A DNA stretch of 64,000 bases from Parasphingorhabdus sp. (GCA_047615875.1 JBLHGU010000002.1:649-64648); one strand, 5' to 3'. Positions 1 through 64,000 are shown, counted from the stretch's first letter. Notes: generated from the letters alone by a model not told the origin. Numbers and translations are program-made.

Positions 1-1223
1 AAAGCTCGAACCTTAGGTGCACCGGAAAGTGTGCCGGCGGGAAATGTTGCCCTTAACACGTCAATAGCATCCAGATCTTGTTGTATCTGACCGGTAACAT
101 TGGAGACAATATGCATAACATGGGAATAGCGTTCGATGCTCATGCGATCTGTAACCTTCACTGTTCCAATCTTGGCGACACGACCAACATCGTTACGACC
201 AAGGTCAACCAACATCAGATGCTCGGCCAGCTCCTTGGGGTCTGCCATCAAATCCTGTGCCAGCGCCTCGTCCTCAGCTACTGTAGCACCACGCTTCCTG
301 GTGCCGGCAATGGGTCGTACAGTCACTTCACCATTTTCAAGTCGAACCAGAATTTCCGGCGAGGAACCCACCACGAAAGTATCATCAAGATGAAGATAAA
401 ACATGTACGGTGAGGGATTTACGGTACGAAGTGCTCTGTATAAATCCAGCGGCGGCACATCAAAGGGAACGCTTAAACGTTGCGAAAGCACAACCTGAAA
501 AATATCACCGTTTTTAATATAGTCCAGACACTCCTCTACTGCCCATTCAAATTTTTCCTGACTAAAGGAAGAAACAAATTCTGACTCCTCCACGCGCCCG
601 GCAGATTGGTGTATCGGATTGTTATTGGGCAGTTGCAATCCACTAATTATCTGAGAAACTCTATTTACGCCAGTCTCATAGGCGTTATCCTGTTCTGGAT
701 CAACCAGAACAATAGCAAATAAACGACCGCCAAGATTATCAAATACCACTACCTCCTCAGATAACATAAGCAGAATATCTGGAGCCTGAATGGGGTCTGG
801 CTTATTACTTGTGCCTAGATGGGGCTCGATATAGCGTATCGTGTCGTACCCAAAATACCCTACCAGACCGCCAATAAAAAGTGGCATGCCATCGATTTCC
901 GGCACTTTGAACTGAGCCTGTATTTCAGCAATTTCCGCCAACGGATCGTCGGTGGTTTTTTGCAACAAAACTTTATCTCCACGCAGCACCGAAAAATCTT
1001 CACCACGCACCACCACACGAGTGGGGGACGCCAGGCCGATGATGGAGTACCTACCCCACTTCTCTCCACCCTGTACTGACTCGAATAGATAAGAATAGGG
1101 AACATTAGCCAGCTTCAGGTAGGTACTTACTGGCGTATCCAGATCAGCTAGCACTTCCCGTATTATGGGTATGCGATTGTAGCCTTGATCGTGAAAACGA
1201 TCGAAATCGGATTGGGTTATCAT
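1..1223 (-). CDS. trpE: anthranilate synthase component I (runs off window edge)
   Basis: Manual translation from ATG at 1223: MITQSDFDRFHDQGYNRIPIIREVLADLDTPVSTYLKLANVPYSYLFESVQGGEKWGRYS; C-terminal part includes TFPAGTLSGAPK; follows rpe-gph. Absent from the ORF track because the stop lies outside the window. Confidence 0.93.
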   Translation of the reverse strand, partial: MITQSDFDRFHDQGYNRIPIIREVLADLDTPVSTYLKLANVPYSYLFESVQGGEKWGRYSIIGLASPTRVVVRGEDFSVLRGDKVLLQKTTDDPLAEIAEIQAQFKVPEIDGMPLFIGGLVGYFGYDTIRYIEPHLGTSNKPDPIQAPDILLMLSEEVVVFDNLGGRLFAIVLVDPEQDNAYETGVNRVSQIISGLQLPNNNPIHQSAGRVEESEFVSSFSQEKFEWAVEECLDYIKNGDIFQVVLSQRLSVPFDVPPLDLYRALRTVNPSPYMFYLHLDDTFVVGSSPEILVRLENGEVTVRPIAGTRKRGATVAEDEALAQDLMADPKELAEHLMLVDLGRNDVGRVAKIGTVKVTDRMSIERYSHVMHIVSNVTGQIQQDLDAIDVLRATFPAGTLSGAPKVRA

Positions 1224-1359
1224 TTTTTGACTCTTATGGTTGTTAATTAAAAATTGCCGAATGGGTTGAGTGCAATCTTTACCATCGAAAAAAGTAATTG
1301 GGTTCAGTCAAAAAATGCATTTTGGAAATCTACAGTTTACTGGTTTGGGTTAGTACAGG

Positions 1360-2037
1360 CTAAATAACTTGCCGCAGCACAATCTCGACTGCTGCATCAA
1401 AGTCATTAACCATGTGATCGGGTTTGAACTCCGAGAGATCAAACCCCTGATTATATCCATAGGTTACTACTATGGATTGAAATGTCGCCGCCTGCGCCGC
1501 CTTTATATCACTGACAGAGTCACCGATTAAAGTACACTCAGACGGATTCTGCCGCAATTCGTTAGCGATGTGAAGTAATGGTGCCGGATGGGGTTTTTTT
1601 TCCGCTAATGTATCGCCTGATACTACCAGTTCAAATGCGTCAATAATGCCCATCTGCTCAAGCAAGGGTAATGTAAATGCAGCAGATTTATTGGTTACAC
1701 AGGCCAGCATCAAACCGGCTTCTGCCAACCTTCCCAGGCCCTCTTCAACACCAGGATAGCAGCAACTCAAATCGCAAACGTTGTTCTTATAAGATTGAAA
1801 GAACAGCGGCAACCCCTGTTCAAAACGTTGCTGATCGGGTATGCCATCAAAACTACCTGTCAAAACCCTCTCAACCAGTCGCGGAATGCCATTACCCACC
1901 CATTTTCTAACATCCTGCTCGGCGCATGCAGGTTCATCCATTTGCTCCAGCATACTATTTGCAGCCTGGGTTAAATCCGGCACAGAATCAATTAACGTGC
2001 CATCAAGGTCTATAGCCACGCAAGGTGTAGATCTCAT
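1360..2037 (-). CDS. gph: phosphoglycolate phosphatase (HAD)
   Basis: [19 protein letters not shown] and GDS..D motifs; rpe-gph-trpE synteny. Confidence 0.92.
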
Positions 2038-2708
2038 CGATCAACCGTGGCCAGTTCGGCCCGCATTGCATCGATTGCAGTCTTATAATCCGTAGTTCCA
2101 AAGATCGCAGAACCTGCAACAAATGTATCAGCCCCGGCTTCCGCGATACTTTTTATGTTGTCGATTTTCACACCACCATCGATTTCTAGCCGGATGTCCC
2201 TACCACTGCTATCTATTAACTGTCTTGCCTGTGCAGTTTTCTCTAACACCGATTGGATAAAACTCTGACCGCCAAAACCAGGATTTACCGACATCAATAA
2301 AACCATATCTATTTTATCCAGCACATATTCCAGATAATGCAATGGTGTAGCGGGATTAAAGACTAGACCGGGCTTGCAACCTTCATCGCGGATAAGTTGA
2401 ATTGTACGATCAATATGATCGCTCGCCTCGGGATGGAAAGTGATATAGGTGGCGCCAGCCCTGGCAAAATCGGGCACAATTCGATCCACAGGTTTGATCA
2501 TCAGGTGCACATCTATAGGCGCTGTAACACCATGTTTGCGTAAGGCGTCACAAACCAGCGGACCAATAGTAAGATTTGGCACATAGTGATTATCCATCAC
2601 ATCAAAATGAACGATATCCGCACCTGACTCAAGCACATTATCAACTTCCTCGCCTAAACGGGCAAAGTTAGCCGACAATATGGAAGGCGCAATGGCATAT
2701 TCTTGCAT
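2034..2708 (-). CDS. rpe: ribulose-phosphate 3-epimerase
   Basis: [37 protein letters not shown]. Confidence 0.97.
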
Positions 2709-2863
2709 GCTGGAACTCCGGAAATATCAAAGTTAAAAATAGAAAGTGATGTTGCTACTACTGGCAATTTCAGGATTCCTAATACCAGTCCAGACTCGAT
2801 GCTAAACCAAATATCGTGGAACCGTATAACATCATGTCTTATGCAGGTATCAGCTAACCAATC

Positions 2864-3763
2864 TCAATTCTGATTTGCGACACCGTGTGGAACATGCCCC
2901 GTGGGCACATGTTGCCTGGTTGAATCGCAATGTCCGCGTTGATCATCAAAAAATATATCTGCACCAAACGTATTTAAAAATTCACCTTTTGGTAGGCCGC
3001 CTAGAAAAACTGCCTCGTCAATGCGAATATCCCAGGCCCGTAAGGTACGAATAACACGCTCATGCGCCGGTGCGGCACGTGCCGTTATAAGCGCAGTTCT
3101 AATAGGTGATTGTTTAGCGGGGAAGTCCGATTGTATTTGATGGAGAGCCGCCAAAACCGATTTAAATGGGCCACCCGGCAATGGGGTGTGGGCAGCATCC
3201 TGCTCTGCTTTAGTAAACTCTTCAAGACCCTTTTCCCGGTAGATACGTTCTGCTGCATCAGAAAAAAGAACGGCATCGCCATCGAAAGCTATACGCAGCT
3301 GCCCTTCAACATTGTTTTCGCTGTGTGAAGGCAAGATGGTCGCTGCAGCAATTCCAGCATCCAGAGCATTTACGACATCCAATGGATCTGCTGACAAGAA
3401 TAAATTTGCACTAAAAGGTCGTACATATCTATACGGACTTTCACCTCCAGAAAATGCTGCCCGGGAAATATCAAGTTTATAATGATTTATAGAATTAAAA
3501 ACTCTAAGGCCGGTATCCGCGCTATTGCGCGATATCAGCACAACTTCTACTCGCCGACCCTGCTTAACATCATTGTTCAGTGACAAAAGTTTTGTTACCA
3601 GCGGAAAAGCGACTCCTGGCTGCAACAATTCACTCTCGCGTTCAATCTGATAACGACAATAAGCATCCACACCCTGTTGTTCGAAAACCTGATGGCTCTC
3701 TTCAAGATCGAACAAGGTTCGGGATGATATGGCAACTTTTAATGTCACGTTGGGATTATTCAT
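2864..3763 (-). CDS. 5'-nucleotidase (cytosolic IA-like)
   Basis: VAISSRTLFDL, SRNSADTGLR, LRIAFDGDAVLF, DIFFDDQ. Confidence 0.9.
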   Translation of the reverse strand: MNNPNVTLKVAISSRTLFDLEESHQVFEQQGVDAYCRYQIERESELLQPGVAFPLVTKLLSLNNDVKQGRRVEVVLISRNSADTGLRVFNSINHYKLDISRAAFSGGESPYRYVRPFSANLFLSADPLDVVNALDAGIAAATILPSHSENNVEGQLRIAFDGDAVLFSDAAERIYREKGLEEFTKAEQDAAHTPLPGGPFKSVLAALHQIQSDFPAKQSPIRTALITARAAPAHERVIRTLRAWDIRIDEAVFLGGLPKGEFLNTFGADIFFDDQRGHCDSTRQHVPTGHVPHGVANQN

Positions 3764-4073
3764 TGTTCAATTCTATCAGTTTGCTAACTCGTAGAATTCT
3801 TAAAGAAGCGATTCAGATACTTTTTTCTGGCCCATTTCTTTCGCCAAGTTTCTACTATAACTATAAAGTTTTTAATAATTTAGACTTGTCACTGCTCTGA
3901 ACTTAGTTAAACTTGCGAATTAAGGAGTTTATGTGGAGTTTTTAATCCGGCAATATTCGAATGAACAACAATGTGGGCAAGAATATTCACAACGTAAAGC
4001 AGCTGGCGCAGATAGGTTTGATACCAGCTTCGTGCGCTGACATTGAGCATGCAGGAAACTAACTGGACCATCT

Positions 4074-6440
4074 ATGGCGGTAACTAATGGCAATGGACAA
4101 CTAATTCGTAGTCAGGCTTCTTCTCGGCCTGCCATGCTATTCGGCTGGAGTTTGCTACTGATTGCCCTTTGTACAACTGCAATACTGGTCTGGCTTTCTC
4201 GCGAATCGTTATTAAACACACATGGACCCACGGTTGTTGAATTGCAGCAACAATCTACCAATATCTCCCAGCTTAATTCTGATTTACAGGTCATAGGTAA
4301 GGCTATAATGGTTGAGCGGATCAATTCCTCAGCCAATTTCGAGCTGGCTAACTCTATCCGTCAGGCACGATCCAGGATCAAAGAATTATCCGAAAAACAT
4401 GAACTTTCCAAAGTAGACGCCAGCCGCCTTACCAGACATTCACTGAACTTATCCAATAAACAGGTTAGTCGATTGGAGCAATTGATAGCTGGATCTTCCA
4501 AGATTAGTGATGACGACTACGATCAATTATCTACCTTGACTGAAACTCTTCAGAATCTGTTTGTAGAATCACGTTATCAGACTCAATTAGCCATTCAACG
4601 GCAATCCTCACAGTTAGATAATCTACGCTTATTTATACGCATTTATTTTGCTGTGCTGTTGGTATTCACCATAGGGGTAGTTAGCCTGTTAATCAGGCGG
4701 CGCAGTAGCGAAACACGATTGAGCATGATGCGACAACGTCTGGTCGAATCAATTGAAACCATCCGTGAAGGCTTCGTTCTGTTCGACCAAAAAGATCAAT
4801 TAATTCTATGTAACGGCAGATTTCGTCAATTGTTTCCGAAAGAGGTGCAAGATAATCTATATAAAATGCCCTATCCGGATCTGGCCTTTTCCCTAATCCA
4901 GCATGACACTTACTCAGTTTCCGGGTTTTATTTTCGCGAAAGACTAGAGAAATTTGTTAATTGGCACCAAGCTCCTCAGGGAGTTTTTGAATTGGAACAC
5001 GCCTCCGGACTGGTTTTTCAGATTAGTGAGTACACTACTCCGAGCGGTGATACAGTGGGCATTTACCATGATGTTACAGATCTTATGGAAGCGCATAAAA
5101 AACTTGAGCATCTGGCGCAACATGATCATGTTACTGGGCTGTTTAGTCGCGCGTATTTCGAAAATCTGATTCCGGCTTCGCTGGAGAAACATCATAGATG
5201 CGGCTGGCCAGCCGCTCTCATCTTTATTGATCTAGATCGATTCAAGATCATAAATGACAGCTTTGGCCATCCCACCGGTGATGTAGTTCTAAATCATGTA
5301 GCCGGGGCACTGCGAAAGTATTCCTCGGTTAAAAATGTTTTTTCTCGGTACGGAGGTGATGAGTTTGCGTTGTTTGTTAGCAACTTAAACTTTGAAGACA
5401 ACCCCCAGTCAGTCGCCAGAGTGTTGGCTGAAAATATTCTTAAGTCAGTATCAGGAAATATTAGCGTTGGCCCTGCAGAAGCATACATAACCGCTTCCAT
5501 TGGTATAGCGATCTTCCCTGAGCATGGCCATAACCTGAAGACTTTGATTCAAAGTGCAGATACCGCTGCGTACTACGCGAAATCTCTGGGTGGTAGCAAT
5601 GTTCAAGTGTTCAGCAACGAAATGCAATTGGCTGCACACCGTAAAGTAGATTTAGAACGTCATCTGAGAATGGCTTTAAACCACCGTGAAATGTATATGG
5701 AGTTTCAGCCACAAATAGATCTCCGATCGGGGAGAATCTCTGGCTTTGAAGCTCTGGCGCGTTGGAATTCAAAAGCACTCGGTCAAGTATCTCCATCAGA
5801 ATTTATCCCGTTGGCAGAAGAAACGGGGTTGATTTTCCCTATCAGCAACTGGATATTACGTGAAGTTTGCAGGCATATTGCAGCCTGGCGTGCAAATAAC
5901 ATACCGACCGTTCCGGTCTCTATAAATTTATCTGCTCGCCAGTTTCGCGATAAAAACCTGAATATGCGCATCAGTGGAACACTTTCAGAATTTAATTTGG
6001 AACCCCAGGCCATAATAGTTGAGGTGACCGAAACTACCGTACTAGAAAATATCGAGACTGCGACTGAAACCCTCAATTGGCTTACGGATCTGGGTATCAA
6101 GCTTGCAATTGACGATTTTGGCACTGATTACTCGTCCATGTCAGCCATAAAACGCTTTCCTGTCAATATCATCAAGATCGATTATTCATTCATTCATGAT
6201 ATGGAGGATGACCCTGATACTCTGCAAATTGTTATTGCAATTATTACTATGGCCAAAAATATCGGGATCACAGTTGTTGCGGAAGGCGTCGAAAACGAAC
6301 GCCAATTGAGTCTGCTACAGGCTCGTGATTGCGATGTTGTGCAGGGTTATTTCTTCAGCAAAGCAGTACCGGCTAACGATGTTCCAGTGCTAATAAGCCG
6401 CAATACAACTAAACCGCTGCAACTGAGTCGTGTCGAATAA
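4074..6440 (+). CDS. membrane-anchored PAS-GGDEF-EAL c-di-GMP signalling protein
   Basis: Two TM segments; PAS-like EGFVLFD..LILCN; DLDRFKIIND..GH, GGDEF, FEALARW, DDFGTDYSS, VAEGVE. Confidence 0.92.
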   Translation: MAVTNGNGQLIRSQASSRPAMLFGWSLLLIALCTTAILVWLSRESLLNTHGPTVVELQQQSTNISQLNSDLQVIGKAIMVERINSSANFELANSIRQARSRIKELSEKHELSKVDASRLTRHSLNLSNKQVSRLEQLIAGSSKISDDDYDQLSTLTETLQNLFVESRYQTQLAIQRQSSQLDNLRLFIRIYFAVLLVFTIGVVSLLIRRRSSETRLSMMRQRLVESIETIREGFVLFDQKDQLILCNGRFRQLFPKEVQDNLYKMPYPDLAFSLIQHDTYSVSGFYFRERLEKFVNWHQAPQGVFELEHASGLVFQISEYTTPSGDTVGIYHDVTDLMEAHKKLEHLAQHDHVTGLFSRAYFENLIPASLEKHHRCGWPAALIFIDLDRFKIINDSFGHPTGDVVLNHVAGALRKYSSVKNVFSRYGGDEFALFVSNLNFEDNPQSVARVLAENILKSVSGNISVGPAEAYITASIGIAIFPEHGHNLKTLIQSADTAAYYAKSLGGSNVQVFSNEMQLAAHRKVDLERHLRMALNHREMYMEFQPQIDLRSGRISGFEALARWNSKALGQVSPSEFIPLAEETGLIFPISNWILREVCRHIAAWRANNIPTVPVSINLSARQFRDKNLNMRISGTLSEFNLEPQAIIVEVTETTVLENIETATETLNWLTDLGIKLAIDDFGTDYSSMSAIKRFPVNIIKIDYSFIHDMEDDPDTLQIVIAIITMAKNIGITVVAEGVENERQLSLLQARDCDVVQGYFFSKAVPANDVPVLISRNTTKPLQLSRVE

Positions 6441-6831
6441 TCTGCGCGATATCGTTGGGTAGAAACCACACTCCAGGATTCGCTCAAATTCCGCTATCCT
6501 AGGCTGAAGTCCGATTTTTCCGAGCACACTAATAAACTGTTCGTCGTGAATCGTCAGAACCACCTGGCCAGTGCAACTGTTCTAGCTACACTGTTAACAG
6601 AGGACGCAATTTACCTGATGCTCGATGTAGCAAACAGCAGACCGATTGATTTTTATCCATTAACGCCAAGCGCGGAGTCGCCGACAGCTTCCAGTGTTAT
6701 AACCTGATTTCCGCTTCTGTAATAGATGAAACAGATATTTTTTGGGGCTGTATTTCTATCGACGACTTTGTAGATGTAATTCAGGAAACAGCCAACCATA
6801 CAGTAATGATAAGGGAGGGGTTAGCGGCTTT

Positions 6832-8346
6832 CTAGTAGTCGGTTTTGTTAGTCTTTATGCGATGTGGCTTTATCAATAGATAGCCAATAATGCACAGAAT
6901 CAAAAGCAACACTGGCCAGTCTCGCCAATTCGTGTAGGGTGTCATACCACTGCGAGGTTGCACTTCAGCATTAAGTACATATTCCTCAAATTGTGGCGAA
7001 ACCTGTAATAACCGACCCTTATGATCAATGGCGGCCGACAGACCTGTATTGCTCACGCGCAGCATGGGTCGCTCAACTTCTATGCTGCGCATACGCGCCA
7101 TTTGCAGACGTTGGTGAGGCCCAAAGGAATTACCAAACCAGGCATCTTCACTAATATTCATCAGCAGTTCGGCATCCGGCATAGTTCTTAGCACATCATA
7201 AGGAAAAGCATCTTCATAACAAATGCCCATACCAACATTGCGTCCTGCAACTATCATATTCTTCTGATCGCCTGTCCAGGCACTCATCTCGGACATGGGA
7301 ATTTCAAAATATTCTGCAATTGAACCAAACAACCAGAGAAATGGTGTGTATTCACCAAATGGCACCAGGTGTTGCTTTCTATAGATAGCTGGCTGCTGGT
7401 CAAACAGAACCGCAGCATTAAAGTACTCTACGCCACCCTGACGATGCCTACGCTCCAGAAAACCACTAATTAGTGGCCGTCCCAGATTTTTTATATCTCG
7501 ATGGAACTCGCTATCGAGCTGATCAACAAAAGCTGGAATCGACGACTCTGGCCATACAACCACATCCGAGTCATTATCATTAGCCTGGCTTATATTAAGA
7601 TATTTATCTATCAAATTACGCCGTTGTTGAATACTCCATTTGGTTGTTAACGGCACATTCAGCTGTACCAGGTCGGCGCGAAAATGATCTCCATGGGGCT
7701 TTCCCCAATCGATATTTTGAATAACAAATCCAGCAACAAATAATGCAGTGGCAGCAATAGTTGACTGCAAGCCATAGCGTCGAAAATCAGTACCGATCAA
7801 GGCAATACAGCCTGCCAATATCGCCACTGCCAGGGTAACGCCGTGAATTCCTATGACGCTGCCTAACGCGCCAAGCCAGCTATCTGTTTGACTATAACCG
7901 AGTTCAAGCCATGAAAACCCCGTTAGTATATGATTGCGTACGTATTCAAATAGAGTCCAGATGACAGGTATAACTAACAGTAAGCGAATGTGAATACTGG
8001 TGTGTATAAATCGCGCCTGAAACCAGCCGGCAAGCATGGGAAACAAAGACAGTACCGCGATAAAACCGGCGACACAAATTATGGCTAACGGCAAAGGCAT
8101 ATCACCATAGGTGTTTAAACTGATAAAAACCCAGGATGTGCCGACACAATGCATGGAGAATGCAAAACAAAAACCGGCTTTTCCGGAGTCAACCGCAGAC
8201 TGCTGCGACCAGATCAAAAACAGCCCAACCAACAAGATGGGGGGCAATACATAAATATTAAATGGCGCAAAGCCGAACGGCATTGCAGCACCAAAAATAC
8301 TGCTAAAAATTAGCGGATGTTTTACAAGTGGGGCTGGCAGATTCAA
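6832..8346 (-). CDS. lnt: apolipoprotein N-acyltransferase
   Basis: Multi-TM; VWPES, KQHLVPFGEY, ICYE catalytic motifs. Confidence 0.95.
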   Translation of the reverse strand: MNLPAPLVKHPLIFSSIFGAAMPFGFAPFNIYVLPPILLVGLFLIWSQQSAVDSGKAGFCFAFSMHCVGTSWVFISLNTYGDMPLPLAIICVAGFIAVLSLFPMLAGWFQARFIHTSIHIRLLLVIPVIWTLFEYVRNHILTGFSWLELGYSQTDSWLGALGSVIGIHGVTLAVAILAGCIALIGTDFRRYGLQSTIAATALFVAGFVIQNIDWGKPHGDHFRADLVQLNVPLTTKWSIQQRRNLIDKYLNISQANDNDSDVVVWPESSIPAFVDQLDSEFHRDIKNLGRPLISGFLERRHRQGGVEYFNAAVLFDQQPAIYRKQHLVPFGEYTPFLWLFGSIAEYFEIPMSEMSAWTGDQKNMIVAGRNVGMGICYEDAFPYDVLRTMPDAELLMNISEDAWFGNSFGPHQRLQMARMRSIEVERPMLRVSNTGLSAAIDHKGRLLQVSPQFEEYVLNAEVQPRSGMTPYTNWRDWPVLLLILCIIGYLLIKPHRIKTNKTDY

Positions 8347-9200
8347 TCCGGTTCCGAAGTAGAATTATTTCCAGTCAGTTTACGCACCTGAAGTAAATGA
8401 ACCCTTCGGCTATCGGCATTCAGCACTTTAAACTCAAAGCCAGCGAAGGAAACCATTTCTTCACGTTGGGGAACATAACCAAACCGACTGACCACAGCGC
8501 CGCCAAGTGTGCGAAATTCATCCTCAGAGAGATTGGCACCAACCAGTTCATTAAAGTCCTCCATAGGGATGACTGCCTTTACCATGTACTCCGTATCGCT
8601 GCGCCGCATAACCATAGCAGCTTCTTCATCGATGTCGTGCTCATCTTCAATTTCGCCAACAATTTGCTCAAGCACATCTTCGATTGTCACCAGGCCGGCA
8701 GTGCCGCCATATTCATCGACCACAATCGCCATATGATTTCTACTGTCGCGAAATTCTTTTAACAGAACATTTAGACGCTTACTTTCCGGAATCAACACGG
8801 CCGGCCGCAATAGATCACGCCAGAGAAATTCCCCGTTTGGCTTGTGGAAGTAATTGAGCAAGTCTTTAGCCAGTAGAATACCTTCAACCTTGTCCAGATC
8901 ACCCTCTACAACAGGAAAACGTGAATGAGCAGATTCAATGATTATTGGTAACATTTCTTTAGGAGATTGGGCCTTGTCGATCACCACCATTTGCGAACGA
9001 GGCAACATGATATCCCGCACCTTTAATTCTGAAATCTGGATTACACGTTCAATTGTGTCCATTGCATCCTGACCCAACACACCTTGTTGTTGGGCCTTAC
9101 CGAGAAAATCAAACAAGTCATCCCGGGTTAGTCCCCTGGCAATGACACGCTTGACGAGACGTCGTAAACCAGTAAACCCCGAGGGTGATGGATCGCTCAT
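8343..9200 (-). CDS. corC: CBS-domain Mg/Co transport protein CorC (YbeX)
   Basis: [32 protein letters not shown]; between ybeY and lnt. Confidence 0.92.
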
Positions 9201-9682
9201 ATCACTACCACCGTATCATTTGATACACGGTCCGAACTATAGGGATTGGGAAATCCCAAATCTGACAGCAATCTGATTTCTAACCTCTCCATCTCAACAG
9301 CCTGATCTTCCTGAACATGATCATAGCCTTTTAAATGCAATGTTCCGTGCACTACCATATGTGCCCAATGTGACAGTGCCGATTTATCCTGTTCTGCCGC
9401 CTCATTGCCAACAACGTCAGCACAGATGGCTATATCGCCAATAATGCCAGCATCAATACCGGGCGGGTTCTCAAAAGGAAATGACAAGACGTTTGTTACA
9501 CCTGGTTTGCCACGATAGGACTCATTAAGAGAGGTCATTTCTTGCTGGTCTACAATCCGTATAGTTAGTTCACGCTGGTCGTCGTCGAGTTGTTTAAGCA
9601 CCGCAAAGGCCCAATCGGAAATGATTTCCGAATCTGGCACTGAACTGTTGTCAACTTCAGATTGAATAACAATATTACTCAT
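9197..9682 (-). CDS. ybeY: rRNA maturation RNase YbeY
   Basis: [17 protein letters not shown]; start moved to MSNIV (9682) to avoid long overlap with phoH. Confidence 0.94.
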
Positions 9683-10673
9683 CTGCCAACTTCGGGTCAT
9701 CCGGGTGTCTACTATCGACGTCGTAAGCTTCGACAATTCGTTGTACTAACCGATGTCGAACTACGTCGGATGAGTAGAATCGATTGATACTAATACCATC
9801 CACCTTGTTCAAAATACCCAGCGCATGTATTAATCCTGATGAGGACCTCGAAGGTAGATCGATTTGTGAAGGGTCGCCAGTGATCACTGCTCGCGAACCG
9901 AAACCTATGCGAGTTAAAAACATTTTCATTTGCTCGCGTGTCGTATTCTGCGCTTCATCGAGAATAATAAAGGCATCATTAAGTGTTCGTCCACGCATAT
10001 AAGCCAATGGTGCGAGTTCAATGATTCCGCGCTCAATTAGCTTTCCTACCCGCTCAAAACCCAACATGTCATAGAGAGCATCATAAAGAGGTCGAACATA
10101 GGGATCAACTTTCTGTCCAATATCACCAGGCAGAAAACCTAATTTCTCACCCGCTTCAACTGCTGGCCTTACCAATATTATGCGCTCAACTTCATTATCG
10201 GTCAGTGCCTGAACCGCACATGCTACGGCGAGATAGGTTTTACCCGTTCCAGCAGGCCCCACCCCAAAACAGGCATCATGAAGCATTATGTTTTTTACAT
10301 ATCGCCTCTGATGATCATTCATAGCCCGAACGGTAGTTTTTCGAACCTTTATTGTCAGATCCTTCGGCTCATCTGACTTTTGAAGTGATGCTTCAGTTTC
10401 CGGATTTCGGGTCATCGCTAGATGTACATCCTCTTTTGTAATAGTTGCCCTGTTCTTGGTGTCCTGATACAAATTTCTTATCACCTGCTCGGCTCGTTGG
10501 ATGTTTTTGCGATGTCCGTCGATATAAAACAAATTACCACGATGTGTAATTTGCACGGTAAATCGTTCTTCCATCAATTTCAGATTGGCGCCATATTCTC
10601 CACACAGCCCAGCCAACCGCTGATTGTTTTCGGGAGTCAACAGGAATGAAACAGGATCAGTTCGGGTTTTCAA
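9675..10673 (-). CDS. PhoH-family ATPase (YbeZ)
   Basis: [35 protein letters not shown]. Confidence 0.95.
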
Positions 10674-10834
10674 TTCAACGTGAGCAAAAGCAGATGATGA
10701 GACACAGTGCCGTCATCCAGAGAACCTGGGGGGGATAATTATAAACAGGACGTTGTGCTAAACCTGTTTGTTGAAAAATAGTATGCAAAAGTTATTCACG
10801 TTCACGCGTTACAGATCAGTCTATGCAGAACTAT

Positions 10835-12223
10835 CTATAAATGCAAATCATTAGCCGAGTGCGAACTGATAACAGCGATGGGATCACCCTTACGAGTCGG
10901 TAGGTAATCATACCCTCGCAATGAATTAGGTAAAGCTTCTGAAATGCGGATATCTGCAAATTGCCCGATCAAACTCTTGGGTCCGGAAAAATTTACTACC
11001 CGATTATTTTCTGTTCTACCGGATAACTGACTCGCATCTTTACGGGACGTACCCTCAACCAGCACCCTTTGTTGAGTTCCAACCATGGAGCTACTAATGT
11101 GCCTTGCCTGTACATTGATACGTTCCTGTAAAATTTTTAAACGCTGCTTTTTAACCTCCGGACTCACATCATCTGGCAAAAAAGCCGCTGGTGTCCCCGG
11201 TCGTTGGCTGTAAATAAAGCTGAATGAATGATCAAAGCCAATCTGTTCGATTAAATCCATAGTGGCCTGAAAATCTGCATCTGTTTCGCCGGGAAAGCCG
11301 ATAATAAAATCTGAGGACAGACTAATACCTGGTCTGCGTTGTTTAATGGAATCAATCAGCTCAATATAGCCAGCCGCAGAATAATTACGCTTCATTTGTG
11401 TGAGAATTCGGTCACAACCACTTTGAACAGGCAGGTGAAGGTGACTGACAAGTTCCGGTACCTCGGCATAAACATCTACCAGGGCTTCTGTAAATTCTTG
11501 TGGGTGCGACGTGGTAAAACGAATTCGATCAATACCATCAATTTCAGCAGCATAACGAATCAGCATTGCCAGGTCAGCGATACCATCAGCGTGGGTTGTA
11601 CCCTGATAGGCGTTTACATTCTGGCCGAGCAAATTCACTTCTCTAACACCCTGCTCAGCTAATTCGTAAATTTCTGTTATGACATCATCAAATGGGCGGC
11701 TAAATTCCTCGCCTCTTGTGTAGGGCACCACACAGAAACTGCAATATTTACTACAACCTTCCATGATAGAAACAAACGCCTTAACTCCATCAACTCGTGG
11801 CGGTGGAAGATTATCGAACTTTTCAATTTCAGGAAAACTGATATCAACTTTTGGCGTGCGGACTTTTTTAAGATCATCCAGCATGGATGGCAGGCGATGA
11901 TAAGTTTGCGGCCCAAATATTAAATCAACATAGGGTGCGCGACGTCGAATTGCCTCGCCTTCCTGACTCACCACACAACCACCGACACCAATCACCAGAT
12001 CAGGATTGTCGTCCTTCCAGGTTTTCCATCTACCCAGTGCGGAGAACACTTTCTCCTGTGCCTTTTCTCGAACCGAGCAGGTATTCAGCAGCAATACATC
12101 CGCTTCTTCCGCCTGATCTGTTTGATGCATGTCATGAGTCTTCGCCAATAAATCGAAAATACGAGAAGAGTCGTATTCGTTCATTTGACAGCCGAATGTT
12201 TTGATATAAATTTTTTTGGTCAT
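10835..12223 (-). CDS. miaB: tRNA-i6A37 methylthiotransferase
   Basis: [19 protein letters not shown] radical SAM motif, C-terminal TRAM domain. Confidence 0.97.
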
Positions 12224-12361
12224 GGTCGATTCACAAGCCGGGTCGGCGATTATGCCGAAGATGTGTCTACTTTGCTATTAATCCTTAAAAATCGCCTGAT
12301 AAACCCAGGCCGTCTCGGAGCTGTTAAAATAAGATGCTATTCACGAAATCGGCCAAACAAC

Positions 12362-12916
12362 GTGCCAAGTCCCGTTGGTCATTGCCTTCTTGGCCTGACC
12401 TTAAGCAAATCATCCATCAACAAGACCTGGCGTCTTTCCCTTGCCGGCATTGGTCTAATTCTGTTCTCTGCCAATGCAGCTGACCTGGACTTTCTTCCTG
12501 GACTACTGATTGGTGATATCAATCGATTCCATCATGGCATCAGTCACAGCTTCGGAATGGCTCTAATCTATGCATTTATTGGCACGTTGTGCGTTAGTCA
12601 TCTAAATTTATTTGCAAACAGACGCATTCTGTTTCTGCAACTATTAATGGTATACATCAGTCACCTTGTCGCAGATATGTTGACTGCGGATGGCAGTGAA
12701 CCCTTTGGTATTCCACTACTCTGGCCGTTAAACGAGAGCTATATAATTTCACCAGTCACTCTTTTCCAGAAGATTGAACATGGCCCTTATGGTGGTGCCA
12801 CGGCTTCGGTACTGGAGAATATTTTTTCGTGGCACAATCTGATGGCAATCGGTGTCGAATCACTACTAATTACGCCGGTGTTACTCTGGGTACTATGGCA
12901 TAAACGAAAGACTTAA
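12362..12916 (+). CDS. YdjM-like membrane metal-dependent hydrolase
   Basis: Likely GTG start at MPSPVGH; DLDF, HHGISHS, SHLVAD, GIPLLWP motifs. Confidence 0.8.
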   Translation: MPSPVGHCLLGLTLSKSSINKTWRLSLAGIGLILFSANAADLDFLPGLLIGDINRFHHGISHSFGMALIYAFIGTLCVSHLNLFANRRILFLQLLMVYISHLVADMLTADGSEPFGIPLLWPLNESYIISPVTLFQKIEHGPYGGATASVLENIFSWHNLMAIGVESLLITPVLLWVLWHKRKT

Positions 12917-12939
12917 AAAAATTCCAGTAGCCTTCAACA

Positions 12940-13260
12940 CTAGTCCCAGCGGGAGTCACGGACCTGAACTGTGTTGTCCTTGATTCTCACCTCAAATATG
13001 TCGATGTCTTCGTAGGCCGGAGCGCTTAATACTTCACCGGTTTTGACATTGAATCTCGCGCCATGGCGCGGGCACTCGATAACATCATCCAGTAAACAAC
13101 CGGTAGCTATTTCTCCACCATCGTGGCTACAAAGGTCTTCAATGGCATAAAATTCTCCATCTATATTGAAAACCGCCACCATCACATCATCTATATCAAC
13201 TACTTTGCAGGAACCGGATTCAATTGCCCCGACCGCTTCCACATCTACCCAATCAGACAT
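12940..13260 (-). CDS. Rieske-type ferredoxin
   Basis: CSH...CPRHGARF Rieske motifs; last gene of the suf operon. Confidence 0.92.
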   Translation of the reverse strand: MSDWVDVEAVGAIESGSCKVVDIDDVMVAVFNIDGEFYAIEDLCSHDGGEIATGCLLDDVIECPRHGARFNVKTGEVLSAPAYEDIDIFEVRIKDNTVQVRDSRWD

Positions 13261-13274
13261 TTCTACCTCAATTT

Positions 13275-13658
13275 CTAAAAAAAACCGAGCTCTAATTTGG
13301 CTGCTTCAGTCATACGATCAGGAGTCCATGGTGGATCCCATACCAACTCTACGTGGGTCTCGTTTACTCCCTCAACGCTATTCACTTCGCCCTCGATGGT
13401 CGCTGGAAAGGTCTGAGCCACCGGACATCCCGGCGCAGTTAGGGTCAGATCAATCGCAACATTAGCTTCTGGATCAATATTAACGGTATATATCAGACCG
13501 AGGTCATAGATGTTCACCGGGATCTCAGGATCGAATATTTCCTTTAATGCGGCGATTACATGATCGTGTAATTCATCAAAGCCAGATAATTCAGTACTTT
13601 GGTGATTGATATCTTCAACCGACAAAGCTTCAATAGTTTCATTCATAGTTATATCCAC
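13275..13658 (-). CDS. sufT: SUF Fe-S assembly factor (DUF59/SufT-like)
   Basis: DPEIPVNIYDLGLIY, TLTAPGCP, WDPPW. Confidence 0.88.
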   Translation of the reverse strand: MDITMNETIEALSVEDINHQSTELSGFDELHDHVIAALKEIFDPEIPVNIYDLGLIYTVNIDPEANVAIDLTLTAPGCPVAQTFPATIEGEVNSVEGVNETHVELVWDPPWTPDRMTEAAKLELGFF

Positions 13659-13659
13659 A

Positions 13660-14943
13660 TCAGGAAAACAAACGTTTTACTTTATCGGCAGCATTAAACA
13701 GTGCATCAATATCTTGTCGAGTATTATAAACACCCAGCGATGCCCTCGCTGTGCCAGCAATACCATAGTGTTGCATTACCGGCATCGCACAATGGTGTCC
13801 GGTTCGAACCGCTACACCCTCTGCATCCAGCAACATACCGGTGTCATTAGCGTGTACCCCCTCTATTTCAAAAGACAGTACGCCGGCTTTTTGTGCAGCG
13901 GTACCGATAATTTTAAACCAGGGACGCTCTGCTGCCATCAGGTTGGCATACTCAAGCAAATCAGTCTCATGGGCAGCAATGTTTTCAATACCAATAGACC
14001 ACATGTATTCCATGGCACAACTTAAACCAATCGCCCCGGCAATATCCGGTGTACCGGCCTCAAACTTAAATGGCAACACATTATATTCTGTATGAGTAAA
14101 GGTCACATCGCGAATCATCTCGCCACCGCCCTGCCAGGGTGGCATTTTTTCCAGCAGTTCTCGTCGGCCATACAAAATCCCCTGACCGGTCGGTCCATAC
14201 ATTTTATGGCCTGAGAATACATAGAAGTCACAGTCAATATCCTGCACGTCGACAATACTGTGCGGAGCAGCCTGAGCGCCATCGATAAGCACCAATGCGC
14301 CTGCGTCATGAGCCTCTTTAGTCAATTCTTTGACTGGATTCACAGTACCGAGTGCATTGGAAACCTGCGTCATGGCAACGATCGTTGGACCTTGTTCCAG
14401 TTGCTGGCGGAAAACCTGACGATCCAATTCACCGGCATCGTCCATAGTTGCCACCAGTAGTTTGGCACCCTTTCGATCACAGAGCATTTGCCAGGGAACT
14501 ATATTGGCGTGGTGCTCCATTTCTGTCACCAACACACAATCACCTGACTTAACGAAAGCTTCACCAGCGCAATTGGCGACCAGGTTAATGCCTTCTGTGG
14601 CTCCGCGCACAAAAATTACTTCCTCAATGCTCATTGCATTGATAAATCGCATGGCGTTAAATCGAGCTTTTTCGAAAGCATCGGTGGCCCGCTCACTCAA
14701 GGTATGCACACCACGATGAACATTGGAATGGTCGCGATTGTAGTAATCACTCACAGCTTGAATTACAGCCGTCGGCTTTTGGGAGCTAGCGGCACTATCC
14801 AGAAACACCAGGGGCTTACCCTTCACCTGTTGATCAAGGATTGGAAAGTCCCGTCTAATGGAATCGATGTCGAAACCTGGAGACTGAGTACTATTTTTGG
14901 ATATAGACTGCGGCATTGTGGTCACCAGAAACTCGTCATTCAA
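13660..14943 (-). CDS. sufS: cysteine desulfurase SufS
   Basis: LDSAASSQKP, SGHKMYGPTG, VRTGHHCA. Confidence 0.96.
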   Translation of the reverse strand: MNDEFLVTTMPQSISKNSTQSPGFDIDSIRRDFPILDQQVKGKPLVFLDSAASSQKPTAVIQAVSDYYNRDHSNVHRGVHTLSERATDAFEKARFNAMRFINAMSIEEVIFVRGATEGINLVANCAGEAFVKSGDCVLVTEMEHHANIVPWQMLCDRKGAKLLVATMDDAGELDRQVFRQQLEQGPTIVAMTQVSNALGTVNPVKELTKEAHDAGALVLIDGAQAAPHSIVDVQDIDCDFYVFSGHKMYGPTGQGILYGRRELLEKMPPWQGGGEMIRDVTFTHTEYNVLPFKFEAGTPDIAGAIGLSCAMEYMWSIGIENIAAHETDLLEYANLMAAERPWFKIIGTAAQKAGVLSFEIEGVHANDTGMLLDAEGVAVRTGHHCAMPVMQHYGIAGTARASLGVYNTRQDIDALFNAADKVKRLFS

Positions 14944-16243
14944 TTTCGCGCAGCGAACTCGACACTTTGAGTTCGATATGTTTTTTTAAAGCCTGATTAG
15001 AAATACCTTGTAAGGCGTCGTATGCGAAAGCGTAAGTCAGCATGCCCCGAGCGGCCTCTGGATCTATACCCCGCGTGCGAAGATAAAATAGACTATCTGG
15101 ATCTAGCTGACCTACTGTGGCGCCATGCGAGCATTTCACATCATCTGCGTAGATTTCCAATTGAGGCTTGGTATCAATCTCAGCATCTCTCGATAACAAG
15201 AGATTCTGATTTTGCTGTTGACTGTCTGTTTGCTGAGCATCTTTGGCAACTACAATACGACCATGAAACACATTTCGTGAACGACCATCAAGTACGCCTT
15301 TGAATAATTCCTTGCTAACGCATTTTTCGACTAGATGATTTACCTGGGTAAAATTGTCGACATGTTGACGGCCATCGGTTACTGCCAGACCATTCAAATG
15401 GCAGGCGGCACCCGGTTCACTCATAGAAAGATGAATATCGTTACGAATAAGCAGTCCATCCAGAGAAACCACATTTGCCGTAAGGATGCTGTCAGCCAGC
15501 TGATTGGCAAATAAACCGCCTACCTGACTCGCCTTTGAGGACTCTTCCTGCAAACGACAAAACTCGAGCTTGGATCGTGCCTGTAGAAACAACTCTGTAA
15601 CGCAATTATTGAGGTATTTTCCGTGCTCAATATTGGCAAAGCGTTCAATGACCACCGCTTGACTATCTTCACCCATAACCACCAGATTACGTGGTTGCAC
15701 GACACGCTCAACATCGCCAGTACTGATGTAAATCACTTCAATAGGCAACTCTACCTTTACCCCGGCAGGCACTTCAATAACTGCTCCGGTGGACAGGAAC
15801 GCCCCATTCAAATGGGAGAAGCCGTGAGCATTCTCGGGCAATGCCTTACCCAGCCAGGACTCAATCAAATCCCCCCGACTTGCTATTGCCGTAGCAAAAT
15901 CTGCAACGAACACTGAATCCTGCAAATTCTGCATGTCGGAAAAAGCAGTACTCAGTATTCCATCGACAAATACCAGCCGGTGACTTTCAAGATCATTGAT
16001 TACGGGGATACTGTCCAGATTGGAACTCGCTGAACTTGAAAATTCAAAAGCCGACTTTGTTAAAGCACGAGTGTTGGTATATTTCCAGTTTTCATCTTTA
16101 TCTGTGGGTAGTCCGCAGGACTCAAACTGAGTAAGTGACTGATCGCGATAGGCCTTCAACCAGCTAATCTCATAGTCTGGAAATTCGCCTACAACTCGTC
16201 GTTGTGCCGCCAGACAATATTGGATATCCAATGCTTCTACCAT
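14936..16243 (-). CDS. sufD: Fe-S assembly protein SufD
   Basis: ENWKYT, KPQLEIYADDVKCSHGATVG; start set at MVEALD. Confidence 0.95.
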   Translation of the reverse strand: MVEALDIQYCLAAQRRVVGEFPDYEISWLKAYRDQSLTQFESCGLPTDKDENWKYTNTRALTKSAFEFSSSASSNLDSIPVINDLESHRLVFVDGILSTAFSDMQNLQDSVFVADFATAIASRGDLIESWLGKALPENAHGFSHLNGAFLSTGAVIEVPAGVKVELPIEVIYISTGDVERVVQPRNLVVMGEDSQAVVIERFANIEHGKYLNNCVTELFLQARSKLEFCRLQEESSKASQVGGLFANQLADSILTANVVSLDGLLIRNDIHLSMSEPGAACHLNGLAVTDGRQHVDNFTQVNHLVEKCVSKELFKGVLDGRSRNVFHGRIVVAKDAQQTDSQQQNQNLLLSRDAEIDTKPQLEIYADDVKCSHGATVGQLDPDSLFYLRTRGIDPEAARGMLTYAFAYDALQGISNQALKKHIELKVSSSLREIE

Positions 16244-16247
16244 GATC

Positions 16248-17018
16248 TTATCCCGCCGCCACCTGTTGACCACCGGGCTCTTTTTCAATCCAGCCATAAC
16301 CCTCAGCTTCTAGTTCATGAGCGAGTTCCTTGCCGCCGGACTTAATCACCTTGCCGTTAGCCAGCACGTGTACGAAGTCGGGCACAATATAGTCGAGCAA
16401 TCTTTGATAATGAGTGACCACGATCATTGATCGTTCAGGGCTACGTAGTGCGTTCACACCGTTAGCGACGATTTTCAAAGCATCAATATCCAGACCAGAG
16501 TCTGTCTCATCAAGTATCGACAATTGTGGCTCCAACATGGCCATCTGAAGAATCTCGTTGCGTTTCTTTTCGCCACCTGAAAATCCTTCATTTACTGAAC
16601 GACGCAAAAACTCATCACGCATTTCCACCAGCTTGAGTTTTTGCCGAACCAGTTTCAAGAATTGAACTGCATCGAGTTCCGGCTGCCCCTGATGTCTGCG
16701 CACGGCGTTCACCGAGGCTTTTAGCAAATTGACATTGGAAACACCTGGAATTTCAACAGGATATTGAAATGCTAGAAAAATTCCTTCGCGAGCGCGTTCT
16801 TCAGGCTCTAGCTCGGTTAAATCCATGCCCTTATAGCTGATACTGCCACCAGTGACCGCATAGGTGTCCCGACCAGCCAGAACATTAGCCAGAGTACTTT
16901 TACCGGAACCGTTTGGCCCCATGATGGCATGTACTTCGCCAGGATTAATTTCCAGATTTATGCCATTCAAAATGGGCTTTCCAGCCACACTGGCATGCAA
17001 ATTTTCGATTTTCAACAT
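16248..17018 (-). CDS. sufC: Fe-S assembly ATPase SufC
   Basis: [36 protein letters not shown]. Confidence 0.97.
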
Positions 17019-17055
17019 TTCATTACAACCTTAAATAATTTTTCCGGCCGGGGCG

Positions 17056-18504
17056 TTAACCCACAGCTCCTTCCAGGCTTATGCCCAGCAATTTTTGCGC
17101 TTCAACGGCAAATTCCATAGGCAGCTCCTTGAGCACTTCCTTACAGAACCCATTCACAATCATGGATACCGCATCTTCTTCCCCAAGTCCGCGTTGACGT
17201 AGGTAAAAAAGCTGATCTTCACCGATTCTAGATGTAGTAGCCTCATGTTCAATAACCGCCGTTGGGTTTTTCACCTCAATATAGGGGAATGTATGAGCAC
17301 CACACTTATCACCCATCAGCAGTGAATCGCACTGGGAGTAATTGCGGGCGTTCTCTGCCCCTTTCAAGGCTTTCACCAGACCACGATAAGATTGCTGACC
17401 TCGCCCGGCTGAAATTCCCTTGGAAACAATGGTGCTAGAAGTGTTCTTACCGATGTGAACCATTTTGGTTCCAGTGTCCGCCTGTTGCATATTGTTAGTC
17501 AGGGCAACGGAATAAAACTCACCTACTGATCCATCACCTTCCAAAAGAACACTAGGGTATTTCCAGGTGATTGCAGAACCTGTTTCTACCTGAGTCCAGG
17601 AAATCTTCGCGTTCTCACCTCTGCAAGCACCACGTTTAGTAACAAAGTTATATATTCCGCCTTTACCATTCTCGTCGCCGGGATACCAGTTTTGGACTGT
17701 CGAGTATTTAATTTCGGCATCCTTCATTGCGACCAGTTCGACTACAGCCGCGTGTAGCTGATTCTCATCTCTCTGGGGAGCTGTACAGCCTTCTAGATAA
17801 CTGACGTAAGCGCCTTCCTCGGCAATAATTAGTGTGCGTTCAAATTGCCCAGTATTCATCTCGTTAATACGAAAATAGGTCGATAACTCCATAGGACAAC
17901 GCACACCTTTGGGAATATAAACGAATGATCCGTCGCTAAAAACTGCGGAGTTCAATGCAGCATAATAATTATCCGCTACCGGCACGACCGAACCGAGGTA
18001 TTGTTCCACCAACTCAGGATATTTCTGTAAAGCTTCTGAAATAGGACAAAACAGAACCCCAGCTTCCAACAATGTCTCCTTAAAAGTTGTTACTACTGAA
18101 ACACTATCAAACACAACATCGACTGCAACTCCGGCCAGCATCTTTTGTTCTTCAATTGGAATGCCCAGTTTTTTATAGGTTTCCAATAATTTGGGATCCA
18201 CCTCATCAAGACTTTTGGGACCATCTTCAAGGCTCTTGGGTGCTGAGAAGTAACTAATTTCCTGAAAATCAATCTTCGGGTAGTGCACCTGGGCCCACTC
18301 AGGCTCCTCCATCTGTTGCCATTTGGCAAATGCGGCTAGCCGCCAATCCAGCATAAATTGCGGTTCTTTTTTCTTCAACGACAAGGCACGAACTACCGAC
18401 TCATCAAGCCCCGGCGGGAAAGTTTCCGCTTCAATATCGGTGATAAACCCTTCTTTGTATTCCCTTTTTACCAGGGTATCTAAATCAATTGCAGGAAGAC
18501 TCAT
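17056..18504 (-). CDS. sufB: Fe-S assembly protein SufB
   Basis: [34 protein letters not shown]. Confidence 0.97.
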
Positions 18505-18563
18505 ATATATTTGCACTCAATAAATAAATTCATAAAACGACAAGTAAGGCCACAAGCTGGAAC

Positions 18564-19043
18564 TCACAGCACTCCAGCTTCAAAACTCACCGTCGCCGTA
18601 GCGCGACCCAGTTCGGCGGTGGGTCGCTGCTCGCTTGCACGTTTTTCCCGATCTAACAATTCGCCCAGAGATATCTCATCAAGAAACTGGAAAATTTTAT
18701 CCGACAGGTCGCTCCACAATTCATGGGTCAAACAGCGTTCGCCATCACGACAGTCTTCGCTTCCACCACAACGCGTAATGTCAATTTTTTCGTCTACCGA
18801 GGTAATAATATCGGCAATGGATATTGTCACCGGCTCTTTGGCGAGACGATAACCGCCACCGGGCCCGCGCGTACCTTTTACCAAACCACTTTTTCTCAGA
18901 CGAGCAAATAATTGCTCCAGGTAGGACAAGGATATTTCCTGATTCTCGGCAATATCCTGCAGCGTCACCGGCTTAGTGTCCTGATTTATTGCTAGATCCA
19001 GCATGGCGGTAACAGCGTAACGACCTTTGGTTGTTAATCGCAT
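18564..19043 (-). CDS. iscR: Fe-S cluster transcriptional regulator IscR
   Basis: [26 protein letters not shown]-x5-C-x5-C-LTH ligands. Confidence 0.93.
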
Positions 19044-19202
19044 ATAGATAGTCCTGACACCGAATAGAGGGTGCATTGGAAATTAAAGTGGGATACCGGC
19101 ACTTAACTTGAAGCTTTACTTCGCTATTCCGTGCAATACCGGATTAATTCATTGAATTTGCTGGTCATAGTGACAGGCAGGTCTAACAACAATGGTCAAC
19201 CT

Positions 19203-19263
19203 ATTAACCAAGTAAATAGGTAGGAAATGATTGTATCAATAACCTAGCTAAATACTCAAGTAT
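19203..19263 (-). promoter_or_regulatory. two tandem putative IscR type-1 operator sites
   Basis: Minus strand ATACTTGAGTATTTAGCTAGGTTAT (19239-19263) and TTTCCTACCTATTTACTTGGTTAAT (19203-19227): 25-bp imperfect palindromes upstream of iscR resembling autoregulatory IscR boxes. Confidence 0.6.
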
Positions 19264-19454
19264 TATTTTGGAAATATTTATGGGTCTTTGCGCAAATATC
19301 TTTGCCTGCTAGCCAATAGACCGCTTATAGCTCATACATCGCATTCTGTCGAAAGTACTGTATTTTTATTGATGAAACAATATACAAAAGGAATTCTACT
19401 ATGGTATTTTCACTCTCTCAAGCAATTAACCCTTAACGAGGAGTTCCCCTACCC

Positions 19455-19826
19455 ATGGCCGCAAAAAAGAAAGCCGCTAGCAAGAAGGCTGCAGTAAAGA
19501 AATCCCCTGCAATTTCCGCCAAACAAACAAAGACCCAAATTATTCAGGCAATCGCTGACGACACCGGTTTAACCAAAAAAGACGTTTCTTCAGTTTTTGG
19601 TTCAATGGGTGATCTGCTGGAACGTCATATGAAACGTCGTGGCTCAGGTGAGTTCTCCATACCTGAATCTGGCGTGAAAGTGCGTCGTGTAAAGAAACCC
19701 GCCCGCAAATCCCGCATGGGGCGCAATCCAGCTACTGGCGAGACTATAAAAATTGCTGCCAAGCCGGCTTCCACCACGGTTAAAGTGACTGCACTAAAAG
19801 CATTGAAAGATTCCGTTAAGTTATAA
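19455..19826 (+). CDS. HU-family histone-like DNA-binding protein with Lys/Ala-rich N-tail
   Basis: TKTQIIQAIADDTGL, GRNPATGETIKIAAKP. Confidence 0.9.
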   Translation: MAAKKKAASKKAAVKKSPAISAKQTKTQIIQAIADDTGLTKKDVSSVFGSMGDLLERHMKRRGSGEFSIPESGVKVRRVKKPARKSRMGRNPATGETIKIAAKPASTTVKVTALKALKDSVKL

Positions 19827-19842
19827 GGGCATTCTCACTGGG

Positions 19843-19869
19843 AAAAGCGCCCTTCGGGCGCTTTTTTTT
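19843..19869 (+). terminator. Rho-independent terminator (possibly bidirectional)
   Basis: AAAAGCGCCC-TTC-GGGCGC followed by a T run, just after the HU gene. Confidence 0.88.
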
Positions 19870-19920
19870 ACTTTGAGTTTTTAGGAGAAAACACCTAAAG
19901 TTTGGGCAAGGCCCGTCAAG

Positions 19921-19950
19921 AAAAAAGGCGTCCCGAAGAACGCCTTTTTT
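19921..19950 (-). terminator. Rho-independent terminator (bidirectional form)
   Basis: AAAAAAGGCGT-CCCGAAGA-ACGCCTTTTTT downstream of the islet genes. Confidence 0.8.
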
Positions 19951-20000
19951 AAACCCGGACTATTAGCTTTCAATCAAAATTGTTCAAGCCGAAATTAATA

Positions 20001-21257
20001 TCAGGGTAGATCTGACGCACAACTACCGCTGCTTGTCAGATAACTCGCAGTAACCGACTTATCGATATGACAGGATTTCTTGCCACTTCCTGCCGCATCA
20101 ACATTCAAGTTACCCGTTACCAGAAGGTCAGCATTCTGACCAATCGACAATCCATCTGCAGAAATCAAGTCAATATCAGAGAAACTTGTAAGACTAACTG
20201 ACTTCTTAATTTCTAGTTTGCTGTCCTTTCCTTCACCAGTACTCATCATTTTCAGACCATTTTGAGTGGTTATAACAGTGTTATCGCCAACCTTGATTTG
20301 GCCCGAGACTAAATCAACCACATCCGCAATCAAGGTACTATTTTTGCCTATATCTAGTTTAAATTTCTGTTTGTGTTTATGTCCATGATTTTGATCTTGC
20401 GACTCAGTTAGCATGGTGATCGAGCCTATAGCTTCGATGTAAACATCCGATTTTATATCGACACCTTTTGCGCCACTTATTGATAGGGAGAGCAGATTCA
20501 TCTGCGCCTCTTTTTCAAATATCACTTTGCCGTCGCTACTTGAAACCACACCAGACGAAGTTAATTGCGCATTGAAGTTGTTGCCAATTTTCACCTCCTT
20601 TCGTGAGGCAATATTCAAGTTATCAGCGTTTACGTTGCTCCCCTTATCCAATTTCACTTTATCCTTATCTGAAGCTATGCAAATTTCACCCGCGTCAAAA
20701 CTCACATACTCTTTGGCGTGAACTCCCTTGCCTCCTTCCACACTAATCGACGTTGCCGACAGATTTACTCCTGCAGTCAACTCAATTTTACAGGGCGATA
20801 ACAACCCGATAGAAGATTCGCTTAGACTGGCAATTACCAGCAAGTTTTTGTATTTGTCGCCGCCCGCACTGCCAAAATCCGATGCGACATAAGCATCGAA
20901 ATCAGCCAGGCTAGCTATAGCAACGGTTCCTTCACATTGTAAGTCTCGAAACTGTGGCTCGCCTTCCTCGCCAGACAGAACATTCCAAAACCCAGTAGCA
21001 CCGCCATAGCTGGCACTCGTGCTGTCAATGTTCTGTGTGGGTTGCCCCAGGGAGCCACTAAGCGAATAATTCGCCGACCCAATAGTCGCGCCTCCGGAGC
21101 CACTTACATCAGCGTCTACACCAAAATTCGCGCTACTACTGCCACCACCTACTGTAGTGATGCCGCAAATGCTTGCTTGAGCGCCTACGCCATACATTAG
21201 CCCAACACACAAGGCTAATACAGAAAGTGTCTGTTTATTAGGATTCATGATTTTCAC
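20001..21257 (-). CDS. secreted hypothetical protein, probable beta-solenoid
   Basis: Signal peptide ending AQA; Ser/Gly-rich; recurring K(V/I)xIxK/N strand motifs; terminal Cys pair. Confidence 0.7.
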   Translation of the reverse strand: MKIMNPNKQTLSVLALCVGLMYGVGAQASICGITTVGGGSSSANFGVDADVSGSGGATIGSANYSLSGSLGQPTQNIDSTSASYGGATGFWNVLSGEEGEPQFRDLQCEGTVAIASLADFDAYVASDFGSAGGDKYKNLLVIASLSESSIGLLSPCKIELTAGVNLSATSISVEGGKGVHAKEYVSFDAGEICIASDKDKVKLDKGSNVNADNLNIASRKEVKIGNNFNAQLTSSGVVSSSDGKVIFEKEAQMNLLSLSISGAKGVDIKSDVYIEAIGSITMLTESQDQNHGHKHKQKFKLDIGKNSTLIADVVDLVSGQIKVGDNTVITTQNGLKMMSTGEGKDSKLEIKKSVSLTSFSDIDLISADGLSIGQNADLLVTGNLNVDAAGSGKKSCHIDKSVTASYLTSSGSCASDLP

Positions 21258-21292
21258 CTTATCGTTAGTTCAAAAAATTCTTTTCAGTAGAA

Positions 21293-23479
21293 CTACGGCG
21301 CACTTAAATCATTACATCCCGGGGCGATAGAGCCTCCTGTTAACGTTGGTGTGGTGCCTGTAAGACTGGACATTGCAGCGCCGGAACAGGCCACGCTATG
21401 GCCATTCATAATAGTGGAGCTACCCCCAAAATTAATGGCGTTATTAGCCACTTCAGAGTACATCTCGATATTGCCATTGAACTCTACACCGTTACCACGC
21501 ATACGAACCTGCGCCCAGTCACCAAGTTGCAAAGTGCCATTAATACGAGCGCTGTCTTTTATCTCCACGGTGGAAAAATCACCTACGCCCACCGCCTGAT
21601 CTGCGCTGTTAGCACGTCCAAAAGTTGAGTTATTAGACAAATTTAAGTGTGATCCCTGTTCCATAAACAAGTGGTTATTGGTTAGATTTAGCGATGCATT
21701 ATCCCGTAGCGCAATTTGACTTCCGCCAGATAAGAATGCTGAGTTAACCACTGTCAAGATTCCATCGATATGGATGCTGGAGCTTTCTGATCCCTGTAAC
21801 GAATCAACAGTGACATTGTTTTGCACTCCTGCATTCGATCGATAATTAACTGCCAACTCACCACCAATGGAGCTGTTATCACCGATGCCAAGACTAGAGC
21901 CATTATCAACATAGACACTCCCGCCGATGGTGTTATTACCATTCAGACTGCCGTTTGAACTGCCATCGAATCGCAGGATCGGACCGCCACCCCACAAGCC
22001 TGGCACTCCGGCCCCCCAGTTAACAAACTGAGCCATATTCAGGCTGCTACTGGAAGAAATATTAATTGGCCCACCCAGTGTGAGATTATCGCCAAAATCA
22101 AAATTGGAATTATTGTGCACTCTGACTTCGCCAGTAATTTCTCCATTCCAGGCATTTAGACGACAGCCGTCTGTGCAATAAACCTCTCCATCAATTCGGC
22201 CGTTATCACCCACATTTACTTTGCCAGATGAAGCGTTCAATTGGGCTAATGTTAACTCGGCGTTAATGTACAGACTTGAACCCTCTGCACCTAGCTGAGC
22301 CGCCATATTGGTATCCAGATTTAATGTGGCATCTTCGAGCCAGACATTGCAGCTACCAGGGTCGGCTGGGCAAATGAACGTAGAGGTATCACTGAGTCCT
22401 AAAACTGAACCCTCAATTGCAGAGGTATTTTCCACCTTAATCACACTGCCATCTGAAGCAGAAAAAACTGAATTGGTATTCAAATTCAATCCAATTAAAT
22501 TTAACTCGGGCGTGCCACCACTCCAGTTAACAATTTCACCCGTGGAACCATCACTCAATTGCAACTGCTCTGCCGCGAGGCTGCTTTGTAACAATATTCT
22601 GGAACTCGCAGATACGTAGATCTGGCAATTATTCTCGGCTACTGCGCAATCATAACTACCTAAATCGGTTAGATTAAACACGCTTAATGAACCTACATTC
22701 AGATTTCCATTAGCTTTTAACTTACCATCTCGCCCCACGATCGCTTCCGAACGATCGTTAACATTGAGTTCGTTTACCTCAAGAATAGACAGGTTTCCGC
22801 TGTAATTTTCTACCTTCAGAACCGAGCCACTACTAAGCCCCACTTGATTGCCATGGAATCCGGATTGAACCTCAAGGGTTGAATCACTTATCCAGACATT
22901 ACAATTGCCTGGTGATCCCTTACAGCCAAGTAAATAGCCATCATAAAAAGACATCCTGGACTTCAGATCAGCATTCGCACCACCGAACTCAAGTGCACCA
23001 CCACCTTGACCAATAACCTGACTGGCACTAACAGAAAATTCATTCAAAGTTATAGTGCCGCCGTCTTGATAAAATCTGCCGTTATCGGCAACCTGCAAAC
23101 GATTGCCATCAAAATCTGCCGCGATGTTAAGCAGTCCTGTATTGATATAAATGTCGCAGCTACCGGCTCCACCAACGCAGCTCAAACTCGTGCCATTGCG
23201 AACATGCAAATCGCCCTGGTTCACGTTAATCCCAGCAATTGTATGGCTTGAGCCATTTCGCAAAGTCAATGAAGATCGATCACCTACATCTATGCGGGCA
23301 TCAAAACCAGCAACACCTTCCTGACTGCAGTTACGAAAATCAGCAACTCCAGCCGTATAAGTCGAAAGGTTGCCCTTCAAAGAACAATTTCGAAGACTGG
23401 CCTGTGAACTACCGCCTACACTGATATGCCCTTCCATAGATGCATCGTGGATACTTAGCGCGCTGTGCTGATAGATCAA
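21293..23479 (-). CDS. Gly/Ser/Asn-rich beta-solenoid-like surface protein, probably 5'-truncated
   Basis: 728-aa open frame with four C-x6-C repeats; no signal peptide; TTG start two codons after a stop at the transposon end. Confidence 0.65.
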   Translation of the reverse strand: MIYQHSALSIHDASMEGHISVGGSSQASLRNCSLKGNLSTYTAGVADFRNCSQEGVAGFDARIDVGDRSSLTLRNGSSHTIAGINVNQGDLHVRNGTSLSCVGGAGSCDIYINTGLLNIAADFDGNRLQVADNGRFYQDGGTITLNEFSVSASQVIGQGGGALEFGGANADLKSRMSFYDGYLLGCKGSPGNCNVWISDSTLEVQSGFHGNQVGLSSGSVLKVENYSGNLSILEVNELNVNDRSEAIVGRDGKLKANGNLNVGSLSVFNLTDLGSYDCAVAENNCQIYVSASSRILLQSSLAAEQLQLSDGSTGEIVNWSGGTPELNLIGLNLNTNSVFSASDGSVIKVENTSAIEGSVLGLSDTSTFICPADPGSCNVWLEDATLNLDTNMAAQLGAEGSSLYINAELTLAQLNASSGKVNVGDNGRIDGEVYCTDGCRLNAWNGEITGEVRVHNNSNFDFGDNLTLGGPINISSSSSLNMAQFVNWGAGVPGLWGGGPILRFDGSSNGSLNGNNTIGGSVYVDNGSSLGIGDNSSIGGELAVNYRSNAGVQNNVTVDSLQGSESSSIHIDGILTVVNSAFLSGGSQIALRDNASLNLTNNHLFMEQGSHLNLSNNSTFGRANSADQAVGVGDFSTVEIKDSARINGTLQLGDWAQVRMRGNGVEFNGNIEMYSEVANNAINFGGSSTIMNGHSVACSGAAMSSLTGTTPTLTGGSIAPGCNDLSAP

Positions 23480-23543
23480 TCTTCAATACAGTCGGCAATA
23501 CAGGGTCGGACCTAATTAAGTCTTAGTAAGTTATTGTTCTTAC

Positions 23544-24329
23544 TCAAATTGAATTCCATAAAAGCATGTTATTAGAGCTTAAACTACTATTTTCAAGGCT
23601 ATTATCGACGGTGTAAGAAGCTGACGTTTCACGCAATATATATTTGTCACCGACTATGGTTTTCGACCGGTGATCAGCCCTTTTGCCGAGCGAAGCTTGT
23701 ACTCCACCAACAAAGTCCTCGCTGCCCACAGCCAGACTTTCGCTCCAGGTTGGGTCTCGCCCTGTATTATTTCGTGCCAGTTCGTCCGTTAGCCATTGCC
23801 GGTGGTGATGTTGTAATTTGTGAGTATCATTAATATCCGCTAGCTCCATCAATGATGGCAAATCAACGATGCGATAACGCTTGGATGGATGCTGAATTTC
23901 CTGGTAGCCGCCGTGCTGCCATTCTGAGGGGTGTTTAACCACTCCCGCTCTAACCATATTAAGATCGATATAAACTAGACATTTTAGAAAATGAGCGTCC
24001 GATGCGACCGCTGTAGCATGATAGCGATCTTCCCAAAACGCACCTTTGCGACCCTTACGAAGATTGTATTCCTGCGCTGTACGACCAGCAATGAGCTGCA
24101 GACTTCTTGGGATGGCATTCTTCCCGGTATCCTTCACCAGCAAGTGGATATGATTTGACGTCACAACATAATTAAGAACGCAAAGTCCGTAGCGTTTTTT
24201 TGCTTCAAACAACCAGGCAATCCATCGCGCACGATCCCTGGAAAACTTCAGCAAAAACTCTTTTTTGTGGCAACGATGGGTAATGTGCCAGATGTGACCG
24301 GGTAAAAAATAACGATTTGCACGGGGCAT
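23544..24329 (-). CDS. REP-associated tyrosine (Y1 HUH) transposase
   Basis: MPRANR N-terminus, WHITHRC, SNHIHLL (HUH), FWEDRY, YIDLNMVRAG (catalytic Tyr). Confidence 0.9.
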   Translation of the reverse strand: MPRANRYFLPGHIWHITHRCHKKEFLLKFSRDRARWIAWLFEAKKRYGLCVLNYVVTSNHIHLLVKDTGKNAIPRSLQLIAGRTAQEYNLRKGRKGAFWEDRYHATAVASDAHFLKCLVYIDLNMVRAGVVKHPSEWQHGGYQEIQHPSKRYRIVDLPSLMELADINDTHKLQHHHRQWLTDELARNNTGRDPTWSESLAVGSEDFVGGVQASLGKRADHRSKTIVGDKYILRETSASYTVDNSLENSSLSSNNMLLWNSI

Positions 24330-24416
24330 AGCTTTATCCTTAAAGTGAGTGTTTTTCCCTAAAAATACGATGTTTAAGCTTGAAATGCTAGCTTAATACG
24401 GCTACTAATCCCTAAG

Positions 24417-24429
24417 AATCAATAGGTTA
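24417..24429 (+). promoter_or_regulatory. putative IHF site next to the element end (repeated at 24814-24826)
   Basis: AATCAATAGGTTA matches WATCAANNNNTTR; inverted near-match TAAGTTATTGTTC at 23527-23539. Confidence 0.55.
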
Positions 24430-24444
24430 TATCGGTCCGACCCC

Positions 24445-24726
24445 CTAGATCTCAGTCTTGTTGTATTCCTGCGCTGTACGACCAGCAATGAGCTGCAGAC
24501 TTCTTGGGATGGCATTCTTCCCGGTATCCTTCACCAGCAAGTGGATATGATTCGAAGTCACAACATAATTAAGAACGCAAAGTCCGTAGCGTTTTTTTGC
24601 TTCAAATAACCAGGCAATCCAACGCGCACGATCCCTGGAAAACTTCAGTAAAAACTCTTTTTTGTGGCAACGATGGGTAATGTGCCAGATATGACCGGGT
24701 AAAAAATAACGATTTGCACGGGGCAT
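24445..24726 (-). pseudogene. truncated second copy of the RAYT transposase
   Basis: Protein identical to 23544-24329 up to AQEYN, then stops; catalytic Tyr region missing. Confidence 0.9.
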
Positions 24727-24824
24727 AGCTTTATCCTTAAAGTGATTGTTTTTCCCTAAAAATAACGTGTTTAAGCTTGATATCCTGGCTTAATACGGCT
24801 ACTTCTTCCTAAGAATCAATAGGT

Positions 24825-24893
24825 TACCTCGGTCCGACCCCCTAGATCCATGCGACCCCCTACATCCATGCTACTCGGTCCGACCCCCTAGAT
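24825..24893. repeat. stuttered copies of the element end motif
   Basis: CGACCCCCTAGATCCATG (24835-52), CGACCCCCTACATCCATG (24853-70), CTCGGTCCGACCCCCTAGAT (24874-93). Confidence 0.9.
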
Positions 24894-24911
24894 ATTAAAC
24901 GGTCCATAAAC

Positions 24912-25769
24912 CTATGGAAAACAGGTAGGGAAACTAGCTGAGTTTATAACCCCTAGTAAGTTATAGCTAATAACCGCATTGTTAGCTCCATCAAGATTTG
25001 TCCGTCTTAGTTGCCACTGAAAATTGGTAGCGCTCGCAATTAACCTAACATCTCCGAAAGGACTAGCCCCGGCAGGAAGTGGCGTCCCATTCGCAGAAGT
25101 ATCAGGTAGAATTGCTATCCCCCCGGCGAAAGATAGTTGACCCAAATAGGTATAGGTGCGTTCGGCTACTGTAATAAAAGCGGCATTAAATGAACCACTA
25201 TTAGCAGTATCACTTACCACTATTGTGACATCAAAATCGTAAGGCACCCCATTTACGAGGTCGCCGAAATCATCTATCACGGCGCCTCCTGGTTCCGAAA
25301 TCTCAATATCAAAAGTTGAGCTAAGTGAAGAATAGAGTGTGCCATCATTATTGAAGGTTCCATCGATAGGTGGGCCCGGATTAGCAGCAGTAAACCCAGT
25401 ATTACAAGCAAATGCCGCAGCAGCCGCTACTATCACACCCGCCGCACTAGCATCCCCTCCCCCATTCACACTAGCCTCACCATTCAAACCACCCGTATTC
25501 ACAAACGACCAGGCAACATCATCCCCGGCATTGGTATCGTTTGTATCAGACCAGCTCTGAAAAGCAATCGACCCGGAACTCTGACTATTCTGAATACCGT
25601 TAATCTGGTGGCTCTGATCTAATGCACCGAATGCCTCGGCAGTATCACTGAGCTCTCCCATAGTGGAATCGCGAAGGGTTACAAGACCTACAATCAGGCC
25701 AATAGAGACTACAACAATAACAAATAACAGCTCTGGGGTTGCTATGAACCCCATTTCTCGTTTTCTCAC
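24912..25769 (-). CDS. Flp/type IV pilin-like N-terminus fused to an unknown extracellular domain
   Basis: RKREMG|FIATPELLFVIVVVSIGLIVGLVTLRD..ELSDTAEAFGALDQS; Cys-bounded C-terminal domain. Confidence 0.65.
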   Translation of the reverse strand: MRKREMGFIATPELLFVIVVVSIGLIVGLVTLRDSTMGELSDTAEAFGALDQSHQINGIQNSQSSGSIAFQSWSDTNDTNAGDDVAWSFVNTGGLNGEASVNGGGDASAAGVIVAAAAAFACNTGFTAANPGPPIDGTFNNDGTLYSSLSSTFDIEISEPGGAVIDDFGDLVNGVPYDFDVTIVVSDTANSGSFNAAFITVAERTYTYLGQLSFAGGIAILPDTSANGTPLPAGASPFGDVRLIASATNFQWQLRRTNLDGANNAVISYNLLGVINSASFPTCFP

Positions 25770-26230
25770 CGGACCACCTAAGTTAGTTTTTTAGACCATC
25801 CATGGATTCGAAATAGCAATCATCAATAATTACTGTATGTTCACCAGAACAACATAATCAAGAACTCAAATTAAAGTAAACATTGCGAGTTTGTTAGCAC
25901 AAATTGAATCGAATTATGGAGTTTGATATATGGGTTGGGACGAGTGAATCCCATTAATTCTCTGAATTTATTTTCCATATGATGATGGAATTGATTGCTT
26001 CTATGTTGAGTAGCTGAAGTCAGCTCCTTGAACCAATAAAAAGTTAAGCGAACTAAAATTCCTATGCATCAATCCCTAACCGCACAGGTTAAGATTTGTT
26101 AGGCATCTACTTGTAGATCGAGACCGCGGAAAGAAAAATATCTATCGGCGCCGATGTTTAACAACCTCTGGCAGCGGAAAACCACAGGGTTGTAGGTATC
26201 GTATTTCGAATAGTGGAGTATTGGAAAATA

Positions 26231-26307
26231 TGGTGGCTATGGCTAGATTCGAACTAGCGACCCCATCATTATGAGTGATGTGCTCTAACCAGCTGAGCTA
26301 CATAGCC
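26231..26307 (-). tRNA. tRNA-Met(CAT), elongator type
   Basis: GGCTATGTAGCTCAGCTGGTTAGAGCACATCACTCATAATGATGGGGTCGCTAGTTCGAATCTAGCCATAGCCACCA; full cloverleaf, CCA end. Confidence 0.96.
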
Positions 26308-26386
26308 ATGATGCTTTACAAGCTAAAGGCGTGATGCCTTTGGGGGGCGTGAAATGTACCGTTTTCGATGACGGATCGCAACCCCG

Positions 26387-27478
26387 TTAAACGTTGAATC
26401 GAAAATGTAATATGTCGCCATCCTGAACCAGGTATTCCTTACCTTCCAGACGCAGGCGACCGGCATCTTTCGCGCCCTGCTCGCCTTTATACTGAACATA
26501 ATCGTCGTAGGCCATGGTTTCCGCACGAATAAACCCGCGCTCGAAGTCGGTATGAATAACTGCCGCCGCCTGCGGTGCCTTGGCCCCGTCAGGGAAAGTC
26601 CAGGCACGGACTTCTGTCTTACCAGCGGTAAAATAGGTTCTCAACCCCAGCAGTTCGTAACCGGCCTGGATAATGCGATCAAGGCCGGATTCATCCAGCC
26701 CCATGGCCTCAAGAAACTCACGCCGCTCATCATCATCTAATTCAGATATTTCCTGTTCCACCGCAGCACTCACAACGATTACTCGAGCCCCCTCGGATTC
26801 AGCATGGACTTGCAGCTGATCTACCAGGTCATTGCCATCCAGCTCGTCTTCTGAGACATTGGCTACATACATAACCGGCTTCATGGTCAACAAGCACAGT
26901 GGTTTTAGCCGGGCGCGATCATTGTCGTCGACATCCAGAGTACGGGCGGTATTGCCGGCATCCAGATGCAATTGCATTCTTTCGAAAAGGTTTTTCAGGG
27001 CAATTTGTTCTTTGTCGCCAGCCTTTGAGCCTTTGGTTGCACGATCCACCGCTCGGGAAGTGGTATCCATGTCTGCCAGAACTAGTTCAGTGTCAATGGT
27101 TTCGACATCAGCCAATGGATCGACTTTATTGGCCACATGCGTCACGTCATCGTTTATGAAGGCGCGCACCACATGAGCGATGGCATCCACTTCGCGAATA
27201 TGCGCGAGAAATTTGTTACCTAGCCCTTCACCTTTTGATGCACCCGCAACCAGTCCGGCGATATCAACAAATTCAATAACAGTCGGTATGGTCTTGGCAG
27301 GATCGGCGATGGCAGAGATTTCCCATAGCCTCGGATCTGGAACTTCCACGATGCCAGTATTGGGCTCAATGGTGCAAAAGGGATAGTTTTGCGCATCGAC
27401 ACCTGAACGAGTCAGGGCGTTAAACAAAGTTGATTTTCCTACGTTGGGCAAGCCAACGATTCCGCAGCGAAATCCCAT
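26387..27478 (-). CDS. ychF: ribosome-binding ATPase YchF
   Basis: GLPNVGKS, NYPFCTIEPN, DIAGLV, GEGLGNKFL. Confidence 0.97.
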   Translation of the reverse strand: MGFRCGIVGLPNVGKSTLFNALTRSGVDAQNYPFCTIEPNTGIVEVPDPRLWEISAIADPAKTIPTVIEFVDIAGLVAGASKGEGLGNKFLAHIREVDAIAHVVRAFINDDVTHVANKVDPLADVETIDTELVLADMDTTSRAVDRATKGSKAGDKEQIALKNLFERMQLHLDAGNTARTLDVDDNDRARLKPLCLLTMKPVMYVANVSEDELDGNDLVDQLQVHAESEGARVIVVSAAVEQEISELDDDERREFLEAMGLDESGLDRIIQAGYELLGLRTYFTAGKTEVRAWTFPDGAKAPQAAAVIHTDFERGFIRAETMAYDDYVQYKGEQGAKDAGRLRLEGKEYLVQDGDILHFRFNV

Positions 27479-27482
27479 AGAT

Positions 27483-28067
27483 TCAGGACCGAGTGTGTAA
27501 AACGTTCATAGCAAGCTGGAATTTACCAGCCAAAATATCAGGCATAACAGGAAGGCAGTCGATGAGGGCATCGTCAATGGCTTTGCGGTCGTGGAGACTT
27601 GGTCGGGCCAGTACATACCCAACCACTCGGCTTGCCGAGCCCGGATGACCAATACCAATGCGCAAACGATGGAAATCACGACTACCCAGATGTGAAACCA
27701 TGTCTCTCAGGCCATTATGACCTCCATGGCCACCGCCAAACTTAAGTCGCAGCGAGCCAGCAGGCAGGTCCAGTTCATCATGCAGAACCAGAATCTGCTC
27801 GGGAGGTATTTTGTAAAACCCAGCACAAGCGGCGACGGACTCACCACTTCGATTCATGAAGGTCGTGGGCTTCAACAAGCTGACCTTGCGGCCATCCACT
27901 AGCGCCTGATCATGGCCGCCTCGGAACTTCTGTTGGATGGAAAGCCTGGCAAAATAATTTGCAGCTATCTGGTCTAGTAACCAGAAACCCGTATTGTGAC
28001 GGGTGTGCTCGTATTCAGCGCCAGGATTTCCCAGTCCTACGACCAACCGAACAGGTTGGTCAGGCAT
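27483..28067 (-). CDS. pth: peptidyl-tRNA hydrolase
   Basis: GLGNPG, TRHNTG, HDELD, GGHNGLR. Confidence 0.97.
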   Translation of the reverse strand: MPDQPVRLVVGLGNPGAEYEHTRHNTGFWLLDQIAANYFARLSIQQKFRGGHDQALVDGRKVSLLKPTTFMNRSGESVAACAGFYKIPPEQILVLHDELDLPAGSLRLKFGGGHGGHNGLRDMVSHLGSRDFHRLRIGIGHPGSASRVVGYVLARPSLHDRKAIDDALIDCLPVMPDILAGKFQLAMNVLHTRS

Positions 28068-28073
28068 TGTTAC

Positions 28074-28718
28074 CTAGCTTTCCGCGGCGGTATCGCCAGC
28101 AGCAGCATCGTCACCTTCACCTGCGGCAGTATCATCGCTTTGCACTTTCGGTGCCAATACAGCAACAACTGTATGATCGCCGCCCTCATGGGATAGTGAA
28201 GTAATTTCGACGCCTTCTGGGACAGCAAGATCAGATAAATGCAGGGATTCATTTAAATTCAAAGCAGATACATCTACTTCCAGATATTCTGGCAAGTCTT
28301 TAGGCAAACAGCTAACGTCAACTTCGTTTAGCAGATGAGAAATGATACCACCATCATTCTTAACACCAGGGCAAACATCGTCGCCAACGAAATGCAGCGG
28401 TACATTCATGTGCATTTTATCGGTCGCTCTAACACGCTGAAAATCCACATGCATCACCCTTGGCTTGTAGGGATGCATCTGCACTTCACGCAAAATAACC
28501 TGCTCTGATTTAGAACCAGATTTCAGATCGATGATTGCCGCGTGGAAGCCTTCTTCCGCTAGCTGATGCATTAAAACATCATGCTCCAGGGTTACTAATG
28601 TATTGTCTTTACCCGAACCATAAACAACTGCGGGCACGCGGTTGGCATGACGCAAACGACGACTATCGCTAGTGCCGGTGGTTTCGCGTAATTCCGCGTT
28701 AACTTGGTATTCACTCAT
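28074..28718 (-). CDS. rplY: 50S ribosomal protein L25/Ctc
   Basis: SRRLR, VPAVVYG, HVDFQR; long Ctc form. Confidence 0.95.
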   Translation of the reverse strand: MSEYQVNAELRETTGTSDSRRLRHANRVPAVVYGSGKDNTLVTLEHDVLMHQLAEEGFHAAIIDLKSGSKSEQVILREVQMHPYKPRVMHVDFQRVRATDKMHMNVPLHFVGDDVCPGVKNDGGIISHLLNEVDVSCLPKDLPEYLEVDVSALNLNESLHLSDLAVPEGVEITSLSHEGGDHTVVAVLAPKVQSDDTAAGEGDDAAAGDTAAES

Positions 28719-28799
28719 GATCTTGCTCCGATATACACGCCCGCAAAGGGCGCAGTCTTATAAATAACTACAGGCCCGGTTAGGCCAAATATTTTTCTG

Positions 28800-29750
28800 T
28801 CAGTCCATAAACAGGGTGCTGACAGAATCTGACGCCGAAACCCGACGCATCGATTCGGCTAACAATTCTGCAATACTAATCTGCCGGATTTTTTCACAGG
28901 CAGCGGCAGCTGCACTTAACGGTATGGAATTCGTTACGACGACTTCATCCAGTTCCGACTCTTGAATATTCTGCACTGCCCGACCGGAAAGTACCGGATG
29001 GGTAGCACATGCCATTACCCCTACGGCTCCCCGCGCTTTAAGCGCAGAAGCCGCCTGACAAAGGGTATTGGCGGTATCCACCATGTCATCCATCAATACA
29101 CAACTTCGTCCTTCTACCTCACCGATTATGTGCATCACCTTGGCTTCATTGGCCTTGGGACGCCGCTTATCGATTATGGCAAGTTCGGCACCTAGCTGCT
29201 TGGCCATCGCCCTGGCTCGCACAACACCGCCTACATCCGGAGATACAACCAACAGGTTTTCCGGTTGTTTGCGCCAAAGCTCAGTCAACAAAACCGGCGA
29301 GCCGTATATGTTGTCTGATGGAATGTCAAAAAAACCCTGAATCTGATCTGCATGCAAATCCATGGTTAACACCCTGTTTGCCCCGGCCACACCAATCATC
29401 TGGGCGACCAATTTAGCACTTATTGCTACTCGGGCAGTTCGCGGCCTGCGATCCTGTCTCGCATAACCATAGTATGGCACCACAGCAGTAATTCTTGCAG
29501 CAGATGCCCGGCGCAGTGCATCCATCATCACCAGTAATTCCATTAAATTATCATTACTGGGGACACAGGTAGGCTGAATCACAAAGACATCCCGCCCGCG
29601 AACATTCTCCATAATTTCCACGTTAACTTCACCATCGCTGAACTTGTCAACAACAGCTCTGCCCATAGGCAGCCCGAGATATCTCACGACCTCCTCAGCT
29701 AAAGCAGGATTGGCATTACCGGTAAATACGGCCATGTTGTCAATAGACAC
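28800..29750 (-). CDS. prs: ribose-phosphate pyrophosphokinase
   Basis: [29 protein letters not shown]. Confidence 0.97.
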
Positions 29751-29794
29751 TTCAAACCCTCTGAACTTAGCGTAAAACTAGTAAATGGTACGGA

Positions 29795-29871
29795 TGGCTG
29801 GGGTGCCAGGATTCGAACCTGGGAGTGCCGGAATCAAAATCCGGTGCCTTAGGCCACTTGGCTACACCCCA
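29795..29871 (-). tRNA. tRNA-Gln(TTG)
   Basis: TGGGGTGTAGCCAAGTGGCCTAAGGCACCGGATTTTGATTCCGGCACTCCCAGGTTCGAATCCTGGCACCCCAGCCA; usual ispE-tRNA-Gln-prs position. Confidence 0.96.
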
Positions 29872-30714
29872 TCACGGTTTGCTTACTAACGATTCATAAA
29901 GTGGATGACGATTTACAGCTCTGGCCACAAAACCTGACCACTCGGTCGGCATCATAGCAAGAATTCGCTCACCTGCTCCAGAATCAGGTACGGCAACAAA
30001 AACAGCCGCACCACTACCCGACATTCTGGCATGACCAAAATTACCCAGCCATCGACAGACTTTATCGACCTCTGGGTATAATCGCCGGGTAACTGCCTCC
30101 AGATCATTTCGGGACCTGTTTGCAGAAAAGTCGCGTATTCTGATCTCGGGCGTGTTTCGTGTCAATTGCATATCGCAGAAAATATCCACAGTATTGACAT
30201 GTATCTGCGGCTTTACCACACAATACCACCCTTCGTCGGGACTAAAGGCAGAAAATTGATCGCCAATTCCCTCAGCCCAGGCAGCCCGACCATATACAAA
30301 AACAGGTACATCGGCGCCCAATTGACTTCCAATTTCCTGTAGTTGGACTCGGGTTAAGCCTGTTTTCCACAATTTATTCAGAACCAGCAACGTGGTGGCT
30401 GCATCTGAACTTCCTCCACCAAGACCCGCACCACTGGGTAAATTCTTCTGAATGGATATTTTCACCCCGCCTGCCACTTGAGCAAAGGTTTTCAGTTTCC
30501 TGGCAGCCTTAACCGTCAGATCTTCAACCGGCAGTTCAGGATTTGTAAGTCGCTGAACTGTGGATTCTTCAGTAACTTCAAATTTTAGCCAGTCGCAGTA
30601 ATCCATAAATTGATAGGCTGTTTGCAACTCATGATAGCCATCCGCACGCCTGCCCGTTACATGTAAAAACAGATTGATTTTCGCCGGAGCTGGCCACCAT
30701 TTACTTTCAGACAT
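29872..30714 (-). CDS. ispE: 4-diphosphocytidyl-2-C-methyl-D-erythritol kinase
   Basis: PAKINLFL, GAGLGGGSSDAA, GADVP, MSGSG. Confidence 0.96.
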   Translation of the reverse strand: MSESKWWPAPAKINLFLHVTGRRADGYHELQTAYQFMDYCDWLKFEVTEESTVQRLTNPELPVEDLTVKAARKLKTFAQVAGGVKISIQKNLPSGAGLGGGSSDAATTLLVLNKLWKTGLTRVQLQEIGSQLGADVPVFVYGRAAWAEGIGDQFSAFSPDEGWYCVVKPQIHVNTVDIFCDMQLTRNTPEIRIRDFSANRSRNDLEAVTRRLYPEVDKVCRWLGNFGHARMSGSGAAVFVAVPDSGAGERILAMMPTEWSGFVARAVNRHPLYESLVSKP

Positions 30715-30726
30715 CGAACAACTCTG

Positions 30727-31395
30727 CTAATTTACAGGCAACCAACGTCGCAAAACTACTTTAACTTCTAGCTTGTCTCCCAGGTCAGCACCCTCTTCAT
30801 CAACCAGATGGACTGTTCCTGGCAAAGCCGTTAAAAACATTTTTCTCGGCACAACTAATCCTAATCGCTCAGTATAATCCAGGTATCGAACATCCCAGCC
30901 ATCCTGCTGAAAGGCCAGCGCCTTGCCATCTGCTCCAAGCTCAAGATGCTTTACCGGCCCTGGCATGGGCACACCTTTCATCCAGAAGTTCATCGCATTG
31001 AATGGCACATGCCAACCTACTCGGCGGTACAGTAAGAGTTCGGCGTTTTTATCTTCAAAGTAGTTTTTCTTGTTGTCACGCAAATTGGCACCTTGATGGT
31101 TCTGGGCAATTACCGCACGACCACCACCAAACGGCCCATACATTTCAATTCGATGATCAGATTGCTTGCGTAGCCAGAGAAAGGTTGCACTGCCTCCATC
31201 ATCTGCCGTGCGAACCGCCATTTTGCCCTTAATATCCCAACTATCAACATCTTCCATGTCTTCAAGATGTTGTTGCCAGGCTTTTTCGATGTCTGGTGAC
31301 ATCACCGCACCACCCGGCTTTTTTATCGTTGCACATGCAGAAAGCGATAAAACTATCAGAGCCAGTCCCATTCGACGCAGAATTAGTCGACTCAT
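30727..31395 (-). CDS. lolB: outer-membrane lipoprotein insertion protein LolB
   Basis: Lipobox LSAC; GPFG, WMKG.P, QDGW.V.Y; upstream of ispE. Confidence 0.88.
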   Translation of the reverse strand: MSRLILRRMGLALIVLSLSACATIKKPGGAVMSPDIEKAWQQHLEDMEDVDSWDIKGKMAVRTADDGGSATFLWLRKQSDHRIEMYGPFGGGRAVIAQNHQGANLRDNKKNYFEDKNAELLLYRRVGWHVPFNAMNFWMKGVPMPGPVKHLELGADGKALAFQQDGWDVRYLDYTERLGLVVPRKMFLTALPGTVHLVDEEGADLGDKLEVKVVLRRWLPVN

Positions 31396-33179
31396 TGTTG
31401 TTTTAATCTTTTTAGCGTGCTCTTTAGCGTCTGGTTTTGCGGATATTTATCAATACTTTTTCGCCAGACCTCCTCAGCCTCATTTTGCTGTCCATCGACC
31501 CACAGCACCTCTCCAAGGTGTGCGGCAATTTCTGCATCTTGTCGTATGGAAATTGCTCGGCGTAAATAGTTTATAGCTTCCTTCAAGCGCCCCAACCTAA
31601 AGTTAACCCAACCCATGCTGTCCAGAATGAAAGGGTCATCAGGGGCGAGGCTTAGCGCGTGAGTTATTAGTTTAAATGCTTCTTCTACCCGTGGGGTCTG
31701 GTCAGCCAGCGTATACCCAAGTGCGTTGTAGGCATGGGCATTATCTGGATCGAGTTCAATCACACGCCGAATATCTGATTCATGCAACTCGAGCAAATTA
31801 AGTTCCGCCGCCAATAATGCGCGCGAATAGTGCAGTTCACTGTTATCGGGCAATTCCTGTATGGCTGCATCCATCAGTCGCTTGGCTTCATCGAACCGAC
31901 CCGAATCTCGCAAAAATCGCTCCTGGGCGAGATATATCTGTACTTCCTCTTCGGAATTTGCCGGGATTAATTCATACAGATGATTCAGAGCGGCATCAAT
32001 TCCATCGATTTCTCTAATCGCCGTTCCAATGCGTATTTGCGCATCCATATAGTAGCGCTCGTCACGAATTCGGCTAAACCAGTCGACAGCAGCAATATAA
32101 TCTTCGCTATCCATTTCGACCTGCCCAAGATAAAGTCGAGCTTGATCATCAGTTGGCTTTATTTTTAGATAGCGCTGCAAATAGCGGCGAGCAACAGGGT
32201 ACTGCTGTAACTGCATGCGTACGATTGCGCCCGCTAATAACGCCTCGCTATTCTGAGGATTCTTGCGAATTAACCAGCTGAAATGCTTTTGCGCTTCAGA
32301 CATCTGACGCTGGCCTACCATATAGCGCCCGAACCTGCCTCGAAGATCATCGGCATCCGGGTTTCGGGCTAAAAAACCATCGACAAACTTCTTAACATTC
32401 CTCCAGGTATCCTGATTGACCAGGTAGGAGAAATTTACCAGCGCCGCCTCCTGCCAGTCCGGGCGTAATTGCAACGCTCGGTTAATTGACTGCTTCAGCA
32501 CAGGCATATTTGCGCCACGACTGGCTAAGTAAGCAAGCGCATAGAAGGCTTCTGAATTGTCTGGAAATTGACTCGAAAGCTGCTTAAAAGCCTCTATGTA
32601 CTTGCCTGGTTCCGGCTGTCGCGCAAAAACTTCACTGGCGTTATTAAAAACCCTGGCAACATCAACTGATGGATCGGATAAGAGTTGACTAATTAACGCA
32701 ATACCTTCTTCGCTCCGTTCTAGCAACATGAGTGCCTGAACTCTGGAAAACACCGCCCGCATAGAAGTTGGTTCAAGTTCGCCGAGAAGCTCAGCCATCT
32801 GCAATGCAATGTCACCATACTTGCCGTGCATAGCTAATCTGAAGGCACGCCTGACAATATCGGTATCACGGCTTGACTGGGCTAGTCGTACCAGGGCTTG
32901 CACCGACTCATCGGCGAATCCGCGACGAGCGGCAATATCTGACAACAAATATTCGTAAACGAAATCAGCTGATAAGGGCTTTGCTTCGGTGATAACCTCA
33001 TTGACTGATTCAACCACAGCAGTATCAGGTGCCTCGACCGACTGATTCACAGTGGTTGCAACACAACCACTTAACCATATCGGCAAAACCATCAGGCTTT
33101 GGCGAAAAAACATCGTCAATCTAGATGCAGCAAATTGTGGTGGAATTACAAGATTCAATTTAAAATGGCCGAACTTCAA
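31392..33179 (-). CDS. TPR-repeat lipoprotein
   Basis: Lipobox LSGC; NALGYTLAD, DSMGWV, EIAAHLGEVLW; conserved neighbour of lolB. Confidence 0.88.
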   Translation of the reverse strand: MKFGHFKLNLVIPPQFAASRLTMFFRQSLMVLPIWLSGCVATTVNQSVEAPDTAVVESVNEVITEAKPLSADFVYEYLLSDIAARRGFADESVQALVRLAQSSRDTDIVRRAFRLAMHGKYGDIALQMAELLGELEPTSMRAVFSRVQALMLLERSEEGIALISQLLSDPSVDVARVFNNASEVFARQPEPGKYIEAFKQLSSQFPDNSEAFYALAYLASRGANMPVLKQSINRALQLRPDWQEAALVNFSYLVNQDTWRNVKKFVDGFLARNPDADDLRGRFGRYMVGQRQMSEAQKHFSWLIRKNPQNSEALLAGAIVRMQLQQYPVARRYLQRYLKIKPTDDQARLYLGQVEMDSEDYIAAVDWFSRIRDERYYMDAQIRIGTAIREIDGIDAALNHLYELIPANSEEEVQIYLAQERFLRDSGRFDEAKRLMDAAIQELPDNSELHYSRALLAAELNLLELHESDIRRVIELDPDNAHAYNALGYTLADQTPRVEEAFKLITHALSLAPDDPFILDSMGWVNFRLGRLKEAINYLRRAISIRQDAEIAAHLGEVLWVDGQQNEAEEVWRKSIDKYPQNQTLKSTLKRLKQQ

Positions 33180-33265
33180 GATAATTCACCCGAGAATAGC
33201 AAAATTCCACACCTAGGTGGGTGAAGGGATTGATACTATTCACCCTTTCCTCTGACAAACACTAA

Positions 33266-34882
33266 ATGAATAGTTTGTTTCTACTGTTAATCGGTAGCGT
33301 CGTTCTACTGCTTGGACACCTGTACTGGCACCGGCTATTAGTTGCGTTCCGATTTCGCCCTCTGGTTGGGGCGGATTACCGTGGGCTCGAAAACTTCGCC
33401 AGTAGTTTGCCTGCTGGGGCTATTATTTACGCCATCGGGGCGGTAATAAGTCTTGCCTGGGGTTGGGCACCATTATTTGTTTGGCTGCTGATAGCCGGGA
33501 CATTTGTTGGTGGCTTCGCCCATGGCGTAGTCGACTGGCTAACGGCTAACCATGCAGGCTATGGGGGATTGGAACTATTTCGTCATTGTGCAGGCCGAGC
33601 CATCAGTTATTGCATGCGTAGCCTGCTAGTCCTTCTAACGCTATTTTTATCCGCCATCGTTTTACCAGCCAGTGTTGTCCTTCTGAAGAATCATCCTGAT
33701 GCGATTATAGCGATAATTTTACATGGATTGATTCTGCTTGGAGCTCACGCCCTACGCCAAAAACTAACCGAAAACCTGCACTCGGTTCTAATTCTAGCGG
33801 GATTATTGTTAATCCTCCCGGCACTTAGCTTGTTAGCCAATCTGGACCTGGACCTGGATTATCTCGCCACTAACAGTAAATCCGTAATAGTCGGTTTCTC
33901 AGCCATCATCCTGATTTTCATTGTATTAGCCAGCAACCGAGACCAACGAGGCTATAGCAACTTGTCAGCCAGAATCGTCATGGGAGCTATTTTTACGCTT
34001 TTCCTGGTGGTTCTACTTGCACTATTAATTCAACGACCAGCACTTGAATTCCTCAGTTACTATGAAAATCCCCAGCTTGGCAACGCCATGCCGTCGATTA
34101 CTGCCGTAGTTAGTCTGGTCGCGCTGGGATTAATACCCAAGTTCGCGATCACCCAGGAAAATGCTGGCGAGCCAGCAGTGGCTGGTGGAGTACTAAAATC
34201 GGCTAGTAGCGTCGAATCTCTTTGGGTTTTGCTACTGCTGGTTATTCTTTTGTCATTCGTCTCACTGAACCCTGAAAGGGTAAATGAACTGCCGGACTGG
34301 AGCACTACGGTCCTGCCAGATCAGTTTCTGAGCTTAATTACCAATGCGCTTCAGCAAACTACTGCAGTGCTAGGATTACCTGAACAGGCCATGGGAAGTT
34401 TCGTGACCTATCTGTTTATTATTCTTAGCTGGCACTTCCTAGTCAATAATCATCGAGGATTTATGAGCGCAGCTAGCATACCGAATTCGAATTTGTCATT
34501 ACTCAATAGCTCCCGGGGCATCAGCATTCTATACTGCCTGATTGTTTTAGCACTGACAGTGACAATGTTGCTATGGCCTGTGTCATTGCAAATCTGGATA
34601 GTATTTGGCGTCGCAGCATTCTTGCTGCTGAATCTGGTTATTGTCAGCGGCGCGTTAGCTGCGCTGCGATTGCATCAGTCAAATGGCCTAATATCAATTC
34701 TGGCACTATGCCTCTCCGGTTTTTTCTGGTGGCTAATTGCGCAACAAATGTGGGTCGCTGCCAGCCACGAATCCTGGCCCACACTGTTGTTTATAACGCT
34801 TCTGGCTGGGATCGGTATATGGGCCCATGGTAATGCTGTTCGACAAGTTGTAGAGTTGAATCGACGCCGACTGGCACATTAA
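33266..34882 (+). CDS. polytopic membrane protein, divergent CstA-like transporter
   Basis: Many TM helices; GAVISLAWGWAPLFVWLLIAGTFVGGFAH resembles the CstA GWLPxxLWIxxGxIFxGAVHD segment. Confidence 0.6.
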   Translation: MNSLFLLLIGSVVLLLGHLYWHRLLVAFRFRPLVGADYRGLENFASSLPAGAIIYAIGAVISLAWGWAPLFVWLLIAGTFVGGFAHGVVDWLTANHAGYGGLELFRHCAGRAISYCMRSLLVLLTLFLSAIVLPASVVLLKNHPDAIIAIILHGLILLGAHALRQKLTENLHSVLILAGLLLILPALSLLANLDLDLDYLATNSKSVIVGFSAIILIFIVLASNRDQRGYSNLSARIVMGAIFTLFLVVLLALLIQRPALEFLSYYENPQLGNAMPSITAVVSLVALGLIPKFAITQENAGEPAVAGGVLKSASSVESLWVLLLLVILLSFVSLNPERVNELPDWSTTVLPDQFLSLITNALQQTTAVLGLPEQAMGSFVTYLFIILSWHFLVNNHRGFMSAASIPNSNLSLLNSSRGISILYCLIVLALTVTMLLWPVSLQIWIVFGVAAFLLLNLVIVSGALAALRLHQSNGLISILALCLSGFFWWLIAQQMWVAASHESWPTLLFITLLAGIGIWAHGNAVRQVVELNRRRLAH

Positions 34883-35000
34883 ATACCCGACCAGCCAATA
34901 CTGATACCTTCTTTAACGAGGCGATAGTACCCAATCCCAGCTTGACAAGTGTCGGGCGTAAGGGTAAATACCCGATGATCTATGCTTTATTTTCAATGAC

Positions 35001-36254
35001 ATGCATCTCCTCGCCTTCGGCCTGAATCACAATACCGCCAGTGTTGGCGTACGCGAACGAGCTGCATTTGTTTCTGACGACCTGGATAAAGCAGTTCGCA
35101 GCCTGAGTGAAAGTGATGGGGTAAGTGAAGCGACTATTCTGTCTACCTGCAATCGCACGGAAATATATTGTCGTCAGAAGGATGCAGACAGCGGCCTGAT
35201 CAGTCGCTGGATGAGCCGCTATAGCGACCTGGATGAAAACGAATTAAAAAGCGCAACCTATGGTTATCCTGATCAGGATGCGGTCAAACACGCTTTCAGA
35301 GTAGCCTCAGGACTCGATTCCATGGTGCTGGGCGAGCCACAAATACTCGGTCAAATGAAGGATGCTTTTGCCGTTGCGCATCGTGCTGGCGCAACAGGAA
35401 AAATCCTTAACCGTTTGTTTCAGCATACATTTTCTGTCGCCAAACAGGTCCGTACTGATACCGCAGTTGGAGCTAGTGCCGTTTCAGTTGCCTATGCTGC
35501 AGTAGATCTTGCTAAACATATATTTAGCGATCTGTCAGAACAGACTGTATTGTTAATTGGGGCTGGAGAAACCATAGAACTAGTCGCCAGACATCTGTTA
35601 GTGCAAGGTGTGAAAAACATTATTGTGGCGAATCGCACGATTGAACGGGCTGAAACCCTGGCGCAACAAATTAATAGCGAAGCGATATCTCTGGCGGAAA
35701 TTCCGACCCGTTTAGCCGAAGCGGATATTCTGGTTGCCTCTACCGCTAGCACACTGCCAATCCTTGGTAAGGGTGCTGTGGAAAGCGCCATTAAAGCCCG
35801 GCGTCATAAGCCGATGTTTATGGTAGATCTCGCCGTGCCCAGAGATATCGAACCTGAGGTAGGTAATCTGCGTGATGTATATTTGTACACTGTCGATGAC
35901 CTGTCTGATGTAATCGACCGAAACTTAAGCGCCCGACGTGAAGCGGCGCTTGAGGCCGAAAAAATTATTGACCTTCAGGTGGTCCGATTTATGCACTGGA
36001 TGAAGTCTCTAGACTCAGTGCCAACGATCAAGGCCTTTAGGCAACAACTAGACACGCTACGTGAGAGCGAACTGGAACAGGCCTTGAAACGCCTGGAATC
36101 CGGTGCCGAACCGCGCCAAATTCTGGAACACCTTTCGCGTTCCCTGACCAATAAATTCAGCCATCAACCTAGCCAGGTACTGCGTGCAGCCGACGAAAGT
36201 GGTAACGCCCACTTAATTGCTGCTCTGCATAAGCTGTTCGAAATAAAGTCCTGA
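35001..36254 (+). CDS. hemA: glutamyl-tRNA reductase
   Basis: [36 protein letters not shown]. Confidence 0.97.
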
Positions 36255-36258
36255 ACCA

Positions 36259-37341
36259 ATGAATCCAAGTTTATTAGCCAAGCTCGACAATTTGGGCGAG
36301 CGAGAAGAAGAAATTAATGCCCTTCTCTCTGACCCCAGCACTTTTGAACAACAGGATCTGTTCAAAAAATTATCCATCGAATTATCAGACATCTCTCCGG
36401 TAGTACAACTCTATCAACAGCTTAGGGAGATCACTGAAGAACTGGATGAAACTCGCGCCATGCTGAAGGACGATGATCCGTCTATTCGTGATATGGCTCA
36501 ACAGGAATTGCCAGAACTAAACAGCAGGCTTGAGGGCACAGAAGCTCAACTGCAAAAACTGCTACTGCCTAAAGATCCCAATGACGAACGTAATATATTT
36601 TTGGAAATTCGCGCTGGTACGGGCGGCAATGAGGCGGCACTTTTTTCCGGTGACTTGTTTCGTATGTATAGTATTTTTGCCGAACACGTCGGCTGGAAAG
36701 TAGAGGTGATGAGCAAAAGTGATGGTGAGGCTGGCGGCTATAAGGAAATTATTTCGCGAATAGTCGGTCGTGGTGCCTATTCACGCCTAAAGTTTGAATC
36801 CGGAGCCCATCGAGTTCAGCGAGTTCCAGAAACTGAAACCCAGGGACGCATCCATACGTCAGCATGTACTGTTGCGATTCTGCCTGAGGCAGATGACATC
36901 GACGAAATTGAAATCGAAGCCAGTGATCTGAGAGTAGATACTTTTCGTGCCTCGGGCTCAGGTGGTCAGCATGTCAATAAGACTGATTCCGCTATCCGGC
37001 TGACGCATCTGCCAAGCGGCGTCGTCGTTGAATGTCAAGATGAACGCTCACAGCATAAGAATCGCGCAAGGGCTATGAGTATTTTAAAGTCTCGATTATT
37101 AGAGGCGGAGGTTAATAAACAGCAAAGCGAGGAGGCACAAACTCGCCGACAATTGGTTGGTAGTGGCGATCGGTCAGAGCGCATTCGGACTTATAACTAT
37201 CCTCAGAATCGAGTCACCGATCATCGAATCAACCTGACCCTGTATAAACTTGAAGAAATTCTGTCTGGTCATCTAGATCAGGTTATTGGGCCGCTGACCA
37301 CTGAATTCCAGGCTGACCAACTGGCAGCACTTTCCAACTGA
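36259..37341 (+). CDS. prfA: peptide chain release factor 1
   Basis: PET tripeptide, GGQ motif, RTYNYPQ. Confidence 0.97.
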
Positions 37342-37342
37342 C

Positions 37343-38218
37343 TTGAACCAACCATCCCCACCAGCTACCGCGCTAGCCTGGTGCCTCTGGGCAACTGATC
37401 AACTAAACCCGACCAGTGATACGGCGCGTCTCGATGCAGAAGTTTTGTATATGCATGCCACTGGAAATAATCGGGTCAAACTAATGAGTCATCCCGAGCA
37501 ATCTATTCCGTGGAATGCCGGGGAATTGTTGTCTTCACTATTACAAAAAAGGCTTTCGGGTGAGCCAGTCGCCTACCTTACTGGTAGCCGCGAATTCTGG
37601 TCTCTCGACATAAAGGTTAACTCTGACTGTCTGATTCCTCGACCGGAAACAGAGTTGCTAGTGGAATGGGCACTTGCACAGATACCCGATAACTCAGAGC
37701 TGAGAATTCTGGATCTTGGTACCGGTAGTGGGGCAATCGCACTGGCCATTGCCTCGGAAAGGCCAACTTGTAAAATTACCGCGATCGATCAATCCGCTGC
37801 ATGCATCGATCTGGCCAGGAGCAATGCCGAAAAGCATAAATTGCGTAATATAAAATGGATACAAAGTGACTGGTTTAGTGCCCTCCCCCAGCGTCAGATC
37901 TATGATCTGATTTTAAGTAACCCTCCCTATGTTTCAGAGCAGGATCCATTGTTGAACCAGGGAGATGTAGCAAAAGAACCACGTGCGGCGTTAACATCTG
38001 GAGTAGATGGACTTGTCGATATCAGACAAATCTTAATGCAGTCTCATCGATATTTAAAAAGTAGCGGCGCGATAGGTTTAGAGCATGGCTTTATGCAAAG
38101 CGAGGAGGTCAGAAAACTCCTCAATACACATAACTTTTATAACGTTAAGAGTTTAGTTGATCTGGTCGGGCATGAGCGTATTTCGATAGGATTCGCGGGT
38201 TCTACTTCAAAGCCCTGA
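37343..38218 (+). CDS. prmC: release factor glutamine methyltransferase
   Basis: LIPRPETE, DLGTGSG, SNPPY. Confidence 0.95.
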   Translation: MNQPSPPATALAWCLWATDQLNPTSDTARLDAEVLYMHATGNNRVKLMSHPEQSIPWNAGELLSSLLQKRLSGEPVAYLTGSREFWSLDIKVNSDCLIPRPETELLVEWALAQIPDNSELRILDLGTGSGAIALAIASERPTCKITAIDQSAACIDLARSNAEKHKLRNIKWIQSDWFSALPQRQIYDLILSNPPYVSEQDPLLNQGDVAKEPRAALTSGVDGLVDIRQILMQSHRYLKSSGAIGLEHGFMQSEEVRKLLNTHNFYNVKSLVDLVGHERISIGFAGSTSKP

Positions 38219-38252
38219 TTCAATCTATCGAGCTTTCAGTCGTTCCAGGATC

Positions 38253-38615
38253 TTAAATCACGCCACTTTCTAACGGGGCAAACATTCGCTCCATCAATTT
38301 TTTGAAATCACGTTCTCCGATATGTTCAAACTCAGCAAATTTCAAGCCAATTCCATGGGGTTGCCGAAAGCGTCGTCGCCAGGTTACAACCGCAGTGGCA
38401 GAAACTGCCTCTTCATCAACCGGATAAAAATCCAAACGCAATATGCTGCCAATCGGATAGTTTTCATCAGTGACTAGAAACATACCACCAAAACTGCAGT
38501 TTTCCGCAATCCCGCGAAGATAGTTACTGGACACACTGGAATTGCCGTCGATTCCGTAAACCACTTCAATATCAGAGGTCACTCGAGGGTATTTTCGAAA
38601 ATCCGAACTCTTCAT
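38253..38615 (-). CDS. single-domain PilZ protein
   Basis: RKYPR (RxxxR) and NCSFGG (D/NxSxxG); start taken at MKSSDF since the longer ORF overlaps msrA. Confidence 0.8.
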   Translation of the reverse strand: MKSSDFRKYPRVTSDIEVVYGIDGNSSVSSNYLRGIAENCSFGGMFLVTDENYPIGSILRLDFYPVDEEAVSATAVVTWRRRFRQPHGIGLKFAEFEHIGERDFKKLMERMFAPLESGVI

Positions 38616-38847
38616 GGTAGTAAATCCGTTATTTTTATCATAGGTTGAGTTTACCACCATAAGATCTGGCATTTTCTCTATCCATGAAGTCAAAAGGTTT
38701 GGGTAGTCATTCTCGTTTTTCCTGTGCCAATCATAAACTATCGTCAACGTCTTTCGATACTTTAAATAACCCAGACCACAAATTCGCAGTTGCACATAAT
38801 GGCTTGCAGCGGTAACTTCTCTATCCAAAGCATTACCAGGAAAACTC

Positions 38848-39483
38848 ATGTTCTTTGCTCGCGAAAAATCCACCATAGTGAAAGCCAACGATGCTCTCCC
38901 CGGCCGAAAAGAGCCGTTAAAACTAGTCAATAGACACTTCGTTCACCAGCATCCCATAGTGCCGCCGTTTCCCGAGGGACTTGTGCAAACAGTATTTGCT
39001 ATGGGCTGTTTCTGGGGGGCCGAAAGACGCTTTTGGGTATTGGATGGTGTCTACTCTAGCGCCGTGGGCTATTGTGCAGGATATACAGAGAACCCCACTT
39101 ATCAGGAAGTTTGTTCTGGGCAGACAGGCCATACAGAAGCTGTTCTGGTTGTTTACGATGCCGATATAATTTCCTATGACGAGTTGCTCAAGGTGTTCTG
39201 GGAGTCTCATAACCCAACTCAAGGTATGCGCCAGGGTAATGATGTTGGTAGTCAATACCGGTCTGGACTATATACAACCGATAAAATTCAGCAGCAGCAA
39301 GCCCTGGATAGCAAAAATGTCTTTCAACAGGCCTTGGGGCAGTCCGGGCAATCAGCTATCAGCACCGAGATTCGGCTGTTGCAAGAGTTCTACTATGCTG
39401 AGGATTCCCACCAGCAATATCTGGCGAAAAACCCCCAGGGATATTGTGGCCTGGAGGGCACCGGGATTTGTTACCCTGCTTGA
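38848..39483 (+). CDS. msrA: peptide methionine sulfoxide reductase A
   Basis: [30 protein letters not shown]. Confidence 0.96.
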
Positions 39484-39556
39484 GTGTGTTGTTTAATAAA
39501 TTACCAGCCAACCATTTTATAATTTTTCATCACTTTCCGACCTCCACTAATTTTTC

Positions 39557-41611
39557 ATGACTCTCGACCAGAATATGCAGCAGGTGAACCAAAACCCTAA
39601 CTCCAGTGCACTTCGAGTGGTCATGTTTTCTGGGGGACGTGGTTCCAGTGCGTTAACGCGCCAGCTGGCCCAGGATCCGGACGTTCACCTGCAAATTTTA
39701 ATCAATGGTTACGATGACGGTCTATCTACCGGGGAAGTGCGTTACTACCTGGGCAATTGCCTGGGCCCGTCAGATTTTCGTAAAAATGCCTCGCGTTTGG
39801 CGGAGGCTCTGGGGAGCTGTCCTGCCGAGCTAATAAGTATTCTGGATTATAGATTTCCCGACCCCGCCAGTAATGAACTGGTCGGTGCTGTGCTACAAAC
39901 CCTGTGCAATCTGGAAGCACAACATGACGATAATTTCTTCAAACAGGTACAACAAAACTTTCATAACCTTGAACCCGCACACCGGCTGGCAATAGCTGAA
40001 CGTTTAAAGCCATTTGTGGACAGAGGGCAGGATAATTTCAACTTTAATGACTGTAGTCTAGGAAATCTCGTTTTCGCTGGTGGCTTTTTACGCTGCAATC
40101 AGGATTTCAATACAACAGTCGCAGACTATTGCGACATGTTGGGATTACCTACAGGCTTAATTCTCAATGTCACAAACGGAGAAAACGGGTTTTTAGTAGC
40201 ATTGGAGAAAAGTGGACAATTTCTTTCCAGTGAAGCTGAAATAGTTAACAGTGACAATCCAAGTCAAATTGAGGATATTTTTCTGATAAATGAACCAGCT
40301 ATTCATAACCCTGAAAAGGAAACATTATTCCAGGCTGCAACCTTAGAAAAATATCTAAATGAACATGACTGTCCGGTCAGTCTAAGTAGTGAAGCCGGAG
40401 ACGCCATCAGCCATGCTGATTTGATCATTTATGCGCCAGGAACCCAATATTCGAGTTTGCTGCCCTCATATATGACTCCAGAATTGGGGCTCTGCGTGGC
40501 CTCCAATTTGACTGCACGGAAGATGCTTATCACGAACATCCATGAGGATGCCGAGACACAAGATGCCAGCGCCGTGGACATTATCGAGCAGGCGCTATTT
40601 TATTTGCGTGAAAAGAATAAACATCAATTCCCTGCGCCACTCCTCATCACCCACTATCTTGTAAATACCCCTGGCAAAGTATCTGACGAAAGTCTTTATA
40701 TGCAGCCTGGCCAGATAGAATCTATCGAAGACCCGCGCTTAATAAGAATTGGCAATTATGAAGAAGGCATAACCGGCAAGCACCAACCGGAAAAACTATT
40801 AGCTCCGTTCATCACCGCCATTTTGAAATCTCGCAGGCGCTTCCAGGTGGCAGTTCTACTAATGGATACGGTGTCCCTGAATAAAACCACGCAAACTCTC
40901 CTCGAAATGGTGCGTGCGCAAACCTTCAATCTGGATTCAGATATAACCATTTACTACTGCGGCGAACACAATAAACATGTGGCAGAAAATCCTGACCTTA
41001 AACTGAAAGTGCGTTGTGTACAAACCGAGAATATATTGCCCAATGATGCATTGGTAAAACAAGCTCTCGATGACGAAATGGACTTCCTTTGTCTCTGTGA
41101 GTCTTCCGGCATGTATCACGGGCACGATATTGTGGCGCTATTATCTAACTTAAACCAGGACCCAGTTGATGGAGTTTGGGGCAGCCGCAGATTATCTGTT
41201 CACGACATTCAATCCTCCTATAAGTTTCGCTATAACCGAAAACGACTTAAAGGCATGGTCAGTTATTTTGGCAGCCACCTTTTAAGCCTCACTTATCTGC
41301 TACTTTACGGTCGGTATATTTCCGATACCCTTTCCGGCTTACGACTATTGCGAGCAGATTTTTTTCATGACATGCCGGTCAGCGCAGATGACGCTTGCTT
41401 CAATCAACATCTTCTAAGCAGACTATTAAAGGGCAAAGGCAAGGTTTTTGAAGTTCCGGTGGAATTCCTTCCGATGTCACCGGAGAAGGTAAAACGCACA
41501 ACAGTTAACATCGGGCTTCGCAGTTTGATGGTAATTATTAAGCAGCGATTCAATAGTCAGGAAGCCAACGGCCGAATTAACAAACGAGCTGTGGAAGATT
41601 CTGCTCGATAA
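39557..41611 (+). CDS. YvcK/CofD-family domain fused to a degenerate GT2 domain
   Basis: SGGRG, YDDGLSTG, GPSDFR, SLGNL, ADLIIYAPGTQYSSL; C-terminal VWGSRR, ISDTLSG, EVPVEF. Confidence 0.8.
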   Translation: MTLDQNMQQVNQNPNSSALRVVMFSGGRGSSALTRQLAQDPDVHLQILINGYDDGLSTGEVRYYLGNCLGPSDFRKNASRLAEALGSCPAELISILDYRFPDPASNELVGAVLQTLCNLEAQHDDNFFKQVQQNFHNLEPAHRLAIAERLKPFVDRGQDNFNFNDCSLGNLVFAGGFLRCNQDFNTTVADYCDMLGLPTGLILNVTNGENGFLVALEKSGQFLSSEAEIVNSDNPSQIEDIFLINEPAIHNPEKETLFQAATLEKYLNEHDCPVSLSSEAGDAISHADLIIYAPGTQYSSLLPSYMTPELGLCVASNLTARKMLITNIHEDAETQDASAVDIIEQALFYLREKNKHQFPAPLLITHYLVNTPGKVSDESLYMQPGQIESIEDPRLIRIGNYEEGITGKHQPEKLLAPFITAILKSRRRFQVAVLLMDTVSLNKTTQTLLEMVRAQTFNLDSDITIYYCGEHNKHVAENPDLKLKVRCVQTENILPNDALVKQALDDEMDFLCLCESSGMYHGHDIVALLSNLNQDPVDGVWGSRRLSVHDIQSSYKFRYNRKRLKGMVSYFGSHLLSLTYLLLYGRYISDTLSGLRLLRADFFHDMPVSADDACFNQHLLSRLLKGKGKVFEVPVEFLPMSPEKVKRTTVNIGLRSLMVIIKQRFNSQEANGRINKRAVEDSAR

Positions 41612-42264
41612 TGTCGTGGCAAATTAAAAACATCGTATTCGACATGGATGGAGTTATCGCCGACACCACTGCCTGTCATACACGCGCTTACGCTGAGCTC
41701 TGGAAACACCTAAACTTCGATGGTCCTCCCTATAGCCAGATAGCAGGTCGCTCTACTAAAGAAGTCTTATTAGAGTGGACCCGGCAACTTGACCCGAGTG
41801 ATCAACAGTTATCTGAATGGGTCAGACAAAAACAGTCCGCCGCACGAAACTATCTCAATGTTGACCCCATAGCCTATGACGACAGTGCTTCGGTCATTGC
41901 CTGGCTGGCTAAGCACTTCCGTATGGCGGTGGCGACCAGTGCATCACGTGACTCCGCCCATCTGATTCTTCAGCGCTGTGGCGTTAGCACCTTTTTTGAT
42001 ATGGTGGTTACCGCCGAAGATGCCAAGCATTGTAAACCGAATCCAGAGCTATACTTAATCGCTATGCAGCGGTGCGGATTCCAACCTTGCGACACATTGA
42101 TAATTGAAGACAGTAATTCCGGCATTGATGCAGGTCTTGCCAGTGGTGCCTGGGTGGTTTCCGTTCGAAGTGGTCTGACACGCAATAATCCGCGCTTCCG
42201 GTTTGCCTACAACAATCTCGATGAACTGAAAGTGCAGCTTAGCACTTCTGAATGGCTGGACTGA
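41611..42264 (+). CDS. HAD-IA phosphatase / beta-phosphoglucomutase-like
   Basis: FDMDGVIADT, VATS, KPNPELY, IEDS..GI. Confidence 0.85.
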   Translation: MSWQIKNIVFDMDGVIADTTACHTRAYAELWKHLNFDGPPYSQIAGRSTKEVLLEWTRQLDPSDQQLSEWVRQKQSAARNYLNVDPIAYDDSASVIAWLAKHFRMAVATSASRDSAHLILQRCGVSTFFDMVVTAEDAKHCKPNPELYLIAMQRCGFQPCDTLIIEDSNSGIDAGLASGAWVVSVRSGLTRNNPRFRFAYNNLDELKVQLSTSEWLD

Positions 42265-42268
42265 AAAT

Positions 42269-43009
42269 ATGCAGTGCATGATCATTCCTGCTGCTGGGCG
42301 AGGCACTCGACTTAATTCTGATTTACCTAAATTGCTGTTTAAAATTCAGGGGGTTTCCCTAATTGAATATGTGCTAAGACGACATAGCGAATTTATCCAG
42401 CATTTTGTGGTGGTTATACACCCGGACATGCAAGAAGCTGTTAGCCGTGAGCTGGATAAATGTGGTTATGACTACAGTCTGGCATATCAGACTCAGGCAA
42501 CTGGAATGCTGGACGCAATTCTTTTGGCGAGTGACAATGTTCGGACACTGGATCCCACCACGATCTGGATTAGTTGGTGTGATCAGGTGGCAATCAGTCA
42601 GAAAACTGCGTCCACCCTTAATCAATTCACTTCTGAGCTTGGCGAGTTCGGCATGGCATTGCCGACAATGACAAAGTCCGAACCTTACATTCACTTGTCG
42701 CGTAATACACAGGGCCAAATAACCGACATTCTGCAACGCAGGGAAGGTGACGCTATGCCTCGAGTAGGAGAAAATGATTGTGGTCTTTTTGCTATGACAA
42801 TCGCAACCTATTTGCAGCAATTGCCTGAATTTACGCGCAGCATGGTCATCGGCACGGCTACCGCCGAGCGAAATTTTTTACCCTTTATACCCTGGTTGAC
42901 AAAACGAGCTGCGGTTAATACTTTTGCGGTCGAAAATATCAATGAATCGATTGGTGTTAACACGATCGAAGAAGCAGAAACATTGGCAAAACACTTTCAA
43001 GACATATGA
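42269..43009 (+). CDS. sugar-phosphate nucleotidyltransferase (GlmU N-domain-like, stand-alone)
   Basis: IPAAGRGTRLNSDLPK, Q..ATG, GVNT..E; no left-handed beta-helix domain. Confidence 0.85.
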   Translation: MQCMIIPAAGRGTRLNSDLPKLLFKIQGVSLIEYVLRRHSEFIQHFVVVIHPDMQEAVSRELDKCGYDYSLAYQTQATGMLDAILLASDNVRTLDPTTIWISWCDQVAISQKTASTLNQFTSELGEFGMALPTMTKSEPYIHLSRNTQGQITDILQRREGDAMPRVGENDCGLFAMTIATYLQQLPEFTRSMVIGTATAERNFLPFIPWLTKRAAVNTFAVENINESIGVNTIEEAETLAKHFQDI

Positions 43010-43737
43010 ATAATAAAACTTTATCTATCGTAATACCGGCTTTCAATGAAGAAAGGTTCATCGGCACGCTACTGGAAACTATTCGTCAAGTCGATCTTGA
43101 TTCCCTCTCAGTCAACGCGGAAATCATCGTGGTAAACGATCGCTCCAGTGATCGAACATCAGAGATTGTTAAACAGTTTGATGAAGTAAGATTGATTGAA
43201 CATGCGGTTAATCAGGGCAAAGGCCGAGCCGTTCGAACAGGACTTGAAGAAGTCACCGGTGACTTCATTATTATTCAGGATGCGGACCTGGAGTATGACC
43301 CCCACGACTACTTAGCCATGTTGACGCCTATTCTTAACGACAGTGCGGACGTGGTATATGGCAGCCGGTATTTGAAATTTCCAAACGCTGGCCTATTGAA
43401 AAATCTGCTTACTGGCAAACATCCAACGCAATCCATGGCAGCCTACATAGGTGGTCAGAGCCTTAGTTTTGTCAGCTGGGTTTTTGCTGGACGCTATATC
43501 ACCGACACGGTAACTGCCTACAAATTATTCCGAGCGCCAATTCTGACCGGCATGAATTTAAAAACTACCGGCTTTGAAACAGATCATGAAATTACCTGTA
43601 AGTTACTACGTGCAGGCCACCGATTAAAAGAAGTTCCGATAAAGTATTTTCCCAGAAGTCGAGAAGAAGGTAAGAAAATCGGTATAAAGGACTGGTTTAA
43701 GGCGATTCAAACGTTTTTTCGTTTCCGTAATGGCTAG
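43006..43737 (+). CDS. GT2 polyprenol-phosphate glycosyltransferase (DPM1-like)
   Basis: IPAFNEE, NDRSSDRT, NQGKG, QDADLEYDP, VVYGSR, EGKKI. Confidence 0.9.
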   Translation: MNNKTLSIVIPAFNEERFIGTLLETIRQVDLDSLSVNAEIIVVNDRSSDRTSEIVKQFDEVRLIEHAVNQGKGRAVRTGLEEVTGDFIIIQDADLEYDPHDYLAMLTPILNDSADVVYGSRYLKFPNAGLLKNLLTGKHPTQSMAAYIGGQSLSFVSWVFAGRYITDTVTAYKLFRAPILTGMNLKTTGFETDHEITCKLLRAGHRLKEVPIKYFPRSREEGKKIGIKDWFKAIQTFFRFRNG

Positions 43738-43769
43738 TCCACAGAATTGAAAAAAGCTAAGGCAAATCA

Positions 43770-45179
43770 TTGATGCAAGATCTGGACCGTAAATTTGCGA
43801 CATCGCCCCTGACAAACTGGGCATTAGTTATTATTGCCTTAGCAATAGCCCTATATTGGTCGGTAAATCCATCCGACATTCCTCTCCAGTCACCGGACTC
43901 AACCAGTTATATTCGCTTCGATGACTATCGTGGCGCTGGATATCCAGCCTTACTGGCATTATTGCATTGGCTAACTGGCAGTCTCGATTACATTGTCGAA
44001 TTGCAGCTTCTGCTTGTTGTATTGAGCACCGCATTTCTGGCAATACGCTTCACGGCGTTTTGCGGTTCAGCAATTGCCGGGTTGATTCTTTTGCTCACGA
44101 TTACGATGAATCCGTTTTTCATGCGCTATTGTTTTAGCATATTGTCTGAAGCATTGTTCTTCTCATCCCTGATGCTTTTTTTGGCTATTGCCGTGGAGAG
44201 AAATCGCCCAGCTAGCCGAACATTTATTCTTCTGGGGATGTGCCTGGCATGGCTTGTTCTAATAAAGCCGGTGGCCTGGGCTTTTATTTCAATTCCGGTA
44301 TTGCTAGCAGTACATTCCTTTCTTCGCTATCGGCAGTTTGTCCGGCCAATACTGACTTTCAGCATGGGAGTTATTCTGATTATTGCGCTCGGAGCTATGT
44401 ATCGTCATTCAGTTCACGGTGTTTATTCACCGGGCTCATTTCTTGGCAACCAGTTGGCCGGCAAACTTATTTTCGCTGAGTTCGATGCAAAGGATATACG
44501 CTATCCCGAAGCTGGTCAGAAATGGCTGAATTATATGGAAATTCCAAAACAGGTACGTACTGAAGCGTTTCAAGACCTGGATGAAAAGTTTTTATTTTCC
44601 ATAAATATCTATGACTATATTCGATTCGTAAAATCGCCACACATTGTGGCCGCAGCGGGTCCGGGTGATCAAAGCGTTATACAGGGTGAGCTAGCCAGGA
44701 GCATCCTGTTCCAGGACCCGGGTGCCTTTGTCGAAGATGTTGGACTACAGCTGTATGGATTATGGACTATGGCTACACTGCAGCCTGCTGGGCTAGTCGA
44801 ACGATATATGGAAAAGGTTTCGATCTATCAACCCAGGATGCCCGTAGGCGTTACCTTGTACGCGATTAATGGTCGAGTCGGCTGGATGGTAATAGCATTA
44901 AAAGGCGGCTTCTATTTACTTTGTGGTTTAAGCCTGGCTTGCATACTAGCGGGTCTTTATCATTGGTTAGTCCGACGAAAAGCGATGAATCAAACGGCTA
45001 GTATGCTTTTTTATCTGTCAGCGGCAATCCACAGCTACTATCTGCTTGTGGCCACATTTCAGGCTGCATTGCCACGCTACCTTTTCGCTGGTTGGCCCAT
45101 ATTAGTTATGCTGGCCCTGATTCTAACTTTATGGGTTACACGATTCGGCTGTTTGCGATCGATGGACAAAATCAACTAA
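43770..45179 (+). CDS. polytopic GT-C-fold glycosyltransferase (putative)
   Basis: First loop PDSTSY..RGAGYP, ILSEALF, LIKP, C-terminal PRY; many TM helices. Confidence 0.7.
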   Translation: MMQDLDRKFATSPLTNWALVIIALAIALYWSVNPSDIPLQSPDSTSYIRFDDYRGAGYPALLALLHWLTGSLDYIVELQLLLVVLSTAFLAIRFTAFCGSAIAGLILLLTITMNPFFMRYCFSILSEALFFSSLMLFLAIAVERNRPASRTFILLGMCLAWLVLIKPVAWAFISIPVLLAVHSFLRYRQFVRPILTFSMGVILIIALGAMYRHSVHGVYSPGSFLGNQLAGKLIFAEFDAKDIRYPEAGQKWLNYMEIPKQVRTEAFQDLDEKFLFSINIYDYIRFVKSPHIVAAAGPGDQSVIQGELARSILFQDPGAFVEDVGLQLYGLWTMATLQPAGLVERYMEKVSIYQPRMPVGVTLYAINGRVGWMVIALKGGFYLLCGLSLACILAGLYHWLVRRKAMNQTASMLFYLSAAIHSYYLLVATFQAALPRYLFAGWPILVMLALILTLWVTRFGCLRSMDKIN

Positions 45180-45184
45180 TCCTG

Positions 45185-45380
45185 TCACTGTTCCTCTTCA
45201 ATTACCTGCTTCAATTTTGAAAGCCCGGCCTCATAGTCAGGCACCAGCATCGATTCAATAATCAATCCAAAATACCGGCCAATTAGATCGTAGCTAGCTG
45301 CTGGGCAAAAATAGTCCGACCAAGACAAAAATAGCTATTAGACCGAACAATCCAAATAGTCAGTGACGAAGAATTCTCAA
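45185..45380 (-). pseudogene. internally deleted SRPBCC (polyketide cyclase-like) gene remnant
   Basis: Manual translation: (M)RILRH*LFGLFGLIAIFVLVGLFLPSS, frameshift, YDLIGRYFGLIIESMLVPDYEAGLSKLKQVIEEEQ*. Confidence 0.7.
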
Positions 45381-45390
45381 AAAAACCTGT

Positions 45391-45723
45391 CTAGTCAGAT
45401 TTTGGTGGATTCATAGGCATAGGAAAGGGTGAAACATTTCCCGAACCACCTTCAACCGCAATAATCTTATTTTGGCCTTCCTTCTCCACTTCATCAATTC
45501 GCACTACAGAATGCATGGGAATATAGGTACGCTTAACACCGTTAAATTCGGCTTTGAGTCGCTCATCTGACGGATCGACCACAAGTTTGGTGCGTTCACC
45601 GAATATAATGTCACCAATTTCGATAAAGGCATACATGCCACTTTGACTTACTTCACGAGCATAAAGCTCATAGACATTGCCATTATTGTGGAAAACCACT
45701 TTGAAAATACTATTTTTACCCAT
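45391..45723 (-). CDS. DUF1820-family protein
   Basis: IFKVVFHN..VYELYA, VDPSDERLKAEF, IPMHSVVRIDEV. Confidence 0.85.
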   Translation of the reverse strand: MGKNSIFKVVFHNNGNVYELYAREVSQSGMYAFIEIGDIIFGERTKLVVDPSDERLKAEFNGVKRTYIPMHSVVRIDEVEKEGQNKIIAVEGGSGNVSPFPMPMNPPKSD

Positions 45724-47218
45724 GTTTAAACTTGCTAGTTGGCGATTAAGACAGTATGTCGGGGATTGGCCACAAATTCAATCAAAGTCACCGTTAAAAT
45801 TCTCTGTGGCCGCATTGATCTGGAGTCTAGCTTTATTCAATTCAAGCGGCTTGCAAGCAGACTTTCTACCGAATGCCGTCTCCCAAAATCTGGCGAAATA
45901 TCAAATACCAGAAAGCGCGTTTAGCCTGTTAGTTCTGGATGCCGATACCAGCAAAATTGTCGTTGAGCATCTAGCCGATGAACCAAGAAACCCTGCATCT
46001 GTTATGAAGATTTTAACTAGTTATGCGGCACTTGACCTACTCGGGCCGGACTTTAACTGGAAGACTCAACTGTTTACTGACAGTGCTATTAAGGATGGCA
46101 CCTTATCCGGTAATTTGTTTATAAAGGGCGGCGGTGACCCACTAATTTTGGTGGAAGACTTATGGAGGATTGTGTACGAGTTGCGCAATCGCGGACTGCA
46201 CACAATAAATGGCGACCTGACAGTAGATCAGAGCTATTTTGACGGCACACAAATCGTCAGGGAACCATTGGATGGCAAACACTACCGTGCTTATAACGCG
46301 TATCCCGAAGCGTTAGTTATTAATTTTCGCGCCACTCGATTCATCTTTATAGCCAACGCCGATGGAGTTCATATACTGGCTGATCCTCCAGCCAGCACAT
46401 TATTGATCAAAAATAATGTGCAACTAACCAAAGGCAAATGCAACCGCCACCACCGTAACTTACGTTTTTCCACTCAAACCGAAGGCTTGGCGGAAACGAT
46501 TATCACCTTCAGCGGGAACTATGCCATTGGCTGCAAAGAACAGTCCCGAACCCTGGTGGTACTTAATTCTTCTGACTATTTACTTGGTGTATTTAAGAGT
46601 CTTTGGCAAGCCCAAGGTGGCAAATTTGATGGCGAGATATCACAGAGTGACATACCACCGAATGCAATACTACTGCAGGAACATTCTTCACGTCCTCTGC
46701 TGGATGTTCTGCGCGGCATAAACAAATACAGTAATAACTTAATGGCACGGTCTCTATTAATGACTCTGGGTGCAGAAGTCTATGATCCCCCAGGCACTAC
46801 TGAGAGCGGTCGAATCGCGATAAAGAGTTGGTTGAATACGCGTAAAATCAGCATGCCCGAGTTACATATCACCAATGGTGCCGGGCTTTCCCGTGCGGCA
46901 AGACTCAGCGCCCGCGGCCTGGGAAACTTGATGATTGATCTTTACAGACATCCATGGCGTGAGGAATTACTCGCATCGATGTCTCTGCTTGGAATTGACG
47001 GATCGGCAAAGAAACGACTGCGTAAGAAGAGTGCTCGGGGATATTTTCGACTAAAAACTGGATTGCTACGAAGTGTTAGATCAGCTGCAGGCTTTGGTCT
47101 AACAAAAAGTGGCAAGCGAGTTGTCGTCGTTATGCTGCAAAATCACCCCAATACAAATTATAGCAATGGAAATGCCATTCAAAACAGTCTGCTCGAGTGG
47201 GTGTTTGATAACTATTAG
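45722..47218 (+). CDS. dacB: D-alanyl-D-alanine carboxypeptidase/endopeptidase PBP4 (start uncertain)
   Basis: PASVMK (SxxK), GGGDP, SNN, KTG motifs. Confidence 0.92.
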   Translation: MFKLASWRLRQYVGDWPQIQSKSPLKFSVAALIWSLALFNSSGLQADFLPNAVSQNLAKYQIPESAFSLLVLDADTSKIVVEHLADEPRNPASVMKILTSYAALDLLGPDFNWKTQLFTDSAIKDGTLSGNLFIKGGGDPLILVEDLWRIVYELRNRGLHTINGDLTVDQSYFDGTQIVREPLDGKHYRAYNAYPEALVINFRATRFIFIANADGVHILADPPASTLLIKNNVQLTKGKCNRHHRNLRFSTQTEGLAETIITFSGNYAIGCKEQSRTLVVLNSSDYLLGVFKSLWQAQGGKFDGEISQSDIPPNAILLQEHSSRPLLDVLRGINKYSNNLMARSLLMTLGAEVYDPPGTTESGRIAIKSWLNTRKISMPELHITNGAGLSRAARLSARGLGNLMIDLYRHPWREELLASMSLLGIDGSAKKRLRKKSARGYFRLKTGLLRSVRSAAGFGLTKSGKRVVVVMLQNHPNTNYSNGNAIQNSLLEWVFDNY

Positions 47219-47237
47219 GCAGCTTTCAGTACGTTAT

Positions 47238-48089
47238 TCAAAGAGCAGCTGAAACGAGAAATCGATTAATAGGTGTTGCTACCAACTCTGGGGTATCCAG
47301 ATGGAAGTGGTGATTACCAGGCAACTGAACACACTGAATATTGTCAATGCATGCCACTCTGGACGTGGTAGTTTTGCGTTCTGTCAAAACACCATCACCC
47401 GCCTGAATTAAAATACCAGGGCATCGAATTGATCGAAGTAATACCTCCACCTGCTCTTCCATCAGGTAAGCTGGCGACGCCAGTGTTACCCTGCGATCTG
47501 TGCGCCATGTCACACCATTTTTCACCTCTTGCAAATTTCGTTGCACGATCAATTCTGCAGACGATGGATTCATTGTGGTTACATCAAGGCGCATTTTAAG
47601 CGCCGCCCCTAAATCTTTATAGACCGGCAATCGTTTTGTTTTTAGTTGACTGTGACGCTGTATAGAACGGGTCAATCGATCAGGCAATTTGTCAGCAGAT
47701 TCAGCGACGGGACCGACACCATCAATAAGAATAAGAGATTCAATAGACGTATGTTGTGTTGCAGCCAATAGACTACAAATGCCTGCACCCAATGAATGTC
47801 CCATGGCCACATAGGATTGCCAGCCAAGCTTATGAACAAGCTCAACCAGCGTTGGCAAATAGTCCAGCAGATGATAAGCAGAGCCGGGTGCACGATGATC
47901 CGACAGTCCATGCCCTGGAAGATCGACGGCTACAACATGGCTATCATTTAACAAAGGCGCGAGATGCGTAAAGCTCGCAGCGTTATCCAACCATCCATGC
48001 ACCGCCAACACCTTTCTAGGGTTTCCTTGACCAAACTCAATGCCTCGTAAATTCCCATAGGACAAGGAAATTTCAAACTCGTTTTGCAT
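47238..48089 (-). CDS. alpha/beta hydrolase
   Basis: HGWLDNAASF, DLPGHG, GHSLG, GNHHFH. Confidence 0.9.
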   Translation of the reverse strand: MQNEFEISLSYGNLRGIEFGQGNPRKVLAVHGWLDNAASFTHLAPLLNDSHVVAVDLPGHGLSDHRAPGSAYHLLDYLPTLVELVHKLGWQSYVAMGHSLGAGICSLLAATQHTSIESLILIDGVGPVAESADKLPDRLTRSIQRHSQLKTKRLPVYKDLGAALKMRLDVTTMNPSSAELIVQRNLQEVKNGVTWRTDRRVTLASPAYLMEEQVEVLLRSIRCPGILIQAGDGVLTERKTTTSRVACIDNIQCVQLPGNHHFHLDTPELVATPINRFLVSAAL

Positions 48090-48143
48090 GCTATTCTCTG
48101 GAATAATTTCTTAATTAGGCTGGACGCCGGACGTTGATATCTA

Positions 48144-49643
48144 ATGCTAAGACTATTTCGCGATGTTGTCAGAATTTTAAGTGTTACAGAAAACCTTCTG
48201 TACCTGGCTGGCAAAAGTCTACAACGCCGTGCTATGCGCAATGGACTACTGATTTCTCTGGCATACAGTTCGACAATTCTACGTACAAACTATATTAATG
48301 CGCAGGAGCTATCGCCGGAACAATTGACCGCTCTCATAATTGGTGGATTTGCCTCTTACCCCGCCGGCACCTTATTAGTCAGAATCGCTAACTTCCTGAC
48401 TCGGGATAATTTACAGGCTGCGGCGGCCGGTTATCTGCACCTGACCAGCCATTATAAACAATCCCAGGTACTTACCCACTTGCATTTTCTTTGGCATGAA
48501 GTGTTTGCCAGCGAACACATTTCGGTTAGTTCGGCTCATGAAACACAACACCCCACTGAACTCGAAATCACATCCTTTCGAAATCAGCAAGATGAAGTAC
48601 TTCTACACCTGTTTCAGGAACAACCCACAACCAACAGGAAAGAACAACTTATCTATCAAAATTTTGTTCAGTCTGCGGCCGATGCTTTACGCTCACCTCT
48701 GCCAATGGGGGTTCAAAGCGCCCGCATTGGCTTTCATCTGGGTCCGATTGAAGACTGGTATGAAAAAGGTTTCTTTTCCTATGAAGATTTTCCTGCTAAA
48801 GCCATTTTTCGTGACCCATTAATAAAACGCTGCCAAAAACTTACAACGTCTCCAATCAAATATCAATTGCATCAATGGCTATCGCCTGAAGCAACACCTT
48901 CTTTCTGGCATGCTTTTACTGTACGCAAATTTGGCACCCGCGTTGGTCGCTCACTGGGTCAACTTAATCAACTTGCTGAGCGGCAGGGTTTTCCCGACTT
49001 TTTCGATGCCCAACACTTTATCTGGCCATCCACTCAACTGGATGACACTGTCCGACAACGCTTTAACCAACAACCGAATTCCCTGGCAGACAAACTTTTT
49101 TCACGCCGACAAGAATTGTTCCGAAATCTTTTTAGTGAAGATCAAGTTGCTGCCAGGCGGCACATCATGCGCATGTTTGTGCGCGACTATGCATTTATTA
49201 TGAAACTCAGACTGAGCTTTGATGTGTTATATGCCGGGGATAAACTGGCTGCAAAACCTGCTGAAGAACTGCGGCAAATCGAAAGGCTGTTTTCCATTCA
49301 ACCCATTAGCCAGAAATTTCTTGATCGCTGTAAAAATTCAGCATTGAGCCATATTGAAAATCTGGACGATTTTCTTGCTCAGCATCCTGTGGATAACGCA
49401 GATGAAGTAGAAATTGAGAATCTTCACCAGGCTTACCACGTGGATTACCACGGATTACGAAGTCGGTTCATCAAGGCCGATAATGAGAATTTAATGGAGG
49501 AGTTACTAAAATGCACATCAGATGAAAAAGCAGATCTGGCGGTACTCAGGGAACTTTTACATCGGGTTCGCATCTACCATGTTCTGATCAAGTTGCAAAT
49601 TCATGCTTACTGGTCAATCGTTTTGAATATCGGGCGATTGTAA
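48144..49643 (+). CDS. hypothetical protein
   Basis: 499-aa ORF filling the gap between two genes; no motif recognised. Confidence 0.7.
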   Translation: MLRLFRDVVRILSVTENLLYLAGKSLQRRAMRNGLLISLAYSSTILRTNYINAQELSPEQLTALIIGGFASYPAGTLLVRIANFLTRDNLQAAAAGYLHLTSHYKQSQVLTHLHFLWHEVFASEHISVSSAHETQHPTELEITSFRNQQDEVLLHLFQEQPTTNRKEQLIYQNFVQSAADALRSPLPMGVQSARIGFHLGPIEDWYEKGFFSYEDFPAKAIFRDPLIKRCQKLTTSPIKYQLHQWLSPEATPSFWHAFTVRKFGTRVGRSLGQLNQLAERQGFPDFFDAQHFIWPSTQLDDTVRQRFNQQPNSLADKLFSRRQELFRNLFSEDQVAARRHIMRMFVRDYAFIMKLRLSFDVLYAGDKLAAKPAEELRQIERLFSIQPISQKFLDRCKNSALSHIENLDDFLAQHPVDNADEVEIENLHQAYHVDYHGLRSRFIKADNENLMEELLKCTSDEKADLAVLRELLHRVRIYHVLIKLQIHAYWSIVLNIGRL

Positions 49644-49943
49644 TTCTAAAAATTTCGATGCACCAGAACTCAGTCTGTGACATACGAATGGGTCGCTGAA
49701 AGTTACTTATACAGATATTTTACAGTGTTGCCACATCAGGAGTTAAGTAGATATATCTCATTGAAATAAATGACTTAATTATCTTCAGCTTAAGAAATAT
49801 TATTCGTTCTTTCGTTTTTGTCAAGTCACTAAATTCGCACTTGCGCACTGGCGTTTGACAAAATCATGTATTAATATGGTCTAGCTTAATCCAAATATTC
49901 ATTAAAGAATCTAATAGTAACTATTGCACTAACAAGGCTTGAT

Positions 49944-51344
49944 ATGTCACAAAATCGATCCAACGATACCACTAACAAAGACTCAGACACTCCGAAAACT
50001 GGCTACACGCTCGTAGATAACGAGAGCAATGTCTCTTACGACCTGCCATCACTGAATGGTACTGTCGGCCCAAAAGTTGTGGACATTCGAAAGCTTTATG
50101 GCCAGGCGGGTATTTTTACCTATGACCCGGGCTTTACATCCACAGCATCTTGCTCATCAGCAATTACCTACATTGACGGCGAAGAAGGCATCTTATTGCA
50201 TCGCGGTTATGCAATTGCTGATTTAGCGGAAAATACGGATTTTATGGATGTCTGTTATTTGTTGCTCTACGGCGAGCTTCCGTCACCTGAAGAAAAAATT
50301 GAGTTTGAGCAATCTATTACCAACCACACCATGTTGCATGAACAATTGGTGACTTTTTATCGGGGCTTCACACGCGATGCGCACCCGATGGCAATAATGG
50401 TTGGTGTTGTTGGGGCACTATCTGCCTTTTACCACGATAGTACTGACATTCATGACCCGATGCAGCGCATGTTGGCATCCCATAGAATGATCGCAAAAAT
50501 GCCGACCATTGGTGCGTGTGCTTATAAGTATTCGCTGGGACAGCCATTTGTTTATCCACGCAACGAGCTTTCTTATTCTGAAAATCTGCTTCGCATGATG
50601 TTTTCAGTACCTACTCAAGATTATGAAGTCAACAAGGTTCTAGCTCGCGCTATAGACAAATTGTTGATTCTGCATGCCGACCACGAGCAGAATGCATCGA
50701 CATCAACGGTACGGCTGGCGGGTTCTTCCGGCGCTAATCCATTTGCGTGTATTTCAGCCGGTATAGCATCACTATGGGGCCCTGCCCACGGTGGAGCCAA
50801 TGAAGCTGTTTTAAAAATGCTAAATGAAATTGGCACGATTGATCGCATACCTGAGTTCATTAAACGCGCCCAGGACCCCAAAGATCCGTTCCGTTTGATG
50901 GGCTTTGGACATCGCGTATATAAAAACTACGATCCTCGGGCAACCGTTCTGAGGAAGTCCTGTCATGAAGTTCTGGAAGTTTTGGGAATCAAGGACCCGA
51001 GACTCATACTGGCAATGGAACTGGAACGAATAGCTCTTGAAGACGAGTACTTTATAGAGAAGAAACTATATCCGAACGTGGATTTCTACTCGGGTATTAT
51101 TCTTTCTGCACTGGGCTTCCCAACAAACATGTTTACAGTGCTTTTTGCCATAGGCCGAACTGTTGGTTGGATTTCTCATTGGAAAGAGATGTTGGGGGAT
51201 GCCGAAAATCGCATCGGTCGACCAAGACAACTTTATACTGGGCAGCCACTGCGAGACTTTACTGCAGTAGAAGGGCGACAACATAGTGAAAAAAATATTA
51301 GTTGGTCATGGTTGTGGCGCAGTAGTCGAAATGGCGAGGAATAA
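49944..51344 (+). CDS. gltA: citrate synthase (type II)
   Basis: [41 protein letters not shown]. Confidence 0.97.
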
Positions 51345-51387
51345 TTGCCAAATTTATCCACGTTAGTGTCCATTCGTATTTGAATTA

Positions 51388-51422
51388 GCCCGAATCCCAG
51401 GTATTAAAACTGGGATTCGGGC
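51388..51422. repeat. perfect 13-bp inverted repeat between convergent genes (terminator or REP-like)
   Basis: GCCCGAATCCCAG-N9-CTGGGATTCGGGC; no clear U-tract. Confidence 0.65.
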
Positions 51423-51516
51423 GCACTTATTAGCAGAATTTAACACACCAAGTAAACCCGTCTAAATCCTCACAGGTTGGCAACCATTGCACAGACCTGA
51501 TAAATCGCTAGTTACA

Positions 51517-52635
51517 TTATTCCTCTGAATAAATCATGCTCTCCGGGTTAAATGCTAACCAGGCGAAGGCAAAATGTGACCCCCCGCCCAGCTTCTGCAA
51601 CTTTTTGCCTGCCAACGGGCCAGCAGTTGCTGTCCCATAGCGATTCCAATGACTCATTGTCTGTTCATCTATCAAATTGCCACCTGACCATTGGAAACTC
51701 AACGTCTCATTATCCAAACTTCGACTAAATGCTGTTACGGAAGGAATCAGTCTGGAGGTTGCTATATTTGACTGATCCAAAGCTGATCTTACCTGCTCGA
51801 TGGCCACAACCAAAACCGGTTGGCTGCCAACCTGATCATTAATAACCTGATTTTTTTCCAGACGACTAAAGGGGTAAATTTTGTGCTTACCATCAACACT
51901 TACATTTAGCACCCGTTCCATGGCGGGCAATCTGGGGTCGACCGGGTCGTTGAAGAGAAAGGGACGTTGACCAATTCGGTCATAACCCTGGTAGGGGTTT
52001 CTTCCGTAGGGCCTATTGTGTCCGGTGTCCCGCGACAGAACCCGACCATTTGGAAATGCAGCAGCAAAAGATTCAAATGAGACCACTTCAGCTGGAATTG
52101 TTTTCAACATTGTCCCAGCCATTTCCCCAATAATGGCCCGGCCACTAAATTGCTGCCACCAACTCATGGTCTGCCGATCGTACATAACAAGATCGCTTTT
52201 TCTCAGCAACCCGGTAGTTCCAAAATCCAACAGTTTGTTATCTACCCGTCTATCAAATACTATGGAGGCATTACAAAGTGGGCAAAAAGTAATCGATATG
52301 GGAATTTCACCTATCTGGTCATTAACAATTTCATGATAGGTCATTATCTGTAGCGGATAGGCTCGAACCTGGTCAGCAATTTGCAGAAAAATAACCGGCT
52401 CATTGGCTTCAATCCAGCTTTCTGCCTGACTCACTGAAACAAATTTAGGTTGGTCTACAGGTGGAATCCCATCCTTGGGCGGACCACCAGACTGAATTTC
52501 GTCTAGCTCTACCAACTTATTAGTAAAATCTGTTTCGGGCCACGCCAACTCAAGCCAGGATTCAGCCTGAGCAATATGACTAACTGACAAGAATCCGGCA
52601 AGGAACACTAAAATTATTAGTTTGTGTGCATTCAT
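51517..52635 (-). CDS. DUF3179-family exported protein
   Basis: Signal peptide; SGGPPKDGIP, HEIVND, FCPLC, FGTTGLL, MYDRQT, FAFAW. Confidence 0.85.
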   Translation of the reverse strand: MNAHKLIILVFLAGFLSVSHIAQAESWLELAWPETDFTNKLVELDEIQSGGPPKDGIPPVDQPKFVSVSQAESWIEANEPVIFLQIADQVRAYPLQIMTYHEIVNDQIGEIPISITFCPLCNASIVFDRRVDNKLLDFGTTGLLRKSDLVMYDRQTMSWWQQFSGRAIIGEMAGTMLKTIPAEVVSFESFAAAFPNGRVLSRDTGHNRPYGRNPYQGYDRIGQRPFLFNDPVDPRLPAMERVLNVSVDGKHKIYPFSRLEKNQVINDQVGSQPVLVVAIEQVRSALDQSNIATSRLIPSVTAFSRSLDNETLSFQWSGGNLIDEQTMSHWNRYGTATAGPLAGKKLQKLGGGSHFAFAWLAFNPESMIYSEE

Positions 52636-52787
52636 AATTTCAAATTAGATAGGGATCGTTGTAAGTTGGACTACAGCTTGAAAACATGGTTCATTACTAA
52701 TCTTTCGAAGCCAGCTGTCTTCGTATGGTCAGAACTCACGACACATGGTATAAGCAGGAAAACTTTAGCTTATTGATTCTAATTCCA

Positions 52788-53045
52788 ATGAACTGCGCAA
52801 TTTACAAAGGCCACCGAAAGCCCGATACATTCTTGTTTATAAAAGAAAAAGATAATTTTGAGAATTTGCCAGAGGACATGCTCAAAATGATGGGTGATTT
52901 AACCTTGGTGATTGAATTAGAACTCAATTCTGCACGAAAGCTAGTGCAGGTTAGTGTCGAAGATGTCATGCAACAACTCAAAGATGTCGGATACTTCCTG
53001 CAACTTCCTCCTGGCGACAATCGGCCACACCCGCTGGATACCTGA
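52788..53045 (+). CDS. YcgL-domain protein
   Basis: MNCAIYK..K, RKL, GYFLQLPP. Confidence 0.85.
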   Translation: MNCAIYKGHRKPDTFLFIKEKDNFENLPEDMLKMMGDLTLVIELELNSARKLVQVSVEDVMQQLKDVGYFLQLPPGDNRPHPLDT

Positions 53046-53047
53046 TA

Positions 53048-53425
53048 GTGATAACTAAAATATTGTTTACAATTGTTGTAGTGCTAGTTGTAGCAGTAGT
53101 ATTTCGACATAAAAATACACAACAATCCACCACAAAACGAAAAACGCCAACAAAAACTCTAATCGAAGAACAGACCGGAGTACAACCAAAAACTATTGTC
53201 TACGCAATATTGGGATTAATGATAGTTGTCTCGTTTTTGGTTTTTACATTGCACTGGCAAAGCCAACACCAAATTATAAATATTCAGGTATCAGATTCCA
53301 CAGGTAATACGACCCACTATCAGGCCTATAAGAAATCCATAAAGGGAAGAAAATTTGAGACGCTTGCAGGTATTCAGGTTACGTTGGGGGATAGCGATCG
53401 ACTAGAAATGAACAGCACGGAATAA
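53048..53425 (+). CDS. small two-TM hypothetical protein
   Basis: Two hydrophobic segments; tight operon spacing. Confidence 0.65.
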   Translation: MITKILFTIVVVLVVAVVFRHKNTQQSTTKRKTPTKTLIEEQTGVQPKTIVYAILGLMIVVSFLVFTLHWQSQHQIINIQVSDSTGNTTHYQAYKKSIKGRKFETLAGIQVTLGDSDRLEMNSTE

Positions 53426-53434
53426 ATCTTTCCC

Positions 53435-54031
53435 ATGGTGCCCGGATTTCATCCCAAACTAACTTATGTACTTATTGCCATCTGTGTTCTGGTAGCTGTA
53501 ATTACACGTGCGGGAGATCAGTTCGAGTTACTGCGTCCATTGCTTATAACAAACTTCGTTGATGCCGGACTACCGGAGTTTTTCGAAGGGCAGATCTGGC
53601 GTTTAATTACCCCCATTTTTATACATTTTGGACTTTTACACATCGGGTTAAATATGATCTGGCTGTGGCAGCTAGGTCGACTGATAGAGTATGCAAAAGG
53701 TCCTCTGGTACTTTTAACACTGGTATTTATTACCGGCATCGGTTCCAATATGGCCGAGTTCTATGCCTCTGGACCCCTGTTTGGCGGTATGTCTGGAGTA
53801 ATTTTCGCCTTACTCGGGTACCTTTGGGTGCAAGGAAAATTTAATCCCTTGTTCGCGGTACGTATCAACCCAAAACTGTTCAACATGGTTATGATATGGT
53901 TTGTAGTCTGTTGGTCAGGTGTTCTGGAGATAGTTGGGGTTCATATTGCAAATTGGGCTCATACTACAGGACTACTAACAGGCATTGCAGTAGGTTTTAT
54001 TGCCACAAGATTACAAAGTCATCGCATATAA
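53435..54031 (+). CDS. rhomboid intramembrane serine protease
   Basis: WRLITP, H..LLH..N, GMSG, NWAH. Confidence 0.9.
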   Translation: MVPGFHPKLTYVLIAICVLVAVITRAGDQFELLRPLLITNFVDAGLPEFFEGQIWRLITPIFIHFGLLHIGLNMIWLWQLGRLIEYAKGPLVLLTLVFITGIGSNMAEFYASGPLFGGMSGVIFALLGYLWVQGKFNPLFAVRINPKLFNMVMIWFVVCWSGVLEIVGVHIANWAHTTGLLTGIAVGFIATRLQSHRI

Positions 54032-54110
54032 CCACACAACAACTATTGTGGGAACTAGAGTCGATAAACGGGGGTCAAACCCAGTTGCAACCTGAGATTA
54101 TAAGGAAAAC

Positions 54111-54647
54111 ATGATGAGCACTTACCCGGCTATTAGAATAGTACTATTGATTTTATTGTGGCCAGGACTCGCCTTCTCCGCCGAAGATTATGAAAAATTT
54201 TTCGGTCAATATCACGGCGAAACTATCGATAGTAGCACTGGCAAAGATGTTAAACGAAACCTCGATGTCACAGTAAAGAAAGTAAAAAAAGGCTTTAATG
54301 TTAGCTGGGAAACTACAACTATCAAATCCGATGGGCGCATCAAGACCAAAGCCTATAGCATCAATTTCATTCCAAGCGAAAGAGATCACATTTATTCATC
54401 GGCGATGAAAACCAATTTGTTCGGTGGCCAGCAGGCTCTCGATCCACTAAAGGGCGATCCCTACGTTTGGGCCAGAATTAGCGGTGACACGCTCACCATG
54501 CATGCTTTGGTAATCAATGACGAGGGTGGATTTGAAATGCAAACCTTTGACCGAACATTGGTGGAAGGTGGCTTGAGACTCAATTTCACTCGTATTGGGG
54601 ACGGTCATGAACTCAAGCGAATAGAAACAGAACTTAAGCGCCAATAA
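54111..54647 (+). CDS. exported hypothetical protein
   Basis: Signal peptide; beta-rich mature part. Confidence 0.7.
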   Translation: MMSTYPAIRIVLLILLWPGLAFSAEDYEKFFGQYHGETIDSSTGKDVKRNLDVTVKKVKKGFNVSWETTTIKSDGRIKTKAYSINFIPSERDHIYSSAMKTNLFGGQQALDPLKGDPYVWARISGDTLTMHALVINDEGGFEMQTFDRTLVEGGLRLNFTRIGDGHELKRIETELKRQ

Positions 54648-55139
54648 ATGCATCTAAGAGTTCTGTTCGGCACGCTGTTATTTCTATTTACTTTCACACT
54701 TAAGGCCGGTTCAAGCAATCCAGACAATATAATTGCTGCCGGTTGTTTAATCAAAACCGCAAAAGGCTTTGTGATTGCTGAGAACAGGCTGCTGGGACGA
54801 TTGCAGTTACCTGCGGGGCACCATAAACAAGGTGAAACTGCCCGCCAGACTGCTGAACGAGAGACGCTGGAAGAAACTGGTCTTAAGGTTACGGCTCGGG
54901 ATACAGCATTTTCATTGGACAAGAATCAGGTTATTTTCTATTTTTGCGAATCAAGCATCGACCCACTAAGTATTGCGGAGCTTAAGCCAGAAGATCGAAT
55001 AGAAGTTTCTCGGGCTATGATACTTGATCCAAACACTCTTAAGACACCAGACAATATAACCATAAATATACCCTGGAGATTCCCGGAAACTCTCTGGCTT
55101 CTTAAAGCACTATGGCCGGTTATGAATCATAATAATTAA
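54648..55139 (+). CDS. NUDIX hydrolase with N-terminal signal/anchor
   Basis: PAG....GETARQTAERETLEETGL Nudix box. Confidence 0.85.
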   Translation: MHLRVLFGTLLFLFTFTLKAGSSNPDNIIAAGCLIKTAKGFVIAENRLLGRLQLPAGHHKQGETARQTAERETLEETGLKVTARDTAFSLDKNQVIFYFCESSIDPLSIAELKPEDRIEVSRAMILDPNTLKTPDNITINIPWRFPETLWLLKALWPVMNHNN

Positions 55140-55154
55140 CTGAGTAAACTTGAG

Positions 55155-55919
55155 TTAGCCCATTCTGAAAGCTTTTAGATTCAATCCAAGCTCGATATCA
55201 GTTTTTAAGGTAAGCAAGCGAATAGCCTGATGAGCTGCCGGTATGCCTGCCCTCAATTTAACGCCAATATTTCCTGACATCGTATCCGCCGCGCTGAGAA
55301 TGTTCGGCAAGCTGTTGTAATTGTGAATTAATTTTGCCGCGGTTTTCTTACCTATGCCATGTACACCCGGCACATTTAACGATGTTTCACCAACCAGAGC
55401 CTGCAACAATGCCAATTGTTCGGGCTCAATATCAAATCGATCCTTGACGAATTCCCTGTCCAGATAGCGGTCAGAAAAATGATCGTATACGCGAATACCC
55501 GTCCGTAATACCTGACAGAGACTTTTGTCTGTAGACTGAATGGTTACTTGCCCACCAACCTCGGCAATTTTTACGGCAATGGCCGCAATTACATCGTCTG
55601 CCTCGTAGCCTGGTATTTGTATATTACTTACACCGCGATCGGTAAAGCCTTGCAAAATAGACTCCAACCCATCTTGGAGTGGTTCCGGCATTGGTGGCCG
55701 ATTTTCCTTATATGCAGGAAATTCCAGGTGACGCCAGGAGGGAGGAGGAGAATCCATAACACACACTGCGTGAGTTGGATTTTGACGACGTATGGCCTTG
55801 TTCAAGGAAGCCACACAAGCAGCTGCTACCCCAGACATAGGATCTTCATCCGGTTGCTTAGGCACTCCTGCATAAACCCGGCGAATTAAATTAAGTCCGT
55901 CGACCAAGAGAAAGTTCAA
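55155..55919 (-). CDS. xni: flap endonuclease Xni (ExoIX)
   Basis: DGLNLIRRV, YKENR, YEADD, STDK, PGVHGIGKKTA; stand-alone 5'-nuclease. Confidence 0.85.
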   Translation of the reverse strand: MNFLLVDGLNLIRRVYAGVPKQPDEDPMSGVAAACVASLNKAIRRQNPTHAVCVMDSPPPSWRHLEFPAYKENRPPMPEPLQDGLESILQGFTDRGVSNIQIPGYEADDVIAAIAVKIAEVGGQVTIQSTDKSLCQVLRTGIRVYDHFSDRYLDREFVKDRFDIEPEQLALLQALVGETSLNVPGVHGIGKKTAAKLIHNYNSLPNILSAADTMSGNIGVKLRAGIPAAHQAIRLLTLKTDIELGLNLKAFRMG

Positions 55920-56142
55920 CTACTGCTCCCGAAAACCCAGTTCAGCAGAGTATATACGCTAAGACTATAGTTCGTCTGGCAAAGAGCATAAAACGCAGTG
56001 CAGCATGAATCACGATGATGCGCTTTTTGACAACGAAACTAACTGACAAATCTTCACTAACGGGCAGGTTTTTACTCGCCCACCCTGGAGTACTTCACTA
56101 TCGATTACCTACTCGACTTTCGAATCGAAAATCGAGCAAGCC

Positions 56143-57507
56143 CTAAAGAATATACCTGGAGAGATCTTCGTCCTGTGCCAGCTCACCGAGGGAATCATCA
56201 ACGTAGGTAGCGTCAATATTCACGACGTCACCAGAACGGTCGGCAGCTTCAAAAGAAATAGTTTCTAGTAGCCTTTCCAATACGGTATGTAGGCGTCTGG
56301 CTCCAATATTTTCCGTTGTCTCATTCACTTGCCATGCAACTTCTGCAATTCGTCGCAGGCCATCGTCAGAAAACTCCAAGCTAACTTCTTCTATATCCAT
56401 CAACGCAGCATATTGTTCGGTCAATGATGCATCCGGCTCTTGCAAAATTCTCACAAAATCATCAACACCCAGTGCTTCCAATTCCACTCGAATCGGCAAC
56501 CTGCCCTGTAACTCAGGAATCAGATCTGATGGCTTACAGAGCTGAAATGCACCGGATGCGATAAATAGTACATGATCAGTTTTAATCACACCGTACTTAG
56601 TAGTAACCGTGCAACCTTCTACTAGCGGTAGCAAATCTCGTTGCACACCCTCTCGGGACACTTCTCCACCACTTCGACTACCGTCTCTCTGACTAACAAT
56701 TTTATCTATTTCATCCAAAAATACGATGCCGTCCTGTTCAACCCGTTCCAGAGCCGTCATCTTTATATCGTCGTCATTTACCAGTTTGGCTGCTTCTTCT
56801 TCTGTCAATACTTTAAGTGCCTGTGACACCTTAACCTTGCGGGTCTTCTTTTTCTGATTACCCAGATTCTGAAACATACCCTGCAATTGAGATGTCATTT
56901 CCTCCATTCCCGGAGGTCCCATTATCTCTACACCCATATTCTGAACAGCAACTTCGACCTCAATTTCCTTCTCGTCAAGAGCGCCTTCTCGCAATAACTT
57001 ACGAAAACGCTGTCTGGCCGCACCCTCTTTGGAAGAGGCGTCTGGCTGGCTTCCACTATCAGAATCCCCATTGTTGGCAGCACCTCGAGCAGGAGGTAGT
57101 AATAAGTCGAGCACACGCTCTTCTGCAGCATCTTCAGCGCGAGGCCTAACTTTATCGACCTGCTCTTCCCGGGTCATTTTTATAGCCATTTCAGCAAGAT
57201 CACGAATAATCGAATCTACCTCACGACCAACATAGCCTACCTCGGTAAATTTTGTTGCTTCGACCTTAATAAAAGGTGCTCTGGCCAATTTAGCTAATCG
57301 ACGTGCTATCTCGGTCTTACCAACACCGGTGGGGCCGATCATAAGAATATTTTTTGGTGTTATTTCTTCTCGCAACAGGGGATCAGCTACCTGGGAACGC
57401 CGCCAGCGATTACGCAGCGCGATGGCTACTGCACGCTTAGCAGAAGCCTGACCAATAATGTGTTTGTCGAGTTCTTCGACTATTTCGCGGGGGGTCATTT
57501 CTGACAT
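56143..57507 (-). CDS. hslU: ATP-dependent protease ATPase subunit HslU
   Basis: [12 protein letters not shown] pore loop, DEIDK, NIGARRL. Confidence 0.97.
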
Positions 57508-57510
57508 GGA

Positions 57511-58056
57511 TTAAAGCTCTAGTTCTTCAATGGTGAGGTTATGATTGGTATACACGCAGATATCTGCCGCGATTGAGATACTTTTTTCTACGATTTCACG
57601 GGCGGACAGATCCGTATTAAACAACAGAGCCCGAGCCGCTGCTTTCGCATAGCTGCCACCAGATCCAATGGCCATGATGCCCTCTTCCGGCTCTATTACA
57701 TCGCCGTTACCAGTGATGATCAGCGAAGATTCATGATCCGCCACCACCAATAATGCTTCCAATCTTCTTAACATACGATCAGTGCGCCAATCTTTAGCTA
57801 GCTCAACGGCTCCGCGTACCAAATGACCTTGATGCTTTTCAAGCTTTGCTTCAAATCTTTCAAACAAAGTAAAAGCATCTGCCGTACCACCAGCAAAACC
57901 TGCCAGCACTTTATCTTTATACAAACGTCGAACCTTGCGCACATTACCTTTCATCACGGTATCACCAAGGGATGCCTGGCCATCACCACCTACCACAACG
58001 CTATTACCGCGTCGTATAGATAATATGGTTGTACCGTGAATTACTTCATAGGACAT
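57511..58056 (-). CDS. hslV: ATP-dependent protease peptidase subunit HslV
   Basis: Short propeptide then TTI; GDGQ, GSGG, DICVYTN. Confidence 0.97.
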
Positions 58057-58072
58057 GAAATTTCCTTGTTGA

Positions 58073-58540
58073 TTAAACGAGTTTTAGATTGGGTTTAATG
58101 CGAATCGGCTTAACATTTCCGCCCCCGCTACCATCGGGGTTGCCAGGATCATCCTGACCATCCGTAGAGCTTTCGAAAGATTCATTACCAATTTCACCCT
58201 CTTTCGGCATATCGAAAAATAAGCCCTGACCATTTTCACGAGCATAAATAGCAACCACCGCTTCCATGGGTGCTATAACATTATGAGCTACACCGCTAAA
58301 ACGTGCGGAAAATGAAATTACCTCATTTTCCATATTTAAGTCTCGCACGGCATGATCATGTACATTCAAAATTATGGTTCCGTTTTGAACAAAAGCTGCT
58401 GGTACATTCACACCAGCAACACTCGCTTTAACCATAATTTGCGGCGTAAATCCGCAATCCATACACCACTCCCATATGGCCCTTAGTAAGTAAGGTCGTG
58501 TAGAGGGCAGTTCCGGCTCAATATCACTAGTGTCGGTCAA
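58073..58540 (-). CDS. sspB: ClpXP adaptor SspB
   Basis: [28 protein letters not shown]-terminal PNLKLV. Confidence 0.93.
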
Positions 58541-58552
58541 TTTAATGAAACC

Positions 58553-59194
58553 TTAAGATTCGGTGCGTCCTTGTAAGCGTATTTCCCGTTCGCTAGCAGT
58601 TAAACTTTGCTGAAATGCCTTGCGGGCAAATAATCTGCCTGCATATTCGATAACCGGTAGCGCAGATTTAGGTAAGCGTACCCCCATTACCGAAAGCCGC
58701 CAGAGTAGCGGTGACATATAAGCATCGGCCAGGCTATAGTCATTACCCATCAACCACTTATGCTGCTTTAATATAGGTGACATGGAGATTAAACCATCTC
58801 TAATCAACTGCTGTTGCTGTTCGGTAATATTTTTATAGCTGGCATTGTTAACGTGAATACTATCAAGCCAATCACGACGAATACGATGAATCATCAATCG
58901 AATTCGTCCACGGCCAGCAGGATCCACGGTCATTAATGGTGGGTATGGCAGGCGCTCATCTAAATACTCAGCTATCAAGCCAACATCATAAAGTGCCAGG
59001 TCCCGATCTAGTAAAGTGGGAGTTTCTGCATAAGGGTTTACTTCACCAAGACTAATAACGTGTTCGGCGCTTTCAGCGGAATAACGAACTTCGCATTCGG
59101 CATCTTTTTCGTGTACTAGGATTCTGCAAATATGGCTATAAATTGAGTCGTCTTCGCTGTATAAAACTAGCCCGCGGCGATTGCTGTTTTGCAT
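58553..59194 (-). CDS. sspA: stringent starvation protein A (GST fold)
   Basis: NPY..TPTLLDRDL, EYLDERLPYPPL, PLLWRL; petC-sspA-sspB synteny. Confidence 0.88.
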   Translation of the reverse strand: MQNSNRRGLVLYSEDDSIYSHICRILVHEKDAECEVRYSAESAEHVISLGEVNPYAETPTLLDRDLALYDVGLIAEYLDERLPYPPLMTVDPAGRGRIRLMIHRIRRDWLDSIHVNNASYKNITEQQQQLIRDGLISMSPILKQHKWLMGNDYSLADAYMSPLLWRLSVMGVRLPKSALPVIEYAGRLFARKAFQQSLTASEREIRLQGRTES

Positions 59195-59319
59195 TCTATT
59201 CTCAGGTGCAACTGGACAAAAGAAATCGCCGACTACTTACAATTAAGTAACCGGCGAGCATATAAGACCTGCACAGGTAAAATCACCGCGCCTTCAGATA
59301 TTGTGAACTACTATTCCCG

Positions 59320-60066
59320 CTAGTGATGGGAATCGCCGTGTATATCCCTCCAATACTCCTTCTTTAGCATATAAGTTAAACCTATAAACAGAAGCAGGAA
59401 GGTCAAAACCCAGAAGCCATACTTGTATCGAACAAGTTTGGCAGGCTCTCCCATATAAACCATAAAATTAGTCAGGTCACGCATTGCGGAATCGTACTCC
59501 ACCGGTGTTAACTGCGCTTCTTTGACTAGTTCAAATCGTTCGAACTTATCATTACCTTTACTATCTTGAGTAAAAATAGCTCGTTGATTACCCTGCCACT
59601 CGTACATGGCATGAGGCATAGCAACGTGGGGAAATACTATGTTATTCCAACCACTGGGTGATTCATCATCCAGGTAGAAGCTACGCATATAGGTGTAAAT
59701 CCAGTCAGGGCCTCGAGAGCGAGAAATCAGACTCAAGTCTGGTGGAGCAGTACCAAACCATTTTTTGGCATCATCCTCAGGCATAGTCGAAGTCATCAGC
59801 TCACCAATTTTATCACCGGCAAACATCAAATCTTTTAGTACGATCTCCTCACTGATGCCTAAATCAGTGACGAGTTTTTCATAACGAAGAAAAGATGCAC
59901 TGTGGCAAGATAAACAAAAATTGACGAATATCTTAGCACCACGCTGCAATGAAGCCTCATCGGTAAGGTCGATTTCAACCTTATCCAGGTTCTGATTGCC
60001 ACCACCTGATGCAAGTGTGCCAACCGGCAGCGCCAACATCATTAGAATTGCTAGAGCTTTTTTCAT
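59320..60066 (-). CDS. petC: cytochrome c1
   Basis: Start MKKALAIL; CLSCH heme motif, PPDLSL, C-terminal TM. Confidence 0.95.
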   Translation of the reverse strand: MKKALAILMMLALPVGTLASGGGNQNLDKVEIDLTDEASLQRGAKIFVNFCLSCHSASFLRYEKLVTDLGISEEIVLKDLMFAGDKIGELMTSTMPEDDAKKWFGTAPPDLSLISRSRGPDWIYTYMRSFYLDDESPSGWNNIVFPHVAMPHAMYEWQGNQRAIFTQDSKGNDKFERFELVKEAQLTPVEYDSAMRDLTNFMVYMGEPAKLVRYKYGFWVLTFLLLFIGLTYMLKKEYWRDIHGDSHH

Positions 60067-61316
60067 TAGCTTGTCACCCTTTCTGGCTCGGGTTTCACCG
60101 GATCTAAACGTGTATAGATCGGCATCAGGAAAAAGAACAAAAAGTATAGAATCATACAAATTTGCGCCCAGTACACATTTTTAAACCAGAACAGATCTAT
60201 GCGAGTTGGGTTCTTTGTTCCGAGATAACCCAGAATGAAGAATGACACAAGGAAAATACCTACCGCAGTCTTGAACATCCAACCTCTGTAGCGGATAGAC
60301 TTAACCTTAGCTCGATCCAACCATGGTAGCAAGAACATCACCATCAGAGACAGGCCCATGGCCATAACACCCCATAATTTTGCGCCACCTGGCAACCACT
60401 CCCAGGTAACTGCACGCAAAATAGAATAATAGGGCGTGAAATACCAAAGCGGCACGATATCCGGTGGGGTCTGCAAAATATTAGCCGGCGTAAAGTTGTC
60501 TTTTTCAAGAAACCAGCCGCCCAGTTCTGGCTGGTAGAAAACCACCCAGAAAAACAAAAACAAAAACACGCTAACACCAAACAGATCCTTAACTGTGTAG
60601 TAAGGATGAAAGGGGATGCCGTCCAATGGCTTGCCGTCGGCGTCTTTGTTCTTTTTAATTTCCACACCATCGGGGTTGTTCGAGCCAACCTTATGTAATG
60701 CTACGATGTGCAAATACACCAACAGAGCAAGAAGCAGAGGAAGCAAGATGACATGGAATGCAAAAAATCGATTCAGCGTGGCATCTGAAACCACAAAATC
60801 GCCACGGATCCATTCCGAAAGACCTTCACCCACTACCGGTATCGCACCAAATAGCGAGATGATCACCTGTGCGCCCCAATAGGACATATTACCCCAGGGC
60901 AGCAGATAACCCATGAATGCCTCAGCCATTAGTGCAATAAATAGCACCATGCCGATGATCCAGACCAGTTCACGGGGACCTTTATAAGAGCCGTAAATTA
61001 GACCACGAAACATATGTAAATAGATGACCACGAAAAACAACGAGGCACCGGTTGAATGCATATAACGTATAAACCAGCCCCAGGGCACATCACGCATGAT
61101 GTATTCGACAGATGCAAAAGCCAACTGCGAATCTGGTTTGTAATGCATAGTCAGAAAAATACCAGTAACTATTTGAACTACCAGCATTAATATGGCCAGC
61201 GAACCCATGTAGTACCAGAAATTAAAATTCTTGGGGGCATAGTATTGCGCCATATGCTCCGTCCACACTTTGGTAGCCGGAAAGCGATCATCTACCCAAT
61301 CCATAAACTTGGACAT
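60066..61316 (-). CDS. petB: cytochrome b
   Basis: RYMHSTGAS, LPWGNMSYWG, RFFAFH, P.WYF. Confidence 0.97.
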   Translation of the reverse strand: MSKFMDWVDDRFPATKVWTEHMAQYYAPKNFNFWYYMGSLAILMLVVQIVTGIFLTMHYKPDSQLAFASVEYIMRDVPWGWFIRYMHSTGASLFFVVIYLHMFRGLIYGSYKGPRELVWIIGMVLFIALMAEAFMGYLLPWGNMSYWGAQVIISLFGAIPVVGEGLSEWIRGDFVVSDATLNRFFAFHVILLPLLLALLVYLHIVALHKVGSNNPDGVEIKKNKDADGKPLDGIPFHPYYTVKDLFGVSVFLFLFFWVVFYQPELGGWFLEKDNFTPANILQTPPDIVPLWYFTPYYSILRAVTWEWLPGGAKLWGVMAMGLSLMVMFLLPWLDRAKVKSIRYRGWMFKTAVGIFLVSFFILGYLGTKNPTRIDLFWFKNVYWAQICMILYFLFFFLMPIYTRLDPVKPEPERVTS

Positions 61317-61318
61317 TA

Positions 61319-61915
61319 TCAAGCCTCCACAGGATCGACGCCAACCATAATTCGGCTGTCGCTTAAGAAAGAGTAAGGTGGCACCACAAGATTGGTTGGT
61401 GCGGGCACACTACGAAACACCCGGCCAGCCAGATCAAATTTGGAACCATGGCAGGGACAAAAGAACCCACCCAGCCAATCGTCACTCACACCTGATGCTG
61501 AGCCTAACTCAAACTTCTTGGTTGGTGCGCAACCTAAATGGGTGCAAATGCCGACTACAACCAAAATCTCCGGTCGAATCGAACGGTGAGAATTTGTTGC
61601 GTAAGCAGGCTGTTGTAGTTCTACCGACTCAGGATCTGCTACCTGCTCGGTAAGCGTAGACAAGTCATCCAGCATTTTCTGGGTTCTATTTAATATCCAG
61701 ACTGGCTTGCCGCGCCACTCAATGGTCAATAATTGACCCGACTCGAGCTTACTGATATCTACTTCAACCGGCGCACCCGCAGCCTTGGCTCGGTCACTAG
61801 GTGTCATGCTGGAAACAAACGGTACAACGGCCACAGCCGCGCCGGCCACTCCAACAGTGGTTGTTAAAGAAGTCAGAAAACGTCGGCGACCACCATTTAC
61901 AGTATCGTCGCTCAT
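61319..61915 (-). CDS. petA: ubiquinol-cytochrome c reductase Rieske subunit
   Basis: RRRFL Tat motif, CTHLGC, CPCHGS. Confidence 0.97.
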   Translation of the reverse strand: MSDDTVNGGRRRFLTSLTTTVGVAGAAVAVVPFVSSMTPSDRAKAAGAPVEVDISKLESGQLLTIEWRGKPVWILNRTQKMLDDLSTLTEQVADPESVELQQPAYATNSHRSIRPEILVVVGICTHLGCAPTKKFELGSASGVSDDWLGGFFCPCHGSKFDLAGRVFRSVPAPTNLVVPPYSFLSDSRIMVGVDPVEA

Positions 61916-62098
61916 GGATTCCTCACAGAAAATAATTAGGGGAAAATATTCATGGTCGGCGGCTCAAAGTTCGCGCCGACCACATGAAAAGTGCAAAGCC
62001 GCGCGATTATAACAAATCAGTAATAGAAATTGGCAGCGAACTTTCCATCAAAAGCGATAAGTATTGTCCCTTCTCCACAAAATAGAGAATTTTTACGA

Positions 62099-64000
62099 CT
62101 AATTTCGCCCGAGCATTTCCCGAATGCCCGCCAAATGAGCTTTTCCGGTCTGACGTTCTTCCGCCGCATCGGCTTGATTTGGACGTCTCCAATCCAAATC
62201 ATCCTGAGGCAATTCTTCCAGAAAGCGGCTGGGCTCACCCACCAATAATTCACCGAACCGTCTACGTGTCATGCAAAGAGTCAGGCAAAGGTTCTTCTTG
62301 GCTCGGGTAATGCCGACATAAAATAGTCGTCGCTCTTCCTCAATGCCATCCTTGCCCTGGCTATTCTGATGAGGAAGAATGCCCTCTTCAACACCGACTA
62401 TAAAAACATGATTGAATTCCAGACCTTTGGCGGCATGCATGGTCATTAAACTAACCTGATTGTTATTGTCGTCATCCTCCTGCCTATCCAGCATGTCGGT
62501 CAGGCATAGACGGCGAACAATATCTCCCAGATCACCCCCTTCACCGCCTTTTGCCATACGACCGATCCATTGTTTTAGGTCCAGGACATTTTTCCAACGA
62601 CGTTCGGCCTGCTCAGGGCTGTCGCACTGATCATCCAGCCAACCGCGATAACCGATCTCTTCCAGTAGATCATCCATTATTTCCTCGGCACCAGCTCGTT
62701 CAGCCCAATCCTGAAACTTAATCAAAGTGTTGGAGAATTCTCGTAAGCTCTGCCCCTGGCGCTTACCTATATAGTGTTCTAAACCGTCCAGGTGAATTAC
62801 CTGTGAAATTGAAACGCTATTTTTGGTTGCCTGTAGCGCCACTTTCTCCAGCGTTGCGGCACCAATACCACGACGCGGTGTATTAATAATTCTCATCAAT
62901 GAGCTATCGTCAACCGGATTGGCCACCAACTTAAGATAAGCCAACACATCTCTTATCTCGCTCCGATCAAAAAAGGATCGCCCACCAGATAGTTTGTAAG
63001 GAATCTGCATTTCCATCAATTTTTGCTCAATGATGCGAGCCTGATGATTACTTCGATACAAAATGGCAAAGTCCGACAATTCTGAACGTTTCTGAAAACG
63101 CTGGGTCATTAACTCAGAAACCACCTTTTCCGCCTCCTTAACCTCATTAGGACACGAATAAACTCGTACCGGATCGCCATAACCCAACTCACTCCAGAGG
63201 TTTTTTTCAAATGGTCGTGGATTGTTTTTTATCAATCCATTGGCAAGCTTTAATATTCTGCCCATGGAACGGTAATTTTGATCGAGGGTTATTTGTTCTA
63301 AATCAGGAAAGTCGACGGCGAGTTGAAACAAATTTTCGGGCATGGCACCACGCCACGCATAAATAGATTGGTCATCATCACCTACAACAGTAAGGCCTGC
63401 GCCAGATCCGGTTAATAACTTGACCAAATCATATTGGGATGCATTGGTATCCTGATATTCATCCACCAGCAGGTAGTGCACTCGCTGCCGCCAGCGGTTT
63501 AATACATCTGATTGAGATGCCAATAACTGTCTAGGGATGGAGATAAGATCGTCCAGATCTATTGCATTACAGGCTTTTAGGTATCTTTGGTAGCCTTCGT
63601 AAAGCTTCATCAGAGGCAAGGATGAATCCAACTCGCCGGCTTCTAAACTGGATTGACTCTTTATGGTTGAAATAGCCGCCTGTAATTTCTCGGCCTGGCC
63701 CGCGTCTTCATTAAAGTCTCTTTGCAGTAAATCTCGCAAAACCGACAGCGCATCAGCAGGATCAACGATACTGAAGTTACTGGTAAGTCCGAGATTGCTG
63801 CACTCTTTACGGATTATTCGCATGCCAAGGCTGTGGAACGTCGAAATGGTGAGTTTCTTGCTTAACTGCTTGTCCACAATCTCATTGGCCACCCGCTGTT
63901 TCATTTCTCGAGCGGCCTTATTGGTAAACGTCACAGCAAAGATATTTTCAGCTGGGACCTTTTGTTGCTCAACCAACCAGGCTATTCGGCGGGTAATTAC
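62099..64000 (-). CDS. rep: UvrD/Rep-family DNA helicase (5' end outside window)
   Basis: TFTNKAAREM, DEYQDTN, VGDDDQSIY, TMHAAKGLE, EERRLFYVG; short Rep-like C-terminus. Confidence 0.88.
   Translation of the reverse strand, partial: VITRRIAWLVEQQKVPAENIFAVTFTNKAAREMKQRVANEIVDKQLSKKLTISTFHSLGMRIIRKECSNLGLTSNFSIVDPADALSVLRDLLQRDFNEDAGQAEKLQAAISTIKSQSSLEAGELDSSLPLMKLYEGYQRYLKACNAIDLDDLISIPRQLLASQSDVLNRWRQRVHYLLVDEYQDTNASQYDLVKLLTGSGAGLTVVGDDDQSIYAWRGAMPENLFQLAVDFPDLEQITLDQNYRSMGRILKLANGLIKNNPRPFEKNLWSELGYGDPVRVYSCPNEVKEAEKVVSELMTQRFQKRSELSDFAILYRSNHQARIIEQKLMEMQIPYKLSGGRSFFDRSEIRDVLAYLKLVANPVDDSSLMRIINTPRRGIGAATLEKVALQATKNSVSISQVIHLDGLEHYIGKRQGQSLREFSNTLIKFQDWAERAGAEEIMDDLLEEIGYRGWLDDQCDSPEQAERRWKNVLDLKQWIGRMAKGGEGGDLGDIVRRLCLTDMLDRQEDDDNNNQVSLMTMHAAKGLEFNHVFIVGVEEGILPHQNSQGKDGIEEERRLFYVGITRAKKNLCLTLCMTRRRFGELLVGEPSRFLEELPQDDLDWRRPNQADAAEERQTGKAHLAGIREMLGRN

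Follow-up and report, generated by a model that had tools for sequence, protein, structure and literature searches.

Lipid-carrier relays and the YvcK/CofD superfamily

The GtrA-GtrB-GtrC, ArnC-ArnT, mycobacterial Ppm1 plus GT87/PimE and PpgS-Rv3779 systems are lipid-carrier relays that combine a glycosyltransferase of the DPM1/GtrB-type (GT2) with a GT-C transferase. The same logic is found in the pentofuranose systems, in which a lipid-linked monosaccharide made in the cytoplasm is used by an external GT-C; according to the available part of their description, they consist of a polyprenyl phosphoribose synthase, a MATE flippase and a GT136 GT-C, sometimes joined by an auxiliary enzyme that acts on the lipid-linked sugar (PMC11127046).

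CofC/CofD (FbiD/FbiA) of F420 biosynthesis and the locus described here share a CofD-superfamily fold encoded beside a nucleotidyltransferase gene. In CofD/FbiA chemistry the beta-phosphate of an NDP-X donor is attacked and NMP is released. The YvcK/GlmR proteins (UPF0052; structures 2hzb, 2o2z and 2ppv) are structurally the closest to the first domain of the locus, and GlmR requires a DDG motif for its uridyltransferase activity, as stated in the accessible portion of the source (PMC10128056).

Organisation of the operon

The window, a stretch of 64,000 nucleotides, contains at 39557-45179 five plus-strand open reading frames that constitute one operon in the ORF listing. The features of the locus are as follows.

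39557-41611, plus strand: P1, 684 aa; YvcK/UPF0052-like domain fused to a degenerate GT2-like domain
39608-40756, plus strand: P1 N-domain, approximately residues 18-400; YvcK/CofD fold with invariant GGRGS, YDDG..STGE and PGTQ.SS motifs
40835-41551, plus strand: P1 C-domain (pseudo-GT2), approximately residues 427-665; E-S-S-G-M-Y at the DxD position, GSR (R544) and D590-T-L-S-G invariant
41611-42264, plus strand: P2, 217 aa; beta-phosphoglucomutase-like HAD-IA hydrolase, an accessory of the module
42269-43009, plus strand: P3, 246 aa; sugar-phosphate nucleotidyltransferase, like the GlmU N-terminal domain
43006-43737, plus strand: P4, 243 aa; predicted polyprenyl-phosphate glycosyltransferase, DPM1/AglJ/GtrB-type GT2, no transmembrane tail
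43770-45179, plus strand: P5, 469 aa; predicted membrane glycosyltransferase with a GT-C fold, outside the named families
45391-45723, minus strand: intact DUF1820 gene downstream of the operon (E 5.9e-41, profile positions 2-97 of 97)

Read directly from the sequence, the junctions are cgaTAATGtcg between P1 and P2 (a TAATG overlap), TGAaaatATG between P2 and P3 (a 4-bp gap), atATGAata between P3 and P4 (an ATGA overlap) and TAG followed by 32 nt and TTGATG between P4 and P5, which shows translational coupling and confirms the arrangement of five same-strand genes given in the preliminary description. For P5 the probable start codon is the ATG at 43773. Where P1 begins is uncertain: for the same sequence, a gene call in a database has 662 aa. 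The gene upstream of the operon is msrA (Pfam PMSR, E 1.5e-59), and the downstream gene, formerly taken for a pseudogene, is the intact DUF1820 gene listed above. The flanks comprise the housekeeping genes hemA, prfA, prmC, msrA and dacB, and none of the flanking genes belongs to an LPS, EPS or pili acceptor pathway. In a genome from the same family the identical five-gene operon sits at the same place, flanked by msrA and DUF1820.

Compared with the lipid-carrier relays, P4 and P5 represent the shared GT2 and GT-C pair, and related P1 loci likewise carry GT87, PMT_2-like or DUF2298 proteins and DedA or Wzx-like transporters. Unlike these relays, the module adds a universally conserved YvcK::pseudo-GT2 protein and a dedicated nucleotidyltransferase, its P4 lacks a transmembrane tail, and the operon encodes no GtrA or ArnE/F-type flippase. 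In the pentofuranose systems, by contrast, the donor is made from PRPP by a synthase that does not belong to GT2, and the available part of their description includes neither a YvcK-like protein nor a nucleotidyltransferase (PMC11127046). Literature searches found no characterised example of this gene set, in agreement with the preliminary description.

Conservation of the module

The conservation of the module was surveyed in 80 P1-related loci from Acidobacteriota, Gemmatimonadota, Gammaproteobacteria and other groups, with neighbour families labelled from one representative each. P3 adjoins P1 in 76 of the 80 loci and P4 does so in 70, with both present in 69, which bears out the expected co-occurrence in other genomes. 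In the subset of 55 loci that extend for 4 kb or more to each side, all 55 have P3 and 52 have P4. P1, P3 and P4 are colinear in 63 of the 80 loci, and because this gene order recurs in other genomes the five-gene cluster is not a chance arrangement. P1-P3-P4 is thus the conserved core of the module, and P2, present in 32 loci and missing from 48, is an optional component. A GT-C-type neighbour lies within 6 kb of P1 in 52 of the 80 loci (a raw count), and the partner differs by locus, being GT87, PMT_2-like, DUF2298 or P5-like, with the GT-C labels of three neighbour clusters based on sub-threshold PMT_2 matches. DedA/VTT proteins, candidates for carrier recycling, occur near P1 in 14 loci and Wzx-like proteins in nine.

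Natural fusions were also found. GT87 is fused to P1 in two proteins (P0055 and P0083), and in three others (P0271-P0273) P1 is joined to a polytopic membrane domain some 600 aa long. In one locus (L004) P3 is fused to P4, which suggests that P3 feeds P4 directly.

The predicted sugar-phosphate enzymes and glycosyltransferases

P2 matches HAD_2 in Pfam (E 6e-27) and has putative or real beta-phosphoglucomutases as its top PDB matches (E 3e-18). In NCBIfam it belongs only to the generic HAD-IA family (TIGR01509, 58.7 bits vs a cut-off of 29.4) and falls below the beta-phosphoglucomutase cut-offs (TIGR02009, 110.9 vs 153.35; TIGR01990, 87.8 vs 189.4). P3 matches NTP_transf_3 (Pfam, E 6.9e-13) and, across residues 4-244, the GlmU family TIGR01173 with E 3.2e-18, below the NCBIfam cut-off; it also matches GlmU chains in the PDB (E 3.5e-8) and has no CofC match in Pfam.

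P4 matches Glycos_transf_2 in Pfam (E 3e-31) and AglJ in NCBIfam (E 5e-29), with scores below the equivalog cut-offs for AglJ (101.6 vs 325), PpgS (56.5 vs 370) and ArnC (46.1 vs 529). Compared with PfDPMS (5mlz; E 4.8e-17 as a single protein and 6.2e-24 as a profile), P4 keeps every donor, metal and Dol-P ligand, namely E15, D45, D92-A-D94, R121, R217 and K223, the roles of these residues being taken from the accessible part of the structural report (PMC5526996). The DAD, GSR and R..GKK ligands are invariant in the family alignment. P4 is, as had been proposed, a DPM1-like GT2, and its predicted active site is complete.

P5 has no PDB-sequence match and none in Pfam or NCBIfam at E<=0.01; it lies outside the named Pfam GT-C families (PMT, PMT_2, GT87 and others), and PMT or PMT_2 appears on only part of its atlas neighbours. 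Its family comprises 491 representatives. In its AF2 model (pLDDT 95.3, pTM 0.93) P5 clearly has a GT-C fold, aligning in VIA-align with Pmt1/2 (6p2r_B) at Z 23.0 over 333 residues with an rmsd of 4.1, followed by Pmt4 (Z 22.6), ALG12 (18.5) and ArnT (18.1). GT-C proteins fill all of the first 20 places, after which Z drops to 7.7 for the next, unrelated entry, so the earlier assignment of the last gene to this fold stands. Across 70 sequences Y47, R54 and Y58 do not vary and D43 is kept in 90% or more; in the model these four residues sit in the loop after the first helix.

P1, a YvcK-like domain fused to a pseudo-GT2

P1 is a member of a widespread, uncharacterised enzyme family of at least 2005 proteins at E<=1e-3. 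Residues 21-379 match CofD in Pfam (E 1.1e-20), and Foldseek searches with the AF2 model (pLDDT 83.4) match YvcK (2hzb_A, E 7.6e-13), ArnC (9bhe_A, E 7.9e-7) and CofD (3c3e_A, E 7.6e-6), the CofD/FbiA structures 3c3e and 6uw1 being among the fold matches. The N-domain is nearer to YvcK than to CofD (TMt 0.73 to 2hzb_A vs 0.55 to 3c3e_A). P1 shares the UPF0052 fold and the DDG motif of YvcK/GlmR, with D53 invariant and D54 at least 90% conserved. Unlike YvcK/GlmR, it is fused to a GT2-like domain, scores below the NCBIfam YvcK cut-off (TIGR01826, 64.6 bits vs 196), lies outside any yvcJ-yvcK-whiA context and has an invariant Ser aligned with GlmR N198, although the numbering of this position is uncertain.

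The C-domain resembles ArnC, DPMS and GtrB in Foldseek and has no Glycos_transf_2 match in Pfam. Residues 509-664 are paralogous to P4 (BLASTP, 25% identity, E 2e-18). The domain lacks the DxD metal/nucleotide site, and E515-S516-S517 align at that position. When PfDPMS is mapped onto P1 by an ungapped BLASTP alignment of 25% identity, Q93 and R202 correspond to M519 and M640, S135 is not kept, and R117 corresponds to R544 of the GSR motif, which together with D590-x-x-S-G is invariant in 54 of 54 sequences. Judged from these aligned residues, the pseudo-GT2 is a domain that has lost its predicted metal and nucleotide ligands and retains the predicted lipid-phosphate Arg. The replaced DxD region is invariant too (E515, S517, M519, Y520), which suggests a new ligand site and not decay. 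Across phyla the mean column identity of P1 is 55%, with many invariant charged or polar residues in both domains. Of the YvcK/CofD-GT2 fusion in the preliminary description, the two folds are both present, but the GT2 half is degenerate and the N-domain resembles YvcK more than CofD.

Neither P1 nor P4 contains transmembrane segments, and amphipathic helices suggest that both associate with the membrane. Since P1 keeps the lipid-phosphate Arg and is naturally fused to membrane GT-C proteins, residue conservation and fusions place it probably at the membrane and not upstream in the cytosol.

A proposed relay and its alternatives

On balance, the operon probably encodes a polyprenyl-phosphate sugar relay for glycosylation outside the cytoplasm, with P1 as an extra, membrane-proximal enzyme. 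P3 would activate a sugar phosphate with NTP, and P2 may optionally supply or trim the sugar phosphate. P4, as its conserved ligands suggest, would act peripherally and move the sugar to polyprenyl (undecaprenyl) phosphate. The lipid-linked sugar would then be flipped by a transporter encoded outside the operon; a search for the GtrA family (PF04138), positive in 8 of 14 controls, gave no match in the operon or elsewhere in the genome, which is 95% complete, consistent with the earlier statement that no GtrA-type flippase is present. P5, from its fold, is predicted to pass the flipped sugar to a periplasmic or surface acceptor. P1 would be an obligatory fourth core component acting at the membrane: having lost nucleotide-sugar and metal binding and kept the lipid-phosphate Arg and interface helices, its pseudo-GT2 probably binds either polyprenyl-phosphate or the polyprenyl-P-sugar that P4 produces, and its YvcK/CofD-type domain may carry out a nucleotide-dependent step on the lipid-linked intermediate, a modification like those of ArnD, DprE1/2 or NaxD in other relays.

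The preliminary description had P2, P3 and P1 jointly building an unusual cytosolic nucleotide sugar or sugar-phosphate conjugate, as in CofC/CofD, to be loaded by P4 and transferred by P5. The CofD/YvcK fold of P1, the tight coupling of P1, P2 and P3 and the membership of P3 in the same NTP_transf_3 family group as CofC are consistent with this, and in chemical terms P1 could conceivably transfer a phospho-group from an NDP-activated donor; YvcK/GlmR proteins also bind UDP-sugars and show uridyltransferase activity, according to the accessible parts of two reports (PMC10128056, PMC5482804). However, the absence of the HAD protein from so many loci, the P3-P4 fusion and the membrane traits of P1, with its lipid-GT-like domain and GT-C fusions, make joint synthesis of a soluble nucleotide sugar less likely; P3 is moreover GlmU-like over its full length, P1 is structurally more distant from CofD than from YvcK, and the partners are glycosyltransferases, and we regard this explanation as unlikely. 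That the cluster belongs to the GAK system or to a cofactor pathway such as that of F420 is effectively refuted. The only points in favour are the CofD match of P1 in Pfam and its best NCBIfam match, the GAK-system CofD-like family TIGR04357, but the latter reaches 92.6 bits vs a cut-off of 340, P3 has no CofC match, the other partners are GT2 and GT-C enzymes, and a search for CofE (PF01996), positive in three archaeal controls, gave no match in the genome, which is 95.2% complete; the initial rejection of both assignments was therefore sound.

Two other explanations concern P1 alone. CofD-type chemistry could make P1 the lipid-loading enzyme, transferring a sugar-1-phosphate or phospho-group from an NDP-donor to polyprenyl-phosphate with release of NMP while P4 adds a separate sugar. 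The retained lipid-phosphate Arg fits this, as does the involvement of P1, and not P4, in the GT-C fusions; yet P4 is already a complete predicted Pren-P-sugar synthase and the GT-C partners (PMT-like, GT87, ArnT-like) resemble users of polyprenyl-monophosphate-sugars, which leaves this scheme very improbable. P1 might instead be a non-enzymatic, nucleotide-sugar-sensing regulator or scaffold like GlmR, its pseudo-GT2 pairing with P4 or anchoring P4 at the GT-C. The paralogy of P1 and P4, the missing metal and nucleotide ligands and the fusions to membrane proteins would all suit such a role, and in the part of the source available (PMC7525490) GlmR of B. subtilis is presented as a regulator that binds UDP-GlcNAc. 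Its enzyme-like conservation and the invariance of the replaced DxD region argue against it, as does the DDG motif, which GlmR needs for catalysis according to the partial source cited above, and a purely regulatory P1 appears improbable.

Taken as a whole, the earlier interpretation is partly supported. A more specific possibility, put forward tentatively, is that P1 represents a new enzyme class with YvcK/CofD-type catalysis, in which the pseudo-GT2 serves as a polyprenyl-phosphate-binding module for nucleotide-dependent phospho- or glycosyl-phospho-transfer on a lipid-linked intermediate. If so, the product would be a phosphodiester-decorated polyprenyl-P-sugar or a polyprenyl-PP-sugar, and in the latter case P1 would be a soluble two-domain phosphoglycosyl transferase. 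The YvcK branch would also gain its first clear catalytic chemistry outside Firmicutes, and the module would serve to make an envelope glycan, so far undescribed, that is common in Acidobacteriota and Gemmatimonadota.

Operon structure and genomic context

The operon consists of five plus-strand ORFs, whose coordinates in the preliminary description match the ORF listing exactly:

39557-41611, +, P1, 684 aa, YvcK/CofD-GT2 fusion
41611-42264, +, P2, 217 aa, HAD-IA hydrolase
42269-43009, +, P3, 246 aa, nucleotidyltransferase
43006-43737, +, P4, 243 aa, GT2
43770-45179, +, P5, 469 aa, predicted GT-C enzyme

Read from the sequence, the P1/P2 junction is TAATG, P2/P3 is TGA followed by 4 nt and ATG, P3/P4 is ATGA, and P4/P5 is TAG followed by 32 nt and TTGATG. 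A P5 start at 43773 is likelier, as codon 2 is ATG and the Atlas record begins there. Upstream of the operon lies msrA (PMSR, E 1.5e-59). The downstream gene that had been taken for a pseudogene is actually a DUF1820 gene on the minus strand (45391-45723), intact over the full profile (E 5.9e-41) and followed by PBP4/dacB, and the wider flanks are housekeeping in character (hemA, prfA, prmC, a PilZ protein, an alpha/beta hydrolase and citrate synthase). The GC composition scan showed no break at the operon, and the promoter and terminator scan found no more than shuffled sequence would give (11 promoters, 11.7 expected; 7 terminators, 7.0 expected). Among the sequencing runs listed as matching this DNA, three are DNA runs, all of them ice metagenomes, two of which may be its source, and none is RNA.

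Some flanking gene starts are open to revision. The intact DUF1820 gene overlaps the start of the long ORF listed for dacB (TTG at 45677), so that the PBP4 gene probably starts downstream of the listed ORF start. The PilZ-domain ORF (38253-38930, minus strand) and the msrA ORF (38848-39483, plus strand) overlap by 83 nt as listed; since the PMSR domain begins only at residue 48 of the latter, either one of these two starts probably lies later than listed or msrA carries an N-terminal extension. Two nearby plus-strand ORFs (33266-34882, 538 aa, and 48144-49643, 499 aa) have no Pfam match at E<=0.001.

P1 was found in two of the 41 genomes of the order, that of the window included. In G001, a genome of the same family and another genus, all five genes recur in the same order, again flanked by msrA and DUF1820-dacB; the operon genes are 39-73% identical to those of the window and the flanking genes 47-75%. 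Because the site is shared in this way, the operon is old and syntenic in a small lineage; it was not found in five genomes of the sister genus that were searched.

Domain composition of P1 to P4

Pfam CofD covers residues 21-379 of P1 (E 1.1e-20), and the last third of the protein is paralogous to P4 (BLASTP, 25% identity over 156 residues, E 2e-18). The best matches to the AF2 model of P1 (pLDDT 83.4) are YvcK structures (2hzb_A, E 7.6e-13, TMt 0.73), followed by ArnC, DPMS and GtrB, which match the C-domain (E about 1e-6); CofD and FbiA match less well (E about 1e-5, TMt about 0.55). P1 scores far below the NCBIfam cut-offs for both YvcK (64.6 bits, cut-off 196) and the GAK-system CofD-like protein (92.6 bits, cut-off 340). 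Conservation across the alignment shows that the N-domain retains the DDG motif, which Listeria GlmR requires for its uridyltransferase activity (PMC10128056). The window's own genome encodes a second, weak match to the family (G000:C147:7100-8041, E 2.7e-7, 25% identity to P1 residues 24-369), which is probably an ordinary stand-alone CofD/YvcK-family member.

P4 is a short DPM1/AglJ-type GT2. Alignment of the P4-family profile to 5mlz, with the residue roles of PfDPMS taken from its published description (PMC5526996), shows that P4 retains all the PfDPMS ligands, namely E15 (E12), D45 (D39), D92-A-D94 (D89-A-D91), R121 (R117), R217 (R202) and K223 (K208), each of which is invariant in 49 sequences. 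In the ungapped P1-P4 alignment, the DxD position of P1 reads E515-S516-S517, M519 replaces PfDPMS Q93 and M640 replaces R202, and P1 retains D590-T-L-S-G together with the GSR arginine R544, which corresponds to PfDPMS R117, a ligand of the Dol-P phosphate. As the substituted positions E515, S517, M519 and Y520 are themselves invariant in 54 sequences from several phyla, the P1 C-domain reads as a remodelled rather than a decayed GT2. On these residues it would hardly bind an NDP-sugar via a metal, and it plausibly still binds the head group of a polyprenyl phosphate. A complex prediction for full-length P1 and P4, made from separate alignments and without controls, scored 0.00 and has no bearing on binding.

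P3 is similar to the whole uridyltransferase domain of GlmU (E 3e-18) and gave no match to CofC in the Pfam search. P2 is a HAD-IA hydrolase that is nearest to the beta-phosphoglucomutases and scores under their cut-offs.

GT-C fold of the P5 model

P5 has no sequence-family match in Pfam, NCBIfam or the PDB sequences. When its model (pLDDT 95.3) was compared with 48,161 chains by VIA-align, the 20 best were all GT-C enzymes, with Z scores of 23.0 for Pmt1/2, 22.6 for Pmt4, 18.5 for ALG12 and 18.1 for ArnT, and the next row fell to 7.7. The modelled fold is unmistakably GT-C, which bears out the earlier assignment of the last gene. A Foldseek search against the PDB returned nothing at E<=0.001, with GT-C entries heading the list at E about 0.006-0.06. 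D43, Y47, R54 and Y58 of the first loop are conserved in 70 family members. The sole positive hhalign match of the P5 profile is to a PMT_2-like gene from another genome, L001:12400-13719 (96%, E 2.9e-9); the probability was <1% for each of L013:13387-15522, L030:14520-16568 and the GT87 gene L003:8347-9738. Direct BLASTP detected no similarity between P5 and the GT87 part of the fusion protein P0055.

Distribution and gene neighbourhood of the P1 family

The P1 family holds at least 2005 proteins at E<=1e-3 among 7999 scored candidates, a count that is a lower bound. The 120 relatives listed share 45-54% identity with P1 (the window's own record aside) in alignments that cover 94% or more of the query, and the names among the matches listed are solely automatic ('CofD family', 'YvcK family' and the like). 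A search for shorter stand-alone YvcK-like halves gave 322 matches, in which there was no sign of split P1 genes; the entries with source names are labelled 'partial', and short contigs carry many of the rest. Partial P1-like proteins with 34-39% identity (P0305, P0324 and P0387) are encoded by cultured Streptosporangiales (Microbispora, Nonomuraea, Planobispora), which may offer experimentally tractable hosts of a related module.

P1 relatives are encoded in 188 stretches from one-genome-per-species contigs. The best 80 of these cover phyla that are dominant in soil as well as Gammaproteobacteria from marine or ice habitats. Judged by their record titles, the majority belong to Acidobacteriota (Vicinamibacterales, Blastocatellia) and Gemmatimonadota; the others are Gammaproteobacteria (Arenicellaceae, Methylococcales) and single MAGs from the delta- and betaproteobacteria, Nitrospirales, Calditrichaceae and Eisenbacteria. 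To score co-occurrence, the proteins of the window were compared by BLASTP with every ORF of the best 80 loci.

Co-occurrence with P1 relatives (best 80 loci; the 55 loci with at least 4 kb on both sides)
P3 present: 76/80; 55/55
P4 present: 70/80; 52/55
P3 and P4 both present: 69/80; 52/55
Colinear P1>P3>P4: 63/80; 48/55
P2 present: 32/80; 22/55
P5-like gene, Gammaproteobacteria in every case: 4/80; 4/55

Other neighbour families were labelled through one Pfam-scanned representative each. GT87 (24 loci; 44 bits, above cut-off) usually lies directly upstream of P1. PMT_2-like clusters occur in 34 loci (one representative above cut-off, three below), DUF2298 in 11 (above cut-off), DedA/VTT in 14, Wzx-like proteins in nine and LtaS/sulfatase-type proteins in 12. 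A labelled GT-C-type neighbour lies within 6 kb in 52 of the 80 loci, as a raw count. The Arenicellaceae-type loci L001, L002, L018 and L044 have a divergent P5-like gene upstream of P1 and add a second PMT_2-like GT-C, a 15-helix protein without Pfam match, another protein of 8-9 helices and an extra GT2, which makes these loci a richer form of the operon in the window.

Gene fusions provide independent links between parts of the module. GT87 and P1 are joined in single proteins (P0055, P0083), P3 and P4 form a single ORF in an Acidobacteriota MAG (L004:2835-4256, plus strand, 474 aa), and in P0271-P0273 (about 1300 aa) P1 carries at its C-terminus a polytopic domain, about 600 aa long, that belongs to no named family. 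Leads for this membrane domain are a weak DUF6798 match and a DUF2298-like Atlas neighbour; the Atlas search with the P0271 part found only unnamed Acidobacteriota clusters and one with DUF2298 in 12% of its members, so the DUF2298 link is a lead only. In many Vicinamibacterales loci a protein of this kind is encoded downstream of P4 in convergent orientation.

Proposed role of the module

The best-supported reading of P1-P5 is a polyprenyl-phosphate sugar relay. P3 would make the NDP-sugar with P2 as an optional helper, P4 would load the sugar onto the lipid carrier and P5 would transfer it outside the cytoplasm. P1 would be an obligatory extra component acting at the membrane, a placement suggested by its lipid-GT-like domain, the conserved phosphate-binding arginine and the fusions to GT-C proteins, and it may act on polyprenyl phosphate or the polyprenyl-phosphate sugar in a nucleotide-dependent step. 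ArnD, NaxD and DprE1/2 carry out modification steps in known relays, and P1 would be analogous to them in position.

The preliminary description instead had P2, P3 and P1 making an unusual soluble nucleotide sugar, an alternative that is weakened by the dispensability of P2, the existence of a P3-P4 fusion and the membrane-type features of P1. Possibly P1 is a purely regulatory or scaffold subunit of the relay, a role that fits poorly with the enzyme-like conservation in both of its domains. The GAK system is ruled out by an NCBIfam score far under the cut-off and the F420 pathway by a search of the 95%-complete genome that found no CofE, so that the earlier exclusion of both systems holds. 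GtrA was likewise not found in this genome. Full-text literature searches returned nothing linking YvcK/CofD-like proteins with GT2/GT-C lipid-carrier systems, in line with the earlier statement that no characterised pathway is known to have this gene set. The closest published concept to the relay is that of the three-component lipid-carrier systems, of which the pentofuranose system is a different system from the module (PMC11127046).

The P1-P3-P4 core is very common, with at least 2005 P1-family proteins, and the five-gene form of the window and G001 is its most compact version and hence a handy unit for heterologous reconstitution. The reaction of P1, once known, would extend the textbook GT2-flippase-GT-C relay by a new step, would help to settle the chemistry of YvcK-type domains and would point to an envelope glycan in phyla that are hard to culture.
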